In this document: positions 1-64,000 of the stretch, piece by piece | Position numbering within the stretch: position 1 is the stretch's first letter | Layout: every line of letters starts with the position of its first letter | NCBI GenBank assembly: GCA_904063045.1 | Contig: CAJFCJ010000001.1 | Location: 1,116,001-1,180,000, forward strand | Length of the DNA: 64,000 nucleotides | Reading direction: 5' to 3' | Source of the DNA: Dimorphilus gyrociliatus | Taxonomy: Eukaryota; Animalia; Annelida | The notes under the pieces: generated by a model | Told to the model about the DNA's origin: nothing | Seen by the model: the letters and a program-made list of their open reading frames with translations, nothing else | The model's database searches: none | Translations under genes and position numbers: made by a program

Positions 1-448
1 ATCTATTGGCAAAAAATTTATCTTTTTTTTTAAAATATAAAAACATTTGTTAATTACTTGTTTATGGTTTCTTTTCGGAAATGCATAAGGAAAAAAGAAA
101 CACATACGTTGAATTTAAGATAATATACACATAGACATACTATATATATATATATATATAATTCTGGTAGTAAATCAGCTTACGTTTTGCTTAAGTAGAA
201 AAGAATTATATCTCTTAATAAAGTATCAAAACGTTGTTAAATCTTTCTATCTAATTACTGATTAGAAATATTGTTATTATTAGAGAATATTTGCCCGAGA
301 AGCCCCACCGTCTTTTCGTTTTTAGTAGATGTAATCCTCCTCAAGCTTATTTTTGTATTTTCTCTCGAACTCCCTTTTTTCATTTCTGCCGTCTTCTCTT
401 GTCATATACAACCAAAGTAAACAGTTCACTATGCATTCTTATATACAG

Positions 449-479
449 TATACATATATATATATATATATATATATAT
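449..479. repeat. (TA)n microsatellite
   Basis: TA run; others at about 141-160, 10125-10141, 24798-24823, 25068-25090 and 27521-27551. Confidence 0.9.
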
Positions 480-850
480 CAAAAAAGTATTTATCAGTAT
501 TTAAAAAAACGATTGCCAATATGCAACATTCCATGATTGAATATTTTTTTAATATATATCTGCTTTAATGGCATAAAAACAGTGTTTACAACATTCTTTT
601 AGCACTGACTGATATTCTATGATTAAATTATAAGATATCATATTAAATATAAAGCAATTACGTAATCATTACTATATTAAAAATGGGAACTTGTTCAATC
701 TCTTCTTTCTACTCTTCCCTGTCTAGTTTGTTTTTTTTTTCAACCAATCAACAACTATCCTTTTATCTACCTTTTTTTTTCAACCCTTTTTCCTTATCTG
801 ACAAAATGCTCTAAATGATAATTGAAAAAGATTAAATTACAAATTTATAG

Positions 851-899
851 CTCTCTTTCTCTCTGTCTCTATCTCTCTCTCTCTCTCTCTTTCTCTCTA
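851..899. repeat. (CT)n-rich microsatellite
   Basis: Interrupted CT dinucleotide run; similar runs at about 1263-1286 and 25269-25306. Confidence 0.9.
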
Positions 900-1677
900 T
901 CCTACAAAATATAATATAAATCATAATCTAACAGCTGGTGTTATAGGAACTGGTAAGTTTTTTATTTTGATGAAAAAAAAGTTGGACATCAAATTTATTT
1001 TAATCAATTAAATACTTTTGTATACTAAAATTTCCACCTTAGAATATTTTAATCGATAAATATTCCCTCAACTTACAACCAGTTAATACTATTTATAGTT
1101 TTTTTTATTATTATTCTACTTTAGAGAAAGTCAACATTTAAAAGAGATAGTATGATAAATAAAAAATATCTATATTAAATAATCTATGTTAGTAGAAAGT
1201 TTGTAATTGTTTTTATCTTTAATATATTTTTTTCGATATCAGTTTCTAAAGAAGAGATAAGCCTCTCTCTTTCTCTCTCTCTCTCTGTCTAATTAACTTC
1301 GCAATGGTAATCATTTTTTTGCAAATAATCAAGTTGCACTATAATACTAAATGTATTTGTCTTTGCAAAAATTGTTCTTTCTTTTTTTTATCTTCCTCTG
1401 CAGTATCACATTGTTTTTATATTAAAAAAAAAAAAAAGAAAACAAGAATGCTACTACTTCTAATGAAACAAACAATTTTTTTGAAATTCATCCTAAAATC
1501 AAGAATTCATAAAAGTTTTGCAATAAGTCTATCGAATAAAAATCCTAAAAACAGTTTTTTTTAAAAATCTTCATAATTTTTTAAGTTTTTGCTTTTTTTT
1601 GTCGTTTTCTGTTTTTCTTGCGGACAATCCATCAGAGTAATGATGTCTTTGATTATTCATTCATCTATTAAGGAGGG

Positions 1678-2820
1678 TTATTTCGATACTTTACGTGATT
1701 TAGTGCCCGAAAATGCTTGATGAGTTGAGAAAGCTGTATGAATATGAAAAATATAAATATTTATGATAAGCCAATTGAACAAGATTCAAAAACGAAATTT
1801 TAGTAAGATTATTTCGTTTGTGGATTTCATTTAAATGGTAAGCTTTGTATTTTTAAGTATTTAAAAATGTAGTAGAGAAGCATTATATTACCTTTATAAA
1901 ACATGGCTATAATTTGTACACCGGATAATAATCGTCTTACGTCATTTTCAATCGAAGCTTTATCATGTAAATCAGCCCTAGTATTCCATATTTGAATAAT
2001 ATCATCATACTCTCTCGGACTTACGCTCAAACCCCCGATTTCGTCACCTGGATAATTGAAAAGTAGGTTAAATAGTAAAAAAATAAAATCTGTATTAAAA
2101 TAGAAATTTAAGCTACCTTCGTTTATGAACTCGGTCAGCTGTTCTCCTATAGCGGCAACTAATAACTCTTTCCAAATTCTAGGCTGTTAAATATGAATTG
2201 ATATTGGAAAGATGGATTAATTTGTATATCTTGGTAATTACAGTATCTCTTTTATGACTCTTTATCCTCCAATTCCCTCCCCTACAGTTCTGTTCGTCTT
2301 CCCTTGAATGAAAAAAGTCTTAAAGAAATTAATTTCCCATAAAGGATTAGCTTACCACATAGGTCTCCTCGTTCCTCTCATCAAGTGATAGGTATACTTC
2401 TCTTTCAACTGCCTTACGTCTTTTATGTGATTGAATACACTCCAAAAGGTCTATTAGAAAAAAAAAATAATAATAGATAATGCACAATAAAAATAATATC
2501 TAATAATTTGAACTCGTACCTGAACAGTTTCGACTGTGTAAATTTTTACTAAAGACGCCTCAAATTCATCGGCGTTTGCTCCTTTTACCGATCTGCAAGT
2601 CATTTATAATTTACGACCTTGGAACATTGAACACTAGGATGTCCCAAATATAATACAAATTTTGGTAAGATCTTTCTCACCTATCTAACCAAAATGTCCA
2701 AGCAGTATTCAATGGTACAGCATCATTGTTCGCTCCATCATCTTCTATTTCTTTCAACTTTTCAACTGGAAAAACAGTTTCTTCGTCATTTTCATGGATT
2801 TCCTCTTTTTCTTCTTCCAT
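1678..2820 (-). CDS. EIF4E3: Eukaryotic translation initiation factor 4E type 3 (class III eIF4E), 7 exons
   Basis: Spliced by eye across GT-AG introns: MEEEKEE…VPLNTAWTFWLDR|SVKGANADEFEASLVKIYTVETVQ|TFWSVFNHI…YHLMRGTRRPMW|EDEQNCRGGNWRIK…|PRIWKELLVAAIGEQL…|GDEIGGLSVSPRE…|AFSTHQAFSGTKSRKVSK*. This matches eIF4E3 motifs. Confidence 0.92.
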
Positions 2821-2953
2821 TCTTCTCCTCTCAGCAGATTACAATCACGTGACCATCTATTTGGAGCGACGTCTGTAATTTGTTTACGAAAAACTACTAA
2901 ACGACTGTAACGCCATCTGAAAGTTGTTATAACGTCTACGTGTCGATAGAGCC

Positions 2954-4826
2954 ATGAAGTTCAAAATTGGTTACATTTGTTTTTTTCTAATTTGCTTTGT
3001 TAAAGCTGAAGAAGTTTGTGAAAGTCCTGATTCATGTAAAACAGAAAATACATCCGAATCTCACGAAAAATCAAAATATACCGCAAATGGTATTCAATTT
3101 TCAACAAATTCTTTCATTCGTATTTTTCATTTAAAGTGCTTGTTTTTTTCCCAAATTAGAACAAAAGTGGTCAAAATATATCAATAAAATAAATGAAGCC
3201 TTGAAGAATTATAATGATTGCACCTCTGAAGACTGTTCATGCTATTTTCCGTAAGTTTCATTACTTAGAAAATGTAAAATGAGCCGGTTGATATTAAATA
3301 AGTATTATTTTACTGTCTAACAATTAGGAAAAACATCAAAATTTGTGACAAAAATTTCAAATATGTTCTTTAAATTTTAGTTTGTTCATTCAAAGAGTAA
3401 ATTCTATTCATTTCCATCCTAGAACATTAGAAGAAGATTTGGATCCATTTAAGAATGGTATTACAAGGGAAGATTTAGCCAAAGGCGGGGATAGAGGAAT
3501 GAAATATCAAATTGTAAATCATAAACTCTACAGACAATCAGACTGTATGTTCCCATTTCGTTGTAGCGGAGTTGAACATTTCATATTGAAAATAATTAAA
3601 AAACTGCCCGATATGGAATTTAAACTGAACGTTCACGATTATCCAATGACTTATAAGTATCCCGGTTCAGAACCTGCACCAATATTTTCCTTTAGTAAAA
3701 TAGTAAGTAAAAAAAAAGTAATGGAAAAAAGATATTTATGATTTGAAAATCTGTTGAAAAGTTTTTACTTTTTCTTTTTATCAACACTCTTTTTATGTAG
3801 GCTACAAGCCATGCTGATATTATGTATCCGGCATGGACTTTTTGGGAAGGAGGACCAGCAGTTTGGCCTATTTATCCAACTGGCTTGGGTAGATGGGATC
3901 AACAAAGGGAGCTAATTCCAAAAAAGGCCAAGAAATTTCCATGGGAAAAAAAAGAAAGCATTGCTTTCTTTCGTGGCTCCAGAACTAGTGCAGAACGTGA
4001 TCCTCTAGTCCTCCTCTCCCGAGATAAGCCCAACTTGGCCGATGCCCAATATACAAAAAATCAAGCTTGGAAATCTTCTGAAGTAAGAATTTAACGTATA
4101 CTTTTTTGTATATCTTCTACAAGTAGAATTTTTAGGACACGTTACACCGTGAACCAGCTAAAGAAATACCATTGGATGAACACTGTAAATACAAGTACGG
4201 CCTATAAAATCTCTTAACAAGCATTACAGGAGAACATTATGTTACTTACTATTTTTTTTTGGTAGATATTTATTCAACTTTCGAGGAGTGGCTGCTTCTT
4301 TTCGATTCAAGCATTTATTTCTTTGTAAATCTCTCGTCTTCCATGTTGGTGACGAATGGCAGGAATTTTTCTACCAGACAATGAAGCCATGGGTTCATTA
4401 CATTCCCGTCAGTACAGACCTAAAAGAAGCTGAGTAAGAATTTAATATTATTTCTCCTCAAAAAAAAAACCTATTTATAAAATAAGATTCGTGAAAGTTT
4501 TAATAAAAAGAAATTTTCTACCAAACAGAGAATTAATTAACTTTGTCAAAGAAAATGACAAAATCGCAAAAGAAATAGCCAACAGGTGAACAATTGATAT
4601 TCATAGAATTTTTTTTTATACACAATTACTATTACAATAACGTTCTAACTATATTTATATGTATATTTCGTTTTTCTTTAACAGAGGTTACGAATTTATA
4701 TGGAATCATTTAAGAATGGAAGATATAGAATGTTATTGGGAAAAACTATTAAAAAGATACGCTAAACTTTTAAAATTTAAAGTTAAATTGGATTCTTCTC
4801 TCATAAGAATTACTAAAAACAATTAA
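2954..4826 (+). CDS. POGLUT1: Protein O-glucosyltransferase 1 (Rumi/KTELC1, CAP10 domain), multi-exon
   Basis: Signal peptide, then CSCY…[38 protein letters not shown] and [20 protein letters not shown]. The spliced frame ends …ITKNN* at 4824-4826. Confidence 0.93.
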
Positions 4827-5188
4827 AATATCTAATTATCTCACTACAACGATTAGATAGTCTTTCAAATGAACAGATTAACTAGAAGCCCGAAAAGTGA
4901 TAATACGGTTACATATATTTTTTTGAAGATGTTTCAAATTTATTTAAAATGGTTAATATAACTTTTCATAAGATTAATGAATATTTACATTAATTTGATC
5001 ATCCTCTTTTGTCACAAATAAACATTTAATAATGCAAATAACTTTGTTGTAAATTAATTTTTCAGTAGTAATTAAGTTTTCTTACGGTAGAAAAGTATAA
5101 ATTCACGATTGAATAATTCGGTAATTAATGATAATTAATTATTCATTATCTGGAGAACGCCACCTAACTGCGATAGCAAGGGTATTTT

Positions 5189-5202
5189 GTTACCCAGGTA
5201 AC
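5189..5202. promoter_or_regulatory. RFX X-box (GTTACC-CA-GGTAAC)
   Basis: Perfect inverted half-sites matching GTNRCC-N(0-3)-RGYAAC, about 110 bp upstream of the CNG channel ATG. Confidence 0.7.
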
Positions 5203-5311
5203 GAGAAACTAACCTGATCAATAAGATTTACATATTGTCTACCTGTAGCCATTCGTATGCATTATAAATAGTTGGAGTTGTACAAGAGAACAAGAAACTA
5301 TTCTGAAAAAT

Positions 5312-8300
5312 ATGGATAGTCAACAGCCTATAATAAAAATTCAAGAAGGAAGTTTGTATTTACTGTTTCACTAAGTTTGAAATATAATTAGGGTTATTTA
5401 AATTTAGCGGAGAAAGGACAAGTCAATCCTGCTTACGAAGAAGATGAAGATGATATAACTTTTGGGCCGCAATTTCCTCGAGGGCGAAGTGTTTCTCGCT
5501 TAGAATTTGATGATCCGCCTGAAATTCATGACCCCGTAAACGGTCAGCACAACCTAGAAGTGCCAGAAGGTATTAATTTTTTCCGTCTAAGGTTTCGTCC
5601 AAATTGATTACAAGATGCCAGTCGGTGAAATGTCAAAGCGACGAGCATCGAGTTTCGAACGTTTCGAAATGATGGAACTCACTAGACCCCTAATTTCAGT
5701 TGAACCCGGTGGAAGATTGAGCATCAGAACCAGTAGTACAAGTTCTGGAAAAGAAACTCTCGCTTTACCAAGTTTACTTTCTGCAAGATCCAGCTTCTCT
5801 GTGTTTGATAATGAAGATGACGAAGTGTGAGATATTGTCTTGAAAATAATAAAAAATAATTTCATCCTACGCTTCTAATTATTTTTCTCATTTTTAAGTT
5901 CCTTTTGTCTTCTTTTACAGCAGTCACTCTGCAGTCTCATCAGCACTGAGTGAAAAATTAAAAGATCTTGTTCGAAAATTCGAAAATCGTACTGAGCGTT
6001 TTAAAGAAAAAACTCTTCAACCTCCTACACCGTCAACTAGCCCAGACGCTAAATCAGCTATTTCAAATGTTTCCAGTAATGCAGAATTGGATGTTCCTCA
6101 AGCTCGTGGGCGACTTTCATCAATCTTTACTGCAGTTAGCTCTAATTCCGGAGCTGATGACGCAATGAAAGAACAAAAGTACATCGGATCAGGAAAATTT
6201 CGAATAAAAGTACCAAAATTCCTATATAAAATATACTTCTTTCTCTTTCTGAAAACAATTGATCCGCAAAGTAAGTGCTATAGTTGTCTTTTGATTTATA
6301 TCATATCCAGTTTCTCTTTACCTACTAGATAAACTCTATTATATTTGGTTGCTAATAGTGACTGTAGCGTTTATGTATAACTGTTTGGTAATGACTCTTA
6401 GGGCAGCTTTCAAAAGAGGCTATTATTACGACGATGGCTCTTATATGCGATACCGAACAACATGCGATCCGTTAAATAAAACCAATTGTTCAACAATTCT
6501 TGAAAATTTACCTCTTCCCTTCCATGAAGGATATGAAACAGACGAGAATCGCATATACTGGTGGCTTGGAGATTATTTTTGTGATTTTTTATATCTTATG
6601 GATATACTCTTTGTAAAATCAAGAATTCGATTTGTTAAAAATGGTTTAGTTCAAGTAAATTTCCTATTTTTATAGATATTCACTCCACTTTTTTAACTAT
6701 ACCTTTACGGCTAATTTATTTTTTTTTTGTGTTAAATATAGCAAGATCGAAAGGAATGTGCAAAACATTATTTTAAGAAGATCAACTTTAAAGTAGGTTT
6801 ATTTTTATGTATTTTAGTTTTTTTTTTAATACAATATTTAAAAAAAATGTGGGAAATGATTAATATCCAGTATATGTTTTTAACACTAAAAGATGGATAT
6901 ATTATGCCTTACACCAACCGATTTATTCTACTTTGTTCCTGCGTTCGATTATAACCCTTTACTAAGATTTCCTCGAATGTTAAAGGTATGGATTAAGTTT
7001 TTTTCTCAATTCTAAAATAAATTACAATGGAAAATTTTCATAAGATTCACACTTTTTGGGATTTTTTCGACCGAATGGATCAAGCAGCAAGATCAGCTCA
7101 TATCGTAAGAGTTATTAGAACTTTGACGTATATGGTTTTCCTTATACACATTGAGGCATGTGGCTATTACTCTATGTCCGCCTATGAAGGCTTGAAGCGA
7201 AATGCTTGGGTGTACGATGCTGAAGGAGTAGCTTATATAAGATGCATCTATCTCGCCACAAAAACTGCAACATCCATAGGAAATAATCCCAGACCTGTTA
7301 ATAAAGAAGAATGGGTGTTTATGACTTTCTATTGGCTATCAGGCGTTTTTGTTTTCGCTATTCTTATAGGACAAATTCGAGATATATTTCAGTCAGCAGG
7401 ATACGCTAAAACGTACTATAGAAAAAGTATGGATCAAACAATTCAATATATGAAAACGTTAAACTTACCTAAGGAATTACAAGATCGCGTAAGGATGTGG
7501 TTCAATTATAATTGGGAACATCAAAAAACTCTGAACGAAAACTTTCTTTTGGAAGCTTTACCGAAAAAGATGAAAGCTGATCTAGCGATTCATGTTCACT
7601 ATGACATACTTAGTAAAGTGTCATTGTTTCAGGATTGCGACAAGAATTTGTTATACGACCTTGTGCTCAAGCTACAACCACAGCTTTTCCTTCCCAACGA
7701 TTATATTTGTCGTAAAGGAGAAGTTGGAACGGAAATGTATATTGTTATGAGTGGAATCATTGAAGTTGTAGGGGGGCCAAACAATAATACTGTATTCGCC
7801 ACATTACAATCTGGTTCAGGTGCGTAATTCAGCCTAATATATAAATATTGATAATACATTATTGATTGAAAATTATTTAGGCAATTAGCAATTAAATTGT
7901 TTAATTTCAGTATTTGGTGAAATATCCCTCCTGGCTTTGGCAGGTGGAAACAGGCGGACAGCAGATGTTCGTTCAAAAGGTTTTTCTCAACTTTTTATAT
8001 TATGCAAAGCGGATTTCGAAGAAGCCATGATGGATTACCCGACTGCTTTAAAAATTCTAAAGAAAAGAGCAAGAAGGAAAATTGCTGCTAATGCTAAACA
8101 TGAAAAAAAGGCTAAGGGTAAAGATGAGGGCGATAAAATGATAAGCGAAGAGGTTATTAAATCTAGACCTGATACTCCAAAATTGCTTAAAACAGTCGTA
8201 AGGATGGTTGAACCAAATTCAAAAGTCATAGATATGCTATCAAGTGGTATGAAAAAATCAACAGAGAAACAAAACGAAAAGAAAGACGAAATACCAGACG

Positions 8301-8749
8301 ACGATGATGAAATTTTGGTTGTAGAACAAACAGAAATCCCCATCAAAGGTGAAAAAAATTCAGACGATTCAGGTGTTGCAGACGAACCGGAAACTGATTC
8401 AAAGAGACCGCCAAGTCAAATATCATTTCACAGCGAAACCGTTTCAATACTAAATCAAACGGAGTCACCTCCACCCCCAGTGATACATATTGAATCGGAA
8501 CCATCGAAACCACCATCAGGAAAACGAAGATGTAATAAAGTCATGCCAGAATCTAATGACAACGATATCAAACCATTATCTAAACCGTCTATTATACCTC
8601 CCGTAAAAAATTGCACAGTCACGCACGAAGCGTTGATACATAGGGAGAGAACGCCTAATGCTGATGACCTATTAAATGAAATTTTCGAACAGGGCTTAAA
8701 CAAAGATCAAAAAGTTGGTGAAACGAAAAATGGTGAAACCCCTCTCTAG
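5312..8749 (+). CDS. CNGB: Cyclic-nucleotide-gated channel beta subunit (CNGB/TAX-2-like), multi-exon; 5' exon structure uncertain
   Basis: LKDLVRKFENRTERFKEK N-terminal motif typical of CNGB, pore YIRCIYLATKTATSIGNNPRP lacking the CNGA glutamate, C-linker, and CNBD (ICRKGEVGTEMYIV…FGEISLLALAGGNRRTADV). Confidence 0.9.
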
Positions 8750-11191
8750 TAGGACCTTAACTTGGTATTATGTAATAACAAAAAGACCATATTTTACTAT
8801 CATTATATTTTTTCTATGATCATGTTATAAATAAAAAAAGCTTAAATTTTACCAATCAATATTTTACTCAATACTGACCATTTTAGGTTCTTCAACCGAT
8901 ATTGAACAATAGGCTTAAAACGTTTCTTGATACTAATTGAAACGACAAAGATAAAATGCTTAAAAAATTAAAACTACTAATTGCTGTTAGTTTTTATAAA
9001 CTAGTGAAATTCATACGGAAAAAAATGTCTTTTATCATAAATATCGTAAATTAAACAATATAAATAAGAATTAAAATGAAATAGATACATTTTAAATGAC
9101 CATACCATATTTTTACCATTAGTTTTCTTTTTAAACGTATACACTTCCAAAGAAAGCTTTCATATAAGTCTATCTTTTTTCCACTTTTGACTTCTTTCCG
9201 CCAAAGACGTAAACATTACAAAGAATATATTTGTCATACCTGCAATTCTATTCCCTTTTTAAAATGTCACATTTCTTGCTATGTTATTATAATTTTTTTT
9301 TTCTTTTTTCTGTCTTTTCTAGTTCAAATATAATATACGCGTATGACTTTAATATATAACTGGTTCATAGCATCCATGAATACATACATATAAATACATT
9401 TAAGAATATAACGTCTATATTATATAATTTAATCCCAAAACAATAAATGATAGATTATATATGGCATAAACTGCAGAAAGGAGAAAATTCGTTTTTTTTC
9501 TGCCATATCCTCATCGATTTTCCATAAGAAAAAAAAATGATTATTAATATTCATATTGTTCAATCAAGTTATATTAAGGAATTATTAATTGAATCTGTTT
9601 TTATGTACCATTTTGTAATTTTACAACTAACCAAGAAAAAGATCTTTTCATCTTTTCTCCTTGAAAACCATATTTAAGAGATTAAATGTAAAAAACAACT
9701 CAAGTAAACTCAAATTACGTAATTAATCAGGTGAAGTTTGAATAGTTCAAAGCTTTTTGTATACAAGATAAAAACTCTTTAATTATCAGAGTATACCTTT
9801 GAATGTTTTTGAGTTTCGGTATGTGAAATTTCTTTCATGTAAATATACAATAAATCTAGAATATGAAGGATTTTTATACGACTTAATTATCAAAAGATTT
9901 AAAGGAGTTTATACGTTAATTAAAGTTAATATATACAAAGTTTATTTGATTAATCATGAGAAAATAAAACGATTTAGTTCACTTTACCTAATGCCAATGT
10001 TTATAAGTTTAATGTTATAAATATCTTAAAAAAAGGAGATAAATTCACGAAAAATATTCTCTTTCCATAAGATATATTTACTGAAACATTCCATAACTGG
10101 GACAACTATTTTATATATACTGTATATATATATATATATATGCTTCCCCCTTTGTTCTCATTCCTCTTCTTTTCTTTTATTTTACATAAGAAAATTGTGA
10201 AAATCAGTAATAATATAATGATATAAACACATAGTCTATGAATTGTAGCTTCAATATACAATTCAATCATCCTTTGTTATTTTGTAAATTCATTTCATTT
10301 TTCGTTTCAGCTATTCTATTTTGTTTTGATTTTTAATTGTAATATAAGTTCGAAGTATATGTAATATAAATTATCGACGACTCTTTCCATATATAAACAA
10401 ACCCCCAAAATTAATATAATAGTTTACATCATTTACCAAATCAAGACAAAACATTACCAACAACAAGATACAGTTCGCTTCGTTACTATGAAAACTGTCT
10501 ATAGTATATCAATAGTTGTGATAAGTTAATTTCTTGAAAAAAAGTACTGATTAATGTTTAATTAATGAATACCAGTACTTTTAGTTGTGAAATCAATCAG
10601 AATTCTTATTTAAAATACTGTTAAACCCTATAGAAATTGGACGTATAAATACTAGAAATGGCTGCCACAGCGCCGTAGATTGTGCTACCGGCATCGTCAA
10701 AAAATTGGATTTATTACTCATTAACAAACGAAATATCAAAACTTTAATAATTGAAACTATGTATCGAATATTTATCTATATATTTAGTAAATTATTTTTC
10801 AAAAATCTTCTCAACAACTTTATCTATTCGATTAATTTGTTGGCTAGCTGATGAAAACTCGAGGGACATTCGGAATAAAATCGCTTACAATTCCAGTATT
10901 TTTTACTTTCTAAATAATTTTTTTTGAAAAAGTGATAAATTAATATCCTAAGAATCGTATTTGATTGATAACTCTCCAAAAAATTGAATATTAACGAGAA
11001 AAATGGAATGAAAAATCATCTTATCGAACACAAATGTCGAACGAATCACGTTCTCGTTAGAAAATTCTTGGCTGTATATTTCGACCAATCAGCGACGAGT
11101 ATCCTTCGCGCTTAAATAAGCGCTTTGGAACATTTCTTCCTCACTCTGTTGTTTTCACTCGTTCAGACTTACTCAAGTTACGTTCTCGAAA

Positions 11192-11746
11192 ATGTCGGCC
11201 GAAGGATCATCCCCAGCTACCCCAAAGCAACAAAAAAAGAAGGCACCAAAAGCCGCTAAACCGAAAAAGGTTGCCTCCCATCCGAAATACTCTGTAATGA
11301 TCGGAGCAGCTCTTAGCGCTCTGAAGGAAAGAAATGGCTCATCCAGGCAAGCAATTTTAAAGTACATCATGGCGAACTACAGCGTTGGTGATGAAAAAAC
11401 TGCTAACAATCACCTGAAGTTAGCACTAAGAGCTGGAGTGAAGAATAATAGTCTCAAACAATCCAAGGGAACTGGTGCATCTGGTTCATTCAAACTTGCC
11501 GATAAGGTGAAAGGAGAAAAACCGAAAAAAGCAAAGAAGGAGCCAGCAGAAAAGAAGAAGAAAGTTACTAAGAAAGCTGAGAGTTCACCTAAGAAAACGG
11601 AAGCGAAAAAGAAGCCCGCCGCAAAGAAACCAAAAGAAGCCAAGCCTAAGAAGGCCCCCGTGAAAAAATCTCCGGCAAAGAAAGCTAAGGCCCCGAAGAA
11701 GACGGCAAAAAAACCAGCAGCAAAAAAAGCAGCCGCTAAGAAGTAG
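11192..11746 (+). CDS. H1: Linker histone H1, H1.0/H5-like (replication-independent type), intronless
   Basis: Globular domain HPKYSVMI…GSSRQAILKYI…LKQSKGTGASGSFKL plus a Lys/Ala/Pro-rich tail. A CCAAT box (~11086) and TATA-like element lie upstream; AATAAA is at 11922. Confidence 0.96.
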   Translation: MSAEGSSPATPKQQKKKAPKAAKPKKVASHPKYSVMIGAALSALKERNGSSRQAILKYIMANYSVGDEKTANNHLKLALRAGVKNNSLKQSKGTGASGSFKLADKVKGEKPKKAKKEPAEKKKKVTKKAESSPKKTEAKKKPAAKKPKEAKPKKAPVKKSPAKKAKAPKKTAKKPAAKKAAAKK

Positions 11747-12092
11747 ACATGAAATAATCACTTGTACATAAAAGACTGTTATTTACATATTGTATATAAA
11801 ATGTACAATGCATGCATATATTCAACTATATTCATGTATATAGATATTATGTATTCTTTATTTAAGTATAGTCAGAACCCGAGCTCTGCCATAACTGTTT
11901 AATAAGAGTTAAACCAATAATAATAAAGAGCGATTAAACTACTTTGGAGACACTTGATTTCTTTTTTAACGATCAAACCAAAAATATGCTTTGATCATAC
12001 CTCGTGGTAAAAGTACTCAATAACGCGTAACTGATGAAATTATCACAGTTTATTCGAAAATGAACATACAATAACTTTCAAGTTAATATTAT

Positions 12093-13088
12093 TCAAAATG
12101 GCGGTAAACCAAACTCTTCAGGAGCAAATTCTTGAAGAGAATTCAAAATCAAATTAACACCCTTCAGCGGTTGTTCCCAATCAGATTTGCTAACGTTCGA
12201 ATCGGGTATCCAAACGCATTTCATACCTGCTGCTAAAGCTGATTGAACTCCATTAGGAGCGTCCTCAAAAACAAGAACCTGATGGAATTCAATTGTCATG
12301 CAGATTAAAAAGAATATTTTTCTTTACCTGTTTATTATCTTGAGGTGGATTTTTGAATCTCTTAGCTGCAACTAAAAATACATCAGGTGCTGGTTTCCCT
12401 TTATGTACTTCAGGATCAGACGAGGCTAGAACCTCATGATGAAATAGATCGAAAAGTTCGCCATGATTTTGGCGTTTTAAAGCATAACTATAACTATTTG
12501 AACCGGTGGCAACTGCAATAGGAATTTTATGCTTGTGTAGATGTCTTATCAGCTTTTCAGCACCTTATAATGAAAGCCCATGTTAAAATGATAAGAACAC
12601 ATAAACCTCTGACCAATTAATACCTGGCAATAATTCAGCCTTTGGAAATAGTCTAGATTGTCCTTCATGCATGTGCTTTAGATATTCTTCAACAGTAATA
12701 GGCAGATTTAACTCATCTAAAAGGATGAAAATTATTTTGTGGTCGTGTTAAATACATGAAAATCATTAAATCTTGATCAAATACAATCAAGATAAAGAAA
12801 GCGCAGCGAGAATTAAAACACAATATTACTAACCAATGGCCACTTTTGCAGCTTCCTGTTCCTGTTTTCCCATTTGTTTCAATTTCAAGTCCCATGTAAA
12901 TTTTTTATTATATTTTTCTAGCATCTCTTCTAGTATAAGAGTATATAACTTCTCCGTATCTACCAAAATTAATTTATTATCGCTCAGGAAAATTCATGAC
13001 AATGTTAAAAGCAACATTCATTTAAATAGAACAAACCTAGAATAAGACCATCTACATCAAAAATTACATGTGATATTTTATTATCCAT
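12093..13088 (-). CDS. PUDP: Pseudouridine-5'-phosphatase (HAD family, HDHD1), 5 exons
   Basis: MDNKISHVIFDVDGLILDTE (HAD motif I), IPIAVATGS, GKPAPDVF, VLVFEDAPNGV. Confidence 0.92.
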
Positions 13089-14057
13089 TTTACTAATATT
13101 TAGAATTTAATCGAAATGATTTATTTATAAAATTAAGACTTATTACAAAATATCAGTTAATACATGAAATGTTGATCGAATAGTGCTATCTGAAAAATCG
13201 CCAATTTTCTAATCTATCAATAATCTTAATATCTTAATTACAATAGTAATAATTTCAAATGATATTCATAAATAAATATAGCTCGTCCTATATAAACTAG
13301 TTTGACTTTTGTTATTGTTATGCAAGATCGACTAAATAGAATAGCATCATTTTCAAAGCTAATTGTAAGATATATGTGCGCAGTGTACGTTAAATGTAAA
13401 TTTAACAACAAAAGCCTAAAAACAAACTATGTTGTCAAATAGAGTATCAAGACAAAAATTTATTGATATAAATTATTAATATATATTCAGGCAAATCCAT
13501 ATCTATATAGATATTAATCCCTTTTATATCTAATTAATGAAAAGAAGATATCATTTATAGTAGCATCTCTAAAAAAGTCACATATAAAACATTAAGTTTA
13601 GAATTTGTTTAATTCTTTGTTATTCACTATTGATTTGTAAAGGGAATAGTTCATCATTGATTTTAGAATTGGCTGAAAATAGCTATACTACATTTTCTAT
13701 ATATGAGTGCTTTATGTAAAAATAAATATATTACATAATAAGCGTCTTTTGTATAAATTGAAATTGTAATAAAAAATTATCTTCTCTTTGCTGCAAAATA
13801 CTAAAATTATGTTAAATTGTGGTAGTTTAAGGTGGGATTTAATTCGATAATAAAAATGAAATGCACAGATTAATTGTAGAAGGGAAAGTTTCTAATCAAA
13901 ATAATTAACTACATGTATTTGACAAAAAAATGTTAATTTTGCTAAATTCGTTTATATATCTCGTTGCTTTTGGTAACATTAATTGGAATATAATTACAAA
14001 GGGTGTACACTGGAATTCTTTTATTTCAATGAGAAAAGCATATATGATTTTTTAATG

Positions 14058-14096
14058 CAGCCAGGTGGCGGTATGTACATACGCGCCATCTACTGG
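14058..14096. promoter_or_regulatory. Inverted pair of CTCF-binding motifs around the palindrome TATGTACATA
   Basis: The + site CAGCCAGGTGGCGG matches CCASYAGRKGGCRS at 12/14. The - site CCAGTAGATGGCGC matches at 14/14. Confidence 0.7.
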
Positions 14097-14290
14097 ATAT
14101 AACATGGAATAAATTATGGTAATATATTAAATTTTAAAGTCTAATTAATTTTAAGAAAGATATACTAAACAGTGATTTTTTTTATCACTGAGAGCTTCCT
14201 TTAACCCTTCCCTAAATCTTTCCGCTGAGAAATCGTTTTAAAAAGGAGAAAAGCTGAAATAAACTAACGGCCGGACAGTGTGTCTGACCT

Positions 14291-14300
14291 GCGCATGCGC
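14291..14300. promoter_or_regulatory. NRF1/Ewg motif GCGCATGCGC in the CTCF core promoter
   Basis: Perfect palindromic consensus about 130 bp upstream of the putative non-coding exon 1 donor (AG|GTTAGT at 14433). Confidence 0.6.
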
Positions 14301-15084
14301 AAAACGTATCGGCCATATTAGCATTGTCAGGAATATTTAATCGTTTTCGTCTTCTGCCTATAGATATTAAGATATTGCGCGATCAGATATTTATCGCCAT
14401 AAAACAAGCAACTGACAAGACCACGGAAAAAGGTTAGTTAAAGATTTTTTGTTTATCATCCAAGTATAAGACTCAATTCGCTTGAAAACGGCGGCGCTTT
14501 CACGGACGCCATTACTGGGCAGGTGGCAGTAACGTTTTAGAAGATGGCGCTTTCTACAATTTGGGTGCATTCAGTGACATCTAGTCATGCCAAAATCTTT
14601 TAGAAATTGACTCCAGGACAGGGGAAGGGTTCAATGTTAGATACTTTCCAGAACTTGTCCAGTTTTATTGTTCAACTTAACATCGGCAAAAATCCAAAAT
14701 GGCGCCACTGATATATTTAGAACTACACTATTTTTGCGTGTAACAGTTACGTGACGGTGGATAATGCCCATGGCTTTATAATTTATCATTCACCAATGAA
14801 TATGCTTTAAATTTATGTGATTTTGAACTGTATTTACCCAGCGTAAAATGCTAATTGGAAGCGTTCAGTAAAATTGGAAAATAAACAAATCGGTATCTTT
14901 TTCGGCTATAAAATTTCTTTTTGTCAAAAATAGTCTTTTTTTCAAATTTTCTTTAAATATTTTTCTATAGTATAAAAGTGAATTATATCCGCAAATTAAA
15001 ATGCACTTTATGTTAAAAGCTATTTTTATAGGCGAAATATATCTCAAAATGAACATTTTATAATTTCTTAGACTAACGATTAAA

Positions 15085-17624
15085 ATGGATGCTACTGGAA
15101 CTACACAAGTCGAAAGCAGTGATCCTGCTCTAAATGACATTCAAAGTTACCTGGATAACTTTAATAAGGAAATTTCTAATGGTGGTAGCCAACAACAACC
15201 TGTTCAAGTCTTAACCGAAGGCACTGCATACTATACCGTCAAATCAGAGGGAGAAAAAGCAGGTCAAAGAGAAGCATCTGCAACAGGAGACTCTGTTGTG
15301 CTGACCAATGTGGCTTCAACATCTGGTGAAGAAGGCAAGGAAGGAGCTATTCAGGTTGCAGCCGCTGACGGTCAAAATAATGATGCCGTTGTTTTGAGTG
15401 CTAATCAGTATCAAACTGTAACTATCGTTCCCTCGGATGTTGATCAGTCAGGAGAAATGTCATACGTTCTCATAGTATCACAGCCAGAAAAACAAGATGA
15501 AGAGGAAAAGCAAATTACCGATGCTGATATGTCTGTTTATGACTTTAAAGAAGATCGTAGTGGTATGAATAGAGGAATGAGAATGCAGCCACGAAAGCCT
15601 ATTACTGGCCTTCCTTCTCAATTGATGTGTTCCTACTGCAACTACACGAGTCCAAAACGCTATCTCCTCACTAGGCACATGAAAACTCACTCCGAGGAGC
15701 GACCGCATAAATGTTCTATTTGCGACCGTGGATTTAAGACAGTTGCATCTTTACAGAACCATATCAATACGCATACTGGAACAAAGCCACATAAATGTAA
15801 AGAGTGCGACTCTGCTTTCACAACCTCTGGTGAATTGGTCCGACATGTTCGTTATAGGCACACTTACGAGAAACCGCACAGATGCACCGAGTGTGACTAT
15901 TCTAGGTGAGCTTGACAAAATAATTTTTCTGTGAAGAAAAGTTCTAAAACTATTGTATAACTATTGCAGCGTAGAATTGTCGAAACTGAAGAGACACATG
16001 AGATCACATACAGGAGAAAGACCCTATGCCTGCCCTCATTGTGCATATGCCTCTCCTGATACTTATAAGTTAAAGAGACATTTACGAGTTCATACTGGTG
16101 AAAAACCTTACATTTGCGACGTTTGCGACGTAAGCTAGAATTCTTTTTTTTGCAAATGTCCTTCAACTAATTTTGTCATTCATTTTCAGGCAAGATTTAC
16201 ACAGAGCAATTCATTGAAAGCTCATATGCTAATTCACAGTGGAAATAAGCCAGTTTATCAGTGCGAATTATGTCCCACTACTTGTGGGCGTAAAACTGAC
16301 CTGAAAATCCATATTCAGAAACTGCATACATCGGATAAACCGATTCCCTGTAGAAAATGTGGTAAAAGTTTCCCTGATAGATACACCTATAAGATTCATT
16401 TAAAGACTCACGAAGGCGAAAAGTGTTTCCGATGTGACTTCTGTCCTTATGCTGCACTAAACCAAAGGCATTTGGAAAGTCATATTTTAACCCATACTGG
16501 TGAGAAGCCATTCCAGTGTGATGAGTGTGAACAAACATTTAGACAAAAACAACTGTTGAGACGACACAAGAACCTGTATCACTCTCCCGAATACATTCCG
16601 CCAAATCCTAGAGTAAGAATTACATAAAATTGTTTGTATTAAACATTTCATATTGAGTTGTTTTTCTAGGAAAAGGCGTTCGAATGTTCGGCTAGTGGGT
16701 GCGACAAGAGCTTCGCTCACCGAGGCAATCTAATTCGCCACATGCAACAACACGAAGAAGGTGAAATTGATGGTAATGTTCTTTAAAAATTTAGTTAGTA
16801 TAAATGGAGCTAATATAAATTGTTTTTCAGGCGAAACAATGATGGTAAAAGCTGAAGGTGACTTAATGTTAGGTGAACAAGGCGAAAATCTTGTAGGAGA
16901 AATGGTTGACGAGGAAGGAAACACTGTACAACAAGTTGTCCTCATTCAACAACCAGACGGACAAGTTCAAGTTGTTCGTAAAGGAGATTCTCAACCTTTG
17001 ATAGTAACAAATGTAGCTGACCCCAGCGCTGGTGTAGAGGAAGCGTTGGCAACAGGCGAACAAAGCAGCAGAGCTGACAAGGAAAAACTGTCCATGGATG
17101 GAGACGAATCAATTAATGATGGTAAGTAGGACGTGCTTGTTGGAAATAAATAGCATTTCATAATTAATAACAAAAATAGATGACGATAACGAAATGAGAG
17201 GTCTAAAAGCTTCCCCCTCAACACCAGGCGAAGTCAGCCGAAGGGGGCGCGGACGACCACCGAAGAGACCGAAAATGGATGATGAGGATTACGATCCATC
17301 CGATGACGCAGAATACACTCCCAGAGGAGGCAGAGGGTTTGTGTTAGTTGTGTAATAGAATTTTCCTATTACGTTTACTTATGAAAACCGTTTGAAATAG
17401 AAGACCTCGAAAGGAGGTGTCAGTTGTCGATGAACCAGTTGCCAAAAGACAAACGCGAGAATCTGTAAGAACACGTGTTACAAGTAAAGGAGGTATGTTA
17501 TGATTAATTTTAAGTTTATCTTTGAAAATTAAAACTATTGTTAATGCAAGTAGAATCTGATGTAGACGAGAAGAAGGAGCAAAAGAAAAAAGACATAGAA
17601 GAATGCTTCGGTTTCGACTCTTAA
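15085..17624 (+). CDS. CTCF: CCCTC-binding factor, 11 zinc fingers, multi-exon; 5'UTR intron about 14433-15072
   Basis: SVYDF motif, then fingers [55 protein letters not shown] and HRGNLIRH. Two C-terminal AT-hooks; the frame ends …CFGFDS*. Confidence 0.96.
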
Positions 17625-18480
17625 AAACATTTATGTTGTGACTATATTAGCACTAAAAAATTAATATATTAACTATATCATTAAATACACTTGTAGATGT
17701 AATTTGTCTTGTGGAAATTGTTTTTGTTTGCTGTATATGCGATTGTTTTTGTTTGCAGTATACGATCAACGTACATGTTTACTAAATATCGTTGTAGAAG
17801 AGTGCAGTGTTGTCAATAATTGACTAAGGATATTCAAGAGGATTTATGTTTCGAAATATATCAAATGTAATTCTTTTAAAGATAAAAATTGCCCACACTA
17901 CATGAAAAGTTTTGGTGAAGCACCTTGAGATTATACGTTATCTGACGCTTGGAATCGCTACCTGCCCCAGTCATCTAGCAAAAGTGTTTGGGCCCTTTCA
18001 TTTGATATATTAAATTTTTGCAATGATATTTAGTAAGTACACTTCTCGTTGATTAATATGTCGACTGTTTTATTCGACTTGCTCTTTAGTATATCTTCGC
18101 TGAGAGGAGCTTTATCTAGTTAACGTGTATTCGATACTGATACCATTAGTCCTGTAAAAATTTTCAAGCATGATACCTATCCTTATACAGATATATATGT
18201 ATATGATATATATTTATATTTGTATATGTAGATATTTACATATACAACTAAATGTGAGGATAATAACTATTTAATTAACCTTTTGTTCTAACTTTAAGGA
18301 TATTTTGTATATAACATTGCTAACCGTATAAAAAGTCAACGTGTTGATAAACAGAACCTATACCCAAGCCTAAGTAACATGTATTTTGTGTTATATATAG
18401 TCTCTTGGATTAAATTAATCCAATTATGAAATGAGTGGACTAAAAACACTATCTGACCAAATTGCCGTTAAAAGTACTCA

Positions 18481-20375
18481 TCAGTTGTTCTGTAATTGTT
18501 CCATGTAATTAAATGGTAGATTGGCTTTTTTCCATACATGTTCAATGAATATCAAGTCCAATTCCCTGTCTTGTTCCTCACTAAGTATCTTATTCATAAC
18601 TATTCTACGTTGAATTTTTCGCCTAAGTGATTCGTTTACATCTGGTAGACGGTATTCAAGCATTTTTTGACAAAATATCATATTATAAAATATATCATAT
18701 AAGCATTCACATATTTCGAAAACGGTTAGAATTGATAATCCCATCCATAGACCTAATATTCCACCCATATCGGCAATATAAGATAACGCTGAAAAATCAA
18801 TATCACTTTGAATATCTTCCTGTTCCAAATCTTCCAAGTATATGCTAATAGCGACTATGTTATCTTCTAAATATTTGTACCGAATCTTATCGTTTTTAAG
18901 ATTTTTGTACTTTATTTTTGCATTTTGATTTCTCGTATTTCTGAAATGTTCCAAGTTGTTGTAAATTCCTGAAGAGAGAGTTGTATGATAAGTTATCGTG
19001 TCACATTCGGGAAGGCATTGATTACATAGTTTATCAACAATTTCCTCATTCGATGATACCTTTCGGCCTATAAACAATTCATTAAACCACTTAAGACATT
19101 GTTTTTCTCTTTTATCAAATAATCTACAGTATGGAATTTCTTCCGATTTTAATCCTAACTCTTCTAATAATTGAGAAAATGCTCTAACTTCCATAACTCG
19201 TGGATAGCTGGGGTCTTGACATCTGCAACGTCTGAATAAATGTTTCACCATTTTAGTCTTTTTCCATAGTGAGATCATAGTTTATCTAAAGGGATATTGA
19301 CCTTATAAGCTCTATTTGAAAACAAGTTTTCATGCATGAACTTTCGCTATAGGTTACGTGAGGTAATTGACCAACATAAGCGTCTCTATCCTCCATTTGA
19401 AGTTTACTCAATAATTCACATCTTGAATATGGTTTTGGCTTTAGGATGGTATGAATCTTTCTTAGGCCAACATATGTCAAATGACCAGGTGGTACATTGA
19501 AACCCTTTGATTCCGGGAAGGGATAGTCTTCAGCATCGTGAATCGAAATGCGAAATCCAACAGAGTTTTGATAAAATGGTAGATATTCACTTAATTGAGA
19601 ATCTAATACTAAAAAGAAATTTTCATTTACACCGGAAGTTGAAGTTTTTCTCGTTTTATTTGCGTTAAAAGTGTAACAATTTCCGTAAGAATTACTTAAA
19701 ATTAACTGTAAAGATGAAGACTTTTATTATAGATAGGAACTTATGGAATCGTTAAAGAATACCGTAAAATTTGTATAGTCGCAAGTTTCTTTCATAAACC
19801 TGCATTCAACTAGCATATTCTCTAATTTGTGTCCGCTCATTTCTCTATCTTTATTGTTCATAGCTCCAAGATATCTTTGTAGGTTAAAAGACCTTAAATA
19901 ATCATTTTCAGCTTCTTTCGTTAATAATTTCTCTAAATAATCTCTTCTACTAGGAAAACCCGCTTGCTGACCTTCACCTCTTTCATCGCTTAATAGAGGG
20001 TTCATATTACAAATTGTAACTGCCGGAAAGAGAATTTCTGTATTTCTCTTACGCCTAGTAGTTGTTGAACTTGAATATCTTAGATAGTTAGTTGTACTAG
20101 ATGTACTAAGCGTCAATAGAAAACTTCCCGACATTGATAGAACAAACAACCAGAATAACCATCTACATTTTCCTATTTAAATGTGAATGTAGCTTGATAA
20201 AATAGTTAAAGTAATATATTCTATAAGCTAAATTACCTCTAGCAGTTTTTAAATTCCAACAGCCATGTGCTGTTGTCTTACTGGCGTAATAGGTTAGTAA
20301 ATCTGACAAGTTTACAAACCTAATTGGTTTGTCGAAAATTGATCCAGAATACGCTAGGGGATTAATCGAAGACAT
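18481..20375 (-). CDS. Degenerin/ENaC family sodium channel, 4 exons
   Basis: Pre-TM1 TTAHG motif, FPAVTICNMNP, YGNCYTFN, GFRISIH, Cys-rich thumb (SCMKTC…CRC…CLPEC) and TM2 ADMGGILGLWMGLSILT. Confidence 0.92.
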
Positions 20376-20534
20376 TTAGTCAAACAGAGACAATTTTTTT
20401 CAAAGAGTTCTATGACGTTGGCAAAGTAAAATTAAAAAAAATAGAAGCTAATATAAAGATCAAGAGAGGATGGAGACTAGGCAAACTAGACTTGGGAACT
20501 ATTTACTCAAATATGAAAACAAACTACAATTGTA

Positions 20535-21392
20535 TTATTCTTGTGTTAGCTCTCTTTTTAGATCATCATATTTTGGATTATTTGACCTTAGAGTCAATTT
20601 TAACAGTTTCATGTCTCTCTTTGTAGGAACGTGCTGTCCAAATATATCAGTTCGAACTCGGTTAAGATCGATCGGAGGAGGTAATTCGGGAGATGGTTGT
20701 CCTCTAAATCTATAATATTTCTTCCATGTTGGGGGAGGCATTACGTTTTCTGTAAGAAAACAGGTAAAAGAAGGATAAATATTTAATTATTCGTGGTCAA
20801 GACTGTTCAAATTTTTTAACCTACCATTCTCATCCAAAGGTGGATTTCTCATATGACTTTTCATTTGAAGCTCTTTCATTCTTTTATTCTCTGTCATAAC
20901 TTTTCCTATCACGACTTGCCTCTTTCTAGCATCTTTAATAATTTCTGGTGTTTCAGTTAAATACTTGGCATACGTATTATCCCTCAATTGACTAGGCTGA
21001 GGAACGGATAAGGGATATAAGGAAGCGACAAACTCAGCAGATTCATCCTCCGAGGATTTAGCCCGTGAAAGACCGTATTCATTTCGTATATTCCTCCAAA
21101 GACCGGTGGAAACCTTTGGATGATTTTTATTCGCTGTTTTCATATTTTGTTTTCCAGCTTCTAACCAGATCCTATATTCAAGGGAGGGACTTTTATAAGT
21201 TCTATCCTCCAACGAGGCCCTATTAACATGAGCTAATTCTCTATGAGCCGATAACATAACTTGGGGAGTAGGTGTTGTTATTGGTGGACGATGTCGAAAA
21301 CCAGACAATTTGGGCCGCAGTTCGGGTATAAGCAATTGTTTTTCTTCGTATGGAAGGAGTTTAGTATTAAGAGAGGCTGCGTGTAAATCCAT
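20535..21392 (-). CDS. Testis-expressed protein 52-like (cilia/flagella-associated), 2 exons
   Basis: EYRIWLEAGK and MRNPPLDE|NVMPPPTWKKYY resemble TEX52-family motifs. There is a clean GT-AG intron and a perfect upstream X-box. Confidence 0.65.
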
Positions 21393-21549
21393 TGTAATAT
21401 CTTTCTAAAACAAATCAGGTCAAACAGACACCTAAAACTTTAAATGCATCACTAAATTAATAACAAAAATTGATGTCAAATTTGGCACAAAAAAGCAGTA
21501 TTTCCTATCAACAACTTCTATGGAGGGGTTTTGTTGTCTTGTGCTTGCT

Positions 21550-21563
21550 GTTGCCATGGCAAC
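21550..21563. promoter_or_regulatory. RFX X-box GTTGCCATGGCAAC
   Basis: Perfect 14-bp palindromic RFX consensus 158 bp upstream of the TEX52-like ATG. Confidence 0.8.
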
Positions 21564-22181
21564 GATGAATACAGTAAGTACTATAAGATATTTTTTATTG
21601 TAGCATATTTATTAATAAATTACAAAAATAGAAACAATAACAAATTTAAAGTACTACTTATTCGCGTATTATAAAAAACACAATAAAATGAAAATAGAAA
21701 GGAAATGTAATTAGTGCGCATGATTATTGGCGGGAAAATTTAAAACTTATTAAATAAAACCGTATGGTTAATCAATAATTCTTCAATAACTAAGTTATAA
21801 GTGGTTTAAAGAAATTTTTAATAATAGACAATAATCATTTTTATTAATAGACTGTCAGCAGTTTTTTAATTCCTCTATTCTATTTTCCTAGCTTCTCAGA
21901 TAAGATAAGATAGGGTATGTTCATTTTGATTTAAAACTAATAAAATTAGTCGAACATTGAAGAAACAGTGAAGAAAATATGGAATTTTTTTCAACAAAAT
22001 ATTGAAAACTCTATGAGCAAGTTTTATTATTATTACTAACGATTGTACGCCTACGAAACCTTCACTGAACTTCCGAATCCTGTTTACATAATCTTTTTGT
22101 TCTTCTTTTTCTTGTATTTAGATTATTCGTCTTTATCGGGCAGGGAAGAAAGTATATAAGATAAGGTTTTACCTTGAGAAA

Positions 22182-23465
22182 ATGGCATGTATTTTATGGA
22201 AATCCCTTACCGTATCCGAATTTCGTCGAGCTGGTACGGCTGAAAACAGGTTACAATACCATTATCTCATTATATTTCTATGTTAGATGCCAATATATTG
22301 TTAGTACATTTAGCTCTGCCCTTTTAGAAATAGTATTTTAGCAGTTTTCGACTCTTCAATGAAACTTACAGGAAAAACTATTATAGTAACGGGCGGAAGT
22401 AGTGGTATTGGTAAGGAATGCGTAAGAGAGTTTGTAAAAAGAGGAGCCCGAGTCATAATAGCTAGTAGAGATTTAGAAAAGAGTAAAAGAGCTGAGGAAG
22501 AGATAAAAAATGATCTGAAAATATCTCAAACGACTCACATGGGAGATATAGTGATCAAAAAACTTGATTTGTCATCGCTGGATAGCGTTAAGAATTTTGC
22601 TTATCAATTTAATGAAGGTAATTGTTTTCGAATGATTTTATCCGTATAATTGTAAGTTAATGAGAGATAAACCTTTCTTTGTATAGAAGAAACAAGATTG
22701 GATATCTTAGTAAACAATGCTGGAATATATAAACCAGATTGTTGGCGTTCTCATACAAGAGATAACTTAGAAATAGTTACAGTGACTAATTATTTGGGAC
22801 ATTTCCTTCTTACTAATCTATTATTAGATAAATTGAAATTAAGTGCACCGAGTAGAGTAGTAAATTTATCTTCGTTAGCTCACTACTCCATAAATTCCAT
22901 GGACTACGATGATTTCAACCTGAATCAATCGTGTTTTATGCCATCTGATTTTTATCTTTATGCAAGGAGTAAAGCTGCAATGGTAATGTTTAGCACAGAA
23001 TTCGATAGAAGATATCGAGGTAAACAAACTATGAATAAAATATAATTAATCAATTATTCATTCACCTATTCTCATAAAGAATATGGAATAACAAGCTACA
23101 GTTGCAATCCAGGGATTGCCGATACAGAGTTGGGACGTAATATAAATCCATTGACCGATTTTTGCTTATATTGTCTTTCAAACTGTGCATATTTTAAGCA
23201 AAAGTTAAAAACACCTCAACAGGCTGCGCAAACTCCGATATTTTGCAGTCTAGAACAGGGTTTAGAGACAAAGAGCGGATATTACTTTTCGTAAGTGATT
23301 AAGATCTTACCTACTTTTTCTTTTTACTATCCAAAGAGAATAGAAAAGATAAAAATTTAAATTACTTTAAGGGAATGCGAGAATAGGATAGCGTCCAGAT
23401 ATTGCCGTAGAGAGGATAATATGAAAAGACTATGGGAAGTCAGTAAAGAAGCACTTGGAATTTAA
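22182..23465 (+). CDS. Short-chain dehydrogenase/reductase, retinol dehydrogenase 11/12/13-like, 5 exons
   Basis: TGGSSGIG Rossmann motif, DILVNNAG, TNYLGHFLLT, SRVVNLSS and catalytic YARSK. An upstream exon MACILWKSLTVSEFRRA splices in frame. Confidence 0.88.
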
Positions 23466-23657
23466 AGTAATCAATGTAATTTCTTGTTTCTTTTTGTTTT
23501 ACTTATATAAAAAGATATAAAACAATACATTTGAAATATATTTTACGAATCCTTGTTAAAATAATATGTTTTATTTGTTTGTTTACCTTCCTTATCTGTA
23601 TTTAATTGTTAACGGAAGTTGAAAGGTGGTTGTGATCACTCTGCATCATGTTGATTT

Positions 23658-24298
23658 CTATTGTTGTATTATTTTTGGTATTAGACTAGGTCCTTGAACA
23701 TCTTTCAATTTTATGGCTTTTTCCCTCAATTCTTCGTTTGTTAACTCTTTTTCAATTTTCTTTCGTTTCCTGATTCTAGGAGCTTTTAGTTCATTCAATC
23801 TTTTTTCAACTTCGAGCCTTCTCACTTCCAATTTGTGTTTAGTTTCGTCTACAGTCTCAAATTCGGGTGCATAACAAACATGTAAGGTTGATCCGAAGAA
23901 AGGAGTATCATCTAGCTTCTTTTTTGCATTCCTTGCTGATTGAATATCAGTAAATTTTGTGAAATACACCTCAGAAAACTCTTCTCTAGGATAGTCGCTT
24001 AAATTTTCAAGTTTTTCCAGTTTTCCGAATTTGACTAGATTTGATTCAAGCTCTTTATTAACTTTAATAGATGGAACATTTTGAATAAGCAGATAATGAG
24101 ATTCCTGGCTAATTGTATAAGTCTGATAGGACAGCAATGAAAAAGATTGCATAGAGATAAAATACACTAATATTGTATAAAAACCTTGACTGCTCGTAGT
24201 TTTCTTCCTCTACGATATTTAGGGCGGTTTAGGCAATATTCTTGTTTTATATGATGATCTCTCAATTTGCTCTTATCAACTTCATCCGCAGCTATCAT
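23658..24298 (-). CDS. RBM48: RNA-binding protein 48 (minor-spliceosome Bact component), 2 exons
   Basis: HHIKQEYCLNRPKYRRGRKLRAVK|TYTISQESHYLLIQNVP…AKKKLDDTPFFGSTLHVCYAPEFET matches RBM48. Confidence 0.9.
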
Positions 24299-24793
24299 CA
24301 CTTACAGACAAGGCTAATATAAAAACGAAATAAAAAGTCCAGTTGAAATATTCATCTATCAAATTATATAATCAAGCGCCATCTTTCGGGCAAAAGACAC
24401 GACGGAGTTGTCTCTTAAAAATTAGCACATATACAGTATACTTACTGTATATATAGAGAGATATATAAAGCATGCAAATATTTAAATGATATACGTCACA
24501 TAATAATCTCCTTAATACCATGAAGAAGTGTTTTATGCAATGCATCATATACTGAATATATTTGATATAATACTCGAGGCATATTAAATAAAATTAGATA
24601 GTTAAAAAATAGTTGAATTAATTCATTATAATTAATTTGTCTAACTCAAAACGAACTGCACTCGATACTGCAAAAAAAAAAAGAGGGTATAACACCCTCG
24701 GAAATTAGAATACTGTTAGAAATTACGAAAACAACCATTCTCAATAAGATTTCATAAGCTTTAATCCTTAGATAATTATATAGCGTATAATCC

Positions 24794-24824
<31 letters not shown>

Positions 24825-25066
24825 CTGTACATTCATTACATGTATAAATATTACTTTAAACAGCAATAAAATAATTCTTAGTCTTTTAAACGATATTTAA
24901 ATATGAACAAGTTTATTTAAAGTTTGAAGTTTGAAGCTTTAAACATGGCATCTTAGTTTGTAATAAGCATTTTTTACATTTAAAGGGTAGTATACAGTTT
25001 TATACGTGACCTATGGAAAAGGGATCTTAGACACCCTAAGATGAAATTATAAATACATATATGTAG

Positions 25067-25097
<31 letters not shown>

Positions 25098-25265
25098 GAT
25101 ATATAAAAATAACAGATATTGATTATTATATTTACAAATGAAAAATACAATTTAAATTCAGATTTAGACAACATTCTTAAATTAATATAAAGTATACTCT
25201 TTATAGAACTGACCAATGCTCTTTCTAGACATTTACTTCTATCCGTCTATCTTCATCTATTCATT

Positions 25266-25310
<45 letters not shown>

Positions 25311-26035
25311 ATCTCACACCTAAATTTTTCTTTTTTTTGGTTCTTGTCTACTTGCAAGGCCTATAACTCGCTCAACAAATAAATTTACAATTTCCTTTTA
25401 AGAGAAAGTAATTAAAGGTGATTCTAAAAATAGTTAACATTTTTCTAATAATTTATTACAGCTTTCACTAAAGTGCGTAAACTTAATTCATTAAAGATTT
25501 AGAATGAAATGAAAAAATCTGAGTTTTTATTATGTTTAGTCAATTAATTAAGAATTTAATTTATTAATTAGACAGATTTTATTGGTAATAAGAAATAGTT
25601 TTTAATGGTGAAAGTGTCAAATAGTCTTTTTTCTTATATGAAAAAAAAAGGCATAGAGTTATAAAAATAGCTAAATATCGCAAAACTAATTTTCGGATTA
25701 AGGAGTTTAATCAGTGCTGACCTTTACAATTTGATCTAATCTTAGAAAGCGTTGGTGTTAGTATGACTTTCTTCCGGCTTCATGGAAACCTGAGTTTTCT
25801 CATTCAACCTACGATACGTCAGTTAACTATGAACTCGGTTTGGAGCATCATTACTCGTTAAAGGTCTTAAAGTTCTACACAGGAAAGTAACATCAAGGAG
25901 AAACGACATAATTGGAAGAGGCAAGAAATAAGAAGAGGGATAGATAGAGAGAGAGAGCCACAACTTTTTGTTAATTTATTAAACAATTTTTCAATATATT
26001 CATATTTTTGAACGAATCATCTTCATTAAAGAATT

Positions 26036-26419
26036 ATGAAAGCAGTAAATTTGTATCTATTTATTGCGATAGCCGGCTACATGATTAATACGGTTACATC
26101 CGATTGTCTAATTACACCATCAGAGAGAACTTTCAAGAAAGAAGTAACAATCAGATTGCCCGATAATCGATGGAAGCGAATAACCTGCGCAGCGTCGGCC
26201 AAGGTTAACAAATGCGAAGGATATTGTTTTTCTCAAGCAACTCCTAGTATCATTTATCCGGATTTTAAAAAAACTTGTAAATGCTGCAAAACTCTTAAAA
26301 GCAGAGAAAGAAAAATAGAATTGGACGTTTGCGACGATTTTGAGTTGAGCATTTTTGAGAAAAAACCAATTATTAACTTTTACGAACCAGTTGAATGCCA
26401 ATGTATACAATGCTTTTAG
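26036..26419 (+). CDS. pburs: Bursicon beta (partner of bursicon)-like cystine-knot hormone, intronless CDS
   Basis: Signal peptide, 11 cysteines, and TC…VNKCEG-C-SQ--PS…CKCC…L--C…EP-EC-C--C spacing as in bursicon beta. Confidence 0.8.
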   Translation: MKAVNLYLFIAIAGYMINTVTSDCLITPSERTFKKEVTIRLPDNRWKRITCAASAKVNKCEGYCFSQATPSIIYPDFKKTCKCCKTLKSRERKIELDVCDDFELSIFEKKPIINFYEPVECQCIQCF

Positions 26420-27516
26420 AATTTAATGTTGTAATGTTTATGGAGATATTCAATACGTTTATGTAAAAAATTACGTAATCGTATACTATCATTTCCATTA
26501 AAAATACTAATTTATGTGTAAATCTGCAATATTGTATGGACTCTGCAAAAAAAAAAACAAGGCGTTCAATAAATTTAACGCTAAATAATTGTTATTTTTT
26601 TGTGTGTACAAGATATATTCTTAGTAACTTTTTTAAACGCCCTTATTGAAAATTGTGGCGTCCTAGGAAAACGTTTTTCTTTCTCTCTTTTTTTTTGTTG
26701 ACAAACATGTTAAATAATAAAAAAAAACCCGAAAGAATAGAAAACTCGATAAAAATTTAAACTTTATATATATTAGTATTGAACTTAAAACGCTCTAACC
26801 ATATACGCTGGAAAGACAAACAGTCTGGAAAAACAAATTACGTTCTGTCTAGGCCTATAAAAAGAAACAATTTAAAGAAAAGCTAATTAATTTGATTGTT
26901 TGATAGATGCAGCTTTCTTAATTGTGTGACGTAATAATAAAAAGGAGAATCTTGGAGGAGATTAAATAAAAACTAATATGAAAGAAATGTGACTGCGAAA
27001 TCTTTTGCATTTGTTTCATTTTTTTAATTAGAAGCAATATCGTTTACTTTAAGTTAACAATCTATAAAATACTGTAGATGACGCTGTATTTGTCTGTAAA
27101 GGAGGGCGAATTGAACTCAATACCGACTGAATCATCAAAAGTGACGGCTACTGGGCGAATAAAGCGATTAAGCACCTATGCCAATATTCAAATACTATCT
27201 AAAAAAAATATTGGACAGTGTAAGAAAGGTTTTTCCTAGCCTGTTGTTCCCTTTTAATTTTCGTCAATGAATACTTCTCTGATTTCAAGCTTTTTACATA
27301 GGGCTTTTTTCCTATTATAAGAAAATTGATGTCTCTTTCGTTAGAACTCTCAGATTAGGGCTTCCATACAACAACTAGAAGAAGAATTTTAAACTTTTTG
27401 CTGAATTATGAGTCATTACCATCTACTAGGCTTAATATAGATCATCTGCCGTCATCTCTATAACTGCATATAGTACATTGCTACCATTGATCGAGTTATC
27501 TAGGAATTTTATGCTG

Positions 27517-27555
<39 letters not shown>

Positions 27556-27977
27556 TGCTTAGCTTGTCAGCTATTAAATGAATTGCAATTAATCCTACTT
27601 TAATATATGCAGCTTTATTGTTTTCCAACGTAAGTATTATTTATTAGTGTCATTCAATAAATATAAATCAGTTCATTCTATAAAATGAAAAGTCTTTAAG
27701 TTATAGCCTAATATATATCTATACTGTATATATTATATGTATATATGTTTTACAAGTACATAGATATATATAAGTATATATAGATATAGATGTATGCATA
27801 ATCATTTCTATCTAACAATCTTCTTCATCACTGTAATCTTTCTGTTATAAAAAAAAGCATTCTTTTATAGTTTAGGCCTGTTTTTATTTGATTAATTGTC
27901 TTACCAAGTGTTCAATGCCTTCTCTGCTGAAGCATATAAAAAAAGGGTTTGATTATTAATTGATTAAATAATAAATA

Positions 27978-28700
27978 TTAAATTTTTAATAGCCGTACCG
28001 TCCTTAGCATTCGAACTTCTTTTTCTAGCTGTCCTATTCTCCTCTCTTTTTCATCTAATATTTCTTTGAGTGACAGCCTCTCGGTTCTTTCCTGCTCAAG
28101 GAGCTTTTCTAGGAAGCGAACTTTGTAACCTTCCGGCTCTTTTACCTCACTATGACTAACAGCACTATCATAATCTTGATTATCTTCAAAATCAGCATCC
28201 AAGTCCGATGGATTTTTGTAGGAGTATTTATATTGCGTTTCACGATTCTTTAGAATGCATGAAAAGGATACCATTTAGAATGTTAATAATGACAAATTAG
28301 ATAACAATGATGATGTTGCATCAATTAAGATTTTTAGAAGCTTTTTTATGCGTTTTTTACTTACATTTTGAAAGACAGAATCCTCACTTATCACCGCATT
28401 CTTCTTAGTTATGTCCATAACATCATCCTCATCTAAGGAATCTCCGGTTGATTCGGTTGAAATAAGATGAACAACGCCAGCACTTCGGCGTTTTTCTCTT
28501 AATTTTCTCTTTTCTTTTGTATTTTTCGCCTTCAAATTAGCAAAAGAGCGAATTCGTCTGTCACGTTCTTCGCAATCAAATAATTCTTCCTTATGGCCAG
28601 CATTTCGGATATTTGTGCGAACAGTGCGAATTTTTACTCTTCTCGTACAATTTCTCTCATCATGATCAACACTCTCTTGCGAAACGGAGCTTGAAGCCAT
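27978..28700 (-). CDS. PAWR: PRKC apoptosis WT1 regulator (Par-4)-like; last exon(s) near 27810-27930 uncertain
   Basis: SAC-domain KEKRKLREKRRSAGVVHLISTESTGD and a C-terminal coiled coil (LEKLLEQER…LEKEVRML). In-frame intron around 28256-28360. Confidence 0.85.
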
Positions 28701-29965
28701 TTGTATCGCATAAATAATTTAATCAATTTAAGGATGAGAGTAACGTTAACAGTAATACGAAAGAAATTTCTTATATTTTGGAACAATTGTTTATTGAAAA
28801 AAAAAACAATTTCTATAAAGAAACGAACTCAACCATCACCGTGGCTTTCTATTTAACTAAGAAATGGCTTTACCATCTTTTTTGCATCAGAGTGCGCGCT
28901 AGTTCTGCTACGTCATTTCCGCCTTTTTTTTAAAGTATCATTAATTGATTATAAATATTCACTCGCCCAAACTAGTTGTACTATAATTTTTTTTTAATGA
29001 TAATTTCTCAACAATTGACATTAAGAATTGAATAATATGGTACTAATCCTTGCCAATCACAAACCAACCAGACTGTCGGATCGAAAGTACCTAAAGCGCA
29101 TGCGTTGCATTGGTTTACATGCAGAGTTTAAAACTTTGTTGATCATATAAAACTAGTACTAATAACAATTAAACGTACATAAATAATTTATATGTCCAAA
29201 TGACTCATAGCTTTTACATTTGGCTATTATATTATATTCTGATGAGTGAATGTGTATTAAACACTTCTTGAAAGAAGAAATATCACATCTGATCAAACTA
29301 GATGGGATTAGCAAGGGAGAAGCATTTTTCTGATCAGAAATACAATCGACAGTGATATTTTCCATATCCGCATAGTCAAGAGGGTGGTAATTTGAAAGTT
29401 TTCTGTTTACTTGACAATTATGTGGACAATTATGACAATCTCGAAGTTGTTGATACTGCTGCTTTCCTCAGCCTCTTCAGTCCTTGTCATGCATAGTTCG
29501 TTGCTTGTGGAAAAGCTGAATAAATTTTATGATTGATTTGTTGCTGACGCCGTTTATCATTAACTTTTTGTGTCTTGTGTTTCGAAATCAAATATCAACT
29601 CTAATGAGTGATATTAGGCGTTTTAGAACAAATATAACTTTTATACATCAGCAACTTCATGAAAAATTTAATTATAACTGATCATCATCATGAAGTTGCT
29701 GAAATTTAGTATTTTCACATTTTAAACCCTCTTGTTAAAATCTATGATGCTGCGACATTTTCAAACTCGCTGTTATTTGATCAAGAAAATCTGTGCGGTC
29801 AAGGTCAATAGTGATAATAGAACGGTAGGATAGTCTGGTTAGGTTGTGTTCAGATAAATTTTCGGTGAGGGAATTCGTATCCCAAGCATGCGAATTGTGT
29901 AATGTGCTTCTAATATCGTCACATAATCCTTAATATTCTCTTATAGAGAATAGACTATAAATAAA

Positions 29966-31735
29966 ATGCCATTTAAAAGAATATCAGAAACAGAGGCAAA
30001 AAATGTTGATCCAGGCCACTTTTTACAATCAACCCTTCTTTGGACTCAAAAACCTCATGTTGTAAACAGACGATTATTAGCTGCAGTTCAAAAGTTTACG
30101 CACGTGCAATCCTTTCCTAATAATTGGCCTGAGCTGATTTTACCCACACATTTACAGTTTGCTAATAATGTGAAGAGACTGTTAGAGAATGGGGAAGATT
30201 TCAGTAAAGATATTTTCAGTTGTCTAACCGATTCTAAGGAATTAGAAAGTGAGCAGACCAACGTTACAATTTATCTCCGTTATTCTATGATAAAAAATCC
30301 TATTAAGACGTTTGCTGTATATGATGCTGTATTTAACGATGACGTCAATAATATATCTCTAACAGCAGTTCTAGTGAAAGAAGACGTCAATCATAAATTA
30401 GAAGTAGAAAACGGACCTATTTTCTATATTAAATATAATGTTAAAGACAATATGCAATTGTTTATTAATGATGATGATGCTAATTTAACAACGAATGACG
30501 TGTATAATTCATTCTGGTTGGAAAGCGTTCTATTAAAGAAAGTTAGGAATTGGAGCGATATTAAAGATTTGAATCTTAATCAAACGTCGCTCAGAGAGGT
30601 AGATATACCTTTCTATAATGAAATTTATCAAAGACTCAAGCAAGAGTATGGTTTGCCATTAGCAAAAACATGGACAGAATGTACTGATCCCCAAAAGTTT
30701 GTTTTTGAAGATGTGGCTATTGCTGCTTATTTAATCTGCCTTTGGAAGGCAGATAAGGCTAATAAATTTGTTGATCTTGGCTGTGGTAATGGTTTATTAG
30801 TATATATCTTGAATTCAGAGGGATATGATGGTTATGGGATCGATTTACAGTCGCGAAATATTTGGAATCGATTCCGACCTAAAGCCGACTTGAGAGAATA
30901 TGCAATGGAGCCGTCCACCGAAATATTTATGGACGCAAATTGGATTATTGGCAATCACAGTGATGAATTAACGCCTTGGATTCCCGTAATTGCTTCTAGA
31001 TCAAAATGCTCATTTTTTCTTTTACCCTGTTGCGCATTTGATTTCTTTTCAAGATTCCAAAGAAAAGGGAGGGAAAGAGAAAGTGTTTATGAGGAGTATA
31101 CAAAATATCTTATAAATTTATCGACAGCCAGCGGTTTCGAGGCCAAAGTAGACGTCTTGAGGATTCCGTCAACCAAGAGAACTTGCTTAATCGGTCGAAA
31201 ATGTACTTCGATGGATTATTCTGCAATTTCTGTAAAAATTGATAATTTTATAGAAAGTAGAAGAAAACTATCAAATGAAAAAGAATTTACAGCTCGCAAA
31301 GAAGTGAAACGTCCGATTTTGGAGAAAGAAACCAAAGAGTCAATCGCAATGACAATATTTAATAAATTACTGGAAATTGAACCTGCAAACTATGTTGACT
31401 TTCCATCAAAACAAAATTGGATTTGCGGAGGAGAATTAGATTTGAAAGATTGCGCCAGTTTATTTGATACGGACCAATTGAACAAATTAAAAAGTCAAGG
31501 TGGGGGTTTAGCGAGCGTACTTAAAGGTTTTACTCAAATATTTAGTATAATTAAGGGAAAAGTTCGCTTAAAGTTGCCTACAAACTGCAATCATAACGAA
31601 GACAAACGGAAAAGAAAAAAGGTCGAAATAAAAAAAAAACTTTGTTGGTTTCATTGTCATCATCCCAATAATTGTCCTTTGAAGACAGAAGATTGCCCTT
31701 ATGCTCATGGTTCTCATGACTTATTAAACAAATAA
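29966..31735 (+). CDS. TRMT44: tRNA (uracil-O2')-methyltransferase Trm44, intronless
   Basis: TDPQKFVFEDVAIAAYL, FVDLGCGNGLL, IGNHSDELTPW, LLPCC and a C-terminal C3H1 finger (CWFHCHHPNNCP…CPYAH). Confidence 0.93.
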   Translation: MPFKRISETEAKNVDPGHFLQSTLLWTQKPHVVNRRLLAAVQKFTHVQSFPNNWPELILPTHLQFANNVKRLLENGEDFSKDIFSCLTDSKELESEQTNVTIYLRYSMIKNPIKTFAVYDAVFNDDVNNISLTAVLVKEDVNHKLEVENGPIFYIKYNVKDNMQLFINDDDANLTTNDVYNSFWLESVLLKKVRNWSDIKDLNLNQTSLREVDIPFYNEIYQRLKQEYGLPLAKTWTECTDPQKFVFEDVAIAAYLICLWKADKANKFVDLGCGNGLLVYILNSEGYDGYGIDLQSRNIWNRFRPKADLREYAMEPSTEIFMDANWIIGNHSDELTPWIPVIASRSKCSFFLLPCCAFDFFSRFQRKGRERESVYEEYTKYLINLSTASGFEAKVDVLRIPSTKRTCLIGRKCTSMDYSAISVKIDNFIESRRKLSNEKEFTARKEVKRPILEKETKESIAMTIFNKLLEIEPANYVDFPSKQNWICGGELDLKDCASLFDTDQLNKLKSQGGGLASVLKGFTQIFSIIKGKVRLKLPTNCNHNEDKRKRKKVEIKKKLCWFHCHHPNNCPLKTEDCPYAHGSHDLLNK

Positions 31736-31867
31736 AATACACTTTGTATTTGTTTGATAAAAAAAAAAGAAAATATATGATATTTTTTTATGTTTTTTTT
31801 CTATAATTTTAATTTGGTTTCGCCGTTTTTAACCCCGTAGTCAGATAAAAACCAAATTTTTTCAACC

Positions 31868-32689
31868 TCAGTCAATCTTGTTTATAAAGTGTACAAACAT
31901 TGTTGGAATCTTATCTATATCGATAGGATGAGTTTTGGTAAAAGAGATATACTGCCTTCGTTTTCTTTGAAGTTCTGCTAATGTAAAGTGTTTAGTTAGA
32001 TGAACTTTATCTCTCGCATTCTTTATGGTAACATAATCTCCGATGACTGAAGTTTTTTGAGCATCAATAATTGCGCTTACAATACGCTGGGTGATACCAT
32101 CCAGTTCTTGCATAAAATTTCCATCTGAGAGTGGTTGGGATTGTGTTGACATATTCGCTGGAGGTGGTTTTCGAACGTATAAAGCTTCAAAAATTTCCTC
32201 AACGGGAACCTTCTCTTCTGACGGTATAGTTATCAATGGAGAATCCCAACGATTCATTGAATCGGGGCATTCATACCTTTGAACCAGACCGTCAAAGATA
32301 GACTCCTCATATTTCTCATCTTCCTGGCGTTGAGAGTTCCACTCTCTCGACTTATCGATACTTGTTGCGACGTGTATAACGCATTGAGGTGTCTGACAAG
32401 ATTTGGTTACGCAAAATAGTTCATATCGATACCCTTTTATGTAATTTAATGAGTCCAAAATAACTAAGCAATCTTTAGATAAATGTCTTTGCACAAACGA
32501 TTTCAGATTACCCCTAACCTCTTTTTCTTGATGCGAATTAGAGTACACAGCATTCTTTTTTATTTTTAATTGATCATCACCGAAGAGCTTGACATTCTTT
32601 TGTTTATCTTCAGTAAAAAACTTCACTAATTCATTGGCGATCTTACTTTTACCACTACTTGGAAAACCGCTTAGAATTATAAGCGGCAT
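31868..32689 (-). CDS. KTI12: Elongator cofactor KTI12, intronless (an in-frame upstream ATG at 32755 is possible)
   Basis: MPLIILSGFPSSGKS P-loop, DSLNYIKGYRYEL and RYECPDSMNRWDSPL. Confidence 0.94.
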   Translation of the reverse strand: MPLIILSGFPSSGKSKIANELVKFFTEDKQKNVKLFGDDQLKIKKNAVYSNSHQEKEVRGNLKSFVQRHLSKDCLVILDSLNYIKGYRYELFCVTKSCQTPQCVIHVATSIDKSREWNSQRQEDEKYEESIFDGLVQRYECPDSMNRWDSPLITIPSEEKVPVEEIFEALYVRKPPPANMSTQSQPLSDGNFMQELDGITQRIVSAIIDAQKTSVIGDYVTIKNARDKVHLTKHFTLAELQRKRRQYISFTKTHPIDIDKIPTMFVHFINKID

Positions 32690-32924
32690 GACTTCCAGTT
32701 GAATACATAAACTGGTATAGAGGTTAACAATGGTTTTCCGCTTCCTGTATAGCATATTCGATTTTCGATCACTGAGAATTCAAAATTGCCAAGGAAATTT
32801 GCAATCATGATCAAAGCGTGCGAATAATGAAATGAACAGCATAAAATAAACGATACACATTAAGTAGTCAGTAAAAGTACACTAACTTAACAATGATGTA
32901 TTTCTTATGGACGAAAAAACAATT

Positions 32925-35900
32925 TTAAGAGTCATTATATTTTTTCAAAGTTAAGCGAGGCACTATATTCATTGATTGTAGTTCTTGAAATAAAAGCTTG
33001 CAAGCATAAGGCATTTTCATCGATGCGACGTAACTCGACGACTTGCACATGTTACACCATCCACTGTAACCTATCAATCCACATTTAGAACAAACATCTA
33101 CTTCAAAAGCATCTGAGGAAATCATCAAACGCTCAAGGAGAAGATTCGAAGCTCCATAACCTATTAAGCAATCTCTTTCCATCTCTCCCAAACGTAATCC
33201 ACCGTCTCGAGATCGCCCTTCGGTTGGCTGTCTTGTAAGAGCAGCTCTTGGTCCGGTAGCTCTGGCATGCATTTTATCAGTAACCATATGCTTCAACTTC
33301 TGATAATATACAGGTCCAAAATATATATAAGCAGATAAAGGCTCCCCAGTCACACCGGATGTTACATAATCTTTTCCTAAGTAATTATAACCATTATCAA
33401 TAAGAGCTTGAGATAATTGTTCGATTTTATCCCCTCCGAAAGCTGTTCCGTATCGAAATTTTCCGTCCAATACTGCTGCCTTGCTTCCCATTAATTCCAG
33501 TAGCTTCCCAACGGTCATACGAGATGGATAGCCGTGTGGATTCATAATCTAATAAAAAATTTTTATCTATATCTGGGAAATTTTAGCTTGAATAAGCATG
33601 TAAAATTACCACGTCTGGGCAGATCCCTGTGTCAGCAAATGGCATATCTTCTTGAGGAACAATCAGGCCACATACCCTGAAAATATCCATTTGTTATACG
33701 CAGAACTCAACCTATTAATACTACTATTAATAAATACCCTTTCTGTCCATGTCTACTACTAAATTTGTCACCCACTTCTGGTGTTCGTGTCTGACGTAAA
33801 TTTAATTTGATAAGGAAGGATTCTTCTTCATTAGAAGATATCATTACTTTATCAATATACGATGGAATTGGACTTCTATATCTATAATATAGCATATTAT
33901 TTAAATAGTGTGAAATTCAGCATTATCAATCATAAAAACGTACGTGACAGGAGTTTTCCGGTATTCTAATTTATCTTGTGAATTTGATCCAGAGAGAGGG
34001 TTGCTTGTTACAGTAGGTGTTTCTTTGTTTACCATCACCTGTCTATTCTCCACCATTTCTCCAGGCATGCAAATACCATCAGTATCCAATGCCTTATGAA
34101 TATCAATAACTTTTCTCGTGGTAGAATCATACATAGGACCTTTTACAATATCACATGTTTGATTTGCATAACGTTTCATAAATATTTTTTGGTTCCTATA
34201 AACTAAACAGCGTCCAAATCCTCGTTCAACAGATGATTTATTTAGAATTAAAGCGTCTTCTATATCATAACCACTGTAGCTCATGACAGCTAGTGTAGCA
34301 TTTTGACCAGCAGGTAACTTGTCAAACTTAATAAGATCAAGTGTCTGTAAAAGCAAATTGATTAGTGTAAAACAAACCTTTTGGTAAAAATTTCTTACCC
34401 TAGACTTTACGAGGGGTGGTTGGGGATAGACTAGGTTATACATAACAGTATCGATTCTATTTCTTTGATTATAAGCAATTGTTCCCATTGCTTGTTTTCC
34501 CATAGCACACTGATATGTATTTCTCGGACTTTGGTTATGATGAGGATAGGGAACCAAACCGACGCAAACGCCTAGAATAGTAAACGGTTCAATCTCTAAG
34601 TGAGTCGTTTCCGTTGTAATCTCATCCTCATAGACCGAAATGAAGCAATCATTTTCTTCATTTACGTCCAAATATTCCACAAGTCCCTCTTTAAGAAAGT
34701 CTTCAAATTCTCGAACACCCTGCACAAGCTCATCAATGTGTTGCTGACGAACTTTAGGCCTTTTGTTTTCCACAATTATATATGGCCGGCAAACGCGACC
34801 TCCATCCGAAGAAATATAAACAGCTCGAAGTTTTAAGTTGGTATAAATAGAAACAAATTCGCTTATATAGCCTGCTCTTCTCATTGCTCGAAAAGCTTGA
34901 ACAAGACGCTCATAGTGCCTTACAATACCAAGAATATTTCCATTGAGAAAAACAGAATAAACTAGGGGTGAGGAAAAATCACCCGACAATACCATGTTTA
35001 CGTCTTCTACACCAAAGTTCAAAGCTAGTCGAATTATGGGTTCTTCATTCAAGTCTGTTGTTATGTGAGTCATTAGGGCCAAATTTTTTACTAATCCACA
35101 GGCTTCTCCTTCTGGTGTATCGGAAGGGCAAAGCATTCCCCATTGTGATGGCTGTAGTGATCTAGGACCACTTACTTTTCGAGTTTTTTCGAACTGAAAG
35201 ATTGATATTCTTTCATAAGTGAAAATACATAGCTTAAGCTTACCTGACTAGTAATTCTAGTCATATGACCTAAGGCTGATATATAAGAGAGTCTAGAAAG
35301 AACTTGTGTTACACCAGCTCGTTCCATTTTGAATCTTTTAATTGACCAGTTTCCCTTTTTAAAGAAGATTTTTATTTTTTATAGATGAGAAAAAAAATTT
35401 GATATCTTACTGATGAGATGGCATGTACAAGGCCATTTGTTATTTGATCCTGTCGTATGTGACGAATTATATCAAACTGTGTAGCTCTTTGTTTAGGAAT
35501 AGTCATATCTGCAATTTTCTTCAACTGAAAACGGTTAATATATGATAAAATAAGTAGTCAAAGATTAATTAGCCATAACTTTACTTCAGAATTGAATTTC
35601 TTGAATAAATCTTCAAAGAGCAAACTCAATAGTTGTCCAGCTAATTCTAATCGTTTATTTCCTACGTAGTCCCTATCATCTACAGTTGCTTCGTCGTCAT
35701 ATGCCATAATTAATCTTCTAATCATAAGAGCTGTATAAATAGCTTTCACTTTAAAATTCCAATTTTCAACCTTTAAACAATTTTTAAAAAAACGATAATT
35801 AGTATGATTATAGACGATTTAAATTATATACAGTATATTAGACTTACAGGAACATGTGAGAGGATCAAATCATGTAATGTTTGTCGAGCTTCGTCCACTT

Positions 35901-37601
35901 TGTTGAGAGGAGAATTTCCAAAGCGTTTTTGACGTATTCTATTTCCGATATATGCGAGAGCCTGTTGAAATTATCTTACTTGTTTGTTGTAGATTTTTAT
36001 TATTATTTAAATTACCTGTAACTGTGTGAATATTTTTAGTCTATGGGATTCTTCTATGCAGGGAGCCATAGCAAAAATAATGTTTTTTTCAGTTCCAATC
36101 ATGTGAACTATTTCTTGATCAGATTCTATTCCGTACGCCTTCATCACAATAGCTATCGGAATGTCCTGGTTAAACAACAGGTTAGTTTGTAAGACAAGTA
36201 AACTTCATTGTGGAAACATACCTCAGCAAGAGAATTATGTTTTAAATAAAATCGTGAATCCTTAGTGCTAATAACAGTTTTACTCTTTCGTTCATGAGTT
36301 GAACTAGTCACTGAACAGGTTAACAATCCTTTTCTGTCAACCTCTACTATCATTCGGTTTTTGCTTAATTGTTCTTGAATTAGGATAACTTTTTCTGTCC
36401 CTCGGACAATAAAATATCCTCCGGGATCAATAGGGCATTCATTCAAACGAGCGAGCTCTTCTGATGACTTTCCAGTAAGAACACAATTGGAACATCTCAA
36501 CATTAAAGGCATTCTAAAATGTTTAGTTTGATAATATTAATATTGTTCGTAAACTTGACTAGAGTAAAAAAACCTTCCAATGGGTAAGTTATTACGAATA
36601 ATTCTTTGTTGACCTCTTGTGTATTCTATATCAACAGTTATTGGAGAGGCATAAGTAATATCCCGTAGTCGGCACTATTATATTAGAAGAAATTAGCAAA
36701 AATTACTAGAATAAGGTGTATAAAAATACATACTTCATGAGGGGATATTGGTTTAGATATATTGAAACTTTCTTCTATATCAGGCTTTCCAACATAGATA
36801 TTCAAGTATCTGAGAAAGAGTTAATACATCACATTTTCATAAAAATAAGTAAGAGGTAACTTACTTCAAATAAAACATTTCATCTGCATCGCTTGTAATT
36901 AAGTTATTAGCTTTTAAAATTTTCTTTATCTAGGGTCGTTTTTCAGTTTTATACATTCTTTCGATTTGTCAAAAATAATTACATACCTCTACATTTATAA
37001 AGTAATTGAAAGAATCTATGTGCTGCTTAACTAGTCCCTTAACTTTCAAAAATGAAGGTAAAAGTTTCCATTTGTCCTGAAAAAGCAATATATGTATATT
37101 TTTGTTTGTTTTTTTTGCGTGATTATTGCATCACTCTTGTATAACTTTCAGCATTGAAAGATTCAATCTATAAATAAGACATTATATAGTATTTTGTTAG
37201 CTAGTGTTAGTTATTGCAGTTTGAATTATTAGGAAAAAAATAACATAATAAATATGTCATGCAGTTATTATTAACTTGAGATATTCAATTTCAATATTAT
37301 TTCAGTTCTTGAAAAAGATGACAAAAAGTTCATAAATAGTTTATTTTTATATTAATAGATTTCAACATGGTAAAATCTGTTCAATTTTTGGTATGTAGGA
37401 GCGATACTATACTTTTTATTACACGTTTTTAATTCATTTAAGATAATCAAGATTTTTAAAAAGAGAGAGTGCCTTTGTTGTGGCATTATCGCTCATCTAA
37501 ATATTTATCAGTTTGTATCCTAGAAGATTTACCTCAAGCTTTTTAACCGGTTCGGAAAGCTTGACTTTATCCTTGAGCATAACTTCTTCTAGAGTCTCCA
37601 T
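32925..37601 (-). CDS. POLR3B: RNA polymerase III second-largest subunit RPC2, multi-exon
   Basis: METLEE…KLE|[81 protein letters not shown] and a C-terminal Zn ribbon. All introns inspected are GT-AG. Confidence 0.97.
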
Positions 37602-38106
37602 GGCTAGTTGTTGATGTTACACAACATGTACTTTTAAATATATAGAAGCCATCTGCATGTTCAGAAAAATATACAGAACGTAAACTGTCGTAAATTTTCT
37701 CCAAATTTTATATTTATCAAAAGAATAGGTTTAATTTTTTTTATTAATTCGAAATCTTTATTATCACAAGTTAATTTGGAATTTTAATATTTTTACGAAA
37801 AGGCGCAGTGGGGTGTCACGTCGAAATTAGGATCTCCTTAGAAGAAGTAGTTTTCCTACGATTTTAAAATTAATTTTTTTAGTGAACGAACAAGAAGAGA
37901 TCAAGATGAAACAGACACAGAAACATTCAGCCTGAACACTGCAAATATTTTTTATTGTTTTACTCAGCCACTTTTGGCGTTATACTTTTAGCTTACGACT
38001 TAAGAGTTTGTGACTCATTATTATCTATTGAAGAAAATCATGTGAACATTTGTTCTTAAGAAATCGTTTTGGATTTTTAAGACTTGCGAATATATTTTAA
38101 AGTAAG

Positions 38107-41100
38107 ATGGCTAAACAAACAGGTTCAATCCAAGTGATTCGCCAACTTTTTGATTTTCAATCTGAAGATAAAAATCGTACAATTGAAAGATTGGAGCTTT
38201 TAGATTATGTTTCAAAAGCAGTAGTAAGTGCCATGATAATTCAATTTGCTTTGAAAATGTGAAATGTTGTATATACATCTAATTCTGTATCGAAACTTAA
38301 TTTTGGAATGCTTGTACTTTGTTCTCTTGATATAATTTCATCCCAGCTTTGATAGCTATGTCATCACTCATACCTCAGTGTAGAATTCTTTTATTAATCT
38401 TTTAAAATATTTCATATAGCCTCTTAAAAATATTTTTAATTATTTTTCAGCTTGATTTAGATACTTCCATTCTTAGAATATACGGTACAAACAGCCTAAC
38501 TCAGGAAAAAATGGCTTTTGAACTAAGATCGTTAGGTGTAAAGAGTGATGCGGTTGAATTAGAAGATACTCTTTTAAGAGTTCGAGGCATGACGTGCCAA
38601 TCTTGCGTACACGGAATAGAATCAAACATTTCTCAAATGAAAGGTGTCGAAAGTATAAAAGTCAGCTTGGAAGAAGAGTCTGCTTTTGTAAAGTATGATG
38701 TAAGATTTATTTCACCTTTAAATATTCGTAATGCAATTGACGATATGGGCTTCGACTGTTCATTAACAAGACAAACAACAGTTATCGATATCGAAGGAAT
38801 GACATGTAATTCTTGTGTTAAGAATATTGAAAATACCATTTCAAACGCAAAGGGCATTTTGAATATTAAAGTATCACTTGAAAATAAAGAAGGTATTTTT
38901 ACTTTCGATCCAGAATTAACGCACCCCGAAGCTGTAGCCGATGCTATTGATGACATGGGCTTTGACGCATCTGTCAATGTTAAAAAGAGTTTATTACAAA
39001 GTGATAATCAGGATAATAAAGCCTCATGTACTATAAATATAGAAGGTATGACATGTAACTCATGCGTTAAACATATAGAAGGAACAATGAGTGGTGAATT
39101 AGGTGTTAAACTTATAAACGTCAGCTTAATCGATAAAAATGCCGTTGTTACATTCGATCCAAGTAAAACTTCTCCAGCAGAAATTGCTGATAAAATTGAT
39201 GATATGGGATTCGAGGCCTCTGTATTCGGCCAAGAATCAAGTAAGAAATCAAATAACGTTGCTGCTGAATCTGTCAGTATTGAGATGGAGCCATTAGTGA
39301 AAAACAATCATAAAAATAAATATTCTAAATGTATTCTTTCTGTAAGAGGAATGACTTGTAGTTCTTGTGTTTCTGCTATTGAAAAAGGCTTAATGAAAGT
39401 TCTAGGCATAGAAAACGTGCTGGTAGCTTTAATGGCTGAAAGAGCCGAAATAACTTATGATGATGATATCTTAACCCCTAAAGAAATTGAAAATTGTATT
39501 GAAGACTTAGGTTTCGAGGCTTGTGTAACAGAAACAAAATTAGACAATGTAGTAGATTTAAAGGTAATGGAAGAGTTTATAAAATAATTGAATAGTTGAA
39601 TATAATGGTTGATATTACATTTTAACAGATTCAGGGTATGACCTGTTCTTCATGCGTTCATAACATCGAATCAAATTTAAGGAAAAAAATTGGCATCGTA
39701 GATGTTAAAGTATCACTTGCAACTTCCAGCGGAAAAATTACCTATGACCCTTCCAATACGGGACCGCGCACTATTATCGAAATAATTGAAAGCTTAGGCC
39801 ACCCTTGCGAATTATCAACAGACGACAATAAAGGATTAGATGTTAAAGCTCATAGAAAAATAACAAAAAAGTAAGACTACTGTCATATTTTTGAAATTTA
39901 ATAACAATTTTCTTTTTCAAACTTTATTTAGATGGAGAAATTCATTCCTCATTGCTTTGTTTTTCGGTTTACCATGTATGATTCTTATGATTTATTTTAT
40001 GATCGATCGATCTCGAGCAAAAGCAGAAGCCAAAAAGAACAATACAACTCTACCTGTTCATTATGGTTTAGTCGTTCCTGGTTTATCAATAGAAAATCTT
40101 GTGATGTTTTGTTTAGCTACACCAGTTCAAATTTGTGGTGGATGGCAATTTTATATTCATGCTTGGGCAGCTTTAAAGCATAGGACCACTAATATGGATG
40201 TGTTAGTTGTCTTAGCTACAAGTATCGCTTATCTTTATTCCTTTATTGTTGTTCTTGTTGCAATTTGCTTATCCGAACCTTTCTCTCCTAAAACGTTTTT
40301 TGACACACCACCCATGCTCTTCACTTTTATTGGACTTGGAAGATGGTTAGAACATATTGCCAAAGGTAAAACTTCTGAAGCATTGGCCAAACTTATGTCA
40401 CTTCAAGTAGCAGAAGCTATGTTGGTGAAGATGGGACCAAACGGAGACGTTATTAGTGAGTCTATTGTTGATGTAAAATTGATTCAGAGAGGAGATATTC
40501 TTAAAGTTACGCCTGGTACAAAGGTACCAGTGGATGGTCGTGTTGTCGAAGGAAGCTCGTCATGCGATGAAAGTATGATAACAGGAGAAAGTATGCCTGT
40601 CCCCAAAAATCCTGGATCAGATGTCATTGGCGGAAGCTTAAATCAGAATGGAAGTCTTTTTATAAGAGCAACTCATGTTGGTTCGGATAGTGCGCTATCA
40701 CAAATAGTTAGACTCGTTGAAGAGGCTCAGACTTCTAAAGCTCCTATACAAGCACTAGCCGATAGAATTGCTGGACTGTTTGTTCCAATTATCATAGGAT
40801 TATCATCTGTTACTCTAATAGGATGGGTTATTATTGGGTATTATAATACAGATATTATTGATGCGAATCATGAAGAGCGAGATAAGAACCGTCATGAAGT
40901 AATATGGGAACACGCTTTTAGGTTTGCAATTACAGTTTTATGTATCGCGTGCCCCTGTGCTTTAGGTCTTGCCACCCCAACGGCTGTTATGGTTGGCACT
41001 GGTGTTGGTGCAACTAATGGAATACTTATAAAAGGTGGAGAGCCTTTAGAAACAGCCCACAAAGTCAATACTTTTGTTTTTGACAAGACTGGAACACTTA

Positions 41101-42596
41101 CATATGGAACCCCTAGAGTATCGAAAGTCATGATTATCGTCCCTGAAAGTCAATTTTCGTTTATGAAGATTATAGCCATTGTAGGCACAGCGGAATCAAG
41201 CAGTGAACATCCTATAGCATCATCTATCGTTAAATATGCAAAGCAGTTAATCGGATCGGAGACATTAGGAACTCCTAGTGATTTTCAAGCCATACCTGGC
41301 TGTGGTCTCAAATGTAATGTTAGCAAAATTAGTCAATTTCTTGGAAACACTCCAAATCCAACGGATGATGATATAAACTGTGAAGTCACAATTGGAGAAA
41401 CTATTGTCGACAGTATTTGCCTGACAGCTGCAACTCCTGTAGAAGAGAGTGATACTGTTTATTCAGTTTTAATAGGTAATAGGGAGTGGATGAAGCGAAA
41501 TGGCCTTCAAGTAACTGATGAACTTGAAGAATCGATGAAAAAGACAGAAGAAAAAGGTCACACTGCTATTATATGTGCTGTAGATGGTATAATTGTAGGA
41601 ATGATAGGTGTCGCAGATTCTGTGAAGGCAGAGGCTCATTTGGCTATTCATGCTTTAAAACAATTAAATCTAAATGTTATTTTGTTAACTGGTGACAATG
41701 TGAGAACTGCTCAAGCTATTGCTAAACAAGTAGGAATTGACACAGTTTTTGCTGAGGTATTACCGTCTCATAAAGTAGAAAAGATAAGACAACTGCAAGA
41801 TTCACAATTGAAAGTTGCAATGGTTGGTGACGGAGTAAACGATTCGCCAGCATTAGCTCAGGCGGATGTAGGAATTGCTATAGGTACTGGTACGGACGTT
41901 GCTGTCGAGGCTGCTGATATGGTATTAATACGAGTTAGTATTCTTTCATTATGATAATAAAGTGGTGTTTATTAGGATAAAAGACAGTGATTAAAATAAG
42001 TTTTTATTGCAGAATGACTTATTGGATGTCTTTAATGCGATAGAATTATCAAAGAAAACTGTTAGACGAATAAGGATTAATTTTATCGCAGCTACAGTTT
42101 ATAATCTTGTCGGAATACCAATAGCAGCAGGAATATTTCTCCCGATTGGCTTATCCTTACAACCATGGATGGCATCGGCTGCCATGGCCTCTTCATCTCT
42201 TTCCGTCGTCTTCTCTTCGTTATTGCTTAAATTGTAGGACAGTTAAACTATTAGACTGTGCATTATGACTAATAATCATTTTTAATCATTCTTCTTCAGG
42301 TGGAGAAAGAAGAAACGACAAGATTTAATAACTTCAGAATATTTTCATCTTTATGAAAATGATCAGAGCAATGATCGACAAGTTGAATTGCATAGAGGCC
42401 TTTCAGTAAAGTTAATTAACCTATAATTATCGCTTTTACTAACAATTAGAATATATTTTAGAATAATATTAAGCTCAGATCAAGTTCAGCTTCTCCGTCC
42501 AAATTTGGTAAAATAAAAAAGTTCGCATCTTCGCCTACGGATGGTCAATCACTCTTATCTAACGATAATCTAGATCGTGAAATGGATCTACTATAA
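38107..42596 (+). CDS. ATP7: Copper-transporting P1B ATPase (ATP7A/B orthologue), multi-exon
   Basis: Five GMTCxSC metal-binding domains, TGES, CPC, DKTGT, SEHP, GDGVND and a C-terminal dileucine (EMDLL*). A 117-nt exon (38107-38223) splices in frame to 38451. Confidence 0.96.
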
Positions 42597-43215
42597 GATT
42601 ATTTTATCTAACAAGCTTGATTTTAAATTGCATGTGTGATTTATCTAAAAATGTGAAAAATGTTCGATTTCTTGAAAAAAACAAACAGTCAAGAAATTTC
42701 CACTTTAACTGCAGCATGGAACAACTTAACAAAGTTCTATTCGAAATTTTTTGTTTATGGAAATCACATTGTTTTTAACTTGGATCAATAAACACAACCT
42801 TTAACTGTTGTTGGTATTTTATTTAACTCACACAATAACATGTAAGATAGATATCTATACTTAATTAAAACAAGTGTGTAGAGAACACCATCTTTCAACA
42901 ACCTAATCAAATCAAACGGTCAGTAATAAATAATCTAAATATTATCTCTTCTAATTGCAGGATATCTGAACAAATAGCACGGCATATTGCTAGATTTTTT
43001 TGTCTCTTAATGCAAAGTTCATCGTTTTATCTTTATCTCCACTCCAAACTATGATAACAGAAAAAAAATAAACTGCAGGACATTTGAACAAATATTAAAA
43101 TTTAACGACCGTACATATTTGCTGTTCCATTACTATAGCATATACTGTATAGTAATTTTTTTTGCACTACATTTAAATAGATAACCGCAATTTGAGAACA
43201 AAGTGGGGATTTTAA

Positions 43216-44138
43216 TTATTTAATTTCAGATGCTTTAAGTTGAACTAAACATAGATTGTAAAAAGAGTTTGGCATAAACGATTCCAAGGAGCGCCAGCAC
43301 AAGAAGCCGCTTTCTGTTAATTCCCTAGGAGATTGATTTGGTCCGTAATAGTGAGGATCCTGTAAAAATATAATGATTATTAAAAGGTACAGTCAGAGTA
43401 TGCCCTTTTAAACAAATAGTGTACTTACTAAAACCAATAAATAGGCGTTTTCTTTACTTTGGCAAACGCCTAATATCCCTTTAGAAGCATTATCGCTGTC
43501 ACCACCTAAAAAAAACGAGAATTCATTTTTAGCATGCTGTTTTTATTTTTAGAAATTGCATAGCTACCCATCATTATTGGACACCCATACTTTTCAAAGT
43601 GATTTATGATAGTTGGAAGAAAATTCTTTAGATCACTACCTTGTTTAATATGAACAATTTTGCAGGATGTCTAAATTGTTAAACAGTATAGAAAGATTGT
43701 TCAGGCTGTTTAGGTAGTACTTACATCATAAAAATAATCTACGCACATAGCCACTTCTATACTTCCAATCCATGTTTTGGACCCAATAAACGAAGGTGCT
43801 TTATCATTCATATCAACTAATGATTCTTGTATCCCATCTAAAGGTGGAACTAATTCTGGGCAGTCCCTTTGAAATTTCAACCATGAGCACAACGTTTGTA
43901 AAGTTCGATAACCACAACCCCAGCCCTGAAAAGATTGGTTTCTAGACTGAAAATTTTAGAAATTAATTATGCTTACGCGATCATCAAATCCATCGCAGCC
44001 GTAATGATAATATAAATAGTCGCCTTTAACTAATTCTAAAACTGATATCTCATTCGCCGATTCTTCGGGAGGTTTTTTTAATTGTTCATGAATATTCTTT
44101 AATAGCTGACAATCAACACATTCCAAATTATTGTTCAT
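43216..44138 (-). CDS. UFSP1: UFM1-specific peptidase 1, multi-exon
   Basis: YLYYHYGCDGFDDR|GWGCGYRTLQTLCSW, WIGSIE, GGDSDNASKGILG (UFSP1-type) and catalytic DPH. Confidence 0.88.
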
Positions 44139-44834
44139 AATAAAAATAATCAGACGAACTTAAAATTTCGCACGAAAATGAGAAAAATACATTTCCTGTA
44201 GAGGATCAAATAGGAGTATAGAGGGCACACTTGTCAATGTTTGGTTTTTTTTTTGCCCAAGTATTACTTCGTAGCTATTGGTATTTGCATGTTTATTCTA
44301 ACTATATCGATAACTTTGCAGCTGAGATTAAATGATAAAATTTATCCTTCAAATTGATTGATTATATTAAATTATACCCCTTGTAATATATTCATTGAAG
44401 ACTTATGTACCCTGTCATTAAGTGTTAATGAGGACAATCAGCTATTTAACAATGAACACTTTACACAACCTACTCCATTAGACTATTTTTTCAATAGATC
44501 GTTAATTATTCTATGCTTTATTTCATTTTTGAAAAGAAAATAAGGGTTATAGAGTATGCAATTTATATTAAAAACAGTTTAGAATTAATAATAATGGAAA
44601 TCTATACACGTTTCACAGCCGTATGAGGAGAAAAGTTCCATGTGGTTCTTCCAATACAAATTTACATTTTGTAACCATACAAATACACCTATATATATAC
44701 AATAAAAAATGAAATATTATACAAAATCTTCATGCTTTCATATGCATTTAAAAAATATGTAAATTAGATTCTTATAAAAAAATATTGCAAAATAGAATTC
44801 TTTTTTTTTTTGATTTTCTTCTCTAATTTTCATT

Positions 44835-45287
44835 CTAGAAAAATAAGTATTTTCTAAGACGTTTCCATAGTCTCTTCAGAAAATTTCGCCGGAAGAAAGA
44901 ACGCTTTGAGCGTCTCTTTCTTATTTTGTTCTTGGTCATATGAGTTGTGTCAATTATGTAAACGTATCCCTTTTTCCCTGTCATATTACTTTGGCGATGA
45001 ATATTGAATTTATGATTTTTTGGTAGAATTTTCAATAGATGATCTTCTGCAAATTTAGTATTATCTGTTTCTGCATAATACTTGCAGCACTTCTTAAATT
45101 CCTTATATTGACGTATTCTTGTGTTCGGATCCAGGTGATTCGTTGCACCAACTCTGTATAAATGGCCATTTTTCTTCAATTTCTTGGCCATTTCTCTGAA
45201 CAATATCTTCTTAGCTTTTCCATTGTTCGAAATTCGATATTTTTTGTTGATGCTTACTAGTTTTTTAAAGAAAAATCTATGTAGCAT
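44835..45287 (-). CDS. Uncharacterised basic 150-aa protein; putative circularly permuted GIY-YIG-like domain
   Basis: An intact intronless ORF that is not the antisense shadow of another gene. It carries motifs LYRVGAT…R..QY, AEDHLLK, FN and GYVYII. Confidence 0.65.
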   Translation of the reverse strand: MLHRFFFKKLVSINKKYRISNNGKAKKILFREMAKKLKKNGHLYRVGATNHLDPNTRIRQYKEFKKCCKYYAETDNTKFAEDHLLKILPKNHKFNIHRQSNMTGKKGYVYIIDTTHMTKNKIRKRRSKRSFFRRNFLKRLWKRLRKYLFF

Positions 45288-45609
45288 TTGCTGAGATGTA
45301 AGTTACTTTGTATATCATTGGAAAACCCACGCTAACCCAAGGGAATTCCGTAATGACTCATGTGGCAGTAAGACACTACTGCCATCAAGTGTATAAAAAA
45401 GCATCAATTAAATTTTAAGATTTTTAAGGATTTTTTTCACATTTCTCCAATGTTTGAATAAATAAGAAACAGTAAATTGATCAATAATTTTTTTATTTTC
45501 TTTTATCAACTTCTAACGTTTAACAATCGTTTTAAAAAAGTTATATTTAGTAGATATTTCTTATCATTTGTCTATTTATAAATCATCCAAAAAATTTTCA
45601 CAAGGCAAT

Positions 45610-45680
45610 TTGCTAAAAATTACATCAAACGTAAGCTCTTCAAGTTTACGCTTACGTCATCATCATAAAAACAGACAGTA
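45610..45680 (-). promoter_or_regulatory. SECIS element in the SELENOO 3'UTR
   Basis: Sense RNA reads A-UGAU-GACGUAAGC-GU-AAA-CUUGAAG-A-GCUUACGUU-UGAU. This gives the UGAN/NGAN quartet, a 9-bp helix II, and AAA 12 nt after AUGA. Confidence 0.88.
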
Positions 45681-45728
45681 TATGTCGATTTTTTAATTTG
45701 AAACAAATGCCATATCTAAAAAAGTTTT

Positions 45729-48514
<2,786 letters not shown>

Positions 48515-48672
48515 TTATACTAATAATCGCCATGGAAGAGTAATAATAATGAAAGTCGTAGTTTCGATACACGACAATTACAGTTCCGATATTTTTTGTA
48601 TGGTGTCCAGGGTCAACAGACACTGAATAGGTCACCACTTCTTTAAAACCTCTTTATCTTGATTATAAAACA

Positions 48673-50897
48673 ATGGTTTGTAACCTAAGCGCTCAAAAAT
48701 ATTAATAAATTAATAATTCTTTATTTAGTTAATGAAAATGGCAAACTGTATGATATTATAATTAAATAGTGGCAAAATATTTTCCTATTCATCATGATCC
48801 TTTAATGTTCATTTAGGCAAAAAATCAACGTGTTCTTGGACTTGCAAAAGAATTTATTAATTTTATAAATAGGTCTCCCTCCCCCTTCCATGGTACGTAG
48901 GTTATATTGATATATTTGTACTAAACCAAGTTCTGTCTCTTCTAAAAAGTTAATAGTAATTTAAAATCCTTTTTTTTAAATAGCCGTAGAGGAAGGGTGT
49001 CAATTACTAGCAGCAGCGGGCTTCAAAGAGTTGAAAGAGACGGAGAAGTGGAATGTGAAACCAAACAATAAAGTAAATTATCCAGGTCGTAACTCTGAAC
49101 TAAAATTCTTTTTATCTAAATAGTATTACGTTACGAGAAATAAGTCGACCCTAATAGCATTCGCTATTGGAGGAAATTACCAGCCGGGAAATGGATTTGC
49201 TATCTTAGGAGCTCATACTGACAGCCCCTGCCTCAAAGTCAAACCCATATCTAAGAAAATGAGAGAAGACTTTTTGCAAGTTGGGGTAGAATGTTATGGA
49301 GGTTCTTAAAATCAATTTACGCTATAATTCAATAAGCGTATTAGACAAAAAATACTGTACTAGAAACCTTTTAGGTGGATCTTGGCATACCTGGTTCGAC
49401 AGAGATTTGACTATAGCAGGGAGAGTCATTATCCAGGTTATATTTATAGAATACCATTACCTGTTTACGTTTCATGATTTGACTTATTTGTTAATGCGCA
49501 TATTCTCTTTCTAGAATGGTAAAAGCATCGCTCAACGACTTTTCCACATAAACAAGCCTATATTAAGGATACCAAATGTTGCTATTCATTTGGAAAGAGA
49601 TATGGGAACAAAATTCGAATGGAATAAAGAGAATCATTTGTATGTCAACCATCATACTAGTATTTGTATCAAAGAATAATATATATCCTTTAAAAAACCT
49701 TCTTTAGAACGCCCATTCTTGCAACAAAAATAACAGAAGAACTTTTAACATCAGCTAAGCCTCATAAAAGTCCCGACTTTCCAAAGATAGCAGAGAATCA
49801 TCACTCATGTTTAATTTCAGCTATTTGCGGAGAACTAGATGTATCTGTTGAAAGTATAATTGATTTTGAATTATGTTTGACTGATACACAACCAGCAGTA
49901 GGGATCCTAAAATATTTATATACCAACATAAATGTAATAACTAGATTCCTCTTTTTTAATTAGGCTATAGGAGGTCTCTTTGATGAATTTATATTTTCTC
50001 CAAGATTAGACAATCTTCATTCATGTTTCTGTGCCATTAAAGTAATTTTATAGTAAAATTTCACTAATAGTGTAAAGAAAATGTCTTTTCTGTAGGGTTT
50101 AGTCAATTCAACAAAATCAGAATCATTTGAAACTGATACTATGATAAGAATGATGAGTTTGTTCGATAATGAGGAAGTTGGATCAGAAACTGCTCAAGGA
50201 GGACAATCCACACTACAAGAACTAATTATGAGGAGGCTATGCTCTGCACAAAACCATAACGTTTTAGCTTATGAAGAATCTATACCCAAGTCTTTGATGG
50301 TATCTTGCGATATGGCTCATGCAGTTCATCCAAACTATACAGAGAAACACGAAGATCAGCACAAACCAAATTTTCACAAAGTTACTTTAATTTAATTAAC
50401 TAACAAACATAATTTTAATTGTCTAAAAAGAAACTTTATTTCTAGGGAGTTGTAATTAAAACTAATCAAAATCAACGCTACGCGACAACAGCAATAACTG
50501 GAGCAATTATGAGAAAAATAGCAGAACTGGGGGGAGTGTCCGTGCAAGAGTTCGTTGTCCGTAACGATACTCCTTGTGGAAGTACTTTAGGTCCCCTTAT
50601 GTCTGCAAAGTTAGGAATTCCTACAGTTGATGTAGGAGCCGGTACGTCATTCCTAATAAATAGTATAACAGTTCATAAAAAGTAAAATTTTACATTCTAT
50701 TGTAAATAGCTCAGCTATCTATGCATTCGATACGTGAAATGTGTGATACAACTTCCGTAAAAATGACCTGCGATTTATTTGAGGTAATGATAATTTTAAA
50801 ATATTTGTCTTATATTTGCTATTTAACACTTATATTTCATTGTCCTTAGTCCTTCTATAAGAATTATTCATCAATTTCCGCGCAACTAGAACTTTGA
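48673..50897 (+). CDS. DNPEP: Aspartyl aminopeptidase (M18), multi-exon; first exon probably ends right after ATG
   Basis: [57 protein letters not shown] and QLSMHSIRE. Confidence 0.94.
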
Positions 50898-53537
50898 AAC
50901 AGAAAAACCAACCAAAAAAAAAAATGCTTCCTAGATACAACACTCACACTCAAGTATTCATTGCTTATAGGATGTTTTCTTTTATTATTTAAAAATATTT
51001 CTATAACCTCTTGTAGCTATTACTTTTCTAATTTGTAAAAGTAAATTACAAATGGTTAAAGTTATGTATTTAAATAAGAAAAACGATATAAAGTTGATTT
51101 ATTTCAATATGTTTAACATAGTTAGTATTTTATTACTCGTAAAACAATAATCGTATCTCACTGAAAAGAAAACTTGATAAATCAATTCTGATTTAAAAGT
51201 AAATATTATTTGCTTTAATGGAAAACTGAAAAACAAACTGCTCTAGGCCTGAATTTAGGTTATGTCAACTTTCAGTGAACGCAAGATGTAAGGTGTACGA
51301 CCTGCGTGGGTAGATCATTGACCTTGTAGCTGCCAATTTTACGTCCTCCTGTCCTATTTATAAACTAGAATTGAAAGCCGCCACCCCTCTCATAGCTATT
51401 TCCAGTACATATCGCCCACTTTGAATAAATTAACCGCTTTGCGCAAGTTAGTCAGAAATAGTGCAATCTACTTCTCTCAAGGCTGTTCGTAAATTGTTTT
51501 CCGTAGTTGCAGAATGTTTATTTGTCTTAAAATAAAGAGGTCAGACCCACAGCATTAAACGTTTGAAAGAAAAAAAAGATTTTATGCTCTAGAACAAGGA
51601 CATAAACTCGATAGATAATCATCTTTATTTAATAAGGGTTCACTGCTTTAGCTTAAAGCTTGTTATTGAGTCTTCTCTAAAGGTTTAATGTCTCTATACA
51701 TTTTCTTTAACAAAAGAAAGAAACTTTTACGATTGAATATAAACCTTTAATTGCAAAATCTTTATTGCAATAAACGAAAGCAAAATGACACTTAACATTC
51801 TATAAGAATGCTATTAATCATCTTAATAAATAATTAAGTATGCTCATCTGAGGATATCTCTTACTAACAATTATAAATATTTTAATTACTAGCCGTGTCT
51901 CTAAATACTAATAGATAATTATAATTAAATATTTTGTGTGATAAAGGAGTGGATAGTCCGACACTAGAGTATAGATTCTTGGATTTCTTTAAATAGTACT
52001 ATTAGGCCTGTTGCTAAAAAGTTGCGTGACGTATATAAAGGACATTCCTTTAGTGATAAAAAGAACAACTAGTAGTCTTTAAAGTATCAAATTAGCATTC
52101 AGTTAAAGTGAAAGAGAAGCTTCAATTGGCGCAATCCAAGTAAATTACTACGTTCTCTGTCTAACCTTGACATGGCTTTATTTGTTCCTCTCTTGCTACA
52201 TTAAAATGTCAAAGGTTGAAAACTCTTAAAGTAGACGCATCACGTCTACAGATATTTTTTATATTTAGTTGCATATGAGACAAAGACTCGTCTGGCTTGT
52301 ATCCTTTTTCGCTGCCAGACGTAGGCGTCTATATACCTATCTTTCAAGGTTATGGACTTGAAACTTCCTAAAGATATATTTGGGGTACTATTTTTAGCCG
52401 ACCCCTAGCCATTTCTAGTTTATCCTTTACAAGGATTTTAATGGATGCTACGCAAACATCTCTTTTATTTGAATACGTATCGAACCAATTTATAAGTTGT
52501 AAACATATTTTTCAGTTAATAATAGAATTATAGGACTACTCTTAACCTCTTTTATTTTTATATTATTGTAATCTAGAAAACGTACAATGTCACGAATAAC
52601 GCTATTCTCTCTATTATTCACATTTCGGTCGAGTTTATTGAGGGGGACGGAGGAAATGAATTGACTTGAAAGCTTACACCCCTGTCTCCTCTCCCTTAAT
52701 TTTGGCAGTAAACTATTCCAAAATATATAAAAAATAAAGTATGACGTAGTCGTCAAATATGGTCTAATCCACTAAAATATTTCAAGCATAATGAACTCGT
52801 CCACAGAACTTTGATACGCAGCGTTCAACATATTTGTTCTAGGTTAAAAAAAAGAACAACATAGTTTTTTCAGTGCAATAAACAAGAACATTCTCTCTAA
52901 AACGAGAACATAGTTCCTACAAATGTACTTTTAGGTCAAAAGAGACTTGTTTTTGAGAACAGTCGAGGGGCAGTAGGACAAAATTTAGAGCATAATCTAC
53001 GAATCAGTTCACCTTTCATCATTATACCTATTACTTGTGCCTTTAAGTTTATTATATTACCATACATATACGTCATTATAAATCGGACGACATTTTTCAT
53101 TAATATAAAGTAACTAACTCTTTTTAGTTCGCTACTCGATACAACTCGTTGCGATTATTGTTAGCTGAACTATTTGATTACTATTAATATCATATCAATA
53201 TATCCTTTTAGAATTATTTATGTGTATTGGAATTTTCTATTTAAAATTTTGATGCTTGTTTGAAAATGATACATAGTGTATTTCATCTGCTTTTCTTCTT
53301 TCTATTATTGGCCATCCAGATAGACAGACAGATAGACAGACAGATAGACACACGCGCACACGCTTCTTTTAAGTTCATTAGAACGACTGGATTCTTTATT
53401 GTTGTTAATTCTATTAGGCCTATAAAATATAATTTAACGCCATCTGCATTTTGAAGCCATAACTAAATATATTTATACTAGCAACGACATGTCTGGAAAT
53501 TTAAGTTTTTAATTACAAGAAAATTAGATTAATTAAA

Positions 53538-55461
53538 ATGATGACTAATCCGGAAGATGAAAAGGATAGTGATGAGGAAAGTTTAGATGAAGAAAGTTTC
53601 CACATAAAATGGCTGTTTGACAAGCATCATATCGGTCATCTTCCATTAGAAGAACAAATCAAATTCTACAAACATAGGAATCTTAAACCTTCTCATATAT
53701 TTAGATTTGGTTGGAAAACTCTCGGAAAACAAACTCCTAAAAGAGTTAGGATTCATGAAGCGCCAAAATTCGCTGATTTAAATGAACAAAAATCTGATTT
53801 AATCTTTCTGAAAAGGGAGCAGAAATCTGCTGGTGAACGGAGGAGGGCATTAGAAAAGGCTAAAAAGCTTGAGGAAGAGGAAAAAGAGCATTCAAACTGG
53901 ATAAATGAAAGAAAAAAATTAAGGGAGGATCTTAAAATGTTAGATGATGTGGAGAAGTTCATTAGAAACAAACCACACGCAACTGAGATGGAAAAAAGAG
54001 TCGTAAGAAGGAAAAAAGAAAACAAGTGAGTTATCTCAAATATTATAATTACAGTGTGAGACACAAATTAAAACTGAATTAAGCGCCCCCTACAATAAAT
54101 TAAAAGCGGTATCAAAATTTCGCCTCTGTAAAATAGAATCATTAAAATAGGAAAATAAAATCATTTTTTTTAAAAGGAAATGTTATATTACAGAAATTTT
54201 AATTTCATCCATTCATTTGCAGAAACCTTAGTAGCATTCCATCAACTCCTGAAGTTGAAAAAGAGGAAAGGAGGAGAAGATTAAAGCCTAAAACCCCTAT
54301 TTTAGCCCGACCAGTTCCAGTAGCTATTAAAATTATTGAAGAATATCTAGTTGAAAATGAATTACGTCTTCTCGACCTCTTTACACATATTGATAAAACC
54401 AAAGATTGGATTATAACTAGAGACCAATTAAGAAGTGCAATTAGACGTCAGAATATTCCTATATCAGATGTAGACCTTGAGGATCTCGTTTTAACTTTAG
54501 ACAAAGATTTAGATGATTGTCTCGATTATAGGGAATTGGCTCGTGGTATGACTCTATTAAAAACTGCCAAGTACAATGCTAAAAGACGAGAAGTAGAAGA
54601 ATCAGTTTCTCAAACGCCAGATACACAGTCAGTAACGCCAAATGCATTATTTCCACCGGAAATTGACAATTCCTCTAAGGCTGCTAGAATAACTTCGCCC
54701 GAGGATATGGTTGATCTTAGAAAACGCGATCGAGAAGCAAAAAAATTTGTTGATAGTCCAGATAGAACGAAACACTTGACTGATACTCAATTACAACTTT
54801 TTAAGATGGGTAAATCATTTATTAAAAGTGGAGACGAAAACTTGGACGAACTCTGCTATCCTTCGACTATTGGAGGTAGCTCCGCAAACTTGGCAAATGA
54901 CTTTAAAATGAAACAGTCAAAGGAATTGAACGGTTTATTAGATTCTCGTGAGGTACCAGCATCGGCGGATGCTATTAAACGTGCCCTATTCATTCCAAAA
55001 GATAAAACAAAAGTCGAAATTGGGAATCATTTAAGGTTTGTTGGTATTGCTATTAATTTTCTCATATTTCTACCATTTGTTAAATATCTAGATTTCCAAG
55101 CCACCCTGTTCAAAAGAACAACTCCAAACATGAGAAAACAGCTCGCCAACAAAAGAAGGAAGAATACGAAAATAAAATAGCAAAGAAACTAGAAAAGAAG
55201 CAAATTCATCTATTTCCCTCATCTACCCAATCCGAACCAGTTATTACTAGAATGAAATTATCAACCGGAAAAGCCTATATTCATAGAAAAATTGACTGCT
55301 GGTTAACAATGGAACGCTATCAAGAATTAACTAAAAATAAACCACCGAAATATTTAAAACCAATAGAAATACCCGTATGGGTTGGTAAACCCATAACAAA
55401 CGATTCTGTACCCCCGGGTAGGACTTCTCTGTTTCAACGAGTGCCAAATAAATATCATTAG
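53538..55461 (+). CDS. EF-hand protein, EFCAB12-like, 3 exons
   Basis: WINERKKLR region, then an EF-hand pair (LRLLDLFTHIDKTKDWIITRDQL; DKDLDDCLDYREL). Exons join in frame through GT-AG introns. Confidence 0.7.
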
Positions 55462-56252
55462 CAGATTATACTCCAACCTTTCTTTTCTATGTCTCTTTAT
55501 AGTCTTTCTTTATTTTTAATAAATATAAGTACTTTATTTTTTTTTTGTTCTAATTGACATAGTTGGATATTTAAAAATAATTCCTAAACTTAACAATGAG
55601 TGCGACCTTGGCAAATAGGAAGAATTCAATTCATATTAAACACGTTTTTAAGTTATTTACAAGCTTTAACGATTAACACGCTTTTCTAACTACCATCTGG
55701 TTAGGTCAAACTTTTCCTGGTATTGCTGAAAAAAAGACTAGTGTTAATATTTAGACACCTAGTGTCTAGAAGTATAATAGACTAAGTTATTATTAAAGGG
55801 GTGGATAACCTCTTTAAAACAAAATATATATAAAATATATAAAATCTTAAAACTGCTAATAAATGTTTTAAGGCTTATTAAAAATGAATATAATCAATTA
55901 ATATTGAAAAAATTGAATTATTGTCGGCTAAAAGAGACCTTTTCATTGAATCTAATAGTGTCATTACTACCTGCCACCCCTATTAATATTATCATCGGTT
56001 GACCCTATCATCAAACATCGGTCCAATAATAAATTCTATTTATAGAAGAAATAACAGTTTCATAGAATCACCAATACTGAAGTAAAATAGAAATATATAC
56101 ACTTATGTAAAGATGTCATTGACAATTTTACAAATTTAAAAAAAGAATTAAGAAATAAATACGCACTTTTTTTTAATATATGAATATTCATTAGAGTGTA
56201 AAACCATTTTAACATCGTCATTGAACAAAAAATTTCCGTTTAAAAGATTATT

Positions 56253-57395
56253 ATGATAAGAAATTTCCTTATTTTTGTTAATGTTCTACTTATATTTATT
56301 GGCTCGACTGCTATTGTCCTTTCGTCTTATTTATCATTTAGTCCATCTTATGAATTTCTTCGACAATCTACACGATTTCGATCTGATCGTGTACAAAGTA
56401 AAGCTAGTCATGTGAATATTATAAGAGTTGCCGTTATTTCAATGGTTACCCTCTTTACTTTGGTTTATTTGGCTGGAATTTTAGGATTGACTGGCACAGT
56501 TACAAAACTTAAATCTATTCTTAACATTTATAAAGTAATACTTGGTATTCTATTTTTAGTGATGGTGATATAATCGGTTCTAATTAGCTTTGTAAGATTT
56601 AAGCAGCTTATCAGATAATAAATTAATTATATTTCAGCTAACAGTTGTAATTTTTGTAACACTTAAAGAGCCGTTAAAACCATTTATTCCAGTCATGGTA
56701 CAAATATTTAGAAATGCATTTGTCTCCGAGAATATCGACAGTCAGGAAGATAGATTTCATTCTATAAGAAAGATAATTCATAGAATACAAGACAGTTTTC
56801 ATTGTTGCGGTTTTCGTAGTATAGACGAATATATTGATGTAATTTATTACGAAGATACGAATTTACCATTTCCAAGATCTTGTTGTAAAAATTACAAACC
56901 GAAGAAGAATTTTATTAATCAAGATTGTTTTGATAAGATGAAAGTTTATATAAGTAAATTGTATCACTTTTTTCTTTCTTTCTCTTTTTATATAGACTTA
57001 TTAAAGAAAAGTTATCTTTCGTTTTACGCACTTTTTCAACAGAGTACGTTAATAACACCGAAGAACCTTTTAAAGTTGCTAATCTACATAATATTCCGTC
57101 ATCCGATTCTTTTTACAATGTTACCTGCCTTCGGAAGATTAAAAATTTTATCCTTACTAATAAATTATATATGATAATTGGATTTTCAGTTGTACCATTT
57201 ATTTTATTCATCTTTTTGATTTGTACATGCCTGCTTATCAGGGGATTTAATAAGGAAGGTAACGATGTATCTAAAGCTTCTGTATTGAGTTATAGAAGAC
57301 CGTCAGGGATGAGAATGAGATCGTTAACGCAGAACAAAAACTTTAGTAAAAGAGTAAAGGAAGATGATGTAGACTTTTTTACGAATGAACTATGA
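56253..57395 (+). CDS. Tetraspanin, 3 exons
   Basis: Four hydrophobic segments; EC2 has CCG (HCCGF), PxSCC and a Cys before TM4. Confidence 0.85.
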
Positions 57396-57687
57396 TTGAT
57401 TAATTTGTCTATATAAAAAGATATAATTAGCTATTTTATTCTTGTAACAAAGAATTCGATAACTTTTGATATTTTTTCATCTTTTTGCATATCGTAGGTC
57501 AAATTATAGTTTTATTATTATGCACTTATTAGACAATTATTAAACGTATACCAGAGAGGGCGTAAGTGTACAGAGCGCACTTTTAACGAGACAGATGGCG
57601 CCAATTTAAAAAAAATTACTCTAGTTAACGATACTAATACTGCATAGTACTTGATCATATGATCAAAGTCATGTGACCTAGGCAGAT

Positions 57688-59268
57688 ATGGACGACACGG
57701 CTGTTGTGAAATTACCAATTAAAAAATCTGCCATAACTTGTAACATCTGTAATCAAATTTGGACAAATAGACAGCCAAAAATTCTATCTTGCTTTCATAC
57801 TTTTTGTAAGGAGTGTTTAGAGAATGAATCAGTTAAGAAAAGAATCACACCTGGTGATGTATTTCAGTGCTCTATGTGTTTTGTTCCTTTTTCTTGGCCT
57901 ATACAGGGAGTTGAGGGCCTGAAATCTAATGACTTTTTTGAAAGTAATGAAGCTGACGATGCTGTTGAAGCTGTAGAAGAGACAACGTGTATCGAACATG
58001 GAAAAGATCTAAACTTATTGTGTATAACTTGTAATGTGCTACCTATATGTACATCTTGCACTCGTTTACATCCAGGGCATATTTTACATGATCCTGAAGA
58101 TTTTAAGACTACAAGAAAAAATTTGATAATGGAACAATCTAACCTAATAACCGGCTTAAGAAAAGCCCTCAATGACCAGAAATCTGTTTTAGTCGAACAG
58201 ATGGAAAGAAGAGTTAAAGAGGCAGAGGAACAAATTGCAAGTAAAAAAAATGAGATGATAAGAAAAATAGATGAAAGTTTATTTGAAAGGAAAAATATTC
58301 TAAATCAATTAAATACATTAATCGAGTCAATGAATAACAATCATCTTAATTTTGATTACTTAGGAACAAAAACTGAAATTGAAGCCTTCAATAAGGAATT
58401 TATGAAAGAGTGCACTAAGCCTAGTTGTTATTTTGACAATTCTGTACATGTATCTTTAGGAGTTATAAAATCAACATTTAAATTAAATGAATTTTATGAA
58501 TTCGCATCTATTAAGTTGGATTCTGAACAAATGGAAGGTATCTGTGTAAATAATGATATATTGTATATTACTTCGTGGATATCGAGAGATCCGCCTGAAA
58601 GTGTTATTCTTAAATTTTCAACAAATGATTTCCAACCAATAAAACCTGACATTCATTTGGAGAATATTCTTGCTACAGGAATTTGTTTCTTCAATGGTAA
58701 TCTTTATTGTGGCGATTGGTCGAATAACAGAATTCTACTTTGTAATAATGGTGATATAATTCCTTTTGCATCAATACTAAAACCATTTGGTTTGGAGGCT
58801 TGGTCGGCTGGTTTACTTGTTGCTGCTTCAGACGGTGTTCATAAATTTAACAGGGAAGGTGAAGTTTTATGGTCAAACAGGGTTCCGTCTCCTTTTAAGT
58901 GGCAAAGACCTTGTGGTATAGCGACAGACAATAGTTATATATACGTTACTGATTTGTACGGTCATTGCGTGCATAAATTAGATCTTTCAAATGGCAGTTG
59001 CCTTTACAGTATCAGCAGCAAAGGATGCAAATTAGGTGAACTTAACCATCCGGCTGGAATTATTTTGGCACCATCTATTGGTTTCATTGTTGCCAATATG
59101 CAAAATGACAGATTAGATATGATTGATGAAGATGGAAAATGCATTGAAACTTACAAGCTACAATTTAATCCAGTATGGATCACTGGAGATGAGATATTGA
59201 AAACATTATTTATAACAACATACATAAATCAGAAACGAAAAGCCGTAGTTGTTTTAAAACATAATTAG
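57688..59268 (+). CDS. TRIM-NHL-like E3 ligase (RING, B-box, coiled coil, NHL/beta-propeller), intronless
   Basis: C3HC4 RING (CNIC…CFHTFCKEC…CSMC), B-box (CIEH…CITC…CTSCTRLHPGH) and NHL-like repeats (RPCGIATD, LNHPAGII). Confidence 0.85.
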   Translation: MDDTAVVKLPIKKSAITCNICNQIWTNRQPKILSCFHTFCKECLENESVKKRITPGDVFQCSMCFVPFSWPIQGVEGLKSNDFFESNEADDAVEAVEETTCIEHGKDLNLLCITCNVLPICTSCTRLHPGHILHDPEDFKTTRKNLIMEQSNLITGLRKALNDQKSVLVEQMERRVKEAEEQIASKKNEMIRKIDESLFERKNILNQLNTLIESMNNNHLNFDYLGTKTEIEAFNKEFMKECTKPSCYFDNSVHVSLGVIKSTFKLNEFYEFASIKLDSEQMEGICVNNDILYITSWISRDPPESVILKFSTNDFQPIKPDIHLENILATGICFFNGNLYCGDWSNNRILLCNNGDIIPFASILKPFGLEAWSAGLLVAASDGVHKFNREGEVLWSNRVPSPFKWQRPCGIATDNSYIYVTDLYGHCVHKLDLSNGSCLYSISSKGCKLGELNHPAGIILAPSIGFIVANMQNDRLDMIDEDGKCIETYKLQFNPVWITGDEILKTLFITTYINQKRKAVVVLKHN

Positions 59269-59447
59269 CGAATCATTAAAAAAATAACTGATTTATTCAT
59301 CTAGAATACTTAAAACGTGTTCATTTCTATTTGCAATAATAATACTAAAATAAATAGACAATTATCCAGTTTTACTGCTTACGATTCAGAGAGCATTAAT
59401 TGGAAATAATAAAAGAATTAGACAATGTGAGATCATTCATAAACAAA

Positions 59448-59908
59448 TTAGTTCTTGTTCTGTTCATCTTCTTCCACAATTCTCTTAAGATAGTCAGCCC
59501 AATATCCCGTATCAATTTGGTAATTACTTTCATTACATCTAATCTCTTCCTGTTCCAAATCCTCTATTTGTTTCACAATTTTATTCTTTAGGTCACGACG
59601 TTTTTCTTCCGAAAAATAAGGGATAGTTTCGTACAGGTTTTTTATTGATGCTATTATTAAATAAGAAATTAGATATACTAAAACATACAGCAAATAATTA
59701 TATACTATATTCGCATACTTAAAACTTTAAACAGAATGTCTATATTATCTTTCGTATGTTGCTCCAATGCCCGCCGAAGTATAAATAATCTCTGCTCCTA
59801 CAAATTAAGAATAGTAATCCTTGACTTATTCTATTGATCAAGGTATGCAAAAATTTATAATACCGTATTACAATCCACCATTTTTTAATAAGCTTCTTGT
59901 AAATAGAC
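59448..59908 (-). CDS. Uncharacterised spliced gene, 3' exons only (5' end not resolved)
   Basis: Three exons join in one frame via GT-AG introns: SIYKKLIKKWWI|EQRLFILRRALEQHTKDNIDILFKVLT|SIKNLYETIPYFSEEKRRDLK…EDEQNKN*. Confidence 0.5.
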
Positions 59909-60697
59909 CTATTAATTGTCTAATGACAGATTCTAAGAGTATTTGACCCAAGTAATAAAACTACAAGGTTACTCTTGAACATCTGTTTTTCAATTTAATG
60001 TAATTACGACATAGAATGGTTATGGAATTGTACTTTCATTTTAATTCTTAGTAATGAGTAACTTTTGGAGAAACGGTATAAATAAGTTATAAATGATTGA
60101 TAAATCATACTTTATATACAAACCTGTATGTGATCTATTCAACAACTTGTATATATAAAGAAATATATAAAAATTGTATATACCGTATATACAGTATAGA
60201 TACAGTAGAAATTTATATATATATATTATTATACTGTATATGTAATCACATAAACAAGAAGTAAATAAAGGTTGATTATTTAAATGCAATCTTTATTCAT
60301 GAAATTTGATAGATGAAAAAAGTATTATGATTCGTATTAGAAAATTTCTGGTTAACATATTCATTGAATATAACCATTTTGTTGGTTCCTAATGCAATAA
60401 TCTCTTTCAATGTGATAATGAGACTGGTGGCGCCATCTCGAGTAATATGCTCAATATTATTATTCTATATCTGTTTTTGTGTTGGTGCAGACATCATTTT
60501 GGTGACCGTGGCGATCAATACTATTCGATGATAGGATAAATAAGCTAAAACATAACAGATCGCTTGTTGAATTTATTGTTTTAATCAGCTTGATAGATTT
60601 TGCAACAGAAAATGTCATTTAGATAGAAATTAGATGGATCCATAATATATCCAATTCGTGAATTTCGTGTCAAAATATTAAAAGGAATGAAAAATAG

Positions 60698-61507
60698 ATG
60701 GAGAATTTAAAAGAAAATTTGCAAATTCTAATCGAAGATTATAATAATGAAAGAGAACATCAACGTATAGAAAAACGAGAATTAAATGGTGAATTGATTG
60801 CCGAAGGAGGGCTTCTTTTATATTGGTATGTATTAATATGATACTAGTAATATTCGGTAAAGCCATTAAGGAAGAAAAATATTCTCAATATATCTATTAT
60901 ATATTTACTTTCTAGGTCGGTTAACAAGCCATTATACTTAAAGCAAACAGATCGAAATAATGAACCTGTAAATTCAAGAAATAGCTATCACTTCGACAAT
61001 ACTTCTAGGCACGCTAAAGCTGAATTTAGGAGACGTCTCTCTATGATAAACGGTCATTTATACGAAGCTGATACAAGCATTTTCACCCCATCGCCCGATG
61101 ATCATACAAGAGTACAGATTACTAGCCTATTAACAACAGTAGACGTCATTACATTGCTCTGTAATAAATTCCAGATTATAAATGATGTCTCGGATTTCTG
61201 CATATGTATTAGACGTTCAAGCGGAGAAACGTTTGTACTAAACGACGATAGTTATCCATTGATTGAGTGGCTAAAATTCTCAGCAGATAAAAACGAATAT
61301 AGAACTATAGTGATGAATAATCTAGATAAGTTGAAAGACGATGAGACCGTTAAGCGTTATTCATGCCTACCAGAGCCAGCATTACAAAGTATCCTTAAAC
61401 AGTTTAAAATAGAATACGACGCCGACAGAAATAAAGTAAAAAATCGCTTTGAACGTTACAGAAGAATATTAGAGGAACGTATCTCTGAAATTTCTACAGA
61501 TCTATAA
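60698..61507 (+). CDS. Ras association domain family member 2/4-like (RA + SARAH), 2 exons
   Basis: EGGLLLYW|SVNKPL, SMINGHLY…TSIFTP, RA domain, and SARAH-like LPEPALQSILKQF…E…KVKNRF. Confidence 0.82.
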
Positions 61508-62863
61508 TCCATAGAAATGAAAAGAAAAATGCATCTCTGCCTGCTTCTACTTAGTTTTTTCTAAATCTCCTTTGTCTCCTTCTTTTAGACAAGACAGGAA
61601 TAATCTCCTTTAACTGTTACGCTACAGTAATACTGTATATTTTTTTTTGCCAAATCGTATGTTCCAGGGAAATTCTCTAGTGATTATTCTAAAAGAGTTG
61701 ATTATCAAATTATTCATTTTCCTATAGAGAATTTAAGAATTCTTCCACTTTATTTTTTGTTTTTGCTTTTTGTATTGTTACAATGAAGAAATAATGATAA
61801 AATTGATTATTGTTGCTTTTCTATTCACTTAGATAATTATTAATATAATAATTTTGGAATGAGAACTAGACTCTCATCCAATGGGATATTTAAAACAGAT
61901 ATGTAACTGATAAACTAGTTATATTTATTATATTATTTTCTATTTCCGCGTACCCACACTGCATAGTCTATACAGTACTATAGACCATTTAGAACAGTTT
62001 ATTTATAAATAGCGAATATTTTATCCATTATCAGATAATCAATAGAGTTTTATTTAACAACAGTAAGAGCAGGAGGGTGTGATCTGTTTATATATATCAT
62101 TTTTTAAAAAAGACAACACAGAAACCTCCTGCTGCAAACATTCTCTCTATCCCTTATAAATGCGACATACTATATTATTAACTAAGCCATATACAATATG
62201 ATAAGAGAAATAGCACCGCTTCTTAATTAACAAACTTAGTTCAATTACATTTGTAACAACAACACAACAAAAAAAAAGAGATGAAAACGAAAAACACAAA
62301 ATTAATTCATTTATTTTTTTTTTTAAAAAACAAATATTATTTATTTATATTTATTTACTTTATTATTGTTTATTTAATTTAAATAACATCAAAAATCCAT
62401 TTCGTTAGAAAGAATAAAGCATAAAAAGAAAGATTCTCTTGAAGATTCTTTTTTTTTTTTTTTGCTCTTTAAGATAAAGAGGCATGCAAAAATAAAAAAA
62501 AAACGAATAAAAACTAAAAAAGAGAAGATGAATGGTAGAATTGATAATAAAGATATGCGTTACATAGATGCAGGGTATCTATATTTAGAATTGTTTCTCT
62601 TTTTCTTTCTTGTGATTACATTTTTACTTTATAAAAAGTGTTTGTTATTGTTTCCGTTTTCTTTTGTTTAATTTATAAGTGATTACAACATTTTATATTT
62701 TGAAAAAAATGAACTTTTCATGAATTTATAAGATAAATTTATTAAATTTCACTTATATAATCATTGAATAATGCTTGAAACAAGTAATAATATTCTGAAA
62801 TCTACTTGTCTAACTGCCTCGTGTTTTAGTAATTACAAGGCTAGTTCGAGAATAAGTGAATAT

Positions 62864-63423
62864 ATGGCAGAGTATAAAGATCCAAAGAAACGTGTTAGGC
62901 CTGTTACAACTTACAAAGAATTTCCTGATGTTCAGGATAGTTACGAAAATCAACCTGTCGGTGGAAGAGTTCAAGTAAATGTTTACTAAATTATCTTCAC
63001 TAAAAGCTCTTTAACGTTAAATTATATAACATCTTTTAGGAGAGATATAGACAATTTATTAAGAGGAAATTAGCTGAAGAGAAGAAAGTTAAGAAAGAGG
63101 AATCATCTCATGAAATATACTATTTGGATCCGTATCAGCATAGATCGCATCCTGAATCTATGTACCATATAGCAAAAAGCTACTACAAATCTAATCTACC
63201 ACATTGTAACATTGCTAGTTGCAATTATCCTTATCTAAAAACGTTTAACAGTACAAATCAATCAGAGAATGAAAATTGCGCAACAAAGCAAGTGAATTTT
63301 ACCAACAATAGTCATTATTATCCCTGTAAGACAAATCATACTTTAAATAGACACTCGAATACTCATTTATGTAAAAACTCTCTTAATTATAAAATAAATT
63401 CGCCTACTTGTCACAAAAGATGA
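62864..63423 (+). CDS. Hypothetical protein, 2 exons (an in-frame upstream ATG at 62771 is possible)
   Basis: MAEYKDPKKRVRP…VGGRVQ|ERYRQFIKRKL…HKR*, with a canonical GT-AG intron (about 62975-63040) that preserves frame. No family recognised. Confidence 0.55.
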
Positions 63424-63735
63424 AGATTTTAGGCTAAAATCTAGGCTAAAGAGTAAATTATAAAAGAATGAATATATTTATATATACTTAAAAAGTGCAT
63501 AATGCGTTCTATACAGTTTTCTTTACAAGCTGAATAAATAAAATGTTAATAAAGAAACCGTTGATATAATAAATCAATAAGAAAAAACTAACTTTACTAA
63601 GATAACAAATGTATTAAGATACATTATACTGTTATTTTCAATAGATATTTAATATAGCAAACAATTTTGTATCAGTTATATAATAATTAATAATATGACA
63701 TCTTTATATTATTTAAATAATTAGAAGAGAAAGAA

Positions 63736-64000
63736 ATGTCAAATAGATTTACTAAGTCTAAATTAAATGATAAAAAGTCATTAAAAAGTAATAAATATAA
63801 CATTATTAAGTATTTCCATAAAATTTAATAAAACTCTTTAATTTAATTAATAAGACAGTGGAATATCTAGTTCTCAGGAGCCTCGTCTATCTACTCAACA
63901 ATATACAGTCTTTCAACAGGCCTGGAATTTAATTGATACAGAAAAGAAGGGATCCTTAAATTCTGCAGATCTAATGAAAGTTATCGGTAAATTTTCAGAA
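63736..64000 (+). CDS. Calmodulin/centrin-like EF-hand protein, partial (runs off the window)
   Basis: LSTQQYTVFQQAWNLIDTEKKGSLNSADLMKVI resembles calmodulin EF-hand 1. The start exon is tentative. Confidence 0.55.

Follow-up and report, generated by a model that had tools for sequence, protein, structure and literature searches.

A strong CTCF-type motif lies between the divergently transcribed genes for CTCF and a HAD-family hydrolase in the miniature marine annelid Dimorphilus gyrociliatus. We propose that this motif (site 2; 14083-14096, minus strand) is a working promoter or boundary element bound by the worm's own CTCF, and we assign this reading, which draws on sequence comparison, a probability of roughly 0.6. 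Coordinates refer to the window, the whole stretch of DNA that was analysed, 64 kb in length and corresponding to positions 1,116,001-1,180,000 of contig 1. Site 2 belongs to the top CTCF-type motif class of the genome, sits in single-copy DNA a short distance upstream of the first CTCF exon, and is covered by a contig from a Tn5-tagmented library. A weaker look-alike that faces it (site 1; 14058-14071, plus strand) is probably a fortuitous neighbour.

To our knowledge, all animals studied so far are sensitive to the dosage of CTCF, and we know of no account of how the CTCF gene itself is controlled outside vertebrates. If worm CTCF occupies the promoter of its own gene, the compact genome of this species would provide a simple test case for promoter-level feedback.

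Sequence and layout of the element

Read directly from the window, positions 14058-14096 consist of CAGCCAGGTGGCGG TATGTACATA C GCGCCATCTACTGG. Site 2, CCAGTAGATGGCGC on the minus strand, agrees with the vertebrate CTCF consensus CCASYAGRKGGCRS at 14 of 14 positions. Its core is TAGATGGCGC, the form preferred in this species, and it carries C at position 2. It is the sole perfect match to CCASYAGRKGGCRS in the 64-kb window, and none of 100 shuffles contained one. Site 1, CAGCCAGGTGGCGG on the plus strand, agrees at 12 of 14 positions, lacking C2 and A3 of the consensus. Its core is CAGGTGGCGG, which ends in GGCGG rather than GGCGC. When up to two mismatches to CCASYAGRKGGCRS were allowed, the window contained 4 matches, compared with 1.2 expected.

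The two sites are convergent and lie 11 bp apart in GC-poor spacer DNA. A sequence-only reading of this stretch had described a forward 12/14 and a reverse 14/14 match facing each other, and both the letters and the orientation are exactly as it gave them. Its chance figure of about 0.001 perfect matches per window agrees with the 0.0013 that we estimated from base composition. The perfect 10-bp palindrome that it placed between the sites is present and in fact extends to 12 bp (GTATGTACATAC, 14071-14082, without strand).

Together with the flanking TGGCG and CGCCA, the palindrome forms a near-perfect 27-bp inverted repeat with one extra base. As single-stranded DNA, the segment 14050-14105 was predicted to fold into a hairpin of -10.4 kcal/mol (z = -2.96), a value that none of 200 shuffles equalled. 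The arms around GTATGTACATAC were not reported by a gapless repeat finder. Shuffled sequence thus has less hairpin potential than the inverted repeat, and extrusion of a cruciform from duplex DNA would be a hypothetical further step. The 121 bp around the site pair occur once in the genome, which rules out a repeat or transposon origin for the pair.

Site 2 belongs to an enriched motif class

Motif classes were counted across the 77.9-Mb assembly (349 contigs) with the reversed pattern as the control. Because the motif is strongly over-represented in this genome, uniform chance is the wrong null against which to judge a single occurrence. The full 14-mer CCASYAGRKGGCRS was found at 75 sites (control 8), and the exact 14-mer of site 2 recurs at 8 other places among them. 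The relaxed pattern YAGRKGGCRS gave 3,903 sites (control 674). The core class of site 2, YAGATGGCGC, gave an anchored count of 999 (control 11); corrected for the end letters, this becomes about 1,776 against about 20, an over-representation of approximately 90-fold. Two related classes were also abundant: YAGGTGGCGC (426 sites, control 11) and RAGATGGCGC (522 sites, control 26).

Exchange of the last letter altered this pattern. Classes ending in GGCGG, namely YAGATGGCGG (200 sites, control 88) and YAGGTGGCGG (85 sites, control 62), were 5- to 9-fold rarer than the GGCGC classes and near control level. The terminal C is therefore essential in the species motif. Site 2 falls within the enriched class (YAGRTGGCGC with its terminal C) and site 1 does not. 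YAGGTGGCGG, the class of site 1, stands barely above its control, so that site 1 has no genome-wide support. Given this near-control class and the missing C2, the proposed pair of CTCF sites resolves into a strong site accompanied by a marginal one: the half of that claim concerning site 2 holds, and the half concerning site 1 does not.

Flanking preferences were derived from 52 sites in 264 kb and a hand tally of 100 listed YAGATGGCGC sites. C occupied consensus position 2 in 42% of the 100 listed sites, compared with about 16% in background (2.7-fold, p = 2e-10). At position 4, where vertebrates have C or G, 56% of the 100 listed sites carried A rather than S. As the worm motif prefers A at this position, the 14/14 agreement of site 2 with the vertebrate consensus is partly luck. 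Y stood at position 5, before AGATGGCGC, in about 77% of sites (hand tally), and T followed the core in roughly 58% of the 100 listed sites. The species motif can be approximated as nCnAYAG[A/G]TGGCGCt. An upstream CCAS was considered as a selected part of the motif; it accompanied 75 of 3,903 sites and 8 of 674 control sites, a difference that was not significant (p = 0.21), and in the hand tally C at position 2 was the one letter of this extension to stand out.

In 10,241 ATAC peaks of D. gyrociliatus, no motif is more abundant than that of CTCF, the factor to which HOMER assigned the motif found de novo (Martín-Durán et al. 2020, PMC7854359). The motifs in those peaks lie mostly in promoters, are mostly single and show no directional arrangement (PMC7854359). 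The strong classes add up to about 2,700 sites in a genome of about 14,000 genes. At this density, one strong site is expected at about 18% of promoters (roughly 1 in 6) and two at about 1.7%. With so large a share of promoters potentially equipped in this way, the occurrence of a strong site at the CTCF promoter is only slightly remarkable.

Across the window, the loose 9-mer core occurred 11 times (1.2 expected). Four of these matches cluster in a 500-bp stretch at the 5' end of CTCF. Besides sites 1 and 2, these include site 3 (CAGGTGGCAG, 14520-14529, plus strand), a match to the loose core only, ending in GCAG. The terminal-G classes that we counted, YAGATGGCGG and YAGGTGGCGG, are weak; site 3 likewise ends in G, its own class being outside the count. 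Site 4 (AAGATGGCGC, 14541-14550, plus strand) belongs to the RAGATGGCGC class and has A where Y is preferred, which makes it YY1-like as well. Three further enriched-class sites of the form N-AGATGGCGC occur at 24376-24385 (minus), 57592-57601 (plus) and 60430-60439 (minus). The first of them precedes the start codon of a minus-strand ORF ending at 24167 by about 210 bp, a promoter-like position. Overall, the CTCF locus is motif-rich but is no outlier.

Close pairs show no preferred geometry

Close pairs were defined as loose cores separated by a gap of 0-40 bp anywhere in the genome. The 31 loci found comprised 10 convergent, 16 tandem and 5 divergent pairs, proportions that fit a 1:2:1 expectation (chi-square p = 0.44). 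Gaps in the convergent pairs ranged from 8 to 27 bp without a preferred spacing. Orientation and gap length together rule out the convergent 11-bp pair as a recurrent device, and the geometry to which the sequence-only reading had attached importance does not recur genome-wide. Uniform placement would yield about 8 close pairs (N²×41/G), and the surplus can be explained by sites simply crowding together in promoters. In 264 kb of sampled sequence, strong sites came within 1 kb of each other in one other case. Both the convergent 11-bp layout and the palindrome are particular to the CTCF locus.

The CTCF gene and its neighbours

Protein comparison identifies the downstream gene as a true CTCF orthologue. 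Its exons were searched separately, and the junctions within ZF4 and ZF6 were read directly. The best solved-structure match of both exons tested was human CTCF (7w1m; E = 1e-62 for the first coding exon and 7e-55 for the second exon tested), in agreement with the identity originally proposed for this gene. The first coding exon (15085-15906, plus strand) encodes ZF1-ZF3 and the beginning of ZF4, preceded by the N-terminal region, which contains a YDF motif. The worm and human proteins are colinear over the whole stretch between the SVYDF motif and ZF10, both included.

The DNA-reading helices are well preserved. Those of ZF3 (TSGELVRH) and ZF5 (DTYKLKRH) are identical to human CTCF, that of ZF4 differs by a change of V to L, and ZF7 retains its R and D. 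The ZF6 helix, QSNSLKAH, is the form common to insect and other invertebrate CTCFs that we retrieved. In human CTCF the N-terminal YDF motif contacts cohesin. The worm keeps this motif (MSVYDFKED, window 15538-15546, plus strand), which aligns with human VSVYDFEEE.

On the other side of the spacer lies a HAD-family hydrolase gene (12035-13174, minus strand; PF00702, E = 2e-9), called PUDP in the sequence-only reading and assembled here from spliced RNA contigs with five exons. The contigs take its 5' end to 13174 or further, leaving about 880 bp to the site pair. An intronless linker histone H1 gene (11192-11746, plus strand; PF00538, E = 4e-30) adjoins its 3' end.

Transcripts and possible open chromatin at the locus

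RNA and Tn5-library contigs were obtained from the sequencing runs of a 2020 study. A contig from run X4 defines a 5' untranslated exon 1a of CTCF (14265-14430, plus strand), joined from 14430 to 15070 across a GT..AG intron (14431-15069) that connects it to the coding exon. An alternative, longer leader (14403-14891, plus strand), seen in run X2 with a joint from 14891 to 15071, reads through the 14430 donor and uses the one at 14891; contigs of X5 and X4 also cover it. The 14430 joint was present in X4 and absent from X2, which suggests that samples differ in leader use. The longer leader contains sites 3 and 4, which fall in intron 1 of the shorter form. Taking the start of CTCF as the start of the RNA contig (14265) rather than a CAGE-mapped position, the site pair lies 170-205 bp upstream and site 2 about 175 bp upstream. 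The two divergent genes are separated by a spacer of about 1.1 kb. A perfect NRF1-type palindrome, GCGCATGCGC, is located at 14291-14300, about 25-35 bp downstream of the CTCF RNA contig start.

In the Tn5-tagmented (ATAC-type) library of run X3, one contig covers the site pair (13817-14176, without strand; depth 8.1). A second, with adapter at both ends, extends over the region where CTCF starts and takes in sites 3 and 4 (14268-14627, without strand; depth 29.3). Within the 3.7 kb examined, the only other X3 contig was 11900-12089, between the H1 and HAD hydrolase genes, and none fell in 12090-13816. Run X3 carries Tn5 mosaic-end adapters, which appear as loose ends on the contig neighbouring 13817-14176. 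The pattern over the site pair fits open chromatin, with the contigs marking presence rather than peaks or footprints.

Proposed role and alternative readings

The factor's own motif lies in the control region of its own gene, as autoregulation would call for. From the motif class and its placement we infer that CTCF binds site 2 and affects transcription there. In the model that we favour, fingers 3-5 of worm CTCF would read the GATGGCGC part of the core. Near a transcription start, site 2 would then work as a promoter or boundary element in the manner of its approximately 2,700 counterparts. Feedback would be possible because the gene served by site 2 is CTCF: this wiring would permit the protein to act on its own transcription. 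Self-regulation of this kind is plausible by analogy, with a precedent in mouse. The broader interpretation of the sequence-only reading, that CTCF occupies its own upstream region, is thus partly supported. The class and position of site 2, the CTCF helices and the mouse precedent speak for it, whereas site 1 and the pair geometry do not.

Other explanations for the element were weighed against this role. Sites 1 and 2 might form a two-molecule autoregulatory switch resembling the mammalian 2xCTS, with cooperative or mutually exclusive occupancy across 11 bp setting CTCF dosage. The facing motifs with their 11-bp spacing would suit such a device, as would the clustering of 4 of the window's 11 loose cores in a 500-bp stretch at the 5' end of the gene and an inverted repeat that folds better than every shuffle. 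Clustered promoter CTCF sites are also known in mammals, and the TP53 pair is oppositely oriented (PMC4562119). Against this, the class of site 1 is unenriched, its missing terminal C being worth 5- to 9-fold in genome-wide counts, and its position 2 is not C either. With 31 loci, close pairs are uncommon; they show no orientation bias, their gaps vary, and the motifs in the worm's ATAC peaks are mostly single (PMC7854359). The finger-to-triplet register further suggests that fingers 1-2 of two facing molecules would take up about 12 bp, more than the 11-bp spacer provides, such that full co-occupancy looks crowded. We regard the two-molecule switch as decidedly unlikely.

Site 2 could instead be read by another factor, such as a YY1/Pho-like or other zinc-finger protein, in which case it would be a promoter site like any other and would say nothing about CTCF feedback. 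The YY1 consensus AAGATGGCGGC has AGATGGCG in common with the worm motif, and site 4 contains a YY1-type AAGATGGCG. The motif was assigned to CTCF by similarity only, position 4 prefers A over the vertebrate S, and CCAS is not significantly enriched. However, about 77% of sites have Y rather than A before AGATGGCGC, the motif ends in GGCGC and not GGCGGC (the GGCGG classes being so much rarer), and C at position 2 is enriched 2.7-fold. These features of the motif (Y before AGATGG, the GGCGC ending and C at position 2) fit CTCF better than YY1. The HOMER assignment of the de novo motif (PMC7854359) and the conserved reading helices of worm CTCF point the same way, and we consider a different reader unlikely. 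Quite unlikely, in our view, is the reading in which site 2 has no function here, being a chance or neutral match in GC-poor spacer DNA whose accessibility comes from the nearby core promoter. The locus was picked out after the fact, and the expected frequencies of one or two strong sites per promoter leave room for coincidence. Yet a perfect 14-mer is expected only 0.0013 times per window, and the Tn5-library contig over the pair is separate from that over the core promoter. The approximately 90-fold enrichment of the core class, moreover, implies that most of its instances are under selection.

Comparison with known systems

Seven other invertebrate CTCF loci (97.6 kb), with 10 core sites in all, gave a mixed picture. 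Three of the 10 preceded the first listed coding ORF by at most 1 kb, compared with 0.72 expected (p = 0.036), the distances being to ORF starts and not to transcription starts. Four of the seven loci had no core site within 1 kb upstream, and one core match fell inside a neighbour's ORF. In one locus (L022:7700-7708, minus strand), the sole core in 16.9 kb lies 293 bp upstream of the first CTCF coding ORF. In that of another invertebrate (L026:2462-2470, plus strand), a core site lies 465 bp upstream. A word search for the CTCF of a close relative returned only distant CTCFs, the best being a transcript with 59% identity, and a metagenome scan found no close kin of the worm. Coral, marine and seawater metagenome or metatranscriptome runs contain 6-16% of the sampled words of the stretch, and the worm or very near kin may occur in aquarium or reef samples.

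The fly CTCF motif has the core AG[AG]TGGCGC and a weak upstream part. The worm motif shares both properties with this Drosophila-type protostome form, and the ZF6 helix QSNSLKAH of the worm protein recurs in the insect and other invertebrate CTCFs retrieved. The worm site also lies between divergent genes, with a putative boundary role.

Mouse CTCF binds its own promoter in testis, as determined by ChIP-seq (Rivero-Hinojosa et al. 2021, PMC8219828). As in the worm, the factor's site lies at the promoter of the factor's own gene, an arrangement that suggests autoregulation. The mouse case rests on ChIP-seq and the worm case on sequence. The two arrangements might descend from one old bilaterian dosage circuit in which CTCF targets itself for homeostatic feedback. 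The weak facing site and the enriched-class site in intron 1 would then reinforce the promoter site. We find this extension highly doubtful.

Mammalian promoter 2xCTS elements, such as those of TP53 and PRSS50 (Pugacheva et al. 2015, PMC4562119), likewise contain two close CTCF-like motifs, and the worm motifs are oppositely oriented as at TP53. They differ in that only one of the worm motifs belongs to an enriched class, pairs are rare in the worm genome, and the worm element is known from its sequence. The worm also has no BORIS paralogue on record.

Site 2 has the same genome, motif, proximity to a start and Tn5-library coverage as the promoter CTCF motifs already reported in Dimorphilus (PMC7854359). 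That class was described genome-wide, mostly as single motifs, and the promoter of CTCF was not singled out. The CTCF locus differs from it by the weak second motif and the palindrome beside the strong one. The locus belongs to this published motif class and involves no new mechanism; its value is that of a convenient test locus, where a single strong site lies in a 1.1-kb spacer upstream of a defined start.

Follow-up and report, generated by a model that had tools for sequence, protein, structure and literature searches.

A family of small annelid and mussel proteins proposed to carry a circularly permuted GIY-YIG domain

The gene and its surroundings

The window, i.e., the whole stretch of DNA analysed here, spans 64,000 nucleotides of the annelid Dimorphilus gyrociliatus (contig CAJFCJ010000001.1, positions 1,116,001 to 1,180,000) and has a GC content of ~31%, in an assembly of 78 Mb and 349 contigs with ~31-32% GC. 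Its minus strand carries an intronless open reading frame at 44835-45287 that begins with an ATG, extends over 150 codons and ends with a stop at 44835-44837; upstream of the ATG just 5 further codons are open. An earlier, sequence-only reading of the window had described an intronless ORF of 150 amino acids between SELENOO and UFSP1, and both the ORF and its placement are confirmed: the two neighbours were located on the same strand as the ORF, with a Pfam match to SelO (PF02696) at 48059-48514 (-) and one to Peptidase_C78 of the UFSP type at 43713-43892 (-). On the plus strand, a long open exon at 39891-42237 carries the CPC, DKTGT and GDGVND motifs that are hallmarks of P-type ATPases and, judged by these motifs, apparently belongs to a copper-transporting ATPase convergent with the UFSP-type gene.

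From 44300 to 45620, two AATAAA hexamers in all are found on the minus strand. The one at 44517..44522 (-), 313 nt 3' of the stop, is a candidate poly(A) signal of the ORF gene, and the one at 45492..45497 (-), ~115 nt 3' of the SELENOO SECIS region and 205 nt 5' of the ORF's ATG, is a candidate end of the upstream transcript. These positions fit a separate transcription unit for the ORF, though ~2 such hexamers are expected in this interval by chance.

In a genome of 78 Mb at 32% GC, ~74 open frames of at least 150 codons are expected by chance, hence the length of the ORF is by itself no proof of a gene, and a spurious frame in AT-rich intergenic DNA is what this number would favour. The ORF is nevertheless a real gene, because homologues exist. 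A word search returned an orthologue (P0001) that is likewise 150 amino acids long and aligns to the complete intronless coding sequence (150 codons and stop, 44835..45287, -) without a gap at 62% identity. The identity between the two proteins is 77% over residues 44-116 but drops to 42-53% in the tail and the first 43 residues, a signature of selection on a domain. With an orthologue of the same length, conservation focused on a domain and a family of ~55 proteins in other animals, the chance that the frame is spurious is negligible.

Distribution and conserved elements of the family

Searches of the worm's genome with the protein and with the family profile show a single copy of the gene. 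A HMMER search of 1.84 billion representatives gave 42 matches at E <= 1e-3, of which 39 were kept; the three that were dropped, P0002 (2,951 amino acids), P0005 and P0007, are repeat or low-complexity artefacts and fell out once the family profile had been refined. Repeating the word search with the family alignment as the query added 16 members, none of them with a precomputed Pfam domain. The survey of homologues and copy number that the sequence-only reading had proposed therefore yields a single-copy gene with ~55 relatives, none of which has a Pfam domain or an informative name; together with the 62%-identical orthologue, these relatives show that the label "orphan", given to the gene in that reading, was mistaken.

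Most members are 80-125 amino acids long and align over nearly their full length to residues ~25-115 of the query, with which they share 29-41% identity. Members with an organism name come exclusively from Mytilus (M. galloprovincialis, M. edulis and M. trossulus) and are labelled hypothetical or uncharacterised; they include VDI02562.1 (P0011) and P0055 from M. galloprovincialis, CAG2236182.1 from M. edulis, in which the domain occurs in two copies, and LOC134699267 from M. trossulus. The Mytilus members lie on contigs of up to 5.5 Mb, and others on contigs of 0.2-5.5 Mb. One member of 100 amino acids lies on a 44-kb metagenome contig (Ga0194135_10000118, 5926-6228, +), where it is the lone ORF within 12 kb of gene-sparse DNA of 36% GC; its source looks like a eukaryote from an environmental sample. 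Given the large contigs, the gene-sparse setting of the metagenomic member and the Mytilus names, the family looks eukaryotic. Comparison by tblastn with 50,697 phage records gave noise alone, and two scans of IMG/VR viral contigs returned no relatives, so that a viral origin, which had been put forward as a possibility, is not borne out. One scan of the genomes of 185,579 species with a narrow pattern, which is weak evidence, found no prokaryotic members.

The order of motifs reported for the ORF proved exact: LYRVGAT (residues 43-49), PNTRIRQY (54-61), KYYAETDNTKFAEDHLLK (69-86), HKFNI (92-96) and KKGYVYII (105-112), followed by the tail. Residues 1-24 (45216..45287, -) form a basic, poorly conserved segment (7 K+R, no D/E) with 42% identity to the orthologue and an AlphaFold pLDDT of ~52, which could serve in targeting or in nucleic-acid binding. 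Residues 25-43 (45159..45215, -) make up an N-terminal element specific to the family, whose hydrophobic pattern is conserved family-wide and whose helix at 30-43 is modelled with a pLDDT of ~97; it fills the slot that strand 1 has in canonical GIY-YIG domains. Conservation and profile alignment assign residues 44-62 (45102..45158, -) to a YIG-type strand (Y-R-V-G-A-T) and an Arg helix, which align to the YxG-T...RR..H region of SLX1, YhbQ and T5orf172. Strand 3 (CKYYAET, residues 68-74, 45066..45086, -), assigned from the AlphaFold model and profile alignment, is followed by the Glu helix (FAEDHLLKIL, residues 77-87, 45027..45059, -), in which the invariant E81 is a candidate metal-binding residue, and by a conserved loop with the signature HN-x-Q/H-x-x-SN (residues 88-106, 44970..45026, -). 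Next comes a GIY-type strand, G-Y-V-Y-I-I-D (residues 107-113, 44949..44969, -), whose proposed identity as a displaced strand 1 draws on its invariance, the AlphaFold model and the re-permutation described below, and the protein ends with a very basic predicted helix (residues 117-150, 44838..44939, -; 16 K+R, no D/E, pI 12).

Conservation was counted in an alignment of 35 family sequences. E81, G107 and Y110 are invariant (35/35 each) and are the only residues that are. G47 (34/34), T49 (32 members), R57 (34/34), L84, L85, N95 (34/35) and S100 (34/35) are conserved in at least 90%, N101 is found in 31/35, and 14 residues separate E81 from N95. At position 61, where canonical GIY-YIG proteins have His, 28 members have Tyr and 5 have His. 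The family consensus reads [IY]-R-V-G-A-T..P..R...Y ... Y-Y-A-x-T-x-N-M..A-E-N-x-L-L ... H-N-x-[QH]..S-N ... G-Y-V-Y-x-I. Candidate catalytic Tyr, Gly, Arg, Glu and Asn residues, which the sequence-only reading had listed as retained, are thus present as the invariant or near-invariant Y110, G47, R57, E81 and N95.

The whole protein is very basic, with a pI of 10.9 and 44 K+R versus 8 D+E. Within the alignment the C-terminal tail is confined to the two annelid proteins, which agree at its hydrophobic positions. Of the earlier description of this tail as very basic and amphipathic, the first part stands, whereas the second is not supported, since its hydrophobic moment of 0.42 is reached by 70% of shuffled tails. 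The tail may plausibly help to bind nucleic acids non-specifically or to localise the protein.

Relationship to the GIY-YIG superfamily

GIY-YIG nucleases take part in the mobility of homing endonucleases, nucleotide excision repair (UvrC), Holliday-junction processing (SLX1) and Penelope retrotransposition. The canonical order of elements in GIY-YIG and T5orf172 domains is strand 1 (GIY or GYVY), strand 2 (YIG or YKIG-T), the Arg helix, strand 3, the Glu helix and an Asn. Searched against Pfam, the query had no match in the GIY-YIG clan and no member exceeded any curated threshold; searches of PHROGs and NCBIfam with the query returned nothing. Below threshold, the matches of the 35 members fall repeatedly on one clan, with T5orf172 found ten times (best E 0.0011), GIY-YIG three times, MUG113 twice and GIY_YIG_domain once; among the remaining families STEEP1 appears twice and all others once. 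A match to NUMOD4 (PF07463; E 0.027, 15.1 bits against a cut-off of 23.4) was set aside: it concerns one of the 35 members, the query itself, and covers the poorly conserved residues 8-44.

Other searches point in the same direction. When the family profile was compared with the sequences of the PDB, three of the four best chains were SLX1 (7cq2, 7cq4 and 7wme), aligned at the YIG strand and the Arg helix, with E values of ~1 that are not significant taken alone. By ESM features, the member P0008 matched the T5orf172/MUG113 cluster with a score of 0.97 and 198 shared features and the GIY-YIG clusters with 0.96, and the query itself scored ~0.90. In the viral structure library BFVD the sole standout was the predicted structure of a Yasminevirus GIY-YIG domain protein (A0A5K0U8Q9; E 0.011, probability 0.97, all others <=0.13), although the TM score of this match is just 0.39 and its identity 16%. 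For profile comparison we assembled two canonical reference sets from sampled bacterial genomes, 27 T5orf172 domains and 30 small GIY-YIG proteins. In its native order the family aligned by hhalign to the GIY-YIG set over 57 columns, from the YIG strand to the Glu helix, with a probability of 91% and a score of 37.3, the same level as the positive control, in which the T5orf172 set was aligned to the GIY-YIG set (91.5%, score 40.8). This convergence of weak Pfam, PDB, ESM and BFVD signals with the hhalign result places the family in the GIY-YIG clan, and we regard a relationship to the superfamily as very probable. Were the fold unrelated and the likeness of motifs a coincidence, one would have to explain both hhalign probabilities of 91-96%, level with a control of true relatives, and the fact that sub-threshold Pfam matches, SLX1 in the PDB, ESM features and the best BFVD match all fall in the same clan; we consider such a coincidence very improbable.

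The family resembles several known types in part of the domain. With T5orf172 and MUG113 (PF10544, PF13455) it shares a G-x-V-Y-[VI]-I strand, a [KR]-[IV]-G-x-T strand in which a basic residue replaces the Tyr of YIG, an Arg helix ('DP..R') and a Glu helix. Unlike these domains, in which the GxVY strand comes first, the family has it last; the best match of a member to the T5orf172 model covers profile positions 10-85 of 101 (E 0.076) and begins after strand 1, none of the 35 members reaches the 20-bit cut-off of that model, and the C-terminal region of T5orf172 is replaced by the HN-x-Q-x-x-SN loop. Small stand-alone GIY-YIG proteins like YhbQ/UPF0213 and the nuclease domain of SLX1 (PF01541) are of similar size (~90-100 amino acids), and their Y-x-G-x-T...RR..[HY] motif, strand 3 and A..E helix align with those of the family at 91% in native and 96% in re-permuted order; they differ in strand order, in the Tyr of YIG, for which the family mostly has Arg, and in lacking the extra N-terminal helix. 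The AlphaFold model of the family protein aligns, again from the YIG strand to the Glu helix, with the N-terminal domain of UvrC (1ycz; 58 residues, rmsd 2.9, 17% identity) and with I-TevI (1ln0; 55 residues, rmsd 2.9).

The genome of D. gyrociliatus itself contains ~43 six-frame matches to the canonical GIY-YIG Pfam model, most of them in long frames (up to 791-883 amino acids) and often several per contig (L002-L011 are examples, at G000:C59:131096-131353 and on C41, C46, C107, C162, C254 and others). They carry a Cys-rich insert, which gives them the look of Penelope-like retroelements. Among the top matches the sole canonical GIY-YIG domain that is not of the Penelope kind is an exon (L009, G000:C21:190152-190343, +) with an SLX1-type segment (…YIGFTVNPNRRIHQHN…), presumably part of the worm's SLX1 gene. 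The Penelope endonucleases belong to the same superfamily as the proteins described here and are found in the same genome, and the family aligns to them at 79% when re-permuted versus 13% in native order. They differ from it in having the canonical order, many copies, a position within long frames that contain reverse transcriptase, and the Cys-rich insert between GIY and YIG, and they are farther from it than are the YhbQ and T5orf172 types. Of the mobile-element origin that had been suggested for the gene, a recent descent from a Penelope element can be rejected on account of this greater distance and of the absence of the Cys-rich insert from the family. In Penelope elements that have been called 'permuted', it is the succession of nuclease and reverse-transcriptase domains that differs, and not the order inside the nuclease (PMC8557442).

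Strand order, proposed active site and origin

Native alignments of the family omit the canonical first strand throughout and start just past it in the template. An AlphaFold model computed from the alignment of 35 sequences (mean pLDDT 88.9, pTM 0.74, core blocks 94-98) comprises a helix at 30-43, a strand at 44-49, a helix at 54-58, a strand at 68-74, a helix at 77-87, a loop, a strand at 107-113 (pLDDT ~98) and a helix at 115-148. Where canonical strand 1 would be expected, the model thus has a helix, and a strand predicted with confidence comes after the Asn loop. A model built earlier from 2 sequences (pLDDT 65) was too weak for use.

The sequence-only reading had suggested that the GYVYII strand at the C-terminus, after the Asn, is the first strand of a permuted domain, and had proposed a comparison of profiles before and after its return to the front. 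To this end the columns of the 35-sequence alignment were re-ordered so that the strand at 104-114 preceded residues 40-103, and decoy profiles were made in the same manner. The hhalign scores rose against all three canonical sets: from 23.7 (23%) to 38.8 (92%) against T5orf172, from 37.3 (91%) to 48.1 (96%) against GIY-YIG and from 22.0 (13%) to 31.8 (79%) against the Penelope/SLX1 domains of the worm's own genome, a gain of 11 to 15 score units for the bacterial sets and of 10 for the Penelope set. When the columns of the strand were shuffled 100 times, the mean scores were 25.5 ± 2.7 (maximum 34.6) against T5orf172 and 36.0 ± 1.7 (maximum 43.4) against GIY-YIG, so that 0/100 shuffles reached the real score (z = 5.0 and z = 7.2, respectively). 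Other segments placed in front (β3, β2, the loop or the N-terminal helix) scored 23-29, 35-38 and 21-25 against the T5orf172, GIY-YIG and Penelope/SLX1 sets. By hmmsearch, re-permutation gained ~6 bits per member on average, and for the query the scores rose from 10.9 bits with the core alone to 23.2 with the re-permuted core for T5orf172 and from 5.9 to 14.1 for GIY-YIG. In the re-permuted register K-G-Y-V-Y-I-I lies on K-G-H-V-Y-V-I, with G-Y-V-Y on the canonical GIY motif, Y-R-V-G-A-T..D-P..R lies on Y-K-I-G-L-T-R-R-L-D-P-M-D-R, and against the GIY-YIG set the hairpin aligns without a gap.

The same data bear on a different history, in which strand 1 was lost from a GIY-YIG derivative and an unrelated strand was added at the C-terminus afterwards, the likeness to GYVY being convergent and no permutation having taken place. 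Short hydrophobic strands may resemble one another by chance, and a decoy with the strand reversed still scored 35.3 against T5orf172, which makes it an imperfect control, because Y-V-Y is nearly palindromic. Sequential structure searches are also compatible with a lost strand, as they do not retrieve GIY-YIG domains: Foldseek, a sequential aligner that penalises permuted domains, found nothing in the PDB at E <= 0.001 with the confident AlphaFold model, a second pass over its own candidates brought no gain, and the GIY-YIG matches of such searches are weak. Yet a strand acquired by chance would hardly be expected to contain G107 and Y110, the sole invariant residues of the family besides E81, nor would it account for a gain that is restricted to the GYVY strand, is seen with three template sets and is equalled by 0/100 shuffles, or for a re-permuted spacing that equals the canonical hairpin. 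We therefore find loss followed by convergence improbable. As the canonical opening strand stands last in the family, behind a helix, the YIG-type strand, the Arg helix, strand 3, the Glu helix and the Asn/Ser-Asn loop, a true circular permutation, supported by the re-ordered profiles and by the order of elements in the AlphaFold model, is the probable explanation.

We propose that the core at residues ~25-116 represents an unannotated family of the GIY-YIG superfamily in which strand 1 now stands at the C-terminal end, that its members are nucleases and that the arrangement arose by tandem duplication, a combined reading which we hold to be likely. In three dimensions the strand at 107-113 would occupy the slot of canonical strand 1 between the strands at 44-49 and 68-74, a placement we infer from the canonical fold, and this would bring Y110 beside R57, E81 and N95. 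In the one-metal mechanism of GIY-YIG nucleases such as I-TevI, UvrC and SLX1, Glu binds the metal, Tyr activates water and Arg stabilises the transition state. By analogy with these enzymes, E81 would hold the single catalytic metal, with Y110 as the general base; R57, aided by R45 at the site of the YIG Tyr, would stabilise the transition state, and N95, S100 and N101 may shape the active site, to which the basic tail of the annelid proteins would add non-specific binding of nucleic acids.

Position 45 is also where a non-catalytic alternative finds its support. The canonical YIG Tyr is replaced there by Arg in 27/35 members, with Tyr in 4, and the protein is extremely basic (pI 10.9), features that would suit a nucleic-acid-binding or regulatory protein keeping the permuted GIY-YIG scaffold with no nuclease activity. 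In the alignment of the canonical set, however, T5orf172-type domains too have Lys at the position of the YIG Tyr, and the strict, active-site-like retention of Tyr, Arg, Glu and Asn among members that share 29-41% identity with the query is not what a mere scaffold would lead one to expect; we consider a non-nuclease function unlikely. On balance, the pattern of conserved residues tips the assessment slightly toward an active nuclease. The earlier proposal of an uncharacterised nuclease family in animal genomes accordingly holds as regards an unannotated family in annelids and mussels, and its nuclease activity is inferred.

In full-text literature searched for GIY-YIG together with circular permutation or permuted, no internally permuted GIY-YIG fold is described, and to our knowledge all described members of the superfamily have one order of elements; in the annotation sources that we checked, no family member is annotated. 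What is new, as far as can be read from the sequences, is the topology of a GIY-YIG-superfamily domain together with a sequence signature of its own. It is somewhat more probable than the contrary that these proteins constitute the first circularly permuted family of GIY-YIG nucleases to be recognised, catalytically competent, with a GIY strand supplied from the C-terminus and a probable origin by tandem duplication, encoded by small intronless genes in lophotrochozoans (annelids and mussels) and in environmental eukaryotes. If so, the active site tolerates a re-threading of the strand that bears the catalytic Tyr, the failure of standard domain models and sequential fold searches to detect these proteins is explained, and annelid and mollusc genomes hold one more unannotated candidate nuclease. 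As no member has a domain annotation at present, the family needs a profile of its own.

Tandem duplication is the usual route to circular permutation and is most plausibly the one taken here, with tandem arrays persisting in mussel proteins. Three units are found in P0003, two in P0004 and two in P0009 (Mytilus edulis), each of them complete and all in the permuted order, indicating that tandem duplication does occur in the family. P0003 and P0032 are separate family genes on one ENA contig of 817,494 bp, and the tandem arrays together with these two genes suggest local expansion in some, probably molluscan, genomes. In P0011 of M. galloprovincialis the permuted domain lies behind ankyrin repeats, a fusion by which the domain has been recruited into larger architectures in mussels.
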